Shown here: piece after piece, positions 1 to 64,000 of the stretch
How positions within the stretch are numbered: position 1 is the first letter of the stretch
Layout of the letters: each line of letters begins with the position of its first letter
Source: Candidatus Latescibacterota bacterium
GTDB taxonomy: Bacteria; Latescibacterota; UBA2968; GCA-2709665
DNA length: 64,000 nucleotides
NCBI GenBank assembly: GCA_965219995.1
Contig: CBDCOX010000002.1
Coordinates: 384,001 to 448,000 of the forward strand
Reading direction: 5' to 3'
Position numbers and translations under genes: made by a program
The notes under the pieces: model-generated
Databases searched by the model: none
What the model saw: the letters and a program-made list of their open reading frames with translations, nothing else
Told to the model about the DNA's origin: nothing

Positions 1-486
1 GGTCCCGGTGAAGTCCGTGGCGACGTTTTGCATTCAGGCCTCGATCCCGCATCGTATTCATACAATGTCATCTGGCGCTCGTTTCCGGATGACGTGGCAT
101 GCGGTTACTCCATCAGGGGATACCGTGGAGACTTCGCGCGGGGAAACGCTTTCCGCGACGGCTGGAACCTGGGCCAGCGGCTGAGCGCCCGGGTCGTGTA
201 CGACACGGTTTCCGGAAAGTCGTTGCCGGACCGGATGCAATTTATCTCCCTCGACGGCCCCGGAATCGTATGCACGACGATCAAGCGGGCCGAAGACGGC
301 GAAGGACTGATTCTGCGCGCGTACGAAACCGTCGGCAGAAACTGTGAAGCCCGCCTGGTTTCCTGCCGTGACGTCGTCTCGGTTCGCGAAACCGACCTGA
401 TGGAGCGGCGTGTGCGCGACCTGGATCGGGATACCATCCCATTCGCCCCGTTTGAAATCAAGACCGTGCGGGTACTGCTGAATTGA
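1..486 (+). CDS. Alpha-mannosidase (GH38) C-terminal region, 5'-truncated by window edge
   Basis: Frame is open from base 1. The C-terminus (IKRAEDGEGLILRAYE...ETDLME...FAPFEIKTVRV) is typical of the GH38 C-terminal beta-sandwich. Confidence 0.8.
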   Translation, partial: GPGEVRGDVLHSGLDPASYSYNVIWRSFPDDVACGYSIRGYRGDFARGNAFRDGWNLGQRLSARVVYDTVSGKSLPDRMQFISLDGPGIVCTTIKRAEDGEGLILRAYETVGRNCEARLVSCRDVVSVRETDLMERRVRDLDRDTIPFAPFEIKTVRVLLN

Positions 487-515
487 CGGCAGCCGAACGG
501 AAGGCGGCTGCCGTC
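485..515 (+). terminator. GC-rich hairpin after GH38 gene
   Basis: GACGGCAGCCG-N9-CGGCTGCCGTC, an 11-bp stem. There is no U-tract, so it may be a stabiliser rather than an intrinsic terminator. Confidence 0.4.
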
Positions 516-606
516 GCCGCGAAAGGTGAGCTTCCGGTTTTGCCGGCGGCGCGTGGGCCGACCCCGGACGTAGCCCGGATGGACTTTTCCAACGGGCTGT
601 TAGGAG

Positions 607-1344
607 GTGACACTCATGACAAGCATCGAGGTACCGGTACGTTATTATAAGGATTACCCCGGCGGTTACGATTACGGGTACGAGGATTTGAAGCTGCCGC
701 TTGAAAGCTCCTGCTTTCTGCTTGTGGACGTGGACGGCGCCTATTCGTTCGAGGGCGAACGCAGGCCGCATCCGACCACCCGGGATTACATTGCGCCGGC
801 CCTGGAGGCGGCCAGGGCCATAAAGATGAAAGTGGCGTATGTCCACAACGATCTGAGGCTGGTGGCCGATCCCGGTTGCATTGCGGGTCAGTTGTGGAGC
901 AGGACCAAGGTGCCTAACGGCGACGTGATGGAAAGCTGGACCAAGAGGCCGGATTACGAACCGGTCTACGTGGATTGCGTGGCGCCGCGCCCCGGCGAGC
1001 CGAATTTTCCCAAGTGGATGTGGAGCGGGTTCCGCGATACGTTTCTCGATCAGAGACTCCGCTCCTGGGGTATCGAGAATCTGTTCGTGGTGGGCTACAG
1101 CCGGCGGGCGTGCCTGCACTACACGTGCGCGGAGGCGATGGGCCATAACTACCGTGTCATCCTCCTCCGTGACTGTTCCAATCCGCCGGGCGAGATCGAA
1201 TTTCCCGATACGCTGGACGACAGCCTGCCCGAGGGCGGGTGGGTGAATCGCATGATGCTTCGCCAGTTCGAGCACCTGATCGGATTCACCACGACCTCTT
1301 CGGAGTTTGTCGCCTCCTGCGAACAGGTGGAGGCATCGGAATGA
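607..1344 (+). CDS. Cysteine hydrolase (isochorismatase family)
   Basis: LLVDVD, FPKWMWSGF-DT-LD--LR and GYSRRACLHYT motifs give the D-K-C triad. An AGGAGG RBS favours ATG 616. Confidence 0.85.
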   Translation: MTLMTSIEVPVRYYKDYPGGYDYGYEDLKLPLESSCFLLVDVDGAYSFEGERRPHPTTRDYIAPALEAARAIKMKVAYVHNDLRLVADPGCIAGQLWSRTKVPNGDVMESWTKRPDYEPVYVDCVAPRPGEPNFPKWMWSGFRDTFLDQRLRSWGIENLFVVGYSRRACLHYTCAEAMGHNYRVILLRDCSNPPGEIEFPDTLDDSLPEGGWVNRMMLRQFEHLIGFTTTSSEFVASCEQVEASE

Positions 1345-2462
1345 AGATCCGTGACATCGACTCCATTATGATCGACTCTCCCGGGCGGAAGTGGACGATC
1401 GTTCGGGTCCATACGGACGAGGGACCGGTGGGGCTGGGCGAAGCCACCTACTCGCAAAAAGAACCCGTGGTGGCTGCGGCGCTGGAACATATGAAACAGG
1501 AACTCGTCGGCGAGGATGTATCGCGGATCGAGTATCTGTGGCACAAGATTTATCGGATTTCCTCACTCAGCGGAATCTGGCGAATGGTGGGTCCCGTCTG
1601 GATGAGCGCACTGAGCGGAATCGACCAGGCGCTGTGGGACCTGAAGGGCAAGGCGGCCAATCTGCCCCTGGTGGAACTGCTGGGAGGAAGATTCCGGGAC
1701 ACAGTCCGTGTGTATACCCACTTCGGCGGCGCCACCCCCGAAGAATCGGCGAAGCGCGCCAGGTTCTGGGTCGACCGGGGCTACAGGGCATTGAAGACGG
1801 GCGCGCGTTCGAATACCGGTCGCCCGTTCGAGTTCTACCTGGACGATGGCGCGCCCTCAGAAACGGCGGCGCATTTTGCGGCCGCGAGAGAGGCTGTGGG
1901 GCCGGACGTCGATCTGCTGGTGGACTGCCACGGCCGTTTTACCGTTGGCGGGGCGGTACGGCTGGCGCGTGCGCTGGAACCGTATGACCTGTACTGTTTT
2001 GAAGACCCGGTTCCCCCCGAAGATCTGGCTGCGTACCCAAAGGTGAGATCGCAGACGAGCATACCGATCATGGGCAGCGAGCGGCTGAACACCAAGACGC
2101 AATACCGGCAACTGCTGGAGTTGGACGGAATCGATATCGCACAGCCGGACCTCATCTACGCGGGAGGAATTACGGAGGTGAAGAAGATCGCGGCGATCGC
2201 CGATACCTATCACGTTCCGATATCCTTTCACAACACGAAGGGGCCCGTGGGTATTCTGGCAGCGGCGCATCTGCTGGCGTCCATCCCGAATGAAGCGCCG
2301 ATGGAATTCGTCACCGGTATCGAATGGCGGGATGAGATTCTGGTGGAACCCCTGAAGATCGAAGCGGGCTGCCTGGTGGTGCCCGAAGGGCCCGGACTCG
2401 GGGTCGAACTGGACATGGAAGGCGTGGAAAAACATCGGTGGCGCGTGGGAGACCCCTATTGA
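1341..2462 (+). CDS. Mandelate racemase/muconate lactonizing (enolase superfamily) dehydratase, galactonate dehydratase-like
   Basis: SGIDQALWDLKGK, LLGGRFR, LLVDCHGR, FEDP, QPD and GPGLGVELD motifs. ATGA overlap with the upstream stop. Confidence 0.9.
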   Translation: MKIRDIDSIMIDSPGRKWTIVRVHTDEGPVGLGEATYSQKEPVVAAALEHMKQELVGEDVSRIEYLWHKIYRISSLSGIWRMVGPVWMSALSGIDQALWDLKGKAANLPLVELLGGRFRDTVRVYTHFGGATPEESAKRARFWVDRGYRALKTGARSNTGRPFEFYLDDGAPSETAAHFAAAREAVGPDVDLLVDCHGRFTVGGAVRLARALEPYDLYCFEDPVPPEDLAAYPKVRSQTSIPIMGSERLNTKTQYRQLLELDGIDIAQPDLIYAGGITEVKKIAAIADTYHVPISFHNTKGPVGILAAAHLLASIPNEAPMEFVTGIEWRDEILVEPLKIEAGCLVVPEGPGLGVELDMEGVEKHRWRVGDPY

Positions 2463-2555
2463 CGGAGCGGCCGTTCCGGGTTGCCCCTGCGCCTTGAACA
2501 ATAAAGCCCGGTTTGGAGCCCCGTCGTTCGATCGGATTCAGGAATCGCAACCGCA

Positions 2556-4163
2556 ATGTTTGACGTCCTGATCAGAAATGCCAGCATCATCGATGGAACG
2601 GGTGCGGCCGCCTTTTTGGGCGATGTCGGGATCGAAGGGGATGCGATTGCCGCCGTCGGCGGCGCGTCCGGCCCCTCCAGGGTGGAGATCGACGGATCCG
2701 GGTTGACTGCGGCGCCCGGATTCATCGACATCCACACCCACTCGGACTACAGCCTGCTGATCGACGGGCGGGGCGAGAGCGCGCTCTACCAGGGCGTGAC
2801 CACCCACGTTTGCGGGAACTGCGGCATATCGGCATTTCCGGCAGGGCGCAACGGATGCTATTTCGGCCCGTTGGATTCCAGTCGGCTCAGGTCGGAAATC
2901 GCGGCGGACTGGACATCCGCGGCCGGGTATTTCGAGACGCTGGAGCGGCAGGGCGTGGCCATCAACGCAGCGTACCTCGTGGGGCATGGCTCGGTACGGC
3001 ATACGGTCATGGGCCAATCCGTGCGGCCGCCCAGACCCGATCAGCTGCAGGAGATGAAGCGTCTCGTCGACGTTCAGATGGCCGAAGGCGCGCTGGGGAT
3101 CTCCACCGGGCTCACCTATATGCCGGGAAGCAGCGCGACGACGGACGAAATCATCGCGCTGGCGGCCGTAACGGCGCCCTACGGCGGAATTTACGCCACA
3201 CATATGCGCAACTACACGGCGTCCATCATGGAAGCGCTGGAGGAGGCGATTACGATCGGGAGAGAGGCCGGCGTTCCCGTTCACGCATCGCATATTACGC
3301 CCTGTCCTCCGGCCACGGGCAGCGCGCCGCGTCTGCTCGAACGCATCAGCCGCGCGCGCGCGGAAGGTCAGGACGTGACGGCGGAGACGGAATTCTATGC
3401 GACGGGATCCACGTCATTGAAGTCCCTGCTGCCGCCGTGGGCTCTGGAGGGCGGGAACGGACGGATGGTGGGACGATTGTCGACGCCTTTACAGCGAAGG
3501 CGCATGTGGCGTGAGATCCGGGAAAGCGGATCGGAACTCGGCGGGAGCACCAAGACGGGTTTGATGCAACAGGGGCTCTGGAAAAAGCTCTGGCTCGGAA
3601 ACTGCGCGGTTAACGCCTCGCTGACGGGCAAGAGCTTCGCTGAAATCGGCCGGCTTCGCGGCGCCCATCCGTTCGATGCCGTCTGCGACATTCTGATTGA
3701 AGAGAACGGCGCCGTGAGTTTCTACGGCGAGGACAAGGCCGACCCGGACATCGACTGTCTCGCCCGGGGGACGCATTGCGGCGTGGGATCGGATGGGCTC
3801 GCCATGGCCAATACGGGTCCGCTTGCAGAGGAAAGGGAGCATCCCCGCTGCTATGGGGGCATGGCGTACCTGATTCGAACGCTCGTCCGTGAACGGGGCG
3901 TGCTCTCTCTCGAGCGTCTGGTGGAGAAGCTCACCCGGTTTCCGGCCGATCGGATGGGGTTTGGAGACCGCGGTCTGCTTCGGGAAGGAAAACGGGCCGA
4001 TCTGGTCCTGTTCGATTCCGAAGGGATGCGCGATCTGGCCACGATTCAGAATCCTTGTCGCTATTCAGAAGGGGTTCGCTGGCTCTTCGTCAACGGCGTC
4101 GCGGCGATTTCAGATGGAAAGACGACGGGCAAGAGAGGCGGCCGCGTGTTGCGGCGAGGGTGA
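2556..4163 (+). CDS. N-acyl-D-amino-acid deacylase family amidohydrolase
   Basis: APGFIDIHTHSD, GVTT-V-GNCG, GISTGL-Y-PG, HPRCYG and DRGLLREGKRADLVLFD motifs. Confidence 0.9.
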   Translation: MFDVLIRNASIIDGTGAAAFLGDVGIEGDAIAAVGGASGPSRVEIDGSGLTAAPGFIDIHTHSDYSLLIDGRGESALYQGVTTHVCGNCGISAFPAGRNGCYFGPLDSSRLRSEIAADWTSAAGYFETLERQGVAINAAYLVGHGSVRHTVMGQSVRPPRPDQLQEMKRLVDVQMAEGALGISTGLTYMPGSSATTDEIIALAAVTAPYGGIYATHMRNYTASIMEALEEAITIGREAGVPVHASHITPCPPATGSAPRLLERISRARAEGQDVTAETEFYATGSTSLKSLLPPWALEGGNGRMVGRLSTPLQRRRMWREIRESGSELGGSTKTGLMQQGLWKKLWLGNCAVNASLTGKSFAEIGRLRGAHPFDAVCDILIEENGAVSFYGEDKADPDIDCLARGTHCGVGSDGLAMANTGPLAEEREHPRCYGGMAYLIRTLVRERGVLSLERLVEKLTRFPADRMGFGDRGLLREGKRADLVLFDSEGMRDLATIQNPCRYSEGVRWLFVNGVAAISDGKTTGKRGGRVLRRG

Positions 4164-4260
4164 TGCCGTGTTCGGTGAACTGCGGCCTTTCGGCAGCCGT
4201 TTGAGTCTACCGCTGGTCCATGTTTCGAGTGAATCAATATCGGGAACCGGAATTTCAGAG

Positions 4261-6630
4261 ATGCGATCGGGCGACATCACCTCACGCGAACCCGGACGGA
4301 TTCTGCCTACGTGCTCACGATGCGCATGCGGCGTAACGTTCTCCCGGTGCGCGACGTCGCGGATTCTGATCGTCGTTGGCGTCGTGATGGTTTGCGCCTT
4401 CCCGGTCGCAGCCGCGGATACGGCGCCTCCGTCTGCCTTTCAGGATAGTGCAGCGATGCTTCTTGCCGAGGTGCCGCTGGACGTGCTTCTGGCGAAGTAC
4501 GGCGATTCGCTGTTCAGCCCGCCTGAGGGCACGGCGCGGATTTTGAGGGATCGCTACGGCGTGCCTCACATTTACGGCCTTCGAGACGTCGACGTCGCGT
4601 TCGGATTCGGCTATGCGCAGGCCCAGGATCACCTGGTTCCGATGTTGCTGAATTACCGGGCGGCGTCGGGTACGGCGTCGGAAGTACTCGGCGCCGGTCA
4701 TTTGGAAAGCGACGAGCGGGCGTTGCTCTGGCGGGTCCGGGACGTGGCCGTCGCACGATACGGCGCGCTGCCCCCCGAAACTCGGGATCTGATTCGCGCA
4801 TTTGCCGACGGCGTAAACCACTACATCGACGTCTACAGGGAGGGGTTGCCCGACTGGGTAACCTCCGTGGGCGGTACGGACATCGTGGCGCTGTCCCGGT
4901 GGGTGATCATGTTGTTTGCGGAGCGGGCGGGAACGCTCGAATTGCAGGATGCGGGCCTGACGCCGATGCTCGGAGCCCGTCGCGCCACCTCGAACATGTG
5001 GGTATTGGGAGGTTCGCGAACCGCCTCCGGAAACCCTGTCTTCGTGATGGACGTGCACCTCCCGTGGCGCGCTCCCTTTCAACCTTACGAGGCGCACCTT
5101 GTCAGCCGGGAAGGGCTGAACGTCGCGGGCGTGACCGTGTTCGGCCTCCCGGTCATTCTGGCAGGCCACAACCGCCGCATGGCGTGGTCGCTGGCGGCGA
5201 ACGACGCGGACGTGTTCGATCTGTATGAACTGAAACTGGATCCGTCAAACCGTAGACGGTATGTGTTCGAAAAGGAAATGAGGCGCATGTCGACTCAACG
5301 CGTGCGCATCCGGGTCAGGGAGCCCCGGGGAGTCCGTGAAGTCGAGCGCGAGTTGCTCTATTCGCACCATGGGCCGGTCTACAAGGCTGTAGACGACCGG
5401 GCCTATGCGGGGCGATGCAGCGCCGGGGAGGTCGTCAATGCCATCGGGCAGTTCCATAGGATCAATCGGGCAGGCGACCCGGATGCGTTCGAACGTGCGT
5501 TGCGAATGCTTCAGTTGCCCATGTTCCACGTCCTTTACGGGGACGTCGAAGGCCGCATGTTATATGTTTACAGCGCGCGCAGTCCGGTACGAGCGGAAGA
5601 ATTCGACTGGAGAAGCCCCGTTCCCGGTTGGGTTCCCGATACGGAATGGCGGAGGATAGTGGGGTACGAGCGACTCCCGCGAATCCTGAATCCCCCCTCC
5701 GATTTCCTGCAGAACTGCAATGTTGCGCCGAACTTCGTAACGCACGACAGCGGTCTCAAGTCCGTGGATTATCCGCCTTTCATGGGCTGGGGCGGGCTCG
5801 ACGACCGCGGGCAGCGCCTGCTGACCTGGCTGTCGGCCAATCGGAAGGCGACGCTGGGCCAGTTGAAGGAACTGGCCAGAGATTCCTATCTGATCGCGGC
5901 GGAGGAACTGAAGGGCTTCATCCTCAGGGCGTACAATCGAACGTGGTGGGACATCTACGACCCGGACAGGCAGTTGGCCCTTGCCGTGGAGCTGCTGCGC
6001 GGCTGGGACAACCGCGCGTCGGTCGACAGCCGTGCGACACTCCTGTTCTCCATCTGGAAGTCCAGGTTCATCGAGCTGTTTTCGGGTGTACCTCCCGAAC
6101 AATTGAACCAGGTGCGGGTTATGGAGAAACTTGCCCTCGAGGCGCTGAGAATGGCCGTCGAGCACCTGATGACGACATACGGGCGGCTGGACGTACCCTG
6201 GGGCGAGGTGCACGTGATCGATCGGGGGGGCCGCCTGTTTCCGGTGGGAGGTTCGGCGCCGGGCACACAGGCCCTGCATACCACGCGGTCCGTCCCGGGC
6301 GACGACGGTCTGTTCCGCGTCGAGGGTGGGTCGGCCTATACGATGGTGGTGGAACTCGCCGATCCACTTCGATCCTGGAGTCTTCAGTCTCTCGGAAACA
6401 GTGAGGACCCCGATTCGGACAACTTTAGCGACCAGGCGGCGATGCAGGCGAGCGGAGAACTGAAGCGTTTTCGGCTGGACAATGAAGAAATCACCGCCAA
6501 TCTGCAGTCGGTCGTAACCGCGCCGCTCGAGCAGGCGGAGGTCGACAGGGAGCAGTTTCGCGTCCGGTGGAAGCTGAAGTCGGCGTTCGAAGGGACGGAG
6601 GACGCGGAGCCGGCCAATGGAGGCGGTTGA
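4261..6630 (+). CDS. Penicillin acylase family (Ntn hydrolase S45), probably exported
   Basis: RDRYGVPHIYG, FGFGYAQAQD and the catalytic SNMW, plus a hydrophobic signal-like segment ending FPVAAA. Start uncertain (4261 or later). Confidence 0.88.
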   Translation: MRSGDITSREPGRILPTCSRCACGVTFSRCATSRILIVVGVVMVCAFPVAAADTAPPSAFQDSAAMLLAEVPLDVLLAKYGDSLFSPPEGTARILRDRYGVPHIYGLRDVDVAFGFGYAQAQDHLVPMLLNYRAASGTASEVLGAGHLESDERALLWRVRDVAVARYGALPPETRDLIRAFADGVNHYIDVYREGLPDWVTSVGGTDIVALSRWVIMLFAERAGTLELQDAGLTPMLGARRATSNMWVLGGSRTASGNPVFVMDVHLPWRAPFQPYEAHLVSREGLNVAGVTVFGLPVILAGHNRRMAWSLAANDADVFDLYELKLDPSNRRRYVFEKEMRRMSTQRVRIRVREPRGVREVERELLYSHHGPVYKAVDDRAYAGRCSAGEVVNAIGQFHRINRAGDPDAFERALRMLQLPMFHVLYGDVEGRMLYVYSARSPVRAEEFDWRSPVPGWVPDTEWRRIVGYERLPRILNPPSDFLQNCNVAPNFVTHDSGLKSVDYPPFMGWGGLDDRGQRLLTWLSANRKATLGQLKELARDSYLIAAEELKGFILRAYNRTWWDIYDPDRQLALAVELLRGWDNRASVDSRATLLFSIWKSRFIELFSGVPPEQLNQVRVMEKLALEALRMAVEHLMTTYGRLDVPWGEVHVIDRGGRLFPVGGSAPGTQALHTTRSVPGDDGLFRVEGGSAYTMVVELADPLRSWSLQSLGNSEDPDSDNFSDQAAMQASGELKRFRLDNEEITANLQSVVTAPLEQAEVDREQFRVRWKLKSAFEGTEDAEPANGGG

Positions 6631-6633
6631 ATC

Positions 6634-7401
6634 GTGTTGCCCAGCATGCGCCTGGAAGACAAGATCGTTATGGTGACGGGCGCGGGCTCCGGCATCGGCC
6701 GGGCCGTGGCCGTCGCGGCAGCCGAGGCGGGCGCGCACTGTGTGCCGTGTGAGCTGCCGGAAAAGACCGGTGACCTGGCGGGCGTCTGCGCCGAAATCGA
6801 GGGTCTGGAACGGCGGGCGCTGCCGGTACCCCTGCGTCTGCCGGACCTGGAGAGCATTGAACTTGCCGTTGAGAGAGCCGTGAAGGAGATGGGGCGGATC
6901 GACGTGCTCGTGAACAATGCCGGCGTGAATATCCCCAGAGTCGCGCTGGACGTCGACGAGGCGGACTGGGACGGCGTGATGGACGTGAATCTGAAGGGCC
7001 TGTTCTTCATGTCCCAGCGCGTCGGGCGGCGGATGGTGAACGCCGGAGGCGGCAAGATCGTCAATATGGCTTCACAGAACGGCGTGATCGGATACTATCG
7101 CCGCGCGGCCTATTGTTCCAGCAAAGCCGGGGTTGTGAATCTGACCCGGGTGTTGGCGCTCGAGTGGGCCCCGCACGGAATCACCGTAAACGCCGTGGGC
7201 CCCACGTTTATCCTGACGCCGCTCACGCAGTCCACCTTCGACGACCCGGCGCTCCGTGAGGATCTGTTGAAGCGGATCCCGCTCGGGCGGGTCGGGCGGC
7301 CCGAAGACGTCGTGGGTGCCGTGGTCTTCCTGGCGAGCCCGGCCGCGGACCTGATCACGGGGCATACGCTGCTGGTAGACGGCGGCTGGACGGCGGTATA
7401 G
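6634..7401 (+). CDS. Short-chain dehydrogenase/reductase
   Basis: TGAGSGIG, NNAG, YCSSK and TGHTLLVDGG motifs. Confidence 0.92.
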   Translation: MLPSMRLEDKIVMVTGAGSGIGRAVAVAAAEAGAHCVPCELPEKTGDLAGVCAEIEGLERRALPVPLRLPDLESIELAVERAVKEMGRIDVLVNNAGVNIPRVALDVDEADWDGVMDVNLKGLFFMSQRVGRRMVNAGGGKIVNMASQNGVIGYYRRAAYCSSKAGVVNLTRVLALEWAPHGITVNAVGPTFILTPLTQSTFDDPALREDLLKRIPLGRVGRPEDVVGAVVFLASPAADLITGHTLLVDGGWTAV

Positions 7402-7455
7402 TCGGATTCGACCCCTTCAGGAAACGGTCGATGCCGGCTGGAAGAGATTGGGCAA

Positions 7456-8421
7456 ATGGATTCGCTTGGCATTTCTGCCGTCGCGGTCGTCGGGGCGGGA
7501 ACCATGGGCGCCGGCATCGCCGGCATGTTCGCCCGGACGGGATGTCGCGTCCATCTCGTCGACCTGAGCGATGCGCTGCTGGATCGGGCCATGGCGCGCC
7601 TGCGGCTGGGTCAGGAGGCGCTGGTCGGGGCCGGCCTGCTGCGCTCCCGCGACGCGGATGCGTCGGTATCGCGCGTGACAACGACTACGGACCTGGCCGA
7701 AGCGTGTGACGGGTCGGATTTTCTGCTGGAGGCGGCGACCGAAGACCTGGCGTTGAAGCAGGGGTTGTTCTCGGCATTCGACAGACTCTGTCCGCCTGAC
7801 ACCGTTCTGGCCACCAATACGTCGGGCCTGTCGGTGACCGCCATTGCCGGTGCGACCGGTCGTCCGGACCGGGTGGGGGGTATGCACTTCTGGAACCCGC
7901 CGCATCTGATTCCCCTGGTGGAAGTGATCCGCGCCGACACGACCTCCGACGAAACGTCCGAACACCTGAAGGCGGTCGCGATCAGGCTGAACAAAAAGCC
8001 GATCACGGTGCGGCGGGACATTCCCGGGTTCGTGGGGAATCGCCTGCAGTTCGCCGTGGTTCGGGAGGCGTTGCATCTGCTGCAGGAAGGCGTGGCTTCC
8101 GCCGAGGACATCGATACGGCGATGACCGCGGGTCCCGGCCTTCGCTACAGTTTCCTTGGCCCGCTTCGGACAGCCGATCTGGGCGGACTCGATGTGTTTC
8201 ATGCCATCAGCAGCTATCTGTTCGCCAGCTTGAGCGCGGATCGGGAGGCGCCCGAGGCGTTGCACGCGCTTGTCAGGGCCGGGAAGCTCGGCGCGAAGTC
8301 GGGCGCGGGGTTTTACCGCTATACCGACGCCGACCTGGGGCGGTTCATACAACTTCGGGACCGGACCCTGCTGAGATTGACGGAGGTTCTGGAGGCGGAA
8401 GAGGGTGTGACCCATGGCTGA
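7456..8421 (+). CDS. 3-hydroxyacyl-CoA dehydrogenase family protein
   Basis: VVGAGTMGAGIA, LATNTS, GMHFWNPP and PGFVGNRL motifs. Confidence 0.92.
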   Translation: MDSLGISAVAVVGAGTMGAGIAGMFARTGCRVHLVDLSDALLDRAMARLRLGQEALVGAGLLRSRDADASVSRVTTTTDLAEACDGSDFLLEAATEDLALKQGLFSAFDRLCPPDTVLATNTSGLSVTAIAGATGRPDRVGGMHFWNPPHLIPLVEVIRADTTSDETSEHLKAVAIRLNKKPITVRRDIPGFVGNRLQFAVVREALHLLQEGVASAEDIDTAMTAGPGLRYSFLGPLRTADLGGLDVFHAISSYLFASLSADREAPEALHALVRAGKLGAKSGAGFYRYTDADLGRFIQLRDRTLLRLTEVLEAEEGVTHG

Positions 8422-9412
8422 TCTGGCATCCGGTTCGGGTCCGCTGTTTACAGATCCGGATCCCGAGGCGGCGCGACAGGTCTTCCGGAAGAAGCGTGCG
8501 GCCTTCGAAGACAAAGTGACGTCCGTCCGGGACGCGGTTGCACAATTCGTGAGAGACGGGGACTATGTCGCATCCGGCGGGTTCGGCGCAAACCGGATTT
8601 CGACCGCGTGCATGCACGAGATCCTTCGGCAGGGCCGGCAGAATCTGGGTTTTGCCGGTCATACGACTACCCACGACTTCGAAATCCTGGCAGCGGGGAA
8701 TCGAAGCGGCCGCAAGCTGCTCTCACGGGTGGATGCGGCCTATATCGTCGGACTGGAAGCGAGGGGGTTGTCGCCGCAGGCCAGGCGGACGATGCAAAGC
8801 GGCGAGGTCACCGTGTGCGAGTGGTCTAATTTTGCGCTGGCGGCGCGCTTCCGGGCGGCGGCCGCGGGTGTGCCCTTTATGCCCATGCGGAGCCTGCTGG
8901 GCACGGACACCTTCAAACGCAGCGCGGCGAAGGAGATCGCCTGTCCGTTCACGGGACGCAGGCTCCTGGCCGTGCCCGCGCTGTATCCCGACGTCTCGTT
9001 TATCCACGTGCACGAAAGCGATCCCTGCGGGAATTGCCGGATTCGCGGGATTTCGGTGGCGGATTTCGACCTCGCGCGCGCCTCCAGACGGCTGGTCGTC
9101 ACAACCGAGCGACTCGTCGGCACGGAAGAGATCCGGCAGACGCCGGAGGCCACGGTGATTCCCGCGTTCTGCGTGGATGCGGTCTGCGAGGTGCCGTTCG
9201 GTTCGTACCCGGGAAACATGGCGGGCGCGTATTTCTCGGATGAGGACCACCTCACCGAATGGCTCGACGTCGAACGGGATGAAGACAGGTTCGAAGCCTT
9301 TTTGCAGAAATACATCTACGGGGTGGAGCGCTTTGAGCAGTATGTACAGCTGTGCGGTGGGGCCGAACGCCTGAAGGAACTGCGGGATCTGGAGTTGCAC
9401 CCGGGGTCCTGA
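8414..9412 (+). CDS. CoA-transferase subunit A (glutaconate CoA-transferase-like)
   Basis: VRDGD-VASGGF, AAAAGVPFMP-RSLLGTD, CPFTG and VPALYPDV motifs. Confidence 0.88.
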   Translation: MADLASGSGPLFTDPDPEAARQVFRKKRAAFEDKVTSVRDAVAQFVRDGDYVASGGFGANRISTACMHEILRQGRQNLGFAGHTTTHDFEILAAGNRSGRKLLSRVDAAYIVGLEARGLSPQARRTMQSGEVTVCEWSNFALAARFRAAAAGVPFMPMRSLLGTDTFKRSAAKEIACPFTGRRLLAVPALYPDVSFIHVHESDPCGNCRIRGISVADFDLARASRRLVVTTERLVGTEEIRQTPEATVIPAFCVDAVCEVPFGSYPGNMAGAYFSDEDHLTEWLDVERDEDRFEAFLQKYIYGVERFEQYVQLCGGAERLKELRDLELHPGS

Positions 9413-9487
9413 TGGAATGCGCCGTCGCGCGTTCCGGCTGTCGAACCCGACATTCACACTCGCCAACGCGGCCGGGAGGAGAAGGGC

Positions 9488-10255
9488 ATGCCCGATTACA
9501 GCGCCACCGAACTGGCGATCTGCACGGCATCCAGAATGCTGGAGGACGGCGCCGCGGTGGGCGTCGGAACCGGAGCGCCGTGCGCCACTGCGATGCTTGC
9601 GCAGAAACGGCATGCCCCGCATCTGCTGGTCGCGTTCGAAGCAGGCGGCCTCGCGCCGCTGTTGCCGTCCATGCCGATTTCGGTCGGGGATTCCAGGACG
9701 TTTTATCAGGCCCAGATGGCAACCAGTATGGGCGACGTCATGGAGGCGTGCCAGCGCGGGATGGTGGACTACGCGTTCCTGGGCGGGGCTCAGATCGATC
9801 CGTTCGGCAACCTGAACTCAACGGTGATCGGGGATCACGGGCGTCCCAAAGTACGGTTTCCGGGCAGTGGCGGGGGAAACGACTTCGCCAGTCTTTGCTG
9901 GCGCACAATGGTCATGACGCAGCATGACCGGCGGAGGTTCGTGGAACGGCTGGATTTCCTGACTACGCCCGGCTTCCTGACGGGTCCCGGCGCCCGCGAG
10001 GAGGCGGGGTTGCCGCAGGGAGGGGGGCCGTACAAGGTGATCACGGACCTGGCCGTGATGGGGTATGATCCCGAAAGCTGCCGGATGCAGGTGGAGAGTC
10101 TACATCCCGGGGTAACCTTCGACACGGTTCAGGAAAACACCGGATTCGAGCTGTCGCTGTCACCCGATGCGGGCGAAACAGCGGTGCCTGAAGAGGACGA
10201 ACTGCGCATCCTCAGGGACGAGGTGGATCCCTACCGGTATATCATCGGCAGGTGA
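9488..10255 (+). CDS. CoA-transferase subunit B (glutaconate CoA-transferase-like)
   Basis: FEAG (catalytic Glu), FLGGAQIDPFGNLNST and PGSGGGND motifs. Follows subunit A. Confidence 0.9.
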   Translation: MPDYSATELAICTASRMLEDGAAVGVGTGAPCATAMLAQKRHAPHLLVAFEAGGLAPLLPSMPISVGDSRTFYQAQMATSMGDVMEACQRGMVDYAFLGGAQIDPFGNLNSTVIGDHGRPKVRFPGSGGGNDFASLCWRTMVMTQHDRRRFVERLDFLTTPGFLTGPGAREEAGLPQGGGPYKVITDLAVMGYDPESCRMQVESLHPGVTFDTVQENTGFELSLSPDAGETAVPEEDELRILRDEVDPYRYIIGR

Positions 10256-10271
10256 ACGGCGGAGGATTCCA

Positions 10272-11135
10272 ATGCCATCCGTAAGGGAAATTTACCGTTT
10301 CGACGAGTTGACCTGGCCCGAGGTAAACGAAGCCGTGGCGATGGGCAAGATCCCCATCATACCAACGGGCTCGGTCGAACAGCACGGACACCATCTGCCT
10401 CTGAAGGTCGATCATCTCTGCGCCGACGCGGTGGCGACCGAGGCCGCGAGAAGGAAGCCCGACCTGAGCCTGGTATTGCCGCCGGTCAGCTACGGCTACG
10501 TCCATCACGTCATGGACTTTCCGGGTTCGTTGAATATTCACTTCGAACATTTCATACAGTACGTTCTGGATATCTGCAAGAGCCTGGCCTATCATGGTTT
10601 CAAGAAGATGATCCTGGTGAACGGCCACGGATCCAACCACAACCTGGTCGATATGGTAGCCAGGCGCACGATCGTCGAAACGGACGCGAGTTGCGTGTTC
10701 TGCTCCTGGTGGCAGTTGCTGAAGGTGAATCCGGACTTCGACAAGGAGTGGCGGGAGAGCGTCTTCCCAGGTGGCTGCGCCCACGCGGGCGAACTGGAAA
10801 CGTCAATGATGTTGTACCTTGCGCCCGAAAGCGTGCGCAAGGACCGGATCAGGAGCGAAATCGCCAAAACGAACAAACTGGGGTCGAAGTACGTCTGGAC
10901 GGATCTGTTCGCCAAGGGAGCGATGGGACTGATCGAGTGGACCAGCCAGTATACGGACAGCGGAGTGATGGGCGAGGCGGAGAAGGCCACCGCGGAGAAG
11001 GGCAGGGTTGTTTTCGAGGAAGCCAGCGGGAATCTGGCGGAGTTCATCGAGGAATACCACGCGATGGAGATCGCCGGGCGCACGCCGCATCAGAAGGATG
11101 CGCCAACGTTTCCGCTGTCGTATCCCACGGATTGA
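10272..11135 (+). CDS. Creatininase family amidohydrolase
   Basis: PTGSVEQHGHHLP--VD, NGHGSN, HAGELETS and ATAEKG motifs. GGAGG RBS. Confidence 0.9.
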   Translation: MPSVREIYRFDELTWPEVNEAVAMGKIPIIPTGSVEQHGHHLPLKVDHLCADAVATEAARRKPDLSLVLPPVSYGYVHHVMDFPGSLNIHFEHFIQYVLDICKSLAYHGFKKMILVNGHGSNHNLVDMVARRTIVETDASCVFCSWWQLLKVNPDFDKEWRESVFPGGCAHAGELETSMMLYLAPESVRKDRIRSEIAKTNKLGSKYVWTDLFAKGAMGLIEWTSQYTDSGVMGEAEKATAEKGRVVFEEASGNLAEFIEEYHAMEIAGRTPHQKDAPTFPLSYPTD

Positions 11136-11194
11136 TACGTTGGATCGGCTGCATGCTTCCAGCTATCAGCCCGATTCATTCAAAGGCCGGAACA

Positions 11195-11221
11195 AACATG
11201 GATGGACAGGATAGACAGGAT
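11195..11221 (+). repeat. 3x9-bp dispersed repeat family A
   Basis: AACATGGAT GGACAGGAT AGACAGGAT, with near-identical copies at 18636 and 33675 (reverse). Confidence 0.8.
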
Positions 11222-11306
11222 AAGGTCTGGAAAACCGGAAGAACGTCCTCGATTCTGTTCAACCAGACAGGTGGAAATGAAGGCGTGAGCCCGTTTGACG
11301 GTTCAA

Positions 11307-11393
11307 TTACTCCCCCCTTGAGGGGGAGTCGCAGAAGCCGAGCCGGTTCCCTGAGCTTGTCGAAGGGCAGGCGACGGCTGATGCGGTGGGGGG
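11307..11393 (+). repeat. Palindromic REP-like element with nested 24-nt unit
   Basis: ACTCCCCCCTTGAGGGGGAGT hairpin plus CCCTGAGCTTGTCGAAGGG. A reverse-complement relative lies at 24690-24776. Confidence 0.8.
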
Positions 11394-11594
11394 ATTTCAA
11401 TGTCTTTCCGTATGCGACAATCAGCGTGACTCAACATGCACGCATTTTACATTGAAGTCTCACTGCAAGGTCAAAATCATGAGTATCTGAAGAACGGGGT
11501 TGAAAGCGCCCCATGCTGAATTAAGACATCGTAGGCCTCGGACGACCGTTGTCTCGCCGGAGCGCAAATAACAGGAACTTAAAGGGGGTGCAGC

Positions 11595-12563
11595 ATGAAA
11601 CTCGTTACATATGGAATCGGAAGAGAACGCTTTGTGGGGTCCGTGGTCGCGGATGGCGGAATCGTGGTCGATCTGGCGGCCTCGGAAGCGGAATTGGCCG
11701 CCGGCGAGGGGCGCGCGGCGCGCGGTTTGTTCGGTGATATGCTCAGTCTGCTCGACGCGGGAGGGGCGGGGCTCCGCGCGGCGAAACAGGTCGCGCGATT
11801 TGCCGAAAACCGGCTGGGAGGTACGGCCGACGGACGGCTTGGTCATCCGGCCGGAAGCGTAAGGCTCAAAGCGCCTGTGCCGAATCCCCGAAAGGTGTTC
11901 TGCCTGGCGGGAAACTACCAGGACCATATTGAAGAGGGCGGCGGAAAAATGGCCGTCCAGGACAGGGAAACGCCGCGGGTTTTCATGAAGCCGCCGTCCA
12001 CGACGGTGATCGGCCCCGGAGAGCGCATCCTGATTCCTCCCGTCGCCCGGTCGATCGACTGGGAGGGCGAACTGGCCGTGGTGATGGGGAGAAAGGCAAA
12101 AGCGGTCAAGGCGGAAGACGCGCTGAAATACGTGGCCGGCTATACGATTATGAACGACGTGTCCGAACGGGACCTCGTGATCAAAGAGCGTACGGACAGT
12201 CGCGAACGCGACAAGTGGTTCGACTGGTTGAACGGAAAATGGCTGGATACGTTCGGGCCCCAGGGGCCATGGATCGTCACGTCGGACGAGATCAGGGACC
12301 CCCAGTCGCTGGAGATCAGCACCTACGTGAACGGCGAAAGAAAACAGAACAACAATACGGGACAGATGTTATACCCTGTCGATATGATCATCGAGTATAT
12401 CTCGGCGATAATCACCCTCGAGCCGGGTGACCTGATCAGTACCGGCACCATTTCCGGAGTGGGCGCGACCACGGGGACGTTCATGAAGCCGGGTGATCGC
12501 GTGGAAATCGAAATCTCGGGAATCGGCGTGTTGCGAAACGGCGTGGCGGCAAGCAAGCGATGA
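11595..12563 (+). CDS. Fumarylacetoacetate hydrolase family protein
   Basis: KVFCLAGNY-DH, IDWEGELAVV, GYTIMNDVSERD and TLEPGDLISTGT motifs. Confidence 0.92.
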   Translation: MKLVTYGIGRERFVGSVVADGGIVVDLAASEAELAAGEGRAARGLFGDMLSLLDAGGAGLRAAKQVARFAENRLGGTADGRLGHPAGSVRLKAPVPNPRKVFCLAGNYQDHIEEGGGKMAVQDRETPRVFMKPPSTTVIGPGERILIPPVARSIDWEGELAVVMGRKAKAVKAEDALKYVAGYTIMNDVSERDLVIKERTDSRERDKWFDWLNGKWLDTFGPQGPWIVTSDEIRDPQSLEISTYVNGERKQNNNTGQMLYPVDMIIEYISAIITLEPGDLISTGTISGVGATTGTFMKPGDRVEIEISGIGVLRNGVAASKR

Positions 12564-12636
12564 CTTCGCCGCGGATTGATGGATGAACTCGCCGCCGACC
12601 AAGGGCCAGGTGTTCTGGAGATCGAGGGATGGTGGA

Positions 12637-13668
12637 ATGGACGCGAAGGACAAACGCAAGATCAACTGGTACAGGTGTCCCGTGGACAGGGATACGCTGA
12701 ACGCGCTGAATCGACGCAGCGACATCAAGGGATTCCTGCAGACCCTTGGCCACCTCGGGGTGCTCGCTCTCACGGGCGCGTCTGCCTGGTATGCATCCGA
12801 ACACCTCGCATTGCCCTTCCTGATCCTGGCCCTGTTCCTGCACGGGACCGGCTATGCATTTCTGCTGAACGGGTTTCACGAGTTCTGCCACGGCACGGTG
12901 TTCAGATCGAAGTGGCTGAACGTGGTGTTCCTCAAAGTCTTCAGTTTCCTGGGCTGGTACAATCCCGTCTTCTTCTGGACCAGCCACTCGAAGCACCACC
13001 GGTTCACCCTGCATCCGCCGGACGATATGGAAGTTGTGCTTCCGGTGGAGATTACGCTCGGCAGCTTTCTCAAGGCCGCGGTTGTCAATCCATGGGGTCT
13101 GTACAACAGATTGAAAGGGGTCGTACGTTTGTGTTTCGGGAAGTTGGAGGGTCCGTGGGAGCATGTCCTGTTTCCGGAATCGGACCCCGCGCTGCGCCGG
13201 CGCCTGTTCAACTGGGCCCGCATCCTGCTGGCGGGGCACGCGGTGATTGTGGGCGTGTCGCTCTATTTCGGTCTCTGGATGCTTCCGGTATTGATCACGG
13301 TGGCGCCGTTCTACGGCGGGTGGCTGCTGTTCCTCTGCAACAACACGCAGCATGTGGGCCTTCAGGACAACGTGCCCGATTTCAGGCTGAACAGCCGGAC
13401 CGTAATCTTGAATCCGCTGTTTCGGTTTCTCTATTGGCATATGAACTACCACATCGAACATCATATGTACGCCGCGGTTCCGTGTTATCATCTGGGAAAG
13501 CTGCACAGGTTGATCGAGCCCGACATGCCCCGGTGTCCGGTGGGCCTCGCCGCCTGCTGGAAGGAGATTGTGGGCATATTGAAAAAGCAGAAAGCAGACG
13601 CCGAATACCAGTTTGTGCCCGAACTGCCCGCCCGGGTTGACCAGTTCGAGCCGGAACCCGCGGATTGA
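12637..13668 (+). CDS. Membrane fatty acid desaturase/hydroxylase family protein
   Basis: Three His boxes (HEFCH, HSKHH, HIEHH) plus transmembrane segments. Start 12583 or 12637. Confidence 0.88.
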   Translation: MDAKDKRKINWYRCPVDRDTLNALNRRSDIKGFLQTLGHLGVLALTGASAWYASEHLALPFLILALFLHGTGYAFLLNGFHEFCHGTVFRSKWLNVVFLKVFSFLGWYNPVFFWTSHSKHHRFTLHPPDDMEVVLPVEITLGSFLKAAVVNPWGLYNRLKGVVRLCFGKLEGPWEHVLFPESDPALRRRLFNWARILLAGHAVIVGVSLYFGLWMLPVLITVAPFYGGWLLFLCNNTQHVGLQDNVPDFRLNSRTVILNPLFRFLYWHMNYHIEHHMYAAVPCYHLGKLHRLIEPDMPRCPVGLAACWKEIVGILKKQKADAEYQFVPELPARVDQFEPEPAD

Positions 13669-13712
13669 CCTCGTCCTACAAACCCCCACCCCTCAAAGGA
13701 ACCTGTCCCACC

Positions 13713-14906
13713 GTGGCAGAACGCCCGAAAATCGCCGCCGTCGTTACCGAGTATCGCAAGTACTCCCATGCCCAGCACATCTGCGACCGCTTTCTCGAGG
13801 GTTACGGCTGGAACGGCCGGCATCACCACCCGCCCATGGACCTGGTCTCGCTGTACGTGGACCAGCGCCCGGAAGGCGACTTGAGCGGCGAGCGGGCCGC
13901 CCGGTTTCCCGGGATGGTCATTTATCCCACCGCGGGCGATGCCCTGACCCGTGGAGGGCCGGACCTGGCCGTGGATGGCGTCCTTCTCGTGGGCGAGCAC
14001 GGACAATACGGTACGAACGACAGGGGTCAGCATCTCTATCCGCGGTACGAGTTGTTCAAGCAGATCGCGGCTGTCTACCGCACGTCGGGCAGGAGCGCGC
14101 CGGTCTTCAACGACAAGCATCTGTCGTGGCGGTGGGACTGGGCGAAAGAGATGTACGACGTTTCACGGGAGATGGGCTTCGCCTTTATGGCGGGCTCGTC
14201 GCTCCCGGTAACGTGGCGGACGCCTTCCATCGACATGCCGCTTGACGCCCGTGTGACCGAAGCCATGTGCATCGGTTACGGCGGCGTGGACAGCTACGAT
14301 TTCCACGCTCTGGAAACGCTGCAATGCATGGTGGAGCGGCGCCGGGGAGGCGAGACGGGCGTCCGGTGGCTCGACACGTTCCGGGGCGAACGCTTCTGGA
14401 AAGCCCACCATGATCGGGTCTGGTCGCGGGAACTCTTCGAGTCCTGCCTGGCGCGCAGCCACACGCTGGCGCAGCCTCGCGCGGGTTTCAGCCATGTGCT
14501 TCCCACACTGGACGAGATGAAGTCGCTCGAGGACGACCCCATCGCCTACCAGTACGAACATGGCGACGGTCTGGTATCCACAATGATTCTGCTCAACGGC
14601 GTCGTCCGGGATTTCAATTTCGCGGCGCACCTGCCGGACCGGCGCCATCCACTTTCCACCCAGATGTACCTGCCCATGCCGCCCGCGTACACGACCCTGG
14701 CGAATTTCTTCTCGCCCCAGGTCAACAACGTGGAGCAGATGTTCCTCACGGGTATCGCCACGTACCCCGTTGAGCGGACCCTGCTCACCACGGGACTCGT
14801 GGCCGCCGGGGTGGAAAGCCTGAACCGGGATCAGGCACGGGTTCAGACGCCGCATCTGAACGTGGTCTATCGGCCCAATCCCGAATCGACTTTCTGGAGA
14901 ACGTGA
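13713..14906 (+). CDS. Conserved hypothetical protein, Gfo/Idh/MocA-like Rossmann fold (paralogue 1)
   Basis: AVDGVLLVGEHG-Y, PVFNDKHLS, AGSSLPV and FHALETLQCMVERR motifs. GTG start after AAGGA. Confidence 0.75.
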   Translation: MAERPKIAAVVTEYRKYSHAQHICDRFLEGYGWNGRHHHPPMDLVSLYVDQRPEGDLSGERAARFPGMVIYPTAGDALTRGGPDLAVDGVLLVGEHGQYGTNDRGQHLYPRYELFKQIAAVYRTSGRSAPVFNDKHLSWRWDWAKEMYDVSREMGFAFMAGSSLPVTWRTPSIDMPLDARVTEAMCIGYGGVDSYDFHALETLQCMVERRRGGETGVRWLDTFRGERFWKAHHDRVWSRELFESCLARSHTLAQPRAGFSHVLPTLDEMKSLEDDPIAYQYEHGDGLVSTMILLNGVVRDFNFAAHLPDRRHPLSTQMYLPMPPAYTTLANFFSPQVNNVEQMFLTGIATYPVERTLLTTGLVAAGVESLNRDQARVQTPHLNVVYRPNPESTFWRT

Positions 14907-16121
14907 ATGGATCGCCGCGGAGAACAGGGTACGCCGGATGCCGCGCCGCGGCGTCTCGCCGTGATCGCCACCATTTATCGCTACCTCTCCCACGCGCAGC
15001 ATATCGCGGACCGGTTCGAGGTCGGGTACCCGTATGAAGGGCGGTGGCGGCGGCCGAACATGCAAATCGTATCGCTCTACGTGGACCAGAGGCCGGAGGG
15101 TGACCAGAGCCGGGACCGCGCAAGGGAATTCGGGTTTGACGTATACGACACCATATCCCGGGCACTTCGCTGCGGCACCGACCGGCTGGCCGTGGATGCG
15201 GTGTTGATCATTGGGGAGCACGGCGAATACCCGAGTAACGACAAGGGGCAGAAACTCTATCCGCGGTATGAATTCTTCAAGGAGTGCGTCAGGGTCTTCG
15301 AGCAGGACGGCGTTGCCGTGCCGGTATTTAACGACAAACACCTCTCCTACAGCTTTGGGAAAGCCCGCGAGATGGTGGCTGACTCCCGCCGACTCGGGTT
15401 TCCGCTTCTGGCGGGGTCGTCGCTGCCCGTGAGCTATCGGTTGCCGGACCTGGAGTTGCCGCTGGACTGCGGCATTCAGGAGGCCCTGATGGTGGGGGTG
15501 GGCGGCTCCGATGCGATGGACTACCATGCACTCGAAGCCATGCAATGCATGGTCGAACGCAGGCGGGGCGGGGAAACCGGCGTCAGGTCCGTGCAGATGA
15601 TCGAGGGCGACGCCGTCTGGCAGGCGGGTGAGGAGGGCCGGTGGTCCCGGGAACTGCTGGAAGCGGCTCTTTCGCGAAGCGATACGCCATGCGGCCTTCC
15701 CGAAGAAGACGGCCGCACGCGGGACCTCCTGAGCGCCGGAGAGCTGCCGGGTCTCGCGAAGAATCCCGCGGCCTACTTTATCGAGTACCGGGACGGCATG
15801 AGGGCGACGCTTCTCATGCTGAACGGGGCCGTGCGCGATTACTGCTTTGCCGCGCGGGTGGACGGAACCGACGCGCCGGCATCCACGCAGTTTCTCCTGT
15901 CGCCAACGCCCAATGTCACCTATTCGGCCTGCCTGGTCCACAAGATCGTGGAAATGATCGAAAGCGGCGCGGCTCCGTACCCGCCTGAACGGACGCTAAT
16001 CGTCTGCGGTATTCTCGACGCCTGTCTTACATCCAGATTGCAGGGCGAGACACACCTGGAGACGCCCGAAATCGACGTGGCCTACCAGGCGCCCGCGGAG
16101 TCTCACCACGCGCGGGCTTGA
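14907..16121 (+). CDS. Conserved hypothetical protein (paralogue 2)
   Basis: Same motifs as the upstream gene (AVDAVLIIGEHGEYP, PVFNDKHLS, YHALEAMQCMVERRRGGETGV). Abuts the upstream stop. Confidence 0.75.
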   Translation: MDRRGEQGTPDAAPRRLAVIATIYRYLSHAQHIADRFEVGYPYEGRWRRPNMQIVSLYVDQRPEGDQSRDRAREFGFDVYDTISRALRCGTDRLAVDAVLIIGEHGEYPSNDKGQKLYPRYEFFKECVRVFEQDGVAVPVFNDKHLSYSFGKAREMVADSRRLGFPLLAGSSLPVSYRLPDLELPLDCGIQEALMVGVGGSDAMDYHALEAMQCMVERRRGGETGVRSVQMIEGDAVWQAGEEGRWSRELLEAALSRSDTPCGLPEEDGRTRDLLSAGELPGLAKNPAAYFIEYRDGMRATLLMLNGAVRDYCFAARVDGTDAPASTQFLLSPTPNVTYSACLVHKIVEMIESGAAPYPPERTLIVCGILDACLTSRLQGETHLETPEIDVAYQAPAESHHARA

Positions 16122-16142
16122 ACGCGCCCATCCTCGAAATGC

Positions 16143-16363
16143 GGGAAGACGTTAGACGTAAGAGGGGAGAGGATATAAGTGCCCTGAAGGCGGGTAGAGG
16201 GAAGACGTTAGACGGGAGATTCCGTGAATGCCCTAAATGCGGTGAGACGGTAGAGGTGAGACGGTAGAGGATGTGATCGCACGGTGCGGATTCATTTCTT
16301 GCCGGTGGCATTGAGGAAGAATCAATCGGGCAAGGACGTCTTCTCCCGTCTCACGTCTCCCCG
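16143..16363. repeat. Degenerate short-period (AGACG-based) repeat patch
   Basis: GGGAAGACGTTAGACG x2, GGTGAGACGGTAGA x2, and inverted CCGTCTCACGTCTCCCC. Confidence 0.6.
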
Positions 16364-16477
16364 TTTTCTGGCTTTTCATCAAGGGAATGGGGACGTTGGT
16401 GGGCGGGCAAGCTTTCATTTCACGTTAGCCTGATGGACCGATTGCGAGATGTACGTCGAACACACGGGAGGTGTGCC

Positions 16478-17575
16478 ATGAAAATGCAGGCATCGGTACT
16501 GTTGGAACCCCTCAAGCCCCTGGTCGTGGAGGATCTGGATCTTGAAGGGCCGAAGCAGGACGAAGTCATGGTGCGGATGGTGGCCAGCGGGGTCTGTCAC
16601 AGCTGTCTGCACGTGGTGGACGGGGGCTGGAAAGGGTTTCCGATGCCCATGGTGCTCGGCGATGAAGGGTCCGGTGTGGTCGAGGAGGTGGGGCCCGGCG
16701 TAACGAACGTGAAGCCGGGCGATCACGTGATTCTCTCCTGGGCGCCCACCTGCGGGCGCTGCCACTACTGTGTGACCGGGTTGTCGCACCTGTGCGAACG
16801 CGGGGTTCCGTCCAACGGCGTGTTGATGGATGGCACCTCGAGAATGAAATTGAGGGGTGAAACGGTTTACCATTACGGGCCGGCGTGCAGCTTTTCTTCC
16901 TATTCCGTGATGCCGGCGTCGTGCGCGGTGCCCATTCGCCAGGAAATGCCGCTCGACGTGGCCGCGCTTATCGGGTGCTCTGTCATGACCGGCGTGGGCT
17001 CGGTCATCAACACCGCCGCGGTGACGCCGGGAGAGAGCATGGCGGTTTTCGGCTCGGGCGGCATCGGCCTGAACGCGGTCCAGGGCGGCACGCTTGTGCA
17101 GGCCCACCCCATCATTGCGGTGGACATCAATCCCGCGAAGCTGGAATACGCGAAGTCGTTCGGCGCCACCCACACGATCAATGCCGCGGAGGTAGATCCG
17201 GTGGAGGCGATCCGGGACATTACGGGACGCGGGGCCGACCATTCGTTCGTGGCCGTGGGAGAGCCGCGGGTGATCAACCAGGCGTGGGACTGCCTGGCAT
17301 CCCGGGGTCAGTGCGTGCTGATCGGGCTTCCGCCGACCGGGTCCTCGGTGACGTTCGATACCGGCAACCTCCAGTCGAACGAACGCATCATGCGGGGCTC
17401 CAAATACGGAAGCGCGCGGACGTGGGACGATTTTCCCAGGATGGTCGAGCTCTACCTGGCAGGAAAACTCAAGATTGACGAACTGGTGACACGAAAATAC
17501 GGCGTGGATGAAGCGAACGAGGCGTTTGATGCGCTCACGGCAGGCGAGGTGGCTCGGGGCCTGATCGTCTTCTGA
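16478..17575 (+). CDS. Zn-dependent alcohol dehydrogenase (class III/FDH-like MDR)
   Basis: GVCHS, LGDEGSGVV, structural Zn CGRCHYC..C and FGSGGIG motifs. GGAGG RBS. Confidence 0.92.
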   Translation: MKMQASVLLEPLKPLVVEDLDLEGPKQDEVMVRMVASGVCHSCLHVVDGGWKGFPMPMVLGDEGSGVVEEVGPGVTNVKPGDHVILSWAPTCGRCHYCVTGLSHLCERGVPSNGVLMDGTSRMKLRGETVYHYGPACSFSSYSVMPASCAVPIRQEMPLDVAALIGCSVMTGVGSVINTAAVTPGESMAVFGSGGIGLNAVQGGTLVQAHPIIAVDINPAKLEYAKSFGATHTINAAEVDPVEAIRDITGRGADHSFVAVGEPRVINQAWDCLASRGQCVLIGLPPTGSSVTFDTGNLQSNERIMRGSKYGSARTWDDFPRMVELYLAGKLKIDELVTRKYGVDEANEAFDALTAGEVARGLIVF

Positions 17576-17616
17576 TCAGGGTTGAATGGGCGGCACTCAG
17601 GAACCGGCGCGTTAGT

Positions 17617-17655
17617 CCTGAGCCGCTCCCTGAGCTTGTCGAAGGGTCGGCGAAG
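17617..17655 (+). repeat. 23-nt CCCTGAGCTTGTCGAAGGG unit nested in a related motif
   Basis: CCTGAGC[CGCTCCCTGAGCTTGTCGAAGGG]TCGGCGAAG between convergent genes. Confidence 0.75.
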
Positions 17656-17673
17656 TGTCGGCGCCGGGCCTGT

Positions 17674-18591
17674 CTATTCGTTCGATCGGTCGTCCCGCCA
17701 GGACGGCTCGGTCCACGTATTCTGCCAGTTCCATTTCCAGAGCACCCGCTTCGAAGGCAGTTCCACTTCGTATTCCACCCCCGCCGTGAAGGGCAGCACG
17801 CGGGTTCTCTTTCCCACGGCCTCCCGAATCCATTCAATGAACGCGCCAACGTCCGTGACGTCGGGCGGCCAGGTTCCGTGCGGGATCGGGTCCGATGCGC
17901 GGTCGGTGCGGTAGTGGATGGGTATCAGGAATTCCGGCTCGATGGCGTCGATGCATCGGACAAGCTTGTCCGTGCGGTCCTCCCCGCCCCACTCCGTGAG
18001 TCCCATCTTCATATGGATAAGGTAGGTGACCCTTCCGCGCAGCTTCTCAAGCGCCGGGTAGGGTTCTGTGAGGTCCCCCGTGTGCAGAAATGAGACGCCG
18101 GGGTCCCGGACGGTGACGAGGTATCCGCAGTTGGGCAGGTCCGGCCTCTGGTTTTCACCGCTTTCGATGATGTCCACTTGAATGGGGCCGAGGTCCAGTT
18201 CGAACGGGCCGGGAAAGACGCGGGATTCTCCGCCGCCGTGGCTCAGGTGCCGCGGATAGACAATCTGCACGATGTCGGGGTCCAGGTACCTGGTAATGGG
18301 CAGGTCCCTCTCGAACGCGGCGTCGCGATATTTTTCATCAACCGGTTGATCGGGATCGCAGCAGCCCGGGCTGACGAAGATCTTCTTAAAGCGATCACCG
18401 CGGCAGAGCCGGCGCAGTGTAGCGGGGTGGCAGTGGTCGAAGTGTTCGTGGCTGATGAAGATATAGTCGAAGTCGGGCGAGGCGCCTGCCAGGTGTTCCC
18501 CGAACAGGTACGGGTCGAACGCGAAGTTGACCGCGTCGGTCCGGACCTCGAATCCGCCGCAGCCGGTCCATTTCAGAAAAATCGGGTTCAT
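17674..18591 (-). CDS. MBL-fold metallo-hydrolase
   Basis: FDPY, ISHEHFDHC, LHTGDL and IPIHY motifs. Confidence 0.85.
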   Translation of the reverse strand: MNPIFLKWTGCGGFEVRTDAVNFAFDPYLFGEHLAGASPDFDYIFISHEHFDHCHPATLRRLCRGDRFKKIFVSPGCCDPDQPVDEKYRDAAFERDLPITRYLDPDIVQIVYPRHLSHGGGESRVFPGPFELDLGPIQVDIIESGENQRPDLPNCGYLVTVRDPGVSFLHTGDLTEPYPALEKLRGRVTYLIHMKMGLTEWGGEDRTDKLVRCIDAIEPEFLIPIHYRTDRASDPIPHGTWPPDVTDVGAFIEWIREAVGKRTRVLPFTAGVEYEVELPSKRVLWKWNWQNTWTEPSWRDDRSNE

Positions 18592-18635
18592 GGGTTACTC
18601 GCTCTTGCGATTCGACTTATTCAATAAACGGAACT

Positions 18636-18662
18636 AACATGGATGGACAGGATGGACAGGAT
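18636..18662 (+). repeat. 3x9-bp repeat family A
   Basis: AACATGGAT GGACAGGAT GGACAGGAT. Confidence 0.8.
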
Positions 18663-18955
18663 GAAAACAAAAGCAGGAAGAACGCTGCCTGTCACGGAAT
18701 TCGCCGTTAAATCCTTCCACACTGGACCGCGTAACACAACACTGACCAACCCGGATTCTTAACCGCAGAAACTGCCGCGGTTTTTGTACAATATGTTCTT
18801 CAATTAAAATACCAGTTTTAGTGAATTATCCAGGGGGATTGAGTCACATCTGTCCAGGTTCGGTTTCAGACCTTGACGTCATTGCCCTTTGCGTCTGCAA
18901 TAAAGCTGCGAAACTGGTGACCCGATTGTGGTAGTTTCCGCTGTGGTTTTAGACG

Positions 18956-18982
18956 TTCTGTGCCTTTTGTGCTTTTTGTGGC
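18956..18982 (-). repeat. 3x9-bp repeat family B
   Basis: GCCACAAAA AGCACAAAA GGCACAGAA, with a copy at 48743. Confidence 0.75.
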
Positions 18983-19117
18983 TATTGTCTTTCTTTACAG
19001 TCGCGGATGACCGTGATGTCTCCTCAATGAAATCGGGCGACGGTCCGGACAACATATCGATCGCGAATCGGAAAGCAAAGCACGGAATGGGGTGCGCCCG
19101 TGGCACGAAGCGGCGAC

Positions 19118-19666
19118 ATGGGTGTTGAGTCGAATCGCGAGGCATCTTCCCGCGTTCGGCCTTCCGGGCGCCAATCCGGTCTCACGATCTCCCTCTTCGT
19201 CTACGGCACCCTGAAGCGCGGTTACTCGAACCACGACGGCTACTGTCGCGGCGTGTTGGCGATTGAGCGTGCCCTGGTCAGGGGACGCCTGTATATCAGG
19301 CCCGATCGGATCCCGTTTCTCAAGGTGCCCGAACCGGACATCCTCGCCATTGGAACCGCCGATCCCCGGTCCGATGCGGCGGAGCAGCAACGGCTCGCAA
19401 CTCATCACTTGCCCGGAGGGCTACACGGTCCTCTAACCGGCAGCCGCGACGTCGTACGCGGGGAATTGCTCGTATTCGACGATCCTGAAACCCGCCTGCC
19501 CGCCATCGACCGCCTGGAAGGCTTCCGCCCCGGCGGTCGAAGTCTGTACCGCCGTGTGCTCGTGCCGGTACGGGTGAAAGAATCGTTCACAGTCGCCTGG
19601 ACTTACGCGGTGGAGACGAAACCGCTCGATTGGCCGAAACTGGGATCCGGGTGTTGGGCGGGATGA
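19118..19666 (+). CDS. Gamma-glutamylcyclotransferase (AIG2-like) family protein
   Basis: LFVYGTLKRGYSNH, VRGEL, IDRLEG, LYRRV and AWTY motifs. Confidence 0.85.
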   Translation: MGVESNREASSRVRPSGRQSGLTISLFVYGTLKRGYSNHDGYCRGVLAIERALVRGRLYIRPDRIPFLKVPEPDILAIGTADPRSDAAEQQRLATHHLPGGLHGPLTGSRDVVRGELLVFDDPETRLPAIDRLEGFRPGGRSLYRRVLVPVRVKESFTVAWTYAVETKPLDWPKLGSGCWAG

Positions 19667-19840
19667 TTGCGTTACGCCTCACGTGCAAGTGGCGAAGTGA
19701 TAGAGTGACTGCAATCCCAATGGATCCCCTTGAATTTGCATGCGCAGTTTCCGCTACATTAGATGGAAACTTGCAGCCCGCCACGGGCGAAACAGGATCG
19801 GTTAGGACCGATGGGATTCACCTGCTGAAATAGGGCGCAC

Positions 19841-19883
19841 TTGACGTGAGGCGTACTAAGCCATAAATTTCCCTAAGGGAAAT
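19841..19883 (+). promoter_or_regulatory. Sigma70 promoter with overlapping operator palindrome
   Basis: TTGACG-N17-TAAATT. ATTTCCCT-A-AGGGAAAT inverted repeat at 19867-19883, upstream of the Phd antitoxin. Confidence 0.65.
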
Positions 19884-19911
19884 CCAGGGCCGTTCTCAAG
19901 AGTGTCACACG

Positions 19912-20146
19912 ATGCCAGTTTTCGACGTACATAAGGCGGGATATCAGTTATCCAGCCTATTGGTGAAAGTAGAAGCCGGTGAAGACGTCGTGATTACCCG
20001 AAACGGCGAACCGGTCGCGCGGCTTGTTCAGGATAGGAAGCGCCTCGGTGCACGGCGATTTGGCGCGATGAAGTGGAGGGTTGTGGTGAGCGAAAGACTT
20101 CATCGAGCCGTTGCCAGAGGCGGAGTTGGCGTCTTGGGAGTCGTAG
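19912..20146 (+). pseudogene. Phd/YefM antitoxin with +1 frameshift
   Basis: LSSLLVKVEAGEDVVITRNGEPVARLV..FGAMK. The canonical tail DFIEPLPEAELASWES* is in another frame after the AAA at 20093-20095. Confidence 0.75.
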
Positions 20147-20323
20147 CTTGGCTGTCTCACAATCCAACCTTCAACTGATACTGTGGCAGACTGTTTCAAC
20201 ACACTTCGCCTGGTCGAAGCAATTCGCTCGGGCCAATTACATTACCGGACCAGAAAACGGAACGAGGTCTGGGAAGTTCTGACGCAGGAGGCGGTTTTGC
20301 ATGGACGAAACATGGACAGCGAG

Positions 20324-20659
20324 ATGACCCAGGTGGCCGACACGCTCATCGACCGGATGGTACGAGCTATCGTCGACGAAGTCCATCCGGAGCAGGTGAT
20401 CCTCTTCGGCTCCCGCGGACGGGGAGACGAGAGCCAGGATTCAGACGTGGATCTGCTGGTCGTAGAGGCCGAACCCTTCGGCCCGGAGCGAAGTCGCCAC
20501 GAAGAATTGGTCAGACTCTACCACGCGCTGGCGGGCTTTCCTGTCGCAGCCGATGTCCTTGTTTATTCTCGCGACGACGTCGACTACTGGCGCGGCTCGC
20601 TCAACCACGTGCTGGCACGGGCATTGCGGGAGGGCAAGGTGCTCTATGAGCGACGTTAA
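20324..20659 (+). CDS. Minimal nucleotidyltransferase (MNT) antitoxin
   Basis: VILFGSRGRGD....SDVDLLVV motif, ending ALREGKVLYE. Confidence 0.88.
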   Translation: MTQVADTLIDRMVRAIVDEVHPEQVILFGSRGRGDESQDSDVDLLVVEAEPFGPERSRHEELVRLYHALAGFPVAADVLVYSRDDVDYWRGSLNHVLARALREGKVLYERR

Positions 20660-21032
20660 GTGCGCCAGGATGCTAATCGGTGCAGCCGAACGCGATATCG
20701 CCGCGCTCAGATTCATGCGGGATTCGGATGAGATCTCCGATGAGGTTTTCGGTTTTCACGTGCAGCAGGCCGCCGAGAAAATGCTCAAGGCGCACCTTGC
20801 TCTTCTGGGCATGGAGTACCCACTCACACACAATATTGAAGCACTCCTTGACCTTCTCGCCGAGCGTGGCATTCCTCCTGAACCCTTCGGGAAACTAATC
20901 GACTACACGCCCTACGCCGTCGAATTTCGCTATCAGGGTATCGGTCCGGATGCCGATCCGATCGATCGCGACGGCGCTGTGAGGCTTGTAGAAATGCTGC
21001 TGGACCAGGTGCGGCAGTTCTTGGCGGAATGA
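20646..21032 (+). CDS. HEPN domain protein
   Basis: FHVQQAAEKMLKA, YPLTHNI and YAVEFRY motifs. Overlaps the MNT gene. Confidence 0.88.
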   Translation: MSDVKCARMLIGAAERDIAALRFMRDSDEISDEVFGFHVQQAAEKMLKAHLALLGMEYPLTHNIEALLDLLAERGIPPEPFGKLIDYTPYAVEFRYQGIGPDADPIDRDGAVRLVEMLLDQVRQFLAE

Positions 21033-21144
21033 TCGGGCGTATAATGGAATTGGTTTCAGCGGATGTGTTTTATTCTGCCGGTGCGCCTCCGCCTTGAACG
21101 TAGTTAGATCGCCCTCCCGGCGCTTTGATCAGGGTCGACATCAG

Positions 21145-21264
21145 ATGAAGCCGTAGTTTGACGAGTCCATGCCGAGACCGCTCGTGGCGTACTTTCCGAG
21201 ATCACTCCAGATACTTACGGTCCAGCGTTTGGGTTGGAAGGGACGATCGAATGGAGATCTCCTA
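21145..21264 (+). pseudogene. DUF5615-like PIN toxin remnant
   Basis: MKP*FDESMPRPL....TVQRLGWKGRSNGDLL resembles the N-terminus of DUF5615 proteins. In-frame TAG at 21154, and similarity is lost after about 40 codons. Confidence 0.6.
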
Positions 21265-21374
21265 TCGGACCCGCCTTGGCAGACGCGACCGCGACGATAT
21301 ACAGCGGGAGTTCGATCCCGCCAGCCGACGCCACACACTGCATGGGCAATCCAGCATCCCGTAGGTCAGTGTAA

Positions 21375-23855
21375 ATGTCCGATTTGGAGCTCGACAGACT
21401 CACTGCTCAGATCGCGCGCGAGGAAGCACGGCTAAGAGAGATCGAGGCCGAACAGGCCGCCACCAGGCAGCGCGTGAAGACACTATCGGCGAAGCTCGAC
21501 ATGCTGCAGCAGTCGGTTTCGGGTGCCCCCCCGGTCTCGCTGCGAACAAACGCCCAGAAGGTCTCCCTCTTCCGGTCTCTATTCAGGGGCCGGGCCGATG
21601 TGTTCCCCAGGCACTGGCAGAACCCGAAAAAGCAAACCACGGGCTACGCCCCGGCGTGCGCCAACGAATGGGTGCGGGGGGTCTGTGATAAACCACGCGT
21701 CAAGTGTGGCGAGTGTCCCAATCAGGCCTTCATCGCAGTTACGGATCAGGTAATCATCGATCACCTCAGAGGTCGTCACATTGCGGGCGTGTATCCGCTG
21801 CTGGAAGACGAGACGTGCTATTTCCTCGCTCTCGACTTCGACAAGGCGAAGTGGAAGAGTGACGTGGCCGCATTCCGAAACACCTGTAAGCATTTCGGAC
21901 TGAATGCGGCAGTGGAGCGATCTCGATCCGGCAAGGGGGCCCACGTGTGGTTCTTCTTTGCCGAGCCGGTTCCCGCGAGCGAGGCCCGCAAACTGGGATG
22001 CTACCTGATCACCGAGACGATGGCGCAACGGAACGAGCTTCCGATGAGTTCGTACGACCGTCTGTTTCCAAGCCAGGACACGATGCCGCGAGGTGGATTT
22101 GGCAATCTGATCGCCCTGCCGTTGCAGTACGAGGCCAGGCAGCAGGACAATACCGTGTTCGTCAATGAGTCACGGGACCCTTACCACGACCAATGGGCGT
22201 TCCTGGCGGACATTCCCAGGATCGACCGATCTCAAGTGAAGGAGCTGGCTGGAGACGCGGTAGAGCGAGGAAAGGTTGTCGGCGTTCCTATCGTGCAGGA
22301 AACCAAGGGAACAGGAAGTCAACTCAAGTTTGAGGAGTCTTCAAGGAAGACAATCGCTATAGACGGAACGCTTCCTCCTCGTGTGCATGCTGTTCTCGGA
22401 GCGGACGTCGTGGTGGACGTAAGCGGATTGCCACCGGAGTTGATCGATCAGGTCAAACGGCTCGCCGCTTTTGAGAATCCGGAGTTCTACAAGAAGCAGG
22501 CAATGCGTCTGTCTACAGCGCTGACGCCGCGCGTAATCAGCTGTGCCGACGTGGCAGGCAACCGGGTCGGCTTGCCCCGAGGTTGCCTGCCCGCACTTGA
22601 GGATTTGATCGATAAGCACGATATCGAATTAGTAATCGATGATCAAAGATTGGATGGCGAGGCAATTGGTGTTGAGTTTCGCGGTGAGTTGACCGCGCTG
22701 CAACAGCAGGCGGTTCGTGCATTGCTCGACCACGATATCGGTGTCTTCGTGGCTCCCCCTGGCAGTGGTAAGACGGTTTTGGGCACGCGCCTGGTAGCCG
22801 CACGTGGACGCAGCACGCTCATCCTTGTGCACCGTACACAGCTCATAGACCAGTGGCGAACTCAACTGTCAGTTTTCCTCGATTTGAATCCGCGTGAGAT
22901 CGGGCAGATCGGCGGAGGCAGGCGAAGAACCACGGGAATTGTCGACGTCGGCATGCTGCAGAGCCTCGTGCGACGCGACAGGGAGCCCCTGTCGGGGTAC
23001 GGACACGTGATCGTGGACGAATGTCATCATGTCCCCGCCGTCTCTTTTGAAAAGGTAATGAGGAAGGTGCAGGCACGGCATATAACCGGGCTCACTGCAA
23101 CACCTCAGCGACGGGACGGTCATCATCCAATCCTGCACTTCCAACTCGGCCCGGTCCGCTTCTCGGTCGATTCCAGGCACGCGAAGGCCGCGCAGCGAAT
23201 GGAACATCAGGTCATCCAGAGAAAGACAGCCTTTCGGCTTCAGGACGAGTCGTCTGGATCCAGCATCCAGGAGGTCTACTTGAAACTCGCAAACGACCGA
23301 AGTCGCAACGAGATGATCCTGGACGATGTCATTGGCGCCCTCGAGGAACGCAGGTCTCCCATTCTGTTAACGGAACGCAGAGACCATCTCGACTACTTCG
23401 CCGGCCAACTGGACAGCGTCGCTCGGCACCTGGTGGTACTCAGGGGAGGAATGGGTGTGAGGCAGCGGGAGGAGGTCCGTAAGCAACTGAAGGACATTCC
23501 TGACAACGAGGAACGTCTCATCCTGGCAACTGGCCGCTTTATCGGTGAAGGCTTCGATGATTCCAGACTCGACACGTTATTCCTTGCTATGCCGATCTCC
23601 TGGAGAGGCACCCTTGTGCAATACGCGGGGCGGCTTCATCGCAGGCACCCGTCCAAGTCCGAGGTTCGCATATACGACTACGTGGACGCCGATGTGCCGT
23701 TGCTCGCAAAGATGTTTCAAAAACGACGAAAGGGATACCGGGCTATGGGCTATGATTTGCGCAAGCCGGACAACGACGAGAGTGTTCGAGGGGGCGACTA
23801 CGTTGTTGAATATGATCAGGACATCCTGCAAAGTCTCGGACGTGAGACGTTTTAA
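21375..23855 (+). CDS. AEP primase-like (TOTE-type) domain fused to SF2 DEAD/DEAH helicase
   Basis: N-terminus: LFRGRADVF, CANEW..C.KPRVKC..C, GVYPLL, LALDFD, ERSRSGKGAHVWFFF, GNLIALPLQ. C-terminus: APPGSGKT, DECHH, TAT, GEGFD, QYAGRLHR. Confidence 0.85.
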   Translation: MSDLELDRLTAQIAREEARLREIEAEQAATRQRVKTLSAKLDMLQQSVSGAPPVSLRTNAQKVSLFRSLFRGRADVFPRHWQNPKKQTTGYAPACANEWVRGVCDKPRVKCGECPNQAFIAVTDQVIIDHLRGRHIAGVYPLLEDETCYFLALDFDKAKWKSDVAAFRNTCKHFGLNAAVERSRSGKGAHVWFFFAEPVPASEARKLGCYLITETMAQRNELPMSSYDRLFPSQDTMPRGGFGNLIALPLQYEARQQDNTVFVNESRDPYHDQWAFLADIPRIDRSQVKELAGDAVERGKVVGVPIVQETKGTGSQLKFEESSRKTIAIDGTLPPRVHAVLGADVVVDVSGLPPELIDQVKRLAAFENPEFYKKQAMRLSTALTPRVISCADVAGNRVGLPRGCLPALEDLIDKHDIELVIDDQRLDGEAIGVEFRGELTALQQQAVRALLDHDIGVFVAPPGSGKTVLGTRLVAARGRSTLILVHRTQLIDQWRTQLSVFLDLNPREIGQIGGGRRRTTGIVDVGMLQSLVRRDREPLSGYGHVIVDECHHVPAVSFEKVMRKVQARHITGLTATPQRRDGHHPILHFQLGPVRFSVDSRHAKAAQRMEHQVIQRKTAFRLQDESSGSSIQEVYLKLANDRSRNEMILDDVIGALEERRSPILLTERRDHLDYFAGQLDSVARHLVVLRGGMGVRQREEVRKQLKDIPDNEERLILATGRFIGEGFDDSRLDTLFLAMPISWRGTLVQYAGRLHRRHPSKSEVRIYDYVDADVPLLAKMFQKRRKGYRAMGYDLRKPDNDESVRGGDYVVEYDQDILQSLGRETF

Positions 23856-23968
23856 TTTGAAAGAGACAGCAGTCGCAAAATGCGGTGGACTCTGTTCGGG
23901 GCTAATTCTGTGCGACGCTAATTCGGATATGGTCATCAACGGGGAAATTCCAATCGGAACGAAAACTG

Positions 23969-24463
23969 ATGGAAATCAATAAAAAAACGGTGTATATCGA
24001 GACATCGATCGTGTCATACTTGACGGCTCGACCTACGAGGGATCTGCTGGCGTCTGCCTGGAAAATGATCACGGTTGAGTGGTGGTCGACACAGAGTAAC
24101 CGATTCAACCTCTACACCTCTGATGTTGCACTTGAAGAGGCTGGAAAGGGAAACCCAGAAGCGGCGGCACGACGTCTTGAAGCTTTATCCGGCATTCCCA
24201 TATTGCCCATAACGAGAAGCGTCGTCGCGTTGTCCAAAGTTCTTCTCCAGGGTCGAGCCCTGCCCGCCGGGGCCCTGGACGATGCCCTGCATATTGCCGT
24301 ATCCGCAGTGCACGGCATCGATTATCTTCTGACCTGGAACTGTCGGCATCTTGATAATGCCGAAACCAAACCCATCGTGCGCAGCATTTGCAGCATACAC
24401 GAGCATATCAGTCCCGAAATATGCACCCCTCAAGAACTTATGGGAGTAGCTGAAGATGTCTGA
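23969..24463 (+). CDS. PIN-domain (VapC-like) toxin
   Basis: VYIETSIVSYL, DALHIA and DYLLTWNCRHL motifs. Confidence 0.88.
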   Translation: MEINKKTVYIETSIVSYLTARPTRDLLASAWKMITVEWWSTQSNRFNLYTSDVALEEAGKGNPEAAARRLEALSGIPILPITRSVVALSKVLLQGRALPAGALDDALHIAVSAVHGIDYLLTWNCRHLDNAETKPIVRSICSIHEHISPEICTPQELMGVAEDV

Positions 24464-24653
24464 CCAAATCATCAAGGAACTCTGGCAGATCAAAGACAGC
24501 ATCGCCCGGGAACATGACTATGATATCGAGTCCCTGGTTGCCCATCTCAAAACCAGACATCGGTCGGCGGGTCGGCAAGTTGTGGATCTGAGCGCCCTGA
24601 GGCGGACCGCCGACCAAGGTGGTCCAGGAGCGGCAGACAAGCCGCGCCAATGA
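24456..24653 (+). CDS. Small partner protein of PIN toxin (putative antitoxin)
   Basis: Overlaps the PIN stop by 8 nt. Helical, acidic/basic MSDQIIKELWQIKDSIAREHDYDI. Confidence 0.65.
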   Translation: MSDQIIKELWQIKDSIAREHDYDIESLVAHLKTRHRSAGRQVVDLSALRRTADQGGPGAADKPRQ

Positions 24654-24689
24654 TATAGACCGCCTGAACATTCCATCCGGATCGGCCAT

Positions 24690-24776
24690 TGCCGGCCCTT
24701 CGACCCTTCGACAGGCTCAGGGACCGCAAGCTCAGGGATCGGCTCGGTTTCTGCGACTCCCCTCAAGGGGGAGTGA
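24690..24776 (-). repeat. REP-like element with doubly nested 23-nt units
   Basis: Reverse-complement relative of 11307-11393, containing two CCCTGAGC.TGTCGAAGGG units, one inside the other. Confidence 0.8.
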
Positions 24777-24866
24777 TAAAACCGTTTAACGGGTGCGCGA
24801 TTTCACTTGCGACTATTTGGTTGCAGCTGAGCAAAGAGAAGCCGCGCCAGGTTTGATTTACAAAAC

Positions 24867-26141
24867 ATGCCCCTTCTCCGCTTTATACATGCCGCTGATC
24901 TGCATCTGGACAGCCCCTTCATCGGGGTAAAGGCCGTCGCTCCGGAGAACGTAGCGAGCGCGCTGCGGGAAGCGACGTTCAGCGCCTACGAGAATATCAT
25001 CGACCTGTGCATCGACGAACAGGTCGACGCGCTGCTTGTCGCCGGAGATGTATACGACGCAGCAGATCGGAGTCTGCGCGCCCAGCTCAGGTTCGTGGAG
25101 GGCCTGAGACGGCTTGACGAGGCCGGTATCCGTTCCTTCATCTGCCACGGCAACCACGACCCGCTGGACGGCTGGGAAGCGCGCCTGGATTATCCGAAAA
25201 GCTGTACGCGCTTTCTGAAGGACGCTCAGGTAGTACCGATTTTCAACGAAGATCCGCGTTGCGGTGTCGTACATGGAATCAGTTATGCGACGGGCGACGT
25301 CGCCGAAAACCTCGTGCCGCAGCTGGGCAGGGGGGATCCTGAGACGTTTTCCATCGGACTGATTCACGCCAATGTCGGTAGTGACGCCAGACATGCGAAC
25401 TATTCGCCTTGCTCGCTCGACGATCTTGAACGGTCGGGAATAGACTACTGGGCGCTCGGACACGTGCATAACAGGCAGGTCCTCAGCGAACGGTCTCCAA
25501 CCGTGGTCTATCCGGGCAACCCCCAGGGCAGGCATCCGAACGAAGAAGGCGCACACGGCGTGTATCTCGTCGAAGTGGATGAGGGAAAGGACGTCAACCT
25601 GGGCTTCAAGGCCGTGGACACCGTACGATGGGCGCGGGCCGACCTGGACGCCTCCGGAACAGACACGGTACCGGATCTGATCGAAGCACTCCATCAGCGC
25701 ATCCAGGACGTGCTGGCTGAATCGGAGGGCCGGTCGGTCGTGCTGAGGATCAGACTGACGGGAAGGAGCGCCATACACGCTTCGTTGCGGAGGCCTGCTG
25801 TCGTAGAGGATCTGATGGGCGAGGTAAACCGTGAATGGGCCGATCGTTCACCGTTCGCCTGGTGTGAGCGCATCGAGGACGAGACAGCGGCGACGTTCAA
25901 TCGGGATGAGCACAAGAAGGGCTCCGACTTCCTGGCAGAAGTGCTCAAGACTGCCGACAGGTCGAAGGAAGACCAAGACTTGGTGGCCCGTCTTCGTGAA
26001 GGTCTTTCCGACCTCTATGAGCACAGCCGCTATCGCCAGTACCTGTCCGAACACGTTCCAAGCGACGGTGACCTCTCCGCGCTAGTCTATGAGGCTGAGG
26101 CAATCGTCGTAGACCAGCTTCGCGGAAAGGAAGGCGCATGA
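24867..26141 (+). CDS. Mre11/SbcD-like metallophosphoesterase nuclease (YhaO family)
   Basis: IHAADLHLD, AGDVYD, GNHD, WALGHVH and YPGNPQGRH motifs. Confidence 0.92.
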   Translation: MPLLRFIHAADLHLDSPFIGVKAVAPENVASALREATFSAYENIIDLCIDEQVDALLVAGDVYDAADRSLRAQLRFVEGLRRLDEAGIRSFICHGNHDPLDGWEARLDYPKSCTRFLKDAQVVPIFNEDPRCGVVHGISYATGDVAENLVPQLGRGDPETFSIGLIHANVGSDARHANYSPCSLDDLERSGIDYWALGHVHNRQVLSERSPTVVYPGNPQGRHPNEEGAHGVYLVEVDEGKDVNLGFKAVDTVRWARADLDASGTDTVPDLIEALHQRIQDVLAESEGRSVVLRIRLTGRSAIHASLRRPAVVEDLMGEVNREWADRSPFAWCERIEDETAATFNRDEHKKGSDFLAEVLKTADRSKEDQDLVARLREGLSDLYEHSRYRQYLSEHVPSDGDLSALVYEAEAIVVDQLRGKEGA

Positions 26142-29100
26142 GAATCCGCGAATTATACATTGACGGTTTCGGGCGGTTCGCCGGCAGGCAATTCGGGCCC
26201 CTGGAACGACCCGTGACTGTCTTCTTCGGTCCGAACGAGGCGGGAAAAAGCACGTTGTTGGAATTCTTACGTAGAATGATGTACGGATATCCAGATGGAA
26301 GAAGCAGAGCAAATCAATACCCGCCCTTGATGGGGGGTAATCACGGAGGGCGCATTGCCGTTGAAGAAGGCGACGGTCGTCGGTACGACATTCGTCGAAC
26401 CGCCGGGAGCCGCGGTGGGACGCTGACGATTGCAGCAGTTTCCGGTGAATCCGTGGATGAAGCGACTCTTTCTCGATTACTGGGGTATAATTCCAGGGTC
26501 GTCTTCGAACAGGTGTTCGCGTTTACTCTTGAGGAATTGCACAGTAGTGAACTGTTGAATGATTCGAACGTCAACAGCCAGATCTACAGTGCTGGAATGG
26601 GTGTGACATCGCTGCCGAACGCGATCAGGAACATAGACACTGAGAAGGAGGCTATCTTCCTCAATCGAGGTAGAAGCAATCAGAAAACCTACGTCGTTTG
26701 CGGTGAAATCGACGAGATAGACAAAAGGCTGCAGGAAGATGCGGACAATGCGGCGAGATACGGAGAACGGACTGATCGCCTCAAGCAGGTCAAGGATGAG
26801 CTCGAAAGCCTCCGTGTCCGGCGACAAGAGATTCAGTCGCGGTACAATCATCAGGTAATGCTACAAAATGCCTGGGACGTCTGGATCGATTTTGTAACAG
26901 CGAGCAACAGGTTGCGCGAACTACCTGAGATCAACGAGTTTCCGAGAAACGGAGTTAGTGAGTTGGAGACGCTGGAAAAACTCGCAGCGACAGCCCGTGG
27001 AGAGTTGGAAGCGGCGAGACAGCGTCTGGTGGACACTCAGGAAAGGGCAACTCTCCAGATAGAGTTTGAATCAATACTCGAGCGGTCTTCCGAAGTACGT
27101 GATCTTGAGCGCCGCCGTAGCGCGTTTGATCAGTCGGTTAAGGACGTACCGGAACGACAGGCCGAACTCTCGGCCATGCGTCTTGATTTGAAGAATACAC
27201 TAGCCGATCTAGGTCAGGATTGGGACGTGGAAAGGCTTACCGGATTTGACCTGTCCATCGTTGTTCGCGAAGAAATCGCGAGTTTCGGAAATAGTCTCGG
27301 TGAAGCGCGAGAGGCCATGAACAGCGCAAATGCAGCCGTCGCAGCCGACCAAACCGCGCTGGAGGAAGCAGTTTTAGACCTCGAACACGCCAGGAACGAG
27401 TTCGACAACGCGCCTCCCGCCCGCCTTGAGAGAGATGAGATCCGCCAGAAACGCAGGCGAGTAGGTGCCGCCAGGGATACTCTGACTGAACTCTCCCGAA
27501 GTGAAGAGCGAGCCAGGGACCTGGGCGATCAGCTTGATGATGAATCGGACGGCGCCGCCTCACCGATCAGCCGTGATTGGAGCAAGATCACTCCTTCCGT
27601 CATCGGTGGGTCTGCTTTAATCGTCCTCGGGTTGCTCTTCGCCATCACCATCGACGGTTGGGGTTCCGTTGTCGGTATTTGCTCCGTCGTGCTTGGCGTT
27701 ACAATGATTGGTGCCGCCATTTACGTGTTCGCCCTTGGCAGGCCATTGAATCTACCCATTGAGTCGTCCATGGTAGTGCGAATCCGGCGGCAATTCAGAG
27801 AAGCGGAAGAACGCTCCGCCAAATTCCGAGAGGACCTCTCCGAACACGCATCGTTGCTTGGTATTAACACAATAGACTTGCACTCACTTGTAGAGATAGA
27901 AGAATCATTAAACGTCGAAGAATCGCGGATGAACGAGTTGGATCAATTAGCAACATCGCTGGACGAGATGAAGAAACGTGTGGTACGACGAGAGGCACGC
28001 TGTGATGATTCAAAACAGGCGCTGGACGGCGCCGAACGCACTTTCGAGACCGCTAAAGACGAATGGCGAACCTGGCTGAGAGAACGTGGCCTGATGGAGA
28101 CGTTCTCGCCAGAAAATATCGAAGTTTTGCGGGGCCTGGTAGATCTTGGGCGTTCTCATTACACCAAAGTTACTCAAATGGAAGACCGTATTGCCGCAAT
28201 CCATACCGATATTGAACAGTTCATTGATCTGGTCCATTCGCTTACTTCGGCGTATGGCTTCAAGTTTGACCCACAAGATTGGCCAGGGGTCGCGGTTACC
28301 GCCGACGAACTCATTGACTTGCACACGAGTGTCTTGGAAAAGGAACGCAAGCGAAAGGACTCCCAGGATGAGCTGGCTGGTGCGAAAAAAGAACTCGCCG
28401 GACGCAAAAAAAGCCTTGAGGAATTAGAACAGAAGTGGGAAGAATTGCTCAGCGCCGCGGGCGCACCGAGTCCGGATGAATTCAGGCGGACGGCCGATGT
28501 CTTCGCCGAGCAACAAGAGTTGGAGGCAAAGGTTGCCGGTGCGCTCGATCGACTTCGACGCCTCAGCGGTCCGGGAGGACCGCTGGAATTGCTAAGAGCG
28601 GAGCTGGAAGAGACCGATTTTCAGTCCATCGAAAACGAGATTACCCGGCTGGAGGCAGAACGGACCGACGTCGATGATCAACGTGAAACGCTGTCTGCCG
28701 AGCAGGGCGAAATCAGCAAGGAGCTGGATGGACTGATCGGCGACGAGGAGTCGTCACGGCTGCGGATGGAGCGAAACGTGCTCCTGGAGCAACTCAGGGA
28801 TCACGCACGTGACTGGACCCGGCTTACGCTCGCTCGCAACCTGCTCGACGAAGCGCGGCGTAAGTTCGAGCGCGAGCGCCAGCCTGGAGTCGTGCGTCAC
28901 GCTCAGGAATTCTTCACCGCGATCACCGATGGACGGTACCGACAGGTTTATGCTCCCCTTGGTGAACAGACGATAACGGTGGCGGACGCCAACGGGAATA
29001 CGAAGCAGCCGTCCGAGCTCAGCCGGGGCACCCGGGAGCAGTTGTTCCTGTCGCTCCGTTTCGGGCTGATCCGGGAACTGGGGCAGCGGACGGAGCCGCT

Positions 29101-29293
29101 CCCCGTCGTCGTGGACGAAGTCCTCGTCAACTTCGATCCGGACCGCGCGCTTCGCGCCGCCGTTGCCTTCACGGAGCTGTCCAAAACCAATCAGGTCCTG
29201 GTCTTTACCTGCCATCCGACGGTCGTCGATCTTTTCCTTAGCGCGACAGGTGAGTTGAACGTAGAGAAGCCCGACGTCGTGCAGATCATATAG
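26138..29293 (+). CDS. Rad50/SMC-like ATPase (YhaN/AAA_27 family) with central transmembrane hairpin
   Basis: GPNEAGKST, long coiled coils, two central hydrophobic helices, LSRGTREQL, VVDEVLVNFD and FTCH. ATGA overlap with the nuclease gene. Confidence 0.9.
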   Translation: MRIRELYIDGFGRFAGRQFGPLERPVTVFFGPNEAGKSTLLEFLRRMMYGYPDGRSRANQYPPLMGGNHGGRIAVEEGDGRRYDIRRTAGSRGGTLTIAAVSGESVDEATLSRLLGYNSRVVFEQVFAFTLEELHSSELLNDSNVNSQIYSAGMGVTSLPNAIRNIDTEKEAIFLNRGRSNQKTYVVCGEIDEIDKRLQEDADNAARYGERTDRLKQVKDELESLRVRRQEIQSRYNHQVMLQNAWDVWIDFVTASNRLRELPEINEFPRNGVSELETLEKLAATARGELEAARQRLVDTQERATLQIEFESILERSSEVRDLERRRSAFDQSVKDVPERQAELSAMRLDLKNTLADLGQDWDVERLTGFDLSIVVREEIASFGNSLGEAREAMNSANAAVAADQTALEEAVLDLEHARNEFDNAPPARLERDEIRQKRRRVGAARDTLTELSRSEERARDLGDQLDDESDGAASPISRDWSKITPSVIGGSALIVLGLLFAITIDGWGSVVGICSVVLGVTMIGAAIYVFALGRPLNLPIESSMVVRIRRQFREAEERSAKFREDLSEHASLLGINTIDLHSLVEIEESLNVEESRMNELDQLATSLDEMKKRVVRREARCDDSKQALDGAERTFETAKDEWRTWLRERGLMETFSPENIEVLRGLVDLGRSHYTKVTQMEDRIAAIHTDIEQFIDLVHSLTSAYGFKFDPQDWPGVAVTADELIDLHTSVLEKERKRKDSQDELAGAKKELAGRKKSLEELEQKWEELLSAAGAPSPDEFRRTADVFAEQQELEAKVAGALDRLRRLSGPGGPLELLRAELEETDFQSIENEITRLEAERTDVDDQRETLSAEQGEISKELDGLIGDEESSRLRMERNVLLEQLRDHARDWTRLTLARNLLDEARRKFERERQPGVVRHAQEFFTAITDGRYRQVYAPLGEQTITVADANGNTKQPSELSRGTREQLFLSLRFGLIRELGQRTEPLPVVVDEVLVNFDPDRALRAAVAFTELSKTNQVLVFTCHPTVVDLFLSATGELNVEKPDVVQII

Positions 29294-29333
29294 GTCACCT
29301 GCGACGCACCTGCGCCCTCCGATTCGCCCTTCT

Positions 29334-31124
29334 CTAGCCCTCATACCAACCCGCCTGAAGCGCCCACATCCGTGCGTACTCTCCGCTTCGCGCAACCAGT
29401 TCGTCGTGGGTTCCGGCTTCGATCAGCCGTCCTTCCTTGAGAACGAAAATCCGGTCGCACATCCGGGCCGAGCCAAGCCGGTGAGAGACCACGATCGTGG
29501 TGCGCCCGCCGGCGATGGCGAGAAAGCGGCGGAAGACGTCTGCCTCGGCCTTCGGGTCCAGAGAAGCCGTCGGTTCGTCGAGCACCACCAGGTCGGCGTC
29601 CCGCATGAATCCCCTTGAGATCGCGACCCGCTGCCACTCCCCGCCGGACAATTCCGTCCCGCCTTCGAACTCCCTGCCGAGAAGAGTCTCGTACCCTTCC
29701 GGGAGCCGGCCGGCGACGGTGTCCGCCCCGCCCCGGCGCGCCGCGCGGTCGATATCGGCCTGTTCGCGTATCTTCTCCCATCGGCCGAGCCCGATGTTCT
29801 CACCCAGGGTGAAGGCGAAACGGGTGTGGTCCTGGAAGACCGCTGTGCACCGCTTCCAGAAGAGATCCCTGTCCGTCCGTTCCTCCTGAAGGTCGCCGTA
29901 GCGCAGCTCGCCTTCCATCGGTCGGAACAGTCCCAGCAGGACCTTGACGAGGGTGGTCTTGCCCGAGCCGTTCTCGCCGACCAGGGCGACCTTCTCGCCG
30001 GGTCGGATAGCCAGGGTGACTTCGCTGAGTGCGTAACGCCTGGCCTGGGGATATCGGAAGGAGAGGTTCCGGACTTCAAGGGGCCGTCCCTCAAGCGATG
30101 CGATGGCGGCTTTCCCGGGCGGCTCTTCCGGGCCGAGGTCGAGGTAGAGGAACAGGTCGGCGATGTTCAACAATTGGATAGCAAGAAAGCTCATGCGGTT
30201 TACGAGGTGGTCGACGCCTGTACGTACCTGACGCAGGGCGACCAGCATTGCCGCGAACTGTCCGGCGGACAGCCCGCCCTGAAGCACTGCCCATGCGGAC
30301 CATCCGACTGCGCCGGCAAATGCCGAAAGGCTGACGGCGGACAGGCAACCACCGGTGGCGTGATGCCTGCGTCTCTGGCGGTACAGGGGGTCGGCGACCT
30401 GCCAGTAGAGGTGGTCCCACCACCTGACCAGGACGGACGCAATGCCGAAAACCCTCACCTCCTTGGCGCATTCCCTTTCGGTGAGGATACTCTCCAGATA
30501 TCCGCGCAGTCGGTCCTTCTGCGTCTGCCGGCGTTGCAGGTAGAACTCGTGCACGTTGTGGTAAAGGCCGGCCAGCGGCGGCGGCAACGAGACGAGGACG
30601 ATTGCCACGAGCAGGTACGGATCCCAGAACCCGACGACGACGCCCACGGAAACCGCGGTCAGCCCTCCGGTCAGGATCCGGTAGATCGCACCAAGAAGGT
30701 TCAAGAAGAAGCCGGGCGTCGCGGCCACCTGTGCGCGGCGCAGCAGGTCGTGGAAATCGGCCCGCTCGAACACATCCAGACGGAGAGACCGGGACTTGAT
30801 CTGGAGTTGCTCGAGAAGGCGGTCTTCCATCTCCTGCTTCAGCCGCTCCAGCAGGATGGTCCGCGACCACGTCCGGAGGCCGGTCTCGACGACGGTAACG
30901 GACGCCCAGCCCGCGAGCCACGGCAGCATCGAATCGACGGGTGCAATACCCTGGTAGACACCGACGGCGCGATCGAACAATTCCCTCACGATCCAGACCG
31001 TCGCGGCCGGCAGCAGGCCGGACGTGAACTCCAGAACCAGGGACGTAACTGCCCTCCATGGATCGGTGCGGATCATCCAGCCAAGAAACCGGATGAGGGT
31101 CCGGGGCCCGCGAGGACGCAGCAT
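29334..31124 (-). CDS. ABC exporter, fused permease/ATP-binding
   Basis: N-terminal TM helices, then GENGSGKTT, LSGGEWQR, LDEPT and SHRL. Confidence 0.92.
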   Translation of the reverse strand: MLRPRGPRTLIRFLGWMIRTDPWRAVTSLVLEFTSGLLPAATVWIVRELFDRAVGVYQGIAPVDSMLPWLAGWASVTVVETGLRTWSRTILLERLKQEMEDRLLEQLQIKSRSLRLDVFERADFHDLLRRAQVAATPGFFLNLLGAIYRILTGGLTAVSVGVVVGFWDPYLLVAIVLVSLPPPLAGLYHNVHEFYLQRRQTQKDRLRGYLESILTERECAKEVRVFGIASVLVRWWDHLYWQVADPLYRQRRRHHATGGCLSAVSLSAFAGAVGWSAWAVLQGGLSAGQFAAMLVALRQVRTGVDHLVNRMSFLAIQLLNIADLFLYLDLGPEEPPGKAAIASLEGRPLEVRNLSFRYPQARRYALSEVTLAIRPGEKVALVGENGSGKTTLVKVLLGLFRPMEGELRYGDLQEERTDRDLFWKRCTAVFQDHTRFAFTLGENIGLGRWEKIREQADIDRAARRGGADTVAGRLPEGYETLLGREFEGGTELSGGEWQRVAISRGFMRDADLVVLDEPTASLDPKAEADVFRRFLAIAGGRTTIVVSHRLGSARMCDRIFVLKEGRLIEAGTHDELVARSGEYARMWALQAGWYEG

Positions 31125-31138
31125 AATAGCATCGGTTT

Positions 31139-33049
31139 CTACCTGTACCACGAAGCCTGTTCCTCCCACATGTCGGCGTAAACGCCCCCGCAAGCCACGA
31201 GGTCGTCGTGACGTCCGTCCTCGACGATGCCGCCCTGGCTCAGTACCAGGATGCGATCTGCCATTCGCGCGGAGCCGAGCCGGTGGCTGATCAGCAGGGC
31301 GGTACGTCCCTCCAGCAGTTCTGCGAACTGCCGGTAGAGCGCTGCTTCCGCCACGGGATCGAGGGCGGCGGCCGGCTCATCGAGGATGAGCAATTCGGGT
31401 TCACGGGTAAACGCGCGGGCGATGGCGATACGCTGCCACTCGCCGCCGGACAGTCCCTGCCCGCCGTCGAGGACGTGTCCGACTGGGGTATCGTATCCCC
31501 CGGGAAGCCGTTCCGCGATATCGTCGACGCCGGCGCGGCGTGCCGCATCCGCGACCGCCGCCATGTCCGGTTGCAGCGAGGAAGGCCACAGGCCCGCGGC
31601 GTGCACATCGCCCGAGCCGCCCACTGTACCGATTCCGATGGATTGGCCGAGTGTGAACTCGAACCGGCAGTAGTCCTGGAAAGCCGCGCTCACGGCGTCT
31701 CCCAGGCTATCCGTTTCTATATCGGCATAATCCAGGCCGTCGGCAGTCACGCGCCCGGCGGTGGGGGGATAGAGTCCAAGGAGGATCCTGGCCAGGGTGG
31801 ACTTGCCGGCGCCGTTGTCGCCGACGAGGGCGACGCGTTCGCCCGGTACCAGGCGAAGCGTTACCCCGTTCAGCACGGACGGGGCTTGTTCGCCGGAAGC
31901 CAACGCCGGGTACGTGAAGTGGACGTTGTCCACGACGAGACCTCCCCGCAGGGGTCGGGGAAAGAGAGCAGCATTCGATGTGCCGTCCGTGCCGGGAGAT
32001 GCCTCCGGTTCACTGCCATCCGGTCGTTCGAAGAACTCCCTGACGTACCCGACCTCCGCGGAACAAGCCTGCAACTCCCTGGAGCTGAAACCGAGACTGC
32101 CTCCTGCCCGCAGCATGTCGCCAACGCCCTGAAAGAGCGCAACGAATCGTCCGGGCGTGAGGACCCGGTAACCCAGCAGGAACGCAAGGATAACCGCGAC
32201 GCCAACTCCCACTGCCACGTGAAATCCCGTGGCAGGTATGCTCACAAAGACCTGGCGTTGTCGCTGGCCCAGCAGTCGGTCCCGCAGTACGTGGCGCATC
32301 CTCCGCCAGCGCCCGGTCATCGGCTCGTGCAGGCCGAACAAACGCATTTCCTTCTGCTCAGATCGACCCGTCAGGATCCGGTTCACGTACCCGGCACGGC
32401 GCTCCTCCGGTGTCTCGCCATAGGTGAACGCCATGAACATACGGTTCTGTCGGATCTCCAGGAGGACAAGCGGCGCCAGCGCTCCCAGCATGGCAACGGA
32501 GATCCATATGGAAACCGGCGCGAACATGGAGGCGACCGAGACGGCTGTGACCACGGCCCTGGAGAAATGCAGCGCGCCGGAAAACAGCCGACCGAGCTTG
32601 CGTCCCGGATCGCGCGCGCGTTCCAGACGGTCGTACGTCTCGCTGACGTCGAAGAACAGCAGGGGCAGCCTCGACGACCGATCCAGAAGGCGGCGGCCCA
32701 GTACGTGGGAAAGATCCTGCTCCAGACGCAGGTAGAAGACATCGCGCAAATGCCACATCACATCGTTGGTAAACAGCTGGAGCAGGCCGAATGCAATCAG
32801 CCACGCCAGGATATCGTCAAATCCGGTCGGGCCGCCGTCTGCCGCATCGACGACGGCGTCGACGAGATGCCTGGTCACGTGGATGAGCATGGCCGGCTGT
32901 ATACCGAGGAGGACGTGTATGACAATCAGCCAGAGCGCGGCCGTCCTTCCGTGCACCCGGATGTGGCTCCAGGTCCAGCGCAGGTTGGCGAGAATGGCGC
33001 TGGCGCCCTCGCGACGGTTCCAGTATTCGAGATCGGATCTTGGCGGCAT
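31139..33049 (-). CDS. ABC exporter, fused permease/ATP-binding (likely heterodimer partner)
   Basis: TM helices, then GDNGAGKST, LSGGEWQR, LDEP and SHRL. Confidence 0.92.
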   Translation of the reverse strand: MPPRSDLEYWNRREGASAILANLRWTWSHIRVHGRTAALWLIVIHVLLGIQPAMLIHVTRHLVDAVVDAADGGPTGFDDILAWLIAFGLLQLFTNDVMWHLRDVFYLRLEQDLSHVLGRRLLDRSSRLPLLFFDVSETYDRLERARDPGRKLGRLFSGALHFSRAVVTAVSVASMFAPVSIWISVAMLGALAPLVLLEIRQNRMFMAFTYGETPEERRAGYVNRILTGRSEQKEMRLFGLHEPMTGRWRRMRHVLRDRLLGQRQRQVFVSIPATGFHVAVGVGVAVILAFLLGYRVLTPGRFVALFQGVGDMLRAGGSLGFSSRELQACSAEVGYVREFFERPDGSEPEASPGTDGTSNAALFPRPLRGGLVVDNVHFTYPALASGEQAPSVLNGVTLRLVPGERVALVGDNGAGKSTLARILLGLYPPTAGRVTADGLDYADIETDSLGDAVSAAFQDYCRFEFTLGQSIGIGTVGGSGDVHAAGLWPSSLQPDMAAVADAARRAGVDDIAERLPGGYDTPVGHVLDGGQGLSGGEWQRIAIARAFTREPELLILDEPAAALDPVAEAALYRQFAELLEGRTALLISHRLGSARMADRILVLSQGGIVEDGRHDDLVACGGVYADMWEEQASWYR

Positions 33050-33182
33050 CGGATGCTCCCGACGGCTGGCCGCGGACAAGAGGCTTCGTGATTGTCGAGG
33101 CGATAGGGAAGATAATGCACCGTGCGAACGAAATCAATGGATCTTTTCTACATAAATATATATTTATAAATAATTTATATGC

Positions 33183-33211
33183 TTGACTTTTGCGCCGATT
33201 TTTGGTATATT
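33183..33211 (+). promoter_or_regulatory. Strong sigma70-type promoter
   Basis: TTGACT-N17-TATATT with extended TG, preceded by a very AT-rich tract at about 33150-33180. Confidence 0.7.
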
Positions 33212-33227
33212 GTTTACGTGGGAAATC

Positions 33228-33269
33228 AAAGAGGGAGCAGAAGGCGATCGCCTTCTGCTCCCTCTTTTT
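33228..33269. terminator. Perfect 40-bp palindrome / intrinsic terminator
   Basis: AAAGAGGGAGCAGAAGGCGA|TCGCCTTCTGCTCCCTCTTT followed by TT. Confidence 0.8.
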
Positions 33270-33392
33270 CGGTAATTTCGATCGATCTTTTCAACCTTGC
33301 ACCGCACCGTACCCCAGGTCTGATCAGCCGGGGCACGATGTCAAACCGACGCGATCACTCGGAGGAACCTGCTGCCTGGAACCGCCGCCGAC

Positions 33393-33650
33393 TCACGATC
33401 GTTCACCCAGGAATCGCGTCGCGTAAATGTCCAGCACCTTTCGAATCATGCTCTGATAGGGTACGCCGTTTTTCCGTGCGTTCGACTTGAAGAAATCGAC
33501 GCTTCTCTTGTTGAGGTTCAGGGTCACACGCACTGTTTCCTCTTTCGGGACAAGCTGGTCGGGAGACGGCAGAAAATCCGGAATGATCCTGGCCTGTTCG
33601 ATGGCATCTGCAATTTCAGCAGGCGCTTTTTCATATTTCGCATTGCTCAT
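33393..33650 (-). CDS. CopG/BrnA-like ribbon-helix-helix antitoxin (orphan)
   Basis: DFLPSPDQLV.KEE.VRVTLNL...SVDFFK..A...GVPYQSMIR motif. Confidence 0.8.
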   Translation of the reverse strand: MSNAKYEKAPAEIADAIEQARIIPDFLPSPDQLVPKEETVRVTLNLNKRSVDFFKSNARKNGVPYQSMIRKVLDIYATRFLGERS

Positions 33651-33674
33651 AGCGCGTCCTTTTTTTGGGTTTTT

Positions 33675-33701
33675 ATCCTGTCGATCCCGTCCATCCATGT
33701 T
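33675..33701 (-). repeat. 3x9-bp repeat family A
   Basis: AACATGGAT GGACGGGAT CGACAGGAT on the minus strand. Confidence 0.75.
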
Positions 33702-33736
33702 AATACAGATTTAGGAATAGGTATCGCCGGAGGCTG

Positions 33737-35014
33737 TCAACGGTGATGGTACCCGTGACCCAGTTCCAGCCGGATGCCGAAAACCAGCGCGTTCTCAAGC
33801 GTCCGGTCGGCGCCGGGGTTGATGATGTATTGAATGTCCGGCTGGATTTGCAGCCTGTCGACGATCTGCACGAGGTACGTGAATTCGATTGCCGTTTCGT
33901 GACTCCGCGTGTTGCTGGCGGCACGGAAATCCGCACCGTACCGTGCCATCGCCAGGGAAACCCCGATCCGATCCTCCGGACGGCGCGGGACGAATCCCGT
34001 CAGGAGCGCCCCGGCGCCGACGTAACCGTCAAAGGGATTGAGCGCTCCGTTGGCTGTTCCATATCGGACGAATGCCGATGCGCTTCGCAGCTTGCTTTCG
34101 TTCGCGTAGACGGCGCCTTCAGCGAATCCGTACAAGCCGTAATTGCCTCCCCGACGCACGGGATTCCCCTGCGCGTCGGTTTCTCGAATCGTCTCGAATT
34201 CTGCGCTATAGGAGAATGCGCCGAGACCGAACCGCAGGCCGCGGGGGAAATCGCGGGTGTATTCGAGGGCATGGAGCACGCCCTCGCGGCTGTTCAACTT
34301 GACTGCGGCGGTGGCCGACGGATTGCCGGGGTCGCCGGGCACCGCGTCGAGCAGCGCGTAACGTATAAGGTTGTTTCTGTCAATCTCCCATTGCAGGCGC
34401 GCCGACAGTGACGTCACCGGAAATATCGATGGCCCGCTCTCTCCGGTCTGGGAATACGTGGGGACGATTCCGTGTGAACTGTTCAGGAATAACGCCGCCG
34501 AATCGACCGCGTCGAACTCGCTGTTGAGATCGTAGAGTCCGGTTTTCAGACTCAGCCCGTCGGCAAGACGATGTTCGTACCAGAATTCGTACAGCCGCAA
34601 CGCCTGTTCCGCTTCGATGTTGGTGACACCTTGTGCGTCACCCGAGTACCGGTCCGAAAACGTCGACGCATCATTCCAGAGCAGGTAGGCGAATAAGGTT
34701 CCGAACCGGGATCCGACAAACCGCCCAACGTCGATCGTCACCGTCGCATCGATGTTCTGCAGATAGGCGGAACCCGTCCTGATGCCCCCGGACGCGTTGA
34801 CGAGACCATCCCCGATATAACCGAATTTTGTCGTGACAACACCGGATTCGCTCTCTGTCTCCGCAGAGGCGCGATCCGGCACGCAGGAAACGATCAGCAG
34901 CACAAGGATAGTCAGACGCAGGAATCTGACGGCCAGTCCATCAGTGGCCTTTCCCGGTACGGGATCCGGAGGAGTGCCCAAAGGGCGGTCCGGTTTGCGG
35001 AGTGTCCGGTTCAT
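33737..35014 (-). CDS. Carbohydrate-selective porin (OprB family)
   Basis: GDAQGVTNIEA, LYEFWYE, GLYDLNSEFD, FLNSSHG and IQPDIQYIINPG motifs. Start uncertain. Confidence 0.88.
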   Translation of the reverse strand: MNRTLRKPDRPLGTPPDPVPGKATDGLAVRFLRLTILVLLIVSCVPDRASAETESESGVVTTKFGYIGDGLVNASGGIRTGSAYLQNIDATVTIDVGRFVGSRFGTLFAYLLWNDASTFSDRYSGDAQGVTNIEAEQALRLYEFWYEHRLADGLSLKTGLYDLNSEFDAVDSAALFLNSSHGIVPTYSQTGESGPSIFPVTSLSARLQWEIDRNNLIRYALLDAVPGDPGNPSATAAVKLNSREGVLHALEYTRDFPRGLRFGLGAFSYSAEFETIRETDAQGNPVRRGGNYGLYGFAEGAVYANESKLRSASAFVRYGTANGALNPFDGYVGAGALLTGFVPRRPEDRIGVSLAMARYGADFRAASNTRSHETAIEFTYLVQIVDRLQIQPDIQYIINPGADRTLENALVFGIRLELGHGYHHR

Positions 35015-35019
35015 CGAGT

Positions 35020-35442
35020 TCAGCCGGATTCCAGAATGAGACGGAAACCGCAGTTTCCGGCGGCACGATAAGCCGAAAAGCCGCGGCGGTCCAGGGTGGC
35101 GACGTCGAAGCATTTCATTTGTTCCGCCAGCAGCACGAGAGTGGCGTCCGCGTAATCCATCGGGGTATCCGCGTACTTTTCCATGAGCGTTGCGCACGCG
35201 CGCAGGGCCGAGGGTTGAGCGAAGTCGTACACCCGGATGCGGGCCGACGTGACAAATTCAGAAAGCAATCTGGGACCGGACCGGCTTCCCGCGACGAAAT
35301 GCATCGCTTCGGTGACGACTGCGCCGGTCGTACAGAGTTGTCCCTCAAAACCGTCGAGCGCGTCTCCCACGCCCTGATGGGACGGGTCGGCGGCGTTGAG
35401 ATAGGCGACCAGCGGACCGGTATCCAGCAGCCAGACCGTCAT
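35020..35442 (-). CDS. PIN-domain VapC toxin
   Basis: LLDTGPLVA, VVTEA, MDYADATLV and TLDRRGF motifs. Confidence 0.9.
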   Translation of the reverse strand: MTVWLLDTGPLVAYLNAADPSHQGVGDALDGFEGQLCTTGAVVTEAMHFVAGSRSGPRLLSEFVTSARIRVYDFAQPSALRACATLMEKYADTPMDYADATLVLLAEQMKCFDVATLDRRGFSAYRAAGNCGFRLILESG

Positions 35443-35672
35443 CGACGCCAGTTCCGTTCACGCAATTGATCGCGCCAGGCGTCGGAATCGGGATCTGCCG
35501 GTTCGAGACGTCCCTTCAAATGCCCGGCTCGTTGCCCCAGCGGACGATCGGAAATGGCGTCTGCGAGAAGCCTGCGTACCAGTTCCGAAACCGTCAATCC
35601 CTGCGCCCGGGCGCGTTCCTTTAGTGCATCACGCATGGCGAGATCGGTCCGTACCGTCAGTGTCGTATTCAT
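35439..35672 (-). CDS. RHH/CopG antitoxin (VapB-like)
   Basis: TLTVRTD...LKERARAQGLTVSELVRRLL. 4-nt overlap with vapC. Confidence 0.85.
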   Translation of the reverse strand: MNTTLTVRTDLAMRDALKERARAQGLTVSELVRRLLADAISDRPLGQRAGHLKGRLEPADPDSDAWRDQLRERNWRR

Positions 35673-35708
35673 GTATTACAATATACGACAATGTAATACG
35701 ATCTGCAA
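35673..35708 (-). promoter_or_regulatory. Promoter/operator of vapBC, likely leaderless
   Basis: TTGCAG-N17-TATATT, 7 nt before the ATG. GTATTACA-N11-TGTAATAC inverted repeat straddles the -10. Confidence 0.7.
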
Positions 35709-35800
35709 ATGCAATTCCGGGGATTCGCGTTTTCCATTGCTGTCTGTATATTCGTGAGAACGCTATGCGGGATCCTCTCCCGCATCGTACCAATGATGGT

Positions 35801-36679
35801 TCACACATCCACGCCGGCCCGCCGCAGCAGATCCGGTATCATATCTGTGAACTCAGCCGGTCTCCCATGAACACTGTCGCGGAACCGGACCATGACGTCT
35901 TTCACGAGCGGAGAGACCTCAAGCGGCACCCCAAGCTCTTCGCCGAGCGCAACCCCAAGACGCATATCCTTCACGGCAAGGTCGGCGGTCGATCCCATTC
36001 GATCACCGTCCAGGAACAGGGAGAGCGTGCGTTCGAAAATCCGACTCTGACCCATACTCGCTTTCACCGCGTCCAGAAGCCGGTTCAGGTCGATTCCCGC
36101 CCTTGCGCCCATGGCCACGCCTTCGCACACGCCGACGAAGTTCACAAACATCATCAGGTTGTTGATCAGCTTGACCACGTTCCCGGAGCCGGCGGGTCCT
36201 GCGTGAACGATCCTGTCGCCGATACACGTCAACACCGGCCGCACCCATTGCAGATCCTCCGCTTCACCGCCGACGAACAGCGTGAGCGTCCCCTCACGCG
36301 CGCCAAAGATGCCGCCGCTGACCGGCGCGTCGAGCACGCGAAAACCGCGTTCGGCGCCGAGCGCGGAAATACGGCGCATCACGGCCGGCGCGACGGTGCT
36401 GGTGTCGACAAAGGTCGATCTTGCTGCAAGACCGGCAAACACGCCGTCGTCACCCAACACCACGTCCTCGACGGCCTCGCCATCGGGCAGCGACGACAAC
36501 ACCACCTCGGATCGAACCGCCACTGCCTTCGCGTTCTCCGCCCAGGTCGCCCCCGCCGCCTCCAGGTCGCGGCCGGTCTGACGCCGGGTATCGTGGATGG
36601 TCAGTTCGTGACCGGCGCGGAGAATATTGGCCGCCATCGGCTGCCCCATGTTTCCCAAACCGATGAACCCGACTCTCAT
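35801..36679 (-). CDS. Beta-hydroxyacid dehydrogenase (3-hydroxyisobutyrate DH family)
   Basis: GFIGLGNMGQPMA, LDAPVSGG and KLINN motifs. Confidence 0.9.
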   Translation of the reverse strand: MRVGFIGLGNMGQPMAANILRAGHELTIHDTRRQTGRDLEAAGATWAENAKAVAVRSEVVLSSLPDGEAVEDVVLGDDGVFAGLAARSTFVDTSTVAPAVMRRISALGAERGFRVLDAPVSGGIFGAREGTLTLFVGGEAEDLQWVRPVLTCIGDRIVHAGPAGSGNVVKLINNLMMFVNFVGVCEGVAMGARAGIDLNRLLDAVKASMGQSRIFERTLSLFLDGDRMGSTADLAVKDMRLGVALGEELGVPLEVSPLVKDVMVRFRDSVHGRPAEFTDMIPDLLRRAGVDV

Positions 36680-36697
36680 ACGAATCCCTTTCGATAA

Positions 36698-37087
36698 TCA
36701 ACGGTGCTCGTCGTGGGTGTCGAATTCGGCCGGCATGGTGATTTCGATCACTTCCCAGTCGTCGGAGTATTCGAGAACTTCGTGCCTGACACCCGGAGGC
36801 TGATACCAGGCGTCACCCGCTTCCACCCGGATCTCTCCGATGTCCTCGAAGTAGAGGCGGGCCCATCCGTTGATCAGGTAGACCATCTGAAATTCCAGGT
36901 CGTGGGAATGATAGCCCAGCGGGCCGGTACAGGGCTCGTGAGCGCGGATGATGTGGGCCAGCACGCGACCCTCCGTTGCATCCCTGATACCCAGATCTCG
37001 ATAGCTGAAATACGAGCGCAATCCCTGCTGCATCCAGCGGGCATCTTTGGCGTGGGCGGCAAACGACTGGACCTTTTTCTCAGACAT
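36698..37087 (-). CDS. Cupin domain protein
   Basis: YRDLG, HSHDLEFQMVY and YQPPGVRH motifs. Confidence 0.85.
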   Translation of the reverse strand: MSEKKVQSFAAHAKDARWMQQGLRSYFSYRDLGIRDATEGRVLAHIIRAHEPCTGPLGYHSHDLEFQMVYLINGWARLYFEDIGEIRVEAGDAWYQPPGVRHEVLEYSDDWEVIEITMPAEFDTHDEHR

Positions 37088-37205
37088 CGTGAAATCCCCT
37101 TTCCAATAAAGTGGTATCCATTGACGGTCGGGCGTTTCTGTATTCGGATCTCACGAGCGGCTTACGACCGGGGGATTCTTCCAGGCCGTTCCGGCTGCCC
37201 GCGTC

Positions 37206-38213
37206 TCACGGGTTCCACACCTGATTGAACAGACGCATCCAGTTGCCGCCGAGAAGCTTCGCGATCTCTCCGGCGTTATAGCCCCGGCTGGCGAGCGCTT
37301 CCGCGATGTTCGGAAATTCCGAAGACGTGGCGATTCCTCTTGGTTGAAAGCTCAGTTCGGTGTAGGGAAGCGAGCCGTCCGCAAAACTGGATGGGAATTT
37401 CGTGCCCTGTTGCGATCCGATGTAGTGCCAGAATTCGAGGGGTTGGTCGTGGGTGGAATCCGTGCCGATGGCGACGTGGTCGATGCCGATCCGCTCCACC
37501 ATATCGTCGATGGCGTCGACGAAATCCTCCACCGTGGATTCGAATCCCCGGGGAAGGAAGGGAGCGAAGGAGGTTGCGCCCACCACTCCCCCTTTTTCAG
37601 CCAGCCGTTTCAGCGCGTCCTCTTCCTTGTTTCGTGGATGGTCACAGAAACTCCGCGCGTTGGCATGGGTGATGGCGACCGGCTGCTCCGAAGTTTCGAT
37701 GGCGTCCAGCGTCGTCCGCGGACCCACGTGCGACAGATCGATGAGAATCCCGCGCCGGTTCATCTCCCGCACGGCGTCGACACCGAAATTGCTGAGTCCC
37801 GCGTCGTTTCGTTCCCAGCATCCGCTGCCCAGAAGGTTGGTCTCGTGGTAAGTGAGTTGGATGACCCTCACGCCAAGGGCCAGGAACAGACCGAGGCGGT
37901 CGAGTTCGTTTTCAATCGGAGAGGCGTTCTGAAACCCGAGAATAATCCCGGTCTTGTCCTGCTGCTTGGCGGCGAGGATGTCGGCTGTCGATTTCACCTG
38001 CAGGATGTCGTCTCGTTCCCGGAACCGGCGCATCCAGGCAGCAATATGCGCCATGGTCTGGATGAAGTTCTCCCAGGTGGACACCGTCGCATTGATCGCC
38101 GTGAACTTTCCGTCGCGCAGTTCCTGGAATACAGCATCGCTGTTCCAATTGCATACGCTCAGCCCGTCGATTACAATCGCGCCGTCGTAGATTTCCCTCG
38201 GATGCGTTGCCAT
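37206..38213 (-). CDS. Membrane dipeptidase (M19) family
   Basis: IQLTY, IDLSH, THAN, HPRNK, IGTD and LLGGNWMR motifs. Confidence 0.9.
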   Translation of the reverse strand: MATHPREIYDGAIVIDGLSVCNWNSDAVFQELRDGKFTAINATVSTWENFIQTMAHIAAWMRRFRERDDILQVKSTADILAAKQQDKTGIILGFQNASPIENELDRLGLFLALGVRVIQLTYHETNLLGSGCWERNDAGLSNFGVDAVREMNRRGILIDLSHVGPRTTLDAIETSEQPVAITHANARSFCDHPRNKEEDALKRLAEKGGVVGATSFAPFLPRGFESTVEDFVDAIDDMVERIGIDHVAIGTDSTHDQPLEFWHYIGSQQGTKFPSSFADGSLPYTELSFQPRGIATSSEFPNIAEALASRGYNAGEIAKLLGGNWMRLFNQVWNP

Positions 38214-38225
38214 TGGATCACCCCC

Positions 38226-39356
38226 TCAATCGAAGCGGTTTCCGATCCTGAACATATCGCCCAGGGGATTCTCCCGGCCCTCCAGGGCGTCGGCGATTAC
38301 GGGACCGATGGCGCCGCCGAATTTGAACCCGTGGCCGCATCCGCATCCGGCAATCAGCACCCGTTCGAATCCCTCCGCCCAGTCGATGACGAACGCCTCG
38401 TCCTTCATATCGGCCATGTTGGTATAGAGGCAGGACCGGCCTCCGACCAGTTGCGCCGCACTGAGACCGGGAATGCGCCGGGCGACGAATTCACGGGCCC
38501 ACGTCAGAAACTCGGGCGTTGGGTCGCGTGAGACGTCGACCTCGGCGTCGTCCAGCTTGCTGTCTTCCGCCACCTTGACGAACCCTTCGTGCAGATACGG
38601 AAACCCGTACCACAGGTTGCCGGGCGAAAGGATCGACCACACCGGAAAACGGGACCGTTCGAACGGCGCGGGGTCGTCGGGTGCGAAGAAGGCCATCTGT
38701 TGCCTCGTGACGCGCACGCGCTTCTTCATCGCGGGAAGCAGTTCGGCCACCCAGGGGCCGGCCGCTACGACCGCATGGTCGAACGCCATCCATTCCGCGC
38801 CGGTTCGGACTCTGGCCCGGCCGCCCGTCTCTTCCACCGCGGTGACGAGTGTATTCTCGAGAACCGTTACGCCCGCTTCACGCGCCAGCGTTGCCAGGTC
38901 CGCCAGCGCCTGTCCGCTTCGCAGGTACCCGGCCCAGGGGTCGAAGAACAGTCTGTCCGCGTCGTTTACGGTGAACTGCGGAAACCGCTCGCGGACCTGG
39001 CCGGCCGTGAGTTCATAGACCTCCGTCGTCATCCGGCTCAGGGTCTCCCAGCCCGCGTGGGCCTCGTGATCCGATTCCAGATCGCGCGCGACGATCAGCT
39101 TGCCGTTTTGAAAGTAGATCGACCGGCTTGTGCGATCGTGCCACTTGCGCCATTGCGCCGCCGCCCGCGTCACAAGTTCCACGTATGTCTCGTTCGGGTA
39201 CATCGTGCGCCGGATGACTTTGGAGACATCCGTGCTCGATGCCTCCGGGTTGGGAATTTCGCCGCGCTCAATCAGCGTGACGTCGTGACCGCGGTGACGC
39301 AACTCGAGTGCGGCGGCCATGCCAAAGATCCCTGCGCCGACAATACAGACATTCAT
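38226..39356 (-). CDS. FAD-dependent oxidoreductase, sarcosine/fructosyl-amine oxidase-like
   Basis: IVGAGIFG, SSTDVSKVIR, SCLYT and GHGFKF motifs. Confidence 0.88.
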   Translation of the reverse strand: MNVCIVGAGIFGMAAALELRHRGHDVTLIERGEIPNPEASSTDVSKVIRRTMYPNETYVELVTRAAAQWRKWHDRTSRSIYFQNGKLIVARDLESDHEAHAGWETLSRMTTEVYELTAGQVRERFPQFTVNDADRLFFDPWAGYLRSGQALADLATLAREAGVTVLENTLVTAVEETGGRARVRTGAEWMAFDHAVVAAGPWVAELLPAMKKRVRVTRQQMAFFAPDDPAPFERSRFPVWSILSPGNLWYGFPYLHEGFVKVAEDSKLDDAEVDVSRDPTPEFLTWAREFVARRIPGLSAAQLVGGRSCLYTNMADMKDEAFVIDWAEGFERVLIAGCGCGHGFKFGGAIGPVIADALEGRENPLGDMFRIGNRFD

Positions 39357-39432
39357 GGGCTTTCTCTCGAATCGGGGTTGGCGGTTTCTGCGACCGGCCG
39401 GGGCCGGGCGAGTTCGGACGATGGACCTGCGG

Positions 39433-40218
39433 TCAGGCCGAGGCGCCGGAATAGTGACGCAGCCCCCACCGCCAGAAAAGACGAGAGGCGATCAGCATTC
39501 CGGCGGAAACGAGAAGCGCGGCGGTCAGTGACTCGGAATCAAGCCGGCCGGTCAGGGCCCGGGCGGGAACCGTGATTGCAAACGCGACGGGAACGATGAA
39601 CGTCAATACGAAGCGGAGCCAGTGGGGATAGATGCCGATCGGCCAGCGCCCGGCCTGGACCATGGCGTCGAAGATGTTGAGGATGTTCTCCACCTTGATG
39701 TACCAGAATGAGATGGTGGAAAGGATCAGGAAAAAGCTGTAGATCGTGGCCGCGCCGGACAGAAGGACCAGGCCGAAGGTGGCGGCGTCGGCTACGCCCA
39801 CGTCCATGCCCTTTTTGTAGAGGGCATACGACAGCACGATTACCCCCAGCACGAAGTCGGTCGCCTTCCAGATGCGAAACTGGCTGATGCTGATCAGAAA
39901 CTGCGCGTCCGCCGGCTTTGTGAGGGTGTAGTCGAGCGTCCCCCGGCGGACGTCTGTCATCAACTGCGACATACTGGGCCGGATGACGATCGAGATCGCC
40001 CCCCCTATAATGACGAATACGCCGATCAGGGCGAGCAGGTCGTAGGATCGCCAGTCGCCCAGGGTTTCCGTGTGCAGAAAGACCACGTAGACCCCGAGAA
40101 GCGCCTGTACGAGGCTCACCGCGGACTGAAAGATCTGGACGTAGAAGTTGACGCGGTAGGCGAGTTCATTCAGAATGCCAATCTTCAGGAACGTCCAGAT
40201 CACGATCATTTTGTGCAC
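39433..40218 (-). CDS. ABC-2 family permease
   Basis: YRVNF, GTLDYTLTKP, GRWPIGIYP, six TM helices, ending YSGASA. Confidence 0.88.
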   Translation of the reverse strand: MHKMIVIWTFLKIGILNELAYRVNFYVQIFQSAVSLVQALLGVYVVFLHTETLGDWRSYDLLALIGVFVIIGGAISIVIRPSMSQLMTDVRRGTLDYTLTKPADAQFLISISQFRIWKATDFVLGVIVLSYALYKKGMDVGVADAATFGLVLLSGAATIYSFFLILSTISFWYIKVENILNIFDAMVQAGRWPIGIYPHWLRFVLTFIVPVAFAITVPARALTGRLDSESLTAALLVSAGMLIASRLFWRWGLRHYSGASA

Positions 40219-40248
40219 GGTCGGAGCCCCTCGCTGAATCGGCTCTCA

Positions 40249-40410
40249 GAAGCTGTGTAAAAATCCCCGGTGAGTTCCCGAGCGCGAGCGAAAAAGTGTC
40301 AGTCAAGGCGGGCGAATTCACCCATATCTAAAGATACGGGTGGATTTGACCAACGCCGAGTGGCGCTTTTGCAGCCGCGCGAAGACCGATGGGGGTTTTT
40401 ACACGGCTTC
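40249..40410. mobile_element. 162-bp MITE, copy 1
   Basis: 20-bp TIRs (18/20 match), TCA on both flanks, and an inverted homologue of identical length at 60011-60172. Confidence 0.85.
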
Positions 40411-41205
40411 TCAGGAACCCACTGCGGAATATTTCCTGATGCCGCGGCGCCAGACGAATTTGACAATGACGAATCCCATAACCACCCAAAACGCCTGCAT
40501 CAGGAAACCATGCGTGATCTGCGCCTCGTCGAGCCTTCCCAGGAGTAGCTCGACCGGAAAGGCGACGGACCATTTGAACGGGAGCGCGTCCGCTACCGCC
40601 CGCAACCACGCCGGCAGCAGATCCAGCGGCGCGATTCTGCCCGAGAGAAATAGACCGAGGAAGTAATACATCTGATTGACCGCCTCGTTCCGGGTTGTCC
40701 AGAACGCAACAAGGGAGAGAGCCCACTCGACGAAGAATCTGAGGAGGTACGCAAGCACCAGCGACAACACAAAGAAGAACACGTTAATGCCTTCAAGGTC
40801 GAACGTGGGCTTGAACAGGAGGCAGAGTACGGCCGCGGACGGGACCAGTACGCACAGTGTCAGGGTCTTGTAGCCGATGTTGTCGGCAATGTCGCTGTGG
40901 ATCGGATGAATCGGCTTCAGGAGCATCGCGGACAGCTCACCGTGCTGCACGCGATAGCCCATCTCGTGCATGATCCAGGTAAACGTCCACATGTTGACAG
41001 CCATGAGGACAATATAATACGCGGCAAACCCGCCAGCGTCGTAACCGGCCACGTCGCCACCCCTGGCGATCGCAACCGTGGACCAGACAACGCAATAGAT
41101 CGTCGGTTCGAGGAGCCCGCCGATCATCCAGATCGCCATGGCCACGCGATATTGAAACTGAAGCGCAAGGGTGGTCTTCAGGTATGCCCAGTAGATCGCA
41201 ATCAT
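40411..41205 (-). CDS. ABC-2 family permease
   Basis: FQYR, GELS.MLLKP, LSGRIAPLDLLP, ending YSAVGS. Confidence 0.88.
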   Translation of the reverse strand: MIAIYWAYLKTTLALQFQYRVAMAIWMIGGLLEPTIYCVVWSTVAIARGGDVAGYDAGGFAAYYIVLMAVNMWTFTWIMHEMGYRVQHGELSAMLLKPIHPIHSDIADNIGYKTLTLCVLVPSAAVLCLLFKPTFDLEGINVFFFVLSLVLAYLLRFFVEWALSLVAFWTTRNEAVNQMYYFLGLFLSGRIAPLDLLPAWLRAVADALPFKWSVAFPVELLLGRLDEAQITHGFLMQAFWVVMGFVIVKFVWRRGIRKYSAVGS

Positions 41206-41210
41206 CGGCG

Positions 41211-42215
41211 TCAGACGGCTCCCGCCTGCCCCCCTCGGTCTTCCGGGGTTGCCACGGAGAAGACCTGTTCGATGACCTCCTCGATGGGCGGATCCTCGAC
41301 CGTCAGGTCGAGTACGGGCAGATCACCCAGAATCCTTGCCGTTACCTGTGGGGTGGCCTCTTTGGGTACGCGCAGGGAATAACGCAAGCCGGCGGCTTCA
41401 ACCACTTCTCCGTACGGAGTCAGGTCGGCGTCTTCGGTCTCGAGTTCGACGTCGATGGTCTTGTGCGGGGAGAAACGGGCGACCAGGTCGGAAAGCGCGC
41501 CATCGAAGAGAATCCGACCGTGGTGGATGACTACGACACGCCTGCAGAGGGCTTCGACGTCGGCCATGTAATGGCTGGTGAGCAGCACCGTCGCACCGTG
41601 CGCCCGGTTGTAGTTGTCGACGAAGCTCCGGATGCGGCGCTGCATGGTCACGTCGAGACCGATTGTGGGTTCATCCAGGAAGAGCACCTTCGGGCGATGC
41701 AGGAGGGCGGCCGCGATCTCGCATTTCATCCGTTCTCCCAGCGACAGGTTTCTGACCGGTTTTGGCAGAAGCGACTCCAGCTCGAGCAACTCCGTCAATT
41801 CATCGAGCGTCTCGCTGTAGTCCCTACGGGAGATCCGATAGACCGCTCGATTGCGTTCCAGCGAGTCGATCATCGGGATGTCCCAGATCAGCTGGTTTCG
41901 CTGTCCCATCACGAGCGTAATCTGGCTGAGGAACGCCTTCTCGCGCCGGTGAGGGACATGACCCAGGACGTCGGCCGTGCCGCCGGTGGGGTAGAGCAAC
42001 CCCGAGAGCATTTTGAGGGTGGTGGTCTTTCCCGCCCCGTTCGGACCGAGAAACCCGACGACCTCGCCCGGTTCGACGCTGAAGGAGATCGCCTCAACGG
42101 CCTTGACCACCCTCGTCTTTCGTCTGACGAGGCTTTTCGCCGCGGCGCGCAGTCCGGCCTCGCGTTCGGGCACGACGTAGTGCTTGGACAGGCCCTCTAC
42201 CGTGATGACGTGCAT
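41211..42215 (-). CDS. ABC transporter ATP-binding protein
   Basis: GPNGAGKTT, LSLGERMK, LDEPTIGLD and TSHYM motifs. Confidence 0.92.
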   Translation of the reverse strand: MHVITVEGLSKHYVVPEREAGLRAAAKSLVRRKTRVVKAVEAISFSVEPGEVVGFLGPNGAGKTTTLKMLSGLLYPTGGTADVLGHVPHRREKAFLSQITLVMGQRNQLIWDIPMIDSLERNRAVYRISRRDYSETLDELTELLELESLLPKPVRNLSLGERMKCEIAAALLHRPKVLFLDEPTIGLDVTMQRRIRSFVDNYNRAHGATVLLTSHYMADVEALCRRVVVIHHGRILFDGALSDLVARFSPHKTIDVELETEDADLTPYGEVVEAAGLRYSLRVPKEATPQVTARILGDLPVLDLTVEDPPIEEVIEQVFSVATPEDRGGQAGAV

Positions 42216-42340
42216 GGGATCGTGGACGTCGGCTCCGGGGTTTCACCACTATGGACAACGGGCCGCCGGTCTGTTGTATTCGGCGGCCCTTGACAGCGAG
42301 AACGGGAGTAACCAGGCGGAACAATCCGCATTACGAACGC

Positions 42341-43573
42341 TCAGGCTTCGATCCGGTCCCTTATCACCCGCCAGTCCGATGCCGTCATGTCGTTGTAATG
42401 CCAGTAAATGAGCGTGATCAGGCCGCCCTGCTCGACCGTCTGCAGCAGGTGTTCGAGTTCGCGGCTGTCCATGCGGACACCGCCGTGATGCAGCCCCATC
42501 CAGGGCCGGATGCGGGTGACGTCGCCCAGGCGTTCCCTCATTTTGAAGATCTCGCTCAGGGCCACCTGCTCGAAGAACTCGGCTGGCAGCGCCGCGTCCA
42601 GATCGGCGAGGCGCGCGGCGCCCGGAACCCACAGTGCGAAGAGTTCGCGAACGCGGTCGAGCGCTTCCGGCTCGGTCATACCGGGATTCCACTCGCAGAA
42701 TGTCTTTCCGTAGCGGTACAGCGTGCCCTTCAGGCCGTCGATGCCGTGCTGCCAGAAATAGAGTTTAGGGCACTGAAAATCGACAATTCCCGCGAGGCGT
42801 CCGAAATTGTAGCCTGTAAGGGGCGCAAATGCGGGCAGTCGGGGTCCGCAGGCTATCTTTCGCGGAGGATCGAGCGATCGGGCGGTGTCTGCGAAAGCCC
42901 TCACGTAGTGCTCGATGCTGTCGGTCTTGAAGCGGAACCAGTCGAAGAGACCGGGGTTGGCGATCAGCGCGTCGAGACCGTCGACCAGACCGCGTTCCCG
43001 ACGGCCGGGTGGCAGGCCTCCAAGATTCCGCAGGCTGTCCTTGAGGCGTGCCTGGGCTTGCCAGACGGTATCGAAATCGTACCCCCATTCGGACGCCCTG
43101 TCGCGGCAGCAGTCACAGTCGCAGCGGAAAAGATTGCCCCGATGGTCGGGCGCGATTTCGTACCCCCACTCGGGCCCGTCCAGGATGAATCCGTCCACCC
43201 CCGGGAAGCTCCGAACCACGTCCCGCGTGCGCGCCGGACCGTACTTCAGTTTCTCAGGAGTGTTGATGCAGCCCGGGGATGACTGAAGCCAATCGTGCAG
43301 GTAAACGCCGAAGTTCCGTTCTTTCGCCTTTTCGACGGCCCGTTGCAGCGTTTCGAACCGCGGGACGTCTTCGTGCGACAACTCCGGGGGGCGCGTTTCG
43401 CATCCCTGGTACAGTTCCGGCGTGGGCGGATACGCGGGAGACGACCCGAATCTCAGGTCGCCGATCACGATGTTGGCGATGCCCGCCCCTTCCAGGCGGT
43501 CCAGGATTCTGTCGGCGCCTTCCTCTTCGAAGGCGTCGATCCGGCCGATAAACATCCATATATCGAGTGACAT
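42341..43573 (-). CDS. Hypothetical protein, possible TIM-barrel glycoside-hydrolase-like
   Basis: Long ORF colinear with its neighbours, with DGFILDGPEW, FRCDCDCCR and WFRFK motifs. Confidence 0.65.
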   Translation of the reverse strand: MSLDIWMFIGRIDAFEEEGADRILDRLEGAGIANIVIGDLRFGSSPAYPPTPELYQGCETRPPELSHEDVPRFETLQRAVEKAKERNFGVYLHDWLQSSPGCINTPEKLKYGPARTRDVVRSFPGVDGFILDGPEWGYEIAPDHRGNLFRCDCDCCRDRASEWGYDFDTVWQAQARLKDSLRNLGGLPPGRRERGLVDGLDALIANPGLFDWFRFKTDSIEHYVRAFADTARSLDPPRKIACGPRLPAFAPLTGYNFGRLAGIVDFQCPKLYFWQHGIDGLKGTLYRYGKTFCEWNPGMTEPEALDRVRELFALWVPGAARLADLDAALPAEFFEQVALSEIFKMRERLGDVTRIRPWMGLHHGGVRMDSRELEHLLQTVEQGGLITLIYWHYNDMTASDWRVIRDRIEA

Positions 43574-43586
43574 GGAAGGTCCAAAC

Positions 43587-43618
43587 AAAAGGAGGGCGGG
43601 TATGGAACCCCGCCCCCG
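43587..43618 (-). terminator. Putative intrinsic terminator after nadA
   Basis: Minus strand GGGCGGG-GTTCCATA-CCCGCCC followed by TCCTTTT. Confidence 0.5.
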
Positions 43619-43639
43619 TAGCCCGGGCCGGCGGAAAAT

Positions 43640-44689
43640 TCAACCGATTTCCAGCATCCGATCCACCGCGCGTCTGGCGCGAATGCGGATTTCTTCAGGC
43701 ACTTCGATAATCTGCTCGTTGTTTTTCAGGGCGTTCAGCGTGTCTTCGAGGGTGATTTCGTTCATGTGCGGGCAGCGGATACTGCACAGCCGTACCATTT
43801 CCTTGTCGGGGTTTTCGGCCATGATATTGTCGCCCATGCTGCACTCGGTGAGCAAAAGATAACTGGATGCGTCGGTTTCCTGCACGAAATCGCTCATTTT
43901 CGACGTGCTGCTGGAGAAGTCGGAAGCGGAAACGACTTCGGGACTGCATTCCGGATGGGCGAGAACGAGCACGCCGGGAAACTGCTCCCGAACCCGGGTG
44001 ACGTCGTCGACCGTGAATTTCTCGTGCACTTCGCATCGGCCGTGCCAGCCGATCATCTCGTATTCGAGTTCCGCGCGGGGCAGATCGGGTTGTTTCCGCG
44101 AAGGGAAGATGATCCGCTTGCCGGTTTCCTGCGCCACGTTCGCCGCAAGGTATTCGTCGGGAAGAAAAATGACGGTATCGCCGCCGAGCGATTCCACGAC
44201 CCTTGCGGCGTTGCTGGACGTGCAGCAGACGTCGCATTCCGCTTTCACGTCGGCATAGGTGTTGATGTAGGTGACGATGGGGACGCCGGGGTAATCCAGT
44301 CTGAGCGTGCGGACGTCTTCGGCCGTGATACTCGCCGCGAGAGAACAGCCCGCAATCTTCGCGGGCAGGAGCACCGTCTTTTCCGGGTTGAGGATCTTTG
44401 CGGTTTCCGCCATGAATCGCACGCCGCAGAACACGATCGGATCGCAGTCGGTTTCAGCGGCTTTTCGGCTGAGTTCGAGCGAATCGCCCACCACGTCCGG
44501 CACGGTATGGAAGAGCGCCGGTTCCATGTAGTTGTGACCCAGAATGATGGCGCCACGCGCCTCCTTCAGGCGGTTGATCTCGTAGACCAGTTCGGCTTTA
44601 TACAGCAGCTCGATCTCCGGCACAAGACCACTGAGTTTGCGCTCCATCTGTTCGTAGGTATCCTGGAGCGTGTCTGCGAGAATTGCCAT
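43640..44689 (-). CDS. nadA: Quinolinate synthase
   Basis: GHNYM, GDSLEL, FCGVRFMAETAKILNP, GCSLA, HPEC, TEC and CPHM motifs. Confidence 0.96.
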   Translation of the reverse strand: MAILADTLQDTYEQMERKLSGLVPEIELLYKAELVYEINRLKEARGAIILGHNYMEPALFHTVPDVVGDSLELSRKAAETDCDPIVFCGVRFMAETAKILNPEKTVLLPAKIAGCSLAASITAEDVRTLRLDYPGVPIVTYINTYADVKAECDVCCTSSNAARVVESLGGDTVIFLPDEYLAANVAQETGKRIIFPSRKQPDLPRAELEYEMIGWHGRCEVHEKFTVDDVTRVREQFPGVLVLAHPECSPEVVSASDFSSSTSKMSDFVQETDASSYLLLTECSMGDNIMAENPDKEMVRLCSIRCPHMNEITLEDTLNALKNNEQIIEVPEEIRIRARRAVDRMLEIG

Positions 44690-44792
44690 CGGAAAAGTCT
44701 CCGTGCACTTCGAAATCCGAGTTTATTAGCGCTAAAGATAACCAAAGTGTTTTGTATCGGCAAGGGCATACCGCCCATGAATTTTCGTTTCG

Positions 44793-45905
44793 TTACGGAT
44801 GCGTTCCAAAGGACGTCTGCCGCCGGGCCCCTGGTCTCGTTCCGGACTCGTCTTTCAGATCCTCCTGCCGGGAACGCTTGAGAAGTTCCGCTTCCGCCGC
44901 GTGTCTCTCCGCTTCTGTCTCGAGCGCCGTTACAGTTACCCCTGGCGCCGGCATCGGCGAAAGGATCCGGCTGGCGCCGGCATTCCACAGCGCCCTGACA
45001 ACCGGTTCGGGTTCCGGTGCAAGCGCGACAATGGTGCCGCCCGCTCCGGCGCCGGCCAGTTTGGCGCCCAGGGCTCCGCCACGCAGCGCTGCCTGAATGA
45101 GGCATTCGTTCTCCGGACCGGAACCGCCGAGGTCCCGTTGGATTTCGTGGTTCTCCGCCATCAGTTCGCCCAGGGTTCGCCAGTCAGCTTCCAGAAGCGC
45201 CCGCTTACCCATCCGCGCCACGTGGGCGATGCGGAGGTAGCTGCGAACGACTTCCCGGTCGCCTTCCAGCCAGCGTTCCCGAATCGGCTGGTGCACCCCG
45301 GCGGAGTTGCGCTTTACGCCCGTGTGGGCCAGGATGAAGGGGCAATCCTCGATGAACGGCGCGAGAGGCTCTACGGTGGCGTAGGGTTCGTCTGCCAGCG
45401 CCCGGTAGAACTGCTTTTCACGGAAGTCCATAAAGTTCAGACCCCCGATCGTACACATATATGCGTCCTGGTAGCCGCACAAAACAAGGTAGTGCAACTC
45501 GATGTGGCGGGCCATTTCCGCGCGGTAGTACACGTGGACCGACCGGCCCATGTAGGCCAGCACCGCGTTGAGGATGGATACAATCAGGGCGGACGAACTT
45601 GAAAGACCGGCACGGAAGGGGACGTCGCACGCCCAGCGCAGGGAGAATCGGGCGTTCTTGAGATTGAGGTAGTCGACGACGGCCATCGCAACGTCGAAAT
45701 ATCCGCCTTCCGGTTTCAGTTCGTCCGAGGGTTGAATCACACGGCGGCAGTCCGCGACCTCGAAGCTCAGAACGTCGGCCGGCTCAATGAGTACGGCGGC
45801 GCGTTCTCTTGTGGAACAGGAGATGACGCTGCCCCCGTACATATCGGTGGGATTGCCAATGATGCCCGCCCTGCCAGGCGCCGTGCTCAGGTAAGCCCCC
45901 GGCAT
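44793..45905 (-). CDS. GHMP-family sugar kinase (glucuronokinase-like)
   Basis: APGRAGIIGNPTD, PFRAGLSSSSA, GYQD and GAKLAGAGAGG motifs. Confidence 0.85.
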   Translation of the reverse strand: MPGAYLSTAPGRAGIIGNPTDMYGGSVISCSTRERAAVLIEPADVLSFEVADCRRVIQPSDELKPEGGYFDVAMAVVDYLNLKNARFSLRWACDVPFRAGLSSSSALIVSILNAVLAYMGRSVHVYYRAEMARHIELHYLVLCGYQDAYMCTIGGLNFMDFREKQFYRALADEPYATVEPLAPFIEDCPFILAHTGVKRNSAGVHQPIRERWLEGDREVVRSYLRIAHVARMGKRALLEADWRTLGELMAENHEIQRDLGGSGPENECLIQAALRGGALGAKLAGAGAGGTIVALAPEPEPVVRALWNAGASRILSPMPAPGVTVTALETEAERHAAEAELLKRSRQEDLKDESGTRPGARRQTSFGTHP

Positions 45906-45907
45906 CG

Positions 45908-46813
45908 TCAGAATTCCCTCAGCTGTTTCTGAATATGCTGGCGGATGATATAACCGTGGCGCTGATCCGAGATTGCGAAGTCGATAAAGGCCTTGTAGTA
46001 GGACACAGGGTCACCGATACCATATCGAAGTTCCTCCTTTTTCAGGCGGACGCACCGCACTTTTCGTCCCATCTTGATCAGGGTGGCGATCGCGTCGGTC
46101 AACTCCAGTTTGCCGCTCGGCCCGGGAAGGGTGTGCCGGATTGCGTCGAAAATCTCAGGATGAAACACATATCGAGCGGCGACCGCAAGGCGACTGGGCG
46201 CGTCGGCCACGGCCGGCTTCTCGACGATGCCCTCGATTTCGAAGTCCGTACTGGCCCGGCTCTCGGGATTGACAATACCGTAGTTGGGCACATCCGAAGG
46301 ATCCACTTCCACAACAGCGATGGTGCAGCGGGAATCGTGGCGGAAGTGGGAACTGATCATCCTTCGGATCAACCCGGCGTGGCTGCCGGACTTCACAATG
46401 GTGTCTCCCAGCGCCACGACGAACGGATCGTCTCCCACGAAGTCCTCGGCACCGCCGATGGCGTCTCCGATTCCGGGCGGCGTATGCCGTCCCTGCGGGA
46501 TAAGCTGGCGGGTGAAGAAAAACCTCACCGCCTCCCGTCCATAGTCCACCGCGTCCAGCAGTTCCCGGTTTTCGCTTTCCGAAAGACGATTCAGCAGTTC
46601 AGGGTCCCGATCGAAGTGATCTTCCACGGACCGTTTGTCTCGCCCGGTAATGAACAGAAACCTTGTCAGGCCCTGGTCAACCATTTCTTCGACGACGTAT
46701 TGGACCACGGGTTTACACGCAACGGGAAGCATCTCCTTCGGTTGCGATTTGGTAGCAGGCAGGAGCCCGGTGCCCATCCCGGCTAACGGGATCACGACCT
46801 TTTCGATTTCCAT
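45908..46813 (-). CDS. galU: UTP-glucose-1-phosphate uridylyltransferase-like nucleotidyltransferase
   Basis: VIPLAGMGTGLLPATK.QPKEMLP, EDHFD, LGD, VEKP and ELTDAI motifs. Confidence 0.8.
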   Translation of the reverse strand: MEIEKVVIPLAGMGTGLLPATKSQPKEMLPVACKPVVQYVVEEMVDQGLTRFLFITGRDKRSVEDHFDRDPELLNRLSESENRELLDAVDYGREAVRFFFTRQLIPQGRHTPPGIGDAIGGAEDFVGDDPFVVALGDTIVKSGSHAGLIRRMISSHFRHDSRCTIAVVEVDPSDVPNYGIVNPESRASTDFEIEGIVEKPAVADAPSRLAVAARYVFHPEIFDAIRHTLPGPSGKLELTDAIATLIKMGRKVRCVRLKKEELRYGIGDPVSYYKAFIDFAISDQRHGYIIRQHIQKQLREF

Positions 46814-46836
46814 AAGACGCAACTCCGTGGGATCGT

Positions 46837-46865
46837 TGAATACAAAAATCAGGGCGCGCCTGCTG
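46837..46865 (-). terminator. Terminator-like hairpin just upstream of galU-like gene
   Basis: Minus strand CAGGGTGTGCC-GCAGCA-GGCGCGCCCTG-ATTTTT. Confidence 0.5.
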
Positions 46866-47063
46866 CGGCACACCCTGCATTCGATGTGACGATTATGGTT
46901 CGTACCGCGGCCGTCGAGTCCGGTCGTGCCGGCATGCCGACGGGGTCGAGTTCGTCCGGCGTTTGACTGCGGGTCCGATAATGGGTCGGGCTCGCGGCCG
47001 GCAGGAGCCGGGGGTACGCCGCACCCCCACGCCAGGGTCTCATCCGCACGCGTGACCGTTAAT

Positions 47064-47393
47064 TTATAATACGGCCTCGAGTTTTTCGACCAGTTGTTTC
47101 TTGGGTACCGCGCCAACGATCTGGTCGGCCAGTTCGCCGTCTTTGAATATGAGCAGCGTAGGGATGCTGCGGATCCCGTAGTCGGCGGCGATTTTCTGTT
47201 CGGAGTCGACGTCGACTTTGCCGACCTTGACCCTGCCCTCGTACTCGACGGCCAGTTCGTCCACGATGGGCGCGACCATGCGGCAGGGACCGCACCAGAC
47301 GGCCCAGAAATCCACCAGTACCGGAATGGAGGACTGTACTACTTCAGACTGAAAGCTGTCGTCGGTTATGGTTATTGCGTTTGCCAACGCCAC
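47064..47393 (-). CDS. trxA: Thioredoxin
   Basis: VDFWAVWCGPC and SIPTL motifs. Confidence 0.96.
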   Translation of the reverse strand: MALANAITITDDSFQSEVVQSSIPVLVDFWAVWCGPCRMVAPIVDELAVEYEGRVKVGKVDVDSEQKIAADYGIRSIPTLLIFKDGELADQIVGAVPKKQLVEKLEAVL

Positions 47394-47511
47394 ACCGCCT
47401 TTCGTTAACAGGTTCGAGTAACATGGGAGCGTTCACCGTGAGACCGTCAGGCTCCGTGCCAGTGGCCGGTCGATTCGAACCGTCGACTTTCGGGGTCGTC
47501 ACGGACCGACA

Positions 47512-47540
47512 AATCTACCATGTTTTCAAGGGCGTGTCAA
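47512..47540 (-). promoter_or_regulatory. Sigma70 promoter of trxA
   Basis: TTGACA-N17-TAGATT on the minus strand. Confidence 0.7.
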
Positions 47541-47590
47541 GAATCAGGAAACCGACCCGTGACGCTGAGGACGCACGGGTTCGCTCCGCT

Positions 47591-48619
47591 TCAGCCGGCC
47601 GGCCCGGCACAGATGCGGCAGATGAGTTGAGTAAGCGTGGCGTGAGGCGCGCGAGACCGCAACTTCAGGCGGTTGTCCGCATAAAGGAGCGCCTGGTACG
47701 CGGACCACAGGGTCTGGTCGTCGAACTGCGCGGCCTGATCGAGATAACTGGAAACAAAGAACGGAGGAACCTTCAGCTTCCCCGCCAGTTCGGACCGAGG
47801 CAAACCCTGGTTCCGAAGCCACCGGGCCTTGCGGAGAATCCCGATGTGCCGGGCGAGCATTGCCACAATTGCCACCGGATTGTCTCCGCGTTCCACAAGG
47901 CGGTGCAGAACGGCCAGGGCATCGCCCGCATTGCGTTGCCCCACGGCATCGGTGAGTTCGAAAACCGTTGCACTTCGCGCGGCGCCGCCGACCTGGATCA
48001 CGTCGTCGCGCGTGATGATTTCTCGTCCTTGCGTATAGATGGCCAGCTTCTCGAGTTCGCTGACCAGTTCCCCCGGATTCGGCCCCACGCCCAGGTGAAG
48101 CATGTGCGCAGCGTCGGGATCGATGCGTTTTTTCAGGGCAGCCGCGCGATTGCGAATCCACCTCGGGAGTTCGCTCTCGTAGGGCGGTTTGAATTCCACC
48201 GATACGGCGTTCTTTCGCAATGCGGCGGAGATCTTCTTGCGTCCGTCCAGTTTGTCCGCGGTAAATACAAGGACAGTGGTCTCAACCGGGTTGTCGACAA
48301 GGGGCAGAAACGTTCGCAGGTCGGGATCCCGCAACCGTTCCAGGCGTTTGACTACGACAACCCGACGCGACGCCATCATGGGAAAGGCGGTCGCCCGGCT
48401 GACCGCGTCGGCCGCGTCCATCTCCTCCCCGCGGAAGATGTCCAGGTTGAACGCTTTCGACGCGGGTTCGACGGCGGCGTCGACAAGGGCCCTCAGGCTT
48501 TCTTCCTTGCTGACGTTTTCAGATCCATACAACAGATACAGCGGTGCGAATTCCCCCCGCTGTATCTGCGCGTTCAGCTTATCCTGAGAATTGCCGGCTC
48601 TGGTCTTTTTCTTGGCCAC
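47591..48619 (-). CDS. holA: DNA polymerase III delta subunit
   Basis: PLYLLYG.E, FPMMASRRVVVV, ELEKL and VFELTDAV motifs, with typical length. Confidence 0.92.
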   Translation of the reverse strand: MAKKKTRAGNSQDKLNAQIQRGEFAPLYLLYGSENVSKEESLRALVDAAVEPASKAFNLDIFRGEEMDAADAVSRATAFPMMASRRVVVVKRLERLRDPDLRTFLPLVDNPVETTVLVFTADKLDGRKKISAALRKNAVSVEFKPPYESELPRWIRNRAAALKKRIDPDAAHMLHLGVGPNPGELVSELEKLAIYTQGREIITRDDVIQVGGAARSATVFELTDAVGQRNAGDALAVLHRLVERGDNPVAIVAMLARHIGILRKARWLRNQGLPRSELAGKLKVPPFFVSSYLDQAAQFDDQTLWSAYQALLYADNRLKLRSRAPHATLTQLICRICAGPAG

Positions 48620-48742
48620 GGTCGTGTTGGACGGGAAAAAAGCGAAGAACCATCAGAAATGTGCCGCGCTGTTGCCCGGCGGTGTTACGCGGACAAAGAC
48701 CGGACACTAACCTCAATGTGAAAAAAGAACACCGAAAAATTG

Positions 48743-48769
48743 GCCACAAAATGCACAAAAGGCACAAGA
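48743..48769 (+). repeat. 3x9-bp repeat family B
   Basis: GCCACAAAA TGCACAAAA GGCACAAGA. Confidence 0.75.
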
Positions 48770-48967
48770 AGCATCCGTGCAAGGCGGCGCGTGTCATAAC
48801 GCGGTGACCCTGCTGTACTTTCTTTACCGGACCGAAATGGTCGACCGGAAGGACATTTTTTCAGTTCACGTCAAGTGACCTGAAGGATCATAGAAATCAG
48901 CAGTTAAATCGCCTTTATTCACGTGCACATATTCGAATTCACGTCCCCGAATAATGACGAATCAAGG

Positions 48968-49159
48968 CTAGCTGTCGAGGTCGCGGAATTCAGCATCCCG
49001 GATCCGTTTCTTGCCGTTGTTCCCGTATGGTTTCTTGCCCGCTGTACGGGCGTGGTCCTTTGTATTGACGCCCCATCGAAACGCGGATCGCAACACGTCC
49101 CGAAGCACACGGTAAACGAGACCCAGCAACAGGACGAAGAGGAAAATGCGCAGCATCAT
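48968..49159 (-). CDS. Small membrane protein
   Basis: N-terminal TM, C-terminal IRDAEFRDL and a GGAG RBS. Directly downstream of purM. Confidence 0.65.
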   Translation of the reverse strand: MMLRIFLFVLLLGLVYRVLRDVLRSAFRWGVNTKDHARTAGKKPYGNNGKKRIRDAEFRDLDS

Positions 49160-49171
49160 TGCGTACTCCAG

Positions 49172-50212
49172 CTACAGGATTTGAACACCGGATCCCGGAT
49201 CCTTCACAACTTCCCCGACGACGTAGCCTGTCTCTCCACTCTCCGTCAACGCTTCTATCGCTTTCTGAGCCTGGCCGGAAGGCACGACAAGCAGCATGCC
49301 CAGACCCATGTTGAATACCCGAAACATCTCGTCGGTGGCGATATCGTCGCCCACCCGCTCCAAAAGGCTGAAAACGGGAAGTTCGGGCCACGATCCCCTG
49401 TAAATGCGTGCGCCAAGCCCGTCCGGAAGGGTGCGCGGCAGGTTGTCGACGATCCCTCCGCCGGTGATGTGGGCCATTCCCCGTACGGACACGGTTTCCA
49501 TAAGACGGAAGGCCGTCGACACGTAATTCCGGTGAGGCGCAAGCAGGGTTTCGCCAATGGTCGCGCCGAGTTCGGAACGGTGGGTGTCCACGGACCATCC
49601 CGCGGTGTCCAAAAACAGCTTGCGCGCCAGGGAATACCCGTTGGTGTGAAGGCCGCACGACGGCAGACCGATGAGCTTGTCGCCTGCTTGAGCCCCGGAA
49701 CCGTCCAGGATGTCTTTCCTGCTGACGACGCCGACGATCGTCCCTGCCAGGTCGTATTCGCCCTCCCGGTAAAAATCCGGCATTTCCGCCATTTCGCCGC
49801 CCAGCAGCGCGCATCCGCAGGCCTTGCATCCGTTTGCGATTCCTTCGATGACGGCCTCGGCCACGGAGGAATCGTGTTTTCCCATGGCGAGGTAGTCCAT
49901 GAAGAAGAGCGGGCGCGCGCCCTGTACAAGAATATCGTTGGCGCAGTGCGCCACAAGGTCGGCGCCGACCGTATTGTGGACACCGGTCATGAAAGCGATT
50001 CTGAGCTTCGTGCCCACGCCGTCCGTTCCGGCAACCAGGACCGGGTCCCGGTACGCCTCCCAGTGCGGAGCGAAAAGGCCGCCGAATCCACCGATGTCGG
50101 TGAGAACTTCAGGACCGAATGTCGATCGTACCAGGCCGGCGATGCCCTCTTTCGTCTGACTGGCGCTCTCGATGTCCACGCCGGCGGCGGCGTATGCGCC
50201 CGGTTTCTCCAT
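49172..50212 (-). CDS. purM: Phosphoribosylformylglycinamidine cyclo-ligase
   Basis: YAAAGVDI, GGFGG, TDGVGTK, GLHTNGYS, HITGGG and FNMGLG motifs. Confidence 0.97.
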   Translation of the reverse strand: MEKPGAYAAAGVDIESASQTKEGIAGLVRSTFGPEVLTDIGGFGGLFAPHWEAYRDPVLVAGTDGVGTKLRIAFMTGVHNTVGADLVAHCANDILVQGARPLFFMDYLAMGKHDSSVAEAVIEGIANGCKACGCALLGGEMAEMPDFYREGEYDLAGTIVGVVSRKDILDGSGAQAGDKLIGLPSCGLHTNGYSLARKLFLDTAGWSVDTHRSELGATIGETLLAPHRNYVSTAFRLMETVSVRGMAHITGGGIVDNLPRTLPDGLGARIYRGSWPELPVFSLLERVGDDIATDEMFRVFNMGLGMLLVVPSGQAQKAIEALTESGETGYVVGEVVKDPGSGVQIL

Positions 50213-50296
50213 CGTCCGGTTACCGTCCGTCGTTTTCAGATTCTTCAGGGAAGTCTGACAGAATCGAATGCTGGATTTCGATTCGAGTTTGGGATG

Positions 50297-51271
50297 CTAT
50301 GTGGCCACGCGGGGTGTTTGCACTGCGTCGCATGGTTGCGGCGTTGAATGTCCGCGTGCCACCGGGACGACGGGATACCGGTCCGGCGTGCTGCTGTCTG
50401 CTCCGGAGGCCGCGACGATCTGTTCGGCGACCCGCACTGCGCGAACGGCCGCTCCGACGTCGTGCACGCGCAGAATGTGAGCCCCGGCCGCCACGGAAAA
50501 ACCCACCGCGGCCAGCGTGCCTTCCAGCCGTTCACCCGGTGGAAGATCGAGAGCGGCGCCGGTGAACTTCTTGCGTGACGGGCCCACCAACAGGGGACAG
50601 CCGAGACCGTGGAATTCGTCCAGGCGGGCGAGGATTTCAAAGTTATGGGAATTTCGTTTTCCAAATCCCAGACCCGGGTCGATCAGTATCCTGTCGGGAG
50701 CAATTCCCGCATCCAGGGCCGCGGACCGGCGAGCGTCAAGAAAATCGATTACTTCACGCAGCAGGTTGTCGTACATCGGCTTGATCTGCATGGTACGGGG
50801 CGTGCCCTTCATGTGCATAAGCACGACCGCCGCACCCGATCGTGCGACGGTTTCGGCCATCAGGGAGTCGAATCGCATCGCGCTTATGTCGTTGACGATG
50901 CGCGCGCCCAACGCTAACGCTTCGTGCGCGACTTCCGCTTTGGTGGTGTCTACGGAGATGATGAGATCGGTTCCGGACGCGATTGCTTCGATGACGGGCG
51001 CGGTACGCCGGATCTCCTCTTCCGTCGAAACGGGATGGGCTCCCGCGCCGTATGTGCCGGCGGGGCGGGTGGATTCGCCGCCTACGTCGATGATGTCCGC
51101 CCCTTCTTCCGCCATCCTGAGCGCGCGTTCAATGGCCGGTTGCGGCTCGAAATAACGTCCACCGTCGGCGAAAGAGTCGGGTGTGACGTTGAGAACCCCC
51201 ATGATCAGGGTTCGTGAACCCAGATGCGTGATTTTACCCCGGCAATCGAGCCGGTGAGAGGGGGATTTCAT
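50297..51271 (-). CDS. folP: Dihydropteroate synthase
   Basis: MGVLNVTPDSF.DGG, GGESTRP, DPGLGFGK, SRK and RVHDV motifs. Confidence 0.96.
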   Translation of the reverse strand: MKSPSHRLDCRGKITHLGSRTLIMGVLNVTPDSFADGGRYFEPQPAIERALRMAEEGADIIDVGGESTRPAGTYGAGAHPVSTEEEIRRTAPVIEAIASGTDLIISVDTTKAEVAHEALALGARIVNDISAMRFDSLMAETVARSGAAVVLMHMKGTPRTMQIKPMYDNLLREVIDFLDARRSAALDAGIAPDRILIDPGLGFGKRNSHNFEILARLDEFHGLGCPLLVGPSRKKFTGAALDLPPGERLEGTLAAVGFSVAAGAHILRVHDVGAAVRAVRVAEQIVAASGADSSTPDRYPVVPVARGHSTPQPCDAVQTPRVAT

Positions 51272-51358
51272 GTATCGCATGGAAAAACCGGACATGCGAA
51301 AGGGATGGCAAAATGACACGGCTTTTTACCATCCCCCGGTGAAAATCGAGAACCGCGG

Positions 51359-53503
51359 CTACGAGTCGTTGTCGGATGCTTCCTGAGATTCGGCGGCTCC
51401 TTCATCCGCAGCCGACTCGTCCGATTTTATTTCGGGAGTGGCGTCCTGTGTGGGCCGTCCGTTGTGGGATTCAGACGTTTCCGGCGGCTTTTGCAGCTTC
51501 TCACCGGCAAGAATACGGTCGAGCTGGGAGTCGTCGAGCACTTCGAACTCCAGAAGCGCGTCGGCCAGAACGTGGACCTGGGCGATATTCTCCCGCAGCA
51601 GGGATTCCGCCCGTTCCTCCGCGGTGAGGACGAAGTTGCGGATTTCGTCGTCGATGACCTGTGCGACTTTTTCGCTGAAGTCCCGACGCTGGGCCATTTC
51701 GCGGCCCAGGAAGACCTCGTCCTGTCTGTTCCCGTAGGAAATGGGGCCCAGCTCTTCGCTCATGCCCCAGTCGCAGACCATCCTGCGTGCCAGGTCGGTG
51801 GCCATCTTGTAGTCCTGCTGCCCGCCGCTGGATACTTCTCCAAAGACGATTTTCTCCGCCACCCGCCCACCCAATGCGTAGGTGAGAACGGCGTCGCTGT
51901 AGCTCCTGGAATAGTTGTGGCGTTCGTCGATGGGCAGATACGTCGTCAGGCCGAGGGATTGGCCGCGGGGAATAATGGTGACCTTGTGCACGGGATCGGC
52001 CTCGGGAACGAGCTTGGCCACCAGCGCGTGACCGATCTCGTGGTATGCCGTCCGCTTCTTTTCCGAGTCGGAGATGACAAGGCTGCGCCTTTCCACGCCC
52101 ATGATGACTTTGTCTTTCGCATTCTCGAAGTCTTCCATAACCACGGAGGTTCGGTCGAACCTGGATGCGAGCAAAGCTGCCTCGTTCACCAGATTCTCCA
52201 GGTCGGCCTGCGAGAAGCCGGGCGTGGCGCGCGCGAGCACGGCCAGATCCACGTCCTTGTCCAGCGGCGTATTCCGAATGTGGACTTTCAGCACGCCTTC
52301 CCGGCCCTTGACGTCGGGCCGGTCCACAACGACCTGCCGGTCGAAACGGCCCGGTCGCAGGAGAGCCGGATCGAGTACGTCCGGCCGATTGGTGGCGGCA
52401 ATGAGAATGACGCCTTCCTTGGAGTCGAATCCGTCCATCTCAACCAGCAGCTGGTTAAGCGTCTGTTCCCGCTCGTCGTGGCCTCCGCCGATGCCCGCGC
52501 CGCGGTGCCGCCCCACAGCGTCGATTTCGTCGATGAAAATGATGCAGGGCGCATTGGCCTTGCCCTGTTCGAACAGGTCTCGCACGCGGGAGGCGCCGAC
52601 GCCCACGAACATCTCGACGAAGTCGGAGCCGCTCATACTGTAGAACGGAACCCCTGCTTCGCCGGCCACGGCTTTCGCCATGTACGTCTTGCCGGTACCC
52701 GGCGGCCCGACGAGGAGGACACCCTTCGGGATCCTGCCCCCGAGCCTCTGGAATTTCCGGGGATCCTTGAGGTACTCGATGATTTCCTGAAGCTCCTGTT
52801 TGGCCTCGTCGGATCCGGCAACGTCCTTAAACGTGACTTTCGGGCGGTCTTCCGAAACCAGCTTCGCCCTGCTCTTGCCGAAGCTGAACGCGCCCTTCGG
52901 ACCGCCCTGCATCTGCCGAAAGATGAACAGCCACAGGCCGACGAAGAGCAGCCACGGCAGGAAGTTGAAGAACACCTTCAACCAGTCGAAGGGTTTTTCC
53001 TGGAACCGAAAGTCGATTTCGTACTTTTCCCAGTCGGCGATTGCCTCTTCGCCGATGACGCCCAGGTTGACCACAAAGGTGCGGTATGCCTGTTGCGAGC
53101 CCCGGCTGGTTGCATATTCGGGTTCGCGCAACGTACCATAGAAATCACTGTCGATGATGACGGCGCTTTCGATCTTGCCCTGTTTCATCAGCGTCCTGTA
53201 TTCCTTGTAGCTCAGGACCACGTCGCCCGAGCCGGTACTGCTTCCGAAGAAACGGGTCGCGAACAGGGCGACCAAAACAAAAAAGACCCAGAATGCAAGC
53301 GTCTTTGAGCGCCGACGCCATTCGCTGCCGTCGTTCTCGGGACCGGACCCGGGCTCCCGGTTGGGTCGCGGCCGCGGCCGGTTCCGCGGCGCCTCGGGAG
53401 GGTCCCGGTCCCCGTCGGATTCAGGTTTCAGTTCCGGCACAGGCGGCTTCATTTCCTTCTGTTCCGCGGCCGGAGTCTCTTCCTGGTCTTTGCGTTCTGC
53501 CAT
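51359..53503 (-). CDS. ftsH: ATP-dependent zinc metalloprotease FtsH
   Basis: Two TM helices, [23 protein letters not shown] and HEIGH motifs. Confidence 0.97.
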
Positions 53504-53526
53504 AGATACCGCCTCGACGAACTTGC

Positions 53527-54951
53527 TTAAGAGGAAGCGATTACGCGTCCCCAGCCACCTCTGAAGGTGACGTCCAGCACCGTCTTTGTCCGATGGGTGA
53601 CGGCCGTTGGGCGGGCCGTACGCAAGCCGACCACCCAAAGGATGGCCTTCCCGTCCAGCAGCAGCGGAACTTCGTCACGCAACGGCCTGGGAATCTTGAG
53701 GTTGATAAACAGGTCGCTGATCTTTTGCGTTCCATTCAGGCCGAACGGCACGAAACGGTCCGCTCGGCGCCGGTTTCTCAGCGTCAGCCCTCCGGCGAGC
53801 GCATCCCGGTCGAAACAGGCGCGAAACGGATCGCTCGTCAGATCCTGCTCCCGCACCTGGCTGGCTGGACGGATTCTCGTCTCCAGGACGGCGCCGATTT
53901 CCGGGATTTCGGTGACGCCCGGAACCGCCACTTCGGTCTCGAACGCCGGCGTTGGCCGACTCACGATCAGCCATGGACCGGTGCGATGAACGGAGATACC
54001 GGAAGCCACCTGAACCGCGCCGGCTGGCGCCAGACGCAGGGATTGCATGCGTGAAACACTCTGCTCATGCAGTTCCCGCGCACAGCCTCGAAGCCGAAAA
54101 AAGGCCGTTCTGAAAATCCTGCGTTGAAGTGCTATATGATAACCGAAAACGGCGTTTTCATCAAGAATTATTTTTCGCTTGCCCTCGTAGCGAAGAGCCG
54201 CTCGGAACGCCGATTCCGCCTGCTGATCGAGCAGTTGATCTTCCCCCTGGATGATCTCCGCGGACCGTGCCAGGGCCGCCTCGATGGCGGGGTTGTATTC
54301 CGACGCGAGCTTCGGCAGGAGACGATGCCGGATCCGGTTCCTGAGAAAGCGGTGATCGGCGTTGGAATCGTCGTAACGCACATGCAGGTCCCGGTGGTCG
54401 ACATAGGTCTCGATCTGTTGGCGCGAAACCGTCAGGAGGGGGCGGATCCAGATGCCGTCGCGGATCGGTCTGATCGCGCCCAGCCCGGTCGGACCGGCGC
54501 CGCTGAACATGCGCATCAGGACAGTTTCGGCCTGATCGCTGCGTGTATGGCCCAATGCGATCCGCGAAGCGCCTGCGGTCCGCATAACGCGTTCAAGAAA
54601 TGCGAGTCGCGCTTCGCGGGCATCCGATTCAGGGGATCCCCGTCCCGCCAGAGTGGCTCTTTCCGAATAGAACGGGAGATCCATCGAGGCGGCGAGATCC
54701 CTCACGAATCTTTCGTCCACATCGGATGCCGGTCCCCTGAGTTGATGGTTGAGGTGGGCGACGCAGAGCGAGATATCGAGAGATTCGCGAAGCCTGACCA
54801 GCAGATCCAGAAGCGATACGGAGTCCGGGCCGCCCGAAACGCCGACCACAATCCGGTCCCCGACCCGGACCATTTCGTGCCTGTCAATGTAGGAAAACAC
54901 GACCTGGAGCAGGTCCGGCGTATCGGTATCCGGGCTTTTTTTACGTGCCAT
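53527..54951 (-). CDS. tilS: tRNA(Ile)-lysidine synthetase
   Basis: [21 protein letters not shown] and RNRIRH motifs. Upstream of ftsH. Confidence 0.96.
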
Positions 54952-55205
54952 GGTTGAATCGCGAGGAGGTGCAGGGGCAGACGGTCAGGGGCGCCTTGCC
55001 CAGTGTTCGACGTGACACGGTGCGGCGATTGAAGTCGGATCCTGAAGACGGCAGATTATCGGCATTTTACCTGTTAGACGCCGCGGAAATCGGATCGGTT
55101 TCTGAAAACCGGCGTCGGATGATCCAGGCGACAGTGCAACTGTTGCGTGCCGCAACCGCGTCGTGCAAAATAAAAGCTTTGCGATTTCTCGGTAAGATCA
55201 AGAAC

Positions 55206-55241
55206 AAGAAAAGACACGCTGATTTCAGCGTGTCTTTTCTT
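55206..55241. terminator. Bidirectional intrinsic terminator closing the redox operon
   Basis: AAGAAAAGACACGCTGA-TT-TCAGCGTGTCTTTTCTT. Confidence 0.85.
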
Positions 55242-55260
55242 CCAGATGGCTTCTTTTGGC

Positions 55261-56241
55261 TCAGGGCACGCGTTTTCCGAAGTTCTTCGCGAATTCCAGA
55301 AAGTCCGGAAAGTCGACCAACCCGTTTCCGTTCAGGTCGAAGGTGGCGTTGTCGGTGCTGAAGGCCTGGGCGAATGCGACGAAGTCGCTGAACCCGATTT
55401 CTCCGTCATTGTCGAAGTCGGCCCGGGGATTGACGGGGACAACGATGGCCGTTCCTGAAAGAGCGACGGTGACGCTGCTGTTTTCAGGGTCGTCACTGGA
55501 AATGGTAATGGTGCCGGAGAATGGACCGCCCTCCGAGGGTGTAAAGGTGATGTCGACTGTAGCGCTGTCGCCAGGCGCGACCATGAGTTCCGTCAGGCTG
55601 AACATGACGCCCTCGAGGTCGGATACCATGTTCGAAATGCTGAGGTCGGTCCCGCCGGTATTCTGCACGACCAGCTTCAGGGTTCGCGACTCGCCCGCCG
55701 GAACGTCTTCACCAAAGTCGAGCGATGTATTGGCGAGGCTGATTGCGGGCGGCGTAACGGTCAGCAATTCCCGGATACTCGCCGCCGCGGCGCTGAGACC
55801 GGAAGCGCCGCGCCCAATGTGGCGGACGATTCCCTCACGGTCCGCGACCAGCAACGTGTGGGTCCCGTGCGATCCCCTGATACTGCCCGCCCTCAGCAGG
55901 AGGGGAAACGTGATCGAGGTCGTCGACTGAAAACCTTGAAGTTGGGACTGACTGCCATTGTAGATGTCGAGCCCCAGGACCGCAACGCCGTCATCCTGGA
56001 ACGCCTTCCAGATCTGCTGTTCAATGGACGGACCCGCCGCCCTGCACGTGGGTCAGTTGTGGCCCAGGTAATAGAGGACCAGGACACCGCCCTTGTAGGT
56101 CGCCGAGGCGTAGGTCTTCCCGTCCAGCCCCGTAAGCGAGAACGTCGGTACCGCGTCGCCGACACTCTGGGCTTCCGCGGGTTCCGGCGGGTTGAGTCCG
56201 AAGAACAGCAGAAACACAAGGCACGCCGCGATTCGACTCAT
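55261..56241 (-). CDS. Putative selenoprotein (326 aa): signal peptide + redoxin (UxxC) + Ig-like ASH/choice-of-anchor-D domain + dockerin-like double EF-hand
   Basis: ORFs 56053-56241 and 55261-55854 are in one frame, separated only by the TGA at 56053-56055. Readthrough gives VLVLYYLGHN-U-PTC at the thioredoxin-fold active site. Confidence 0.85.
56026..56052 (-). promoter_or_regulatory. Bacterial SECIS-like hairpin
   Basis: UGA-CCCACGUGCA-GGGCGG-[CGGGU]-CCGUCC. The G-rich apical loop begins 16 nt after the UGA. Confidence 0.6.
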
Positions 56242-56274
56242 CGAAGGCCTCCTTCAAGAAAGTGAAAGTTCGCG

Positions 56275-57858
56275 TCAGAAATGGGTTTTAAGTCGCATTT
56301 CCAGTCCACTGAACGGCAACACAAGATAGCATGTCCCCGATGTACACGCGGCGCCGCCTCTCCTGCGTCCGGCGAATACGAAGGCTTCGTATCTATCGAG
56401 GAAGGCGACGTTGAGACTGACCGCCAACCAGGTCCGCGATCCGGTTTCGATCCGGTCCGTCGTGACGTTATCGTCCACTTCGAACGGATCGTTGGTGCGA
56501 TCCAGAATGAGAGCGGCGCCCGCGCCCGAGGGATGCTGGAATGAAAACTGAGCATACACATCCCGGAACGTCTGCTCGTTTCGGGGAAGCCTGGCAGCGC
56601 GTCGGAACTGCAGATCGAAGCTCGTGACAGCCCCGCCGGGTGCGGTGGACTCGATCCCCGCGCCGGCGATCCTGTGCATTCGGATGCCCTTCAATTCGTC
56701 CTTGCCCCAATTCACGAACAGGCTGGTCGATATCGCGCGGCCGTGGTCTTCCCTGTGGTGGTCGATGTCCAGGCCGACGTACCGTTCATTGAAAGTCGTC
56801 GCGAATCCGGGCGCCAGTTCGTTCTTTCCCTTACTGATGTTTGCCGTCAGCGTCCCCATCCCGAAAATCGAATACGTGGCCTCCGCCTGGTAGCCCGTTT
56901 CCGTATCGGCAATCAGTGCATGGGTCGCCCGGTTGAGCAGGACGGCCGAGTGTTCGCGGACCAGGGAAGGGGGATCGTTGAAACTGAAGGCGAAATTCTC
57001 ATAGTCCTTGTATTCCAGGCTGAGACCCAGGTTGGAAATTCCGGCGTTGGCCGAAAGATACAGAGCGCTTCCGTCCACGTGGACGTCATTCAGCCCGGCG
57101 TATTCGGCGTAGACGGTCGCGTACAGATCAGAGAGTCCGGATGCCTCCAACGCCGGCGTGACGTCCAGTTCCAGGAAGCCCGACCAGGTTCGGGTCGAAT
57201 CGAGCCTGGAGGCGTGATGGCTGACCGCCGTAACGCCGGCCTCGATCTGGCTGGCAGGCCGTAGCGATACCTCGCCTCCGACAAGCCAGCTATCGCGCCG
57301 CGGCAGGTCCCGGAGCGGGTTACCCACTCGTACCGCGGGCGGAATATCACTTAATACGGGTCGCCCGATCAGGGCTTTGGCCCCGGCCCGCGGCCCGGTC
57401 CAGGTGGCCATGCTGCCCTCGAGGTCTCGCGAGGGCGAATAGCGTCGCCGGTATTGCCCGCTCTCCAGAATAACGCCCGGCAGATCGAATGCCCTGAGCG
57501 TAATACCCCGCCCCAGGATCGCATAATAGTTGCCCGCAACCAGCTCCACGGGTCCCTGCGTCCAGCGAAGGTGTTTCTGTGAAACATGCACGACCTGGTA
57601 TTCGACCTGCGATAGCGGCGTGCCGGGAGCGGGGTTGCGCCACGCATTGAAGATCTCCGCCCGAAGTCCGGCCTGCATGCCGTGCCGCGTGTAGTCGACG
57701 TCGAACTGCTCATAAAGCGACGAAGCCGCCAGTGAGTCCGAGCCCGGTACGCGTCCCCGCTGGATTTCGGTCAGGCTGGATGCCGTCACCTGAGCACCGC
57801 CCGGTTTCGACGTCACCAGCAGAAGGAGCATTGTCAGGCTATTTGCCAGTGCTCGCAT
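56275..57858 (-). CDS. Outer-membrane beta-barrel protein, DUF6029-like
   Basis: Signal peptide, GNYYAILGRGITLRAF, alternating beta strands, C-terminal GGAACTSGTC..PFSG and a terminal Phe. Confidence 0.75.
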   Translation of the reverse strand: MRALANSLTMLLLLVTSKPGGAQVTASSLTEIQRGRVPGSDSLAASSLYEQFDVDYTRHGMQAGLRAEIFNAWRNPAPGTPLSQVEYQVVHVSQKHLRWTQGPVELVAGNYYAILGRGITLRAFDLPGVILESGQYRRRYSPSRDLEGSMATWTGPRAGAKALIGRPVLSDIPPAVRVGNPLRDLPRRDSWLVGGEVSLRPASQIEAGVTAVSHHASRLDSTRTWSGFLELDVTPALEASGLSDLYATVYAEYAGLNDVHVDGSALYLSANAGISNLGLSLEYKDYENFAFSFNDPPSLVREHSAVLLNRATHALIADTETGYQAEATYSIFGMGTLTANISKGKNELAPGFATTFNERYVGLDIDHHREDHGRAISTSLFVNWGKDELKGIRMHRIAGAGIESTAPGGAVTSFDLQFRRAARLPRNEQTFRDVYAQFSFQHPSGAGAALILDRTNDPFEVDDNVTTDRIETGSRTWLAVSLNVAFLDRYEAFVFAGRRRGGAACTSGTCYLVLPFSGLEMRLKTHF

Positions 57859-58378
57859 CGGCGTTTGCCTCATCGTCGCCGCCGGCATCCGGAAAAAGCG
57901 CCGCAACCGCAGCCAGTAACGCCTCGGCGTTTTTCGAGTTATACCCGACCTGCCGTAGCGCAATCTCCCCGTCGGGTGTGATCAGAAGCGTCGTCGGCAG
58001 GACGTTCACCTGCATTCGCCGCATCACCGCGCTGTCAGAGTCGAGGGCGATGGGGAAGTTAACCCTTCGCGCCCTGAGAAAGGGTTTCACCCGGTTCTGT
58101 CCGCGCGGACCGTCCACGTTGACGCCAAGAACCGTGAGCCCGGATTTTCCGTATTTCTCGTGGATCTTCTGTAGCTTGGGCATTGCCTTGATGCAAGGCT
58201 TGCAGTAGGTCGCCCAGAAATCCAGAAGCACGGGTCCCTTTGCCAGCAGGGTCTTGAGGTTGACCCGTTCGCCCTGCAGATTCCGGAGGTTGAAGTCGGG
58301 GGCCGAGGCGGCGTTCGCGGACGCCGCAGACAGTGTGATCGAGGCGGCAAGAGCCAGCGATTGAAGGGTCGATTTCAT
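57839..58378 (-). CDS. TlpA-family exported disulfide reductase
   Basis: Signal peptide, APDFNL, LLDFWATYCKPC and VLPTT motifs. Confidence 0.92.
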   Translation of the reverse strand: MKSTLQSLALAASITLSAASANAASAPDFNLRNLQGERVNLKTLLAKGPVLLDFWATYCKPCIKAMPKLQKIHEKYGKSGLTVLGVNVDGPRGQNRVKPFLRARRVNFPIALDSDSAVMRRMQVNVLPTTLLITPDGEIALRQVGYNSKNAEALLAAVAALFPDAGGDDEANADASTGK

Positions 58379-58521
58379 CAGTCGAGTCTCTCCCTGATGT
58401 TTCAGCGGCGTTACGAGGAAGTTGCCGTTACACTGAAAAACGCCCGAAGCATCTGACCGGTTCCGGAACCCACGCTGACGCGCGCAATACACGGTGCGCC
58501 GGATTGACGTCGAATTGATTA

Positions 58522-64000: not shown

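Follow-up and report, generated by a model that had tools for sequence, protein, structure and literature searches.

To our knowledge, the bacterial selenoproteins described so far are, with few exceptions, either cytoplasmic or respiratory enzymes exported by Tat; a selenocysteine (Sec) redoxin that is exported through the Sec translocon and bears an anchor would, if true, extend selenium biochemistry to the cell surface. Redoxin selenoproteins with a UxxC motif are already known, and the Prx-like thiol:disulfide oxidoreductase and the TlpA-like (cd02966) isomerase are predicted selenoprotein families (PMC13188914 Table 1; PMC1088965). As far as those sources describe them, these families (Kryukov/Zhang/Gladyshev) share with the protein reported here the PF00578 fold, UxxC, substitution of the attacking Cys by Sec, and a wealth of homologues with Cys; that protein differs from the descriptions in having one or more Ig spacers, a dockerin-like module and a signal peptide, and in lacking the cis-Pro. 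TlpA, ResA and CcmG resemble it in being exported, in the position of CxxC at the start of helix 1 and in providing its best solved relatives, but they use Cys and keep the cis-Pro, whereas the selenoprotein uses Sec and lacks this proline. In the thioredoxin fold, this proline is described as more conserved than CxxC itself (PMC2757866). HBP35 of Porphyromonas gingivalis, reported as a surface protein with a thioredoxin-like motif, a type IX CTD and thioredoxin activity (PMC2907840), resembles the selenoprotein in this description, but is not known to have Sec or a dockerin. What is new here is the architecture, the lost cis-Pro and a phylum-wide mis-annotation; a preliminary description of the locus as an exported selenoenzyme of unusual architecture is supported, although thioredoxin-fold UxxC selenoproteins themselves have long been known. 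A full-text literature search for selenoproteins together with dockerins, type IX secretion or Latescibacterota found nothing, as judged by titles and term counts.

The locus lies in a stretch of 64,000 nucleotides (the window) from a Candidatus Latescibacterota bacterium (contig CBDCOX010000002.1, positions 384,001 to 448,000). One minus-strand frame, 56241..55261, contains 326 sense codons and is broken only by TGA 56055..56053, and the read-through product runs from MSRIAAC through LGHN-U-PTC to FGKRVP, closed by TGA 55263..55261 (Table 1). The 62-residue ORF (56241..56053) ends in TGA at the redoxin-motif position and 263 sense codons follow, both as first described; by arithmetic from the GC content of 60.6%, the odds of 263 stop-free codons by chance are ~2e-4. 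The terminal TGA was kept in 15 of 20 loci, comprising all 15 of the same genus, and also closes L043 and L044 one codon later, giving 17 of 20. Very probably, the frame is a single gene whose product is an exported selenoprotein of 326 residues with a redoxin-Ig-dockerin-like layout, in which Sec63 is inserted by SelA, SelB, tRNA-Sec and SelD with the aid of a hairpin, and for which we infer a redox role and surface tethering. In public records the gene is split, and only the C-terminal fragment is named ('choice-of-anchor D domain-containing protein'). Because of such splitting, a selenoprotein family of 110 of the 168 genomes of the phylum is invisible in protein databases.

Table 1. Features of the selenoprotein gene and its neighbours (positions in the window; hairpin offsets counted from the UGA)
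Feature	Position	Strand	Basis or remark
Shine-Dalgarno-like GGAGG, 6 nt ahead of ATG	56248..56252	-	read from sequence
Start codon and signal peptide, residues 1-24 (MSR, hydrophobic core, PAEA|Q)	56170..56241	-	sequence
TlpA/ResA-like thioredoxin-fold (redoxin) domain, residues 25-160	55762..56169	-	Pfam, solved relatives
UGA read as selenocysteine 63, opening residue of U-P-T-C	56053..56055	-	translation and homologue alignments
Resolving Cys66 (TGC)	56044..56046	-	Cys66 in 60/60 distinct copies
SECIS-like hairpin	56022..56044	-	folding, comparison with selD hairpin
Hairpin, register 1: GGGCGG/CCGUCC stem, CGGGU loop	56042..56026	-	
Hairpin, alternative register: 4-bp stem, GGUC loop at +22..+25		-	
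His128 at the thioredoxin-fold cis-Pro position	55858..55860	-	alignment to 3kcm
Choice-of-anchor-D/ASH-type Ig-like domain, residues 163-265	55447..55755	-	profile matches
Dockerin-like module, two Ca-binding F-hand repeats, residues 270-326	55264..55434	-	profiles
True stop codon TGA	55261..55263	-	read-through translation
Intrinsic-terminator-like hairpin, 16 pairs, then T-rich tail	55206..55241	-	
Upstream gene, DUF6029 protein, ending ...KTHF	56275..57963	-	genome's only copy
First cluster gene, canonical exported TlpA/ResA-like redoxin	57839..58540	-	probable start Met at 58378

Pfam and NCBIfam profiles returned the redoxin, Ig-like/ASH and EF-hand/dockerin-like domains in the order first described. 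The head matched AhpC-TSA (PF00578, residues 27-116, 49.2 bits against a cut-off of 26) and Redoxin (PF08534, residues 27-147, 38.5 bits against 26.6). The middle domain matched choice_anch_D (NF012200, residues 163-253, 51.7 bits against 45), and the HYDIN/VesB Ig (165-263) and ASH (172-255) profiles also exceeded their cut-offs. The tail shows two D-x-[DN]-x-[DN]-G...D-F repeats, and EF-hand_1 scored 28.6 bits (cut-off 25.4); Pfam Dockerin_1 (14.5 bits, cut-off 22.9) and NCBIfam dockerin_GC (25.7, cut-off 29) remained below threshold, and a profile of the family matched the dockerins 2y3n_B (E = 1.3e-8) and 4wi0_B (3.1e-5). Across Latescibacterota, the same redoxin head is mounted on one to five Ig repeats and a dockerin. 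Export, likewise part of the preliminary description, is supported by the signal-peptide-like N-terminus, whose AxA-Q cleavage site is kept in orthologues, and by relatives with secretion-sorting domains. Two other leads were rejected: a lipobox-like I-A-A-C at residues 4-7, which is too near the N-terminus and not conserved, and the OS_HP2 (seleno)protein family, whose NCBIfam profile scored 25.5 against a cut-off of 100, on the Ig domain.

Export by the Sec pathway and signal-peptide cleavage would leave a redoxin head, one Ig spacer and a dockerin-like Ca-binding module; the dockerin may hold the enzyme on a cohesin-bearing envelope or surface protein, with the Ig domain(s) serving as a stalk. 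Relatives and the gene content of the genome point to surface display. Por_Secre_tail was carried by 79 and CHU_C by 7 of the best 149 Cys relatives drawn from 1.84 billion proteins, and 86 had a sorting tail of type A or type B; since the nearest Cys relatives elsewhere mostly have type IX sorting tails, the head appears to belong to a lineage of surface-displayed redoxins. The closest are Bacteroidota proteins combining a redoxin with a type IX CTD (e.g., 'redoxin domain-containing protein [Bacteroidales bacterium]'), a family for which we are aware of no functional work. They have G-L-D-x-W-N-G in common with the Latescibacterota head, but have Cys where it has Sec, a C-terminal sorting module rather than Ig and dockerin, and Asp for the cis-Pro (68 of the 149 sequences read T-D-R here). 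In the genome itself, the dockerin-like module occurs on 86 ORFs and Cohesin exceeds its cut-off in two (genome positions 2367012-2367953 and 3130271-3135403), both of which end in type-IX-tail-like sequence, although in the 314-residue cohesin ORF this tail is below cut-off (22.3 vs 27).

It is possible, if somewhat doubtful, that the protein instead stays in the periplasm, its tail being a Ca-binding or interaction module, and helps to mature envelope proteins together with the TlpA-like redoxin of the same cluster. The signal peptide is of the Sec type only, no outer-membrane export route was identified, the genome encodes a DsbD_TM protein and the gene is clustered with that of a canonical exported TlpA-like redoxin. 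This neighbour has Cys and the cis-Pro (W-A-T-Y-C-K-P-C and V-L-P-T-T), unlike the selenoprotein. Between the two lies the DUF6029 gene, which precedes the selenoprotein gene in 18 of 20 loci; its true start is probably near 57860-57890 and its product is possibly an outer-membrane barrel. Retention in the periplasm fits poorly with the closest Cys relatives being mainly type IX cargo, with a number of Ig spacers that varies from one to five and with the existence of cohesin ORFs with type-IX-like tails.

Surface tethering of the selenoprotein could be taken further, as a tentative conjecture that we do not expect to hold in full: an extracellular Latescibacterota Sec-redoxin would sit on a variable Ig stalk, docked by cohesin-dockerin pairing on type-IX-sorted scaffolds, and its head would represent an unstudied extracellular redox class. 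Fixation of Sec would reflect the oxidising, reductant-poor exterior, in which a selenol survives and can be recycled whereas a thiol would suffer over-oxidation. If true, a cellulosome-like surface assembly would for the first time include a selenoprotein, and the cis-Pro-less head, common to the type-IX-secreted Cys relatives in Bacteroidota, would define a class of redox catalysts that work outside the cell on disulfides of the host or matrix.

The active site of the head is U63-P-T-C66, a UxxC motif at the start of helix 1. By sequence, the best solved relatives are 2ls5, 3kcm, 4nmu and 1st9 (ResA), all of the TlpA/ResA type; the score against the NCBIfam ResA profile was 39.7, far under the cut-off of 170, and the ResA-like WAxxUGC selenoprotein profile NF041054 gave no match at E <= 0.1, the motif here being LGHNUPTC. 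Replacement of the cis-Pro, suspected from the first reading of the locus, was borne out by alignment of G-V-P-E-T-F-V-I-D in 3kcm to G-T-H-T-L-L-V-A-D, which sets His128, predicted to lie beside U63, against the proline. Pro was found at this position in none of 60 family members (Glu in 30, His in 14, Asp in 13 and gaps in 3), and class-level copies have Asn, Gln or Thr. As the cis-Pro is a hallmark of TlpA/Trx-type oxidoreductases, its absence means that the chemistry may differ from that of TlpA, and the family offers a natural experiment on the role of this residue. In the proposed cycle, the selenolate would attack a disulfide of the substrate, or sulfur in some other oxidised form, Cys66 would resolve the intermediate to give an intramolecular selenenylsulfide, and a partner would re-reduce it; a candidate partner is the TlpA-like redoxin encoded by the first gene of the cluster, which may be fed by the single DsbD/CcdA-type membrane protein of the genome.

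Whether the head could be a selenium-dependent peroxidase (Prx/GPx-like) detoxifying surface peroxides, rather than a disulfide reductase or isomerase, was also considered, and we judge this unlikely. AhpC/TSA is the best Pfam match, the Cys relatives carry the database name 'peroxiredoxin', 13 of the best 149 also match GSHPx, and a location outside the cell would give few thiol reductants. Peroxiredoxins are likewise described as lacking the cis-Pro, but with Arg in its place (PMC2757866), whereas E, H, D, N, Q or T occurs here. The motif is also different, N-U-P-T-C (UxxC) rather than the TxxU or PxxxTxxC given for Sec and Cys peroxiredoxins (PMC13188914 Table 1; PMC1088965), and the best solved relatives are of the TlpA/ResA type. 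It is less plausible still that loss of the cis-Pro opens the U/C pair to a metal or metalloid (Cu, Hg, Se), making the protein a binding or carrier protein instead of an oxidoreductase. The cis-Pro has been proposed to block metal binding by CxxC (Su et al. 2007, as cited in PMC2757866), the residues replacing it are mostly His, Asp or Glu, and 19 of the best 149 Cys relatives cross-match SCO1/SenC; however, the variability of the replacing residue (E, H, D, N, Q, T) argues against a fixed ligand, and no metal-related genes were seen beside the selenoprotein gene. A fixed Sec/Cys/His metal site was marked down on the same ground.

Decoding of codon 63 as Sec is strongly supported by comparative sequence evidence, and each refuting condition named with the preliminary description turned out in its favour. 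All four genes of the Sec machinery were found in the genome over curated cut-offs (selA, 558.9 bits; selB, 366.8 bits; selD, 359.9 bits; tRNA-Sec (selC), 73.4), with selA, selB and tRNA-Sec mutually adjacent and selD carrying an in-frame TGA of its own. At the aligned codon, the 61 distinct homologue copies, which come from 41 genomes, had TGA in 59 cases and TGT in two, while 18 further class-level copies had TGA (14) or Cys codons (4); Trp, which would have spoken for another decoding, was never seen. All 14 same-genus genomes gave a full-length match (75-87% identity) with exactly one TGA each, and in a 20-locus alignment TGA stood in the same column in 19 loci, the remaining one having TGT. 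The redoxin domain was matched in 110 of 168 Latescibacterota genomes (E <= 1e-10), and all but 8 of the matches listed had exactly one TGA and no other stop. Values of dN/dS were 0.08-0.20 on both sides of the TGA (6 orthologue pairs), which indicates purifying selection on both. The family tree was quick and midpoint-rooted, and no direction of change between Sec and Cys is therefore claimed. As for a sequencing error for TGC, TGT or TGG, an independent DNA contig showed the identical TGA with 0 differences. Metatranscriptome contigs cover 56119-58347 only (the first 40 codons, the DUF6029 gene and the TlpA-like gene); since they stop short of the TGA and DNA carry-over is possible, they neither show nor contradict read-through. 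It is hardly credible, and already contradicted, that the TGA genuinely terminates translation or reflects a defect, as in a pseudogene, a sequencing error or a pair of separate genes, or that it is decoded by something other than tRNA-Sec: standard gene callers do annotate only C-terminal fragments of 197-241 residues and the hairpin in the window is not significant when taken alone, but against this stand the retention of TGA in one codon among copies down to ~30% identity, Cys as the sole alternative residue, the selection on both flanks, the repeated TGA in the independent contig, the complete Sec machinery and the status of TGA as the commonest stop of the genome, where it closes 2710 of 4690 long stop-to-stop frames as well as the selenoprotein gene itself.

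In the E. coli fdhF-type SECIS, a hairpin starts ~11 nt past the UGA and presents a G and a U in a GGUC-type loop near +23/+24. In the selenoprotein gene, SelA/SelB/tRNA-Sec/SelD decoding of the UGA would be guided by a hairpin from ~10 nt past the codon with a GGGU/GGUC apex at ~+22..+25, and the hairpin lies 3' of the UGA with a G in its apical loop. The stem and loop of the preliminary description, starting 10 nt past the UGA, are present and form the minimum-energy fold of nt +10..+39, with C-G and A-U pairs below, but the register drawn is that of this genus only; other clades have shifted registers with the same GGGU/GGUC apex. Alone, the window's hairpin is not better than chance: its 71-nt fold scores z = -0.04, being equalled or bettered by 85 of 200 shuffled sequences, and 20% of synonymous recodings are as stable as the native hairpin (-9.3 vs -7.1 +/- 2.2). 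Taken together, the 55 distinct Sec copies each form a hairpin at this place with a GGGU/GGUC apex, at a mean of -9.5 vs -6.1 kcal/mol for synonymous recodings, and 23 of the 55 reached <= 0.05 in the per-sequence recoding test. At offsets +20..+25, 47-54 of 54 sequences carry the letters G-G-G-U-C-C, third codon positions included, whereas nearby third positions vary freely; as GGGUCC also encodes a conserved Gly-Pro, this conservation is partly at the protein level. Over the 55 sequences, register 1 was paired in 65.5% of cells and the GGUC register in 67.5%. No register fitted all of them and the RNAalifold consensus was weak (-3.69 kcal/mol) and on another helix, so the idea of one family-wide SECIS register was dropped. 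No Rfam family matched within 55900-56150 at E <= 10. Class-level copies have a hairpin in the same place with quite different stem sequences. The likeness to the fdhF type lies in hairpin placement and the GGUC apex; the window's GGUC register has only 4 pairs, and the shifted 6-pair register with the CGGGU loop is more stable. The genome's selD has exactly a GGUC hairpin of the fdhF type past its own UGA (CAGUCC-GGUC-GGACUG), with the loop at +21..+24, and the hairpins of the Sec copies resemble it.

Read through its in-frame TGA, the gene forms a single frame in which this codon occupies the position of the first Cys of a CxxC motif (L-G-H-N-U-P-T-C). The read-through product begins MSRIAACLVFLLFFGLNPPEPAEA|QSVG..., an N-terminus that resembles a signal peptide and has an AxA-Q site conserved among the aligned orthologues. 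The redoxin domain was matched above cut-off by Pfam AhpC-TSA (residues 27-116, 49.2 bits) and Redoxin (27-147, 38.5 bits), and the Ig-like domain by HYDIN/VesB Ig, ASH and DUF1573 (all above cut-off) and the NCBIfam choice-of-anchor D model (51.7 bits versus a cut-off of 45). The tail contains two Ca-binding F-hand repeats, with EF-hand_1 above and Dockerin_1 and dockerin_GC below cut-off. Given the TGA at exactly the first Cys position, together with this frame and these domains, the preliminary description of the sequence (a 62-aa ORF, a TGA at the CxxC, a 263-codon continuation and the domain series) was correct.

Coordinates of the selenoprotein gene and other ORFs in the window, and of Sec-machinery and cohesin loci in its genome (G000; C2, one of its contigs; L numbers, fetched loci)
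Feature	Position	Strand	Basis
Selenoprotein ORF, first segment: ATG at 56241, 62 codons to TGA	TGA 56055..56053	minus	sequence
Selenoprotein ORF, second segment: 263 stop-free codons to second TGA	TGA 55263..55261	minus	sequence
GGAGG	6 nt 5' of ATG 56241	minus	sequence
Terminator-like hairpin, 16 pairs, 3' of selenoprotein gene	55241..55206	minus	sequence
selA, selB, tRNA-Sec, side by side	C2:1802582-1806100		profile scores over curated cut-offs
selD (L001), with its own in-frame TGA	C2:2652925 (L001 given at C2:2652952)		over curated cut-off
Cohesin-matching ORF, 1711 aa (L093)	G000:C2:3130271-3135403		Cohesin above cut-off
Cohesin-matching ORF, 314 aa (L094)	G000:C2:2367012-2367953		Cohesin above cut-off
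Long ORF, 448 aa	47375-48721	plus	no Pfam match
Long ORF, 474 aa	48923-50347	plus	no Pfam match
Long ORF, 505 aa	60234-61751	minus	no Pfam match
GFO/IDH/MocA oxidoreductase	58850-59902		
FGE-sulfatase-domain protein	62808-63587		

The genome (5.44 Mb in 2 contigs, 60.6% GC) encodes the complete Sec machinery, and its selD is itself a selenoprotein gene (T-C-G-U-A-A-K). Reassignment of TGA was ruled out, as TGA ends 2710 of the 4690 stop-to-stop frames of at least 300 codons; it is also the terminator of the selenoprotein gene. When 40 relatives and the genome itself were searched with stops read through, a full-length orthologue with exactly one TGA was found in all 14 same-genus genomes (75-87% identity), and nearly all of the more distant copies (35-45% identity), from two families of the order, likewise had one TGA. 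Across 20 translated and aligned loci, the TGA fell in one column in 19, the remaining locus (L041) having TGT (G-Y-N-C-P-V-C); with 36 further places fetched, the aligned codon was TGA in 59 and TGT in 2 of 61 distinct copies. At the phylum scale, the redoxin domain was matched at E ≤ 1e-10 in 110 of 168 genomes, and all except 8 of the matches listed had exactly one TGA and no other stop (the exceptions being six with none, one with TAA, and one with TGA and TAG). Among 18 class-level and other copies that were cut out and aligned, the site was TGA in 14 and a Cys codon in 4, among them L192, a normal TlpA that has W-C-P-Y-C and a cis-Pro.

The dN/dS values of six orthologue pairs were low both before the TGA (0.08-0.19, codons 25-62) and after it (0.12-0.20 in codons 64-160, 0.12-0.22 thereafter), so both sides are translated in this frame. 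A contig from an independent DNA run (X5, record 15, 55934-56195) showed no difference from the window across the TGA, and one from a second run (X6, record 22) likewise spans it. The conserved TGA, the purifying selection and the independent contigs therefore exclude, for practical purposes, a sequencing error, a pseudogene or a pair of separate genes. The preliminary claim of a split selenoprotein had been tied to the presence of selA, selB, tRNA-Sec and selD, to Cys or a conserved UGA in homologues, and to a TGA free of sequencing error; it held on each of these points, and the window gene is a genuine, mis-annotated selenoprotein gene.

A quick tree with midpoint rooting, built from 121 head domains, put 53 Sec and 7 Cys rows from the order into one well-supported group (SH-aLRT 98), adjoined by an all-Cys group of 37. 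Well-supported branches forced at least four Sec/Cys changes, for which no direction is claimed because the tree was quick and had no real root. A Cys paralogue (L045, minus strand, nt 902, from related genome G020; F-R-C-P-V-C) still has a GGAACG-GGCC-CGUUC hairpin at the SECIS position, which hints at a fossil SECIS after a recent Sec-to-Cys change. In L028, L029, L030 and L031 (genomes G004, G011, G009 and G002, respectively), a second Sec paralogue (61-68% identical, U-[ND]-L-C) lies directly downstream of the orthologue.

The hairpin first proposed as the recoding signal (stem GGGCGG/CCGUCC, loop CGGGU, 10 nt 3' of the UGA) is present as drawn, giving the lowest energy for nt +10..+39 both in the window and in most of the genus; however, by itself it does not exceed chance (71-nt fold z = -0.04, with 20% of the peptide's synonymous recodings folding as well), and its register is confined to the genus. 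A hairpin with the same centre forms in each of the 55 distinct Sec sequences, at a mean energy of -9.5 kcal/mol versus -6.1 for recodings; 23 of the 55 reached ≤ 0.05 and 36 reached ≤ 0.2 against recodings, although these are not independent tests because the copies are related. Offsets +20 to +25 from the U of the UGA read G-G-G-U-C-C in 47 to 54 of 54 sequences, including third codon positions +20 and +23, while third positions +5, +8, +32 and beyond vary freely. The pairing register differs by clade: the window's genus has 6 pairs under a CGGGU loop, paralogues and other genera of the family have 5 pairs under a GGUC tetraloop plus a lower helix, and a large sister-family clade has 7-9 pairs under a GUC/GGUCC loop. 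Owing to this shift, no single structure fits all sequences; the RNAalifold consensus reached only -3.69 kcal/mol, on a different helix. The originally drawn register paired 65.5% of cells (shuffles 60.1 ± 1.6; slid controls 33-61%) and the GGUC register 67.5% (shuffles 62.4 ± 0.8; slid controls 38-45%). Distant class-level copies have hairpins at the same place with unrelated stems (e.g., CGCGG-AGG-CCGCG and CUCUCG-CGUGC-CGAGAG), and such stem turnover with a retained position would be expected of a structural signal. In selD, which served as an internal SECIS reference, the UGA is followed by CAGUCC-GGUC-GGACUG with GGUC at +21..+24, versus +22..+25 in the window gene. No Rfam family matched the hairpin region. 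On this comparative evidence, it is concluded that the window gene has a SECIS, with a stem less well defined than the apex.

In sequence, the head most resembles exported TlpA/ResA/CcmG-type thiol-disulfide oxidoreductases (2ls5, 3kcm, 4nmu, 3hdc and ResA entries). Those proteins have a cis-Pro at the start of strand 3, whereas His128 is aligned to it in the window protein, and the upstream TlpA-like redoxin of the same cluster, unlike the selenoprotein head, is canonical (W-A-T-Y-C-K-P-C and L-P-T-T). A thioredoxin-fold atlas describes the cis-Pro as more conserved than CxxC itself and as possibly preventing metal binding to the dithiol, with Arg at this position in peroxiredoxins (PMC2757866). 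The 60 distinct Latescibacterota copies had Glu (30), His (14), Asp (13) or a gap (3) and never Pro, and class-level copies added Asn, Gln and Thr; with Pro never and Arg not seen there, the family is neither canonical TlpA nor peroxiredoxin.

When 1.84 billion representative proteins were scanned in full by HMMER with the mature head, 4567 matched at E ≤ 1e-3, of which 260 reached ≤ 1e-10 and 6 reached ≤ 1e-30. Among the best 149 of the 4567, Cys stood at the Sec position in 144, the cis-Pro position was Asp in 97 (68 as T-D-R) and Pro in only 7, and most shared a G-L-D-x-W-N-G motif. Pfam found the type IX sorting domain Por_Secre_tail in 79 of the 149, the type B signal CHU_C in 7 and FlgD_ig in 15; the few named entries included 'redoxin domain-containing protein [Bacteroidales bacterium]' and 'TlpA family protein disulfide reductase [Labilibacter marinus]'. 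The head therefore belongs to a broader and apparently unstudied lineage of redoxins that lack the cis-Pro and are habitually joined to surface-sorting modules; its Latescibacterota members have a dockerin-like module as anchor and mostly Sec as nucleophile. Several Cys relatives (P0079, P0086, P0103, P0108 and P0135) have 3-5 redoxin domains per chain, up to 1280 residues, and P0080 has two heads alongside SprB and PKD repeats and a type IX tail.

Across the phylum, between 1 and 5 Ig repeats separate the head from the dockerin module, and the genes often form tandem arrays; two genomes of the window's genus show two Ig domains, and four have the second Sec paralogue next door. A variable stalk between catalytic head and C-terminal anchor would fit a tethered enzyme. 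Up to five Ig repeats stand behind the head in L098, and in some sister-family genomes a Sec-redoxin head opens frames of 1182-1695 codons (G088:C14:82312.., G090:C1:861958.. and 4826876..). The family profile matched the solved dockerin 2y3n_B (1.3e-8) and, more weakly, 4wi0_B and 4u3s_B. An HMM of the module found 86 ORFs in the genome with a bimodal position, at most 10 residues from the stop in 50 and at least 250 residues before it in 33. Cohesin exceeded its cut-off in two ORFs, and the C-termini of both look like a type IX tail (larger ORF, 25.4 bits, rising to 27.4 when neighbours are included; smaller ORF, 22.3 bits, below cut-off); an ORF of 1711 aa, the length of the larger, is also among the dockerin-module matches. 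These sequence features suggest a type-IX-anchored cohesin-dockerin system in which dockerin proteins would be held on type-IX-sorted cohesin scaffolds. The product is most likely an exported Sec-dependent thiol-disulfide oxidoreductase, tethered through its dockerin-like module.

UxxC thioredoxin-fold selenoproteins have been catalogued since 2004-2005, and Table 1 of a 2026 review enters them as PF00578 and cd02966 families (PMC13188914); thus, this kind of selenoprotein is already known. An NCBIfam model for a ResA-like WAxxUGC selenoprotein exists but did not match the window protein. New features are the Ig-dockerin architecture, the lost cis-Pro, the relatedness to type IX cargo and the size that the family reaches within a single phylum. 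Judged by titles and term counts, literature pairing selenocysteine or selenoprotein with Latescibacteria/-ota, dockerin or type IX secretion held nothing relevant, although supplementary selenoproteome tables might list such sequences. In a collection of 5.8 billion proteins, close relatives were fragments of 197-241 residues covering 60-74% of the query, named, where at all, 'choice-of-anchor D domain-containing protein' or 'DUF1573 domain-containing protein', and full-length entries were Cys forms only (e.g., a 437-aa 'peroxiredoxin'), so the earlier word 'hidden' was apt. Related entries are MAGs under the title Candidatus Latescibacterota, with a few labelled Gemmatimonadota by submitters, and the runs sharing at least half of the window's words, the probable source aside, were labelled sponge metagenome.

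The selenoprotein gene closes a series of three on the minus strand, after those for the TlpA-like redoxin and a DUF6029 protein (single-copy in the genome, ending ...KTHF), with tilS and ftsH downstream. In 18 of 20 loci, DUF6029 is the immediate upstream neighbour; another genus has the order TlpA, DUF6029, three tandem head-bearing genes, tilS and ftsH, and in the sister family DUF6029 was not found within the fetched flanks. The only DsbD_TM protein of the genome is encoded elsewhere. Metatranscriptome contigs (X16 and X18; 95-99% alike) on 56119-58347 cover the TlpA-like gene, DUF6029 and only the first 40 selenoprotein codons, one of them spanning the DUF6029/selenoprotein junction, with DNA carry-over possible. 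Three long ORFs of the window had no Pfam match at E ≤ 0.001, and genes for a GFO/IDH/MocA oxidoreductase and an FGE-sulfatase-domain protein lie near such ORFs.
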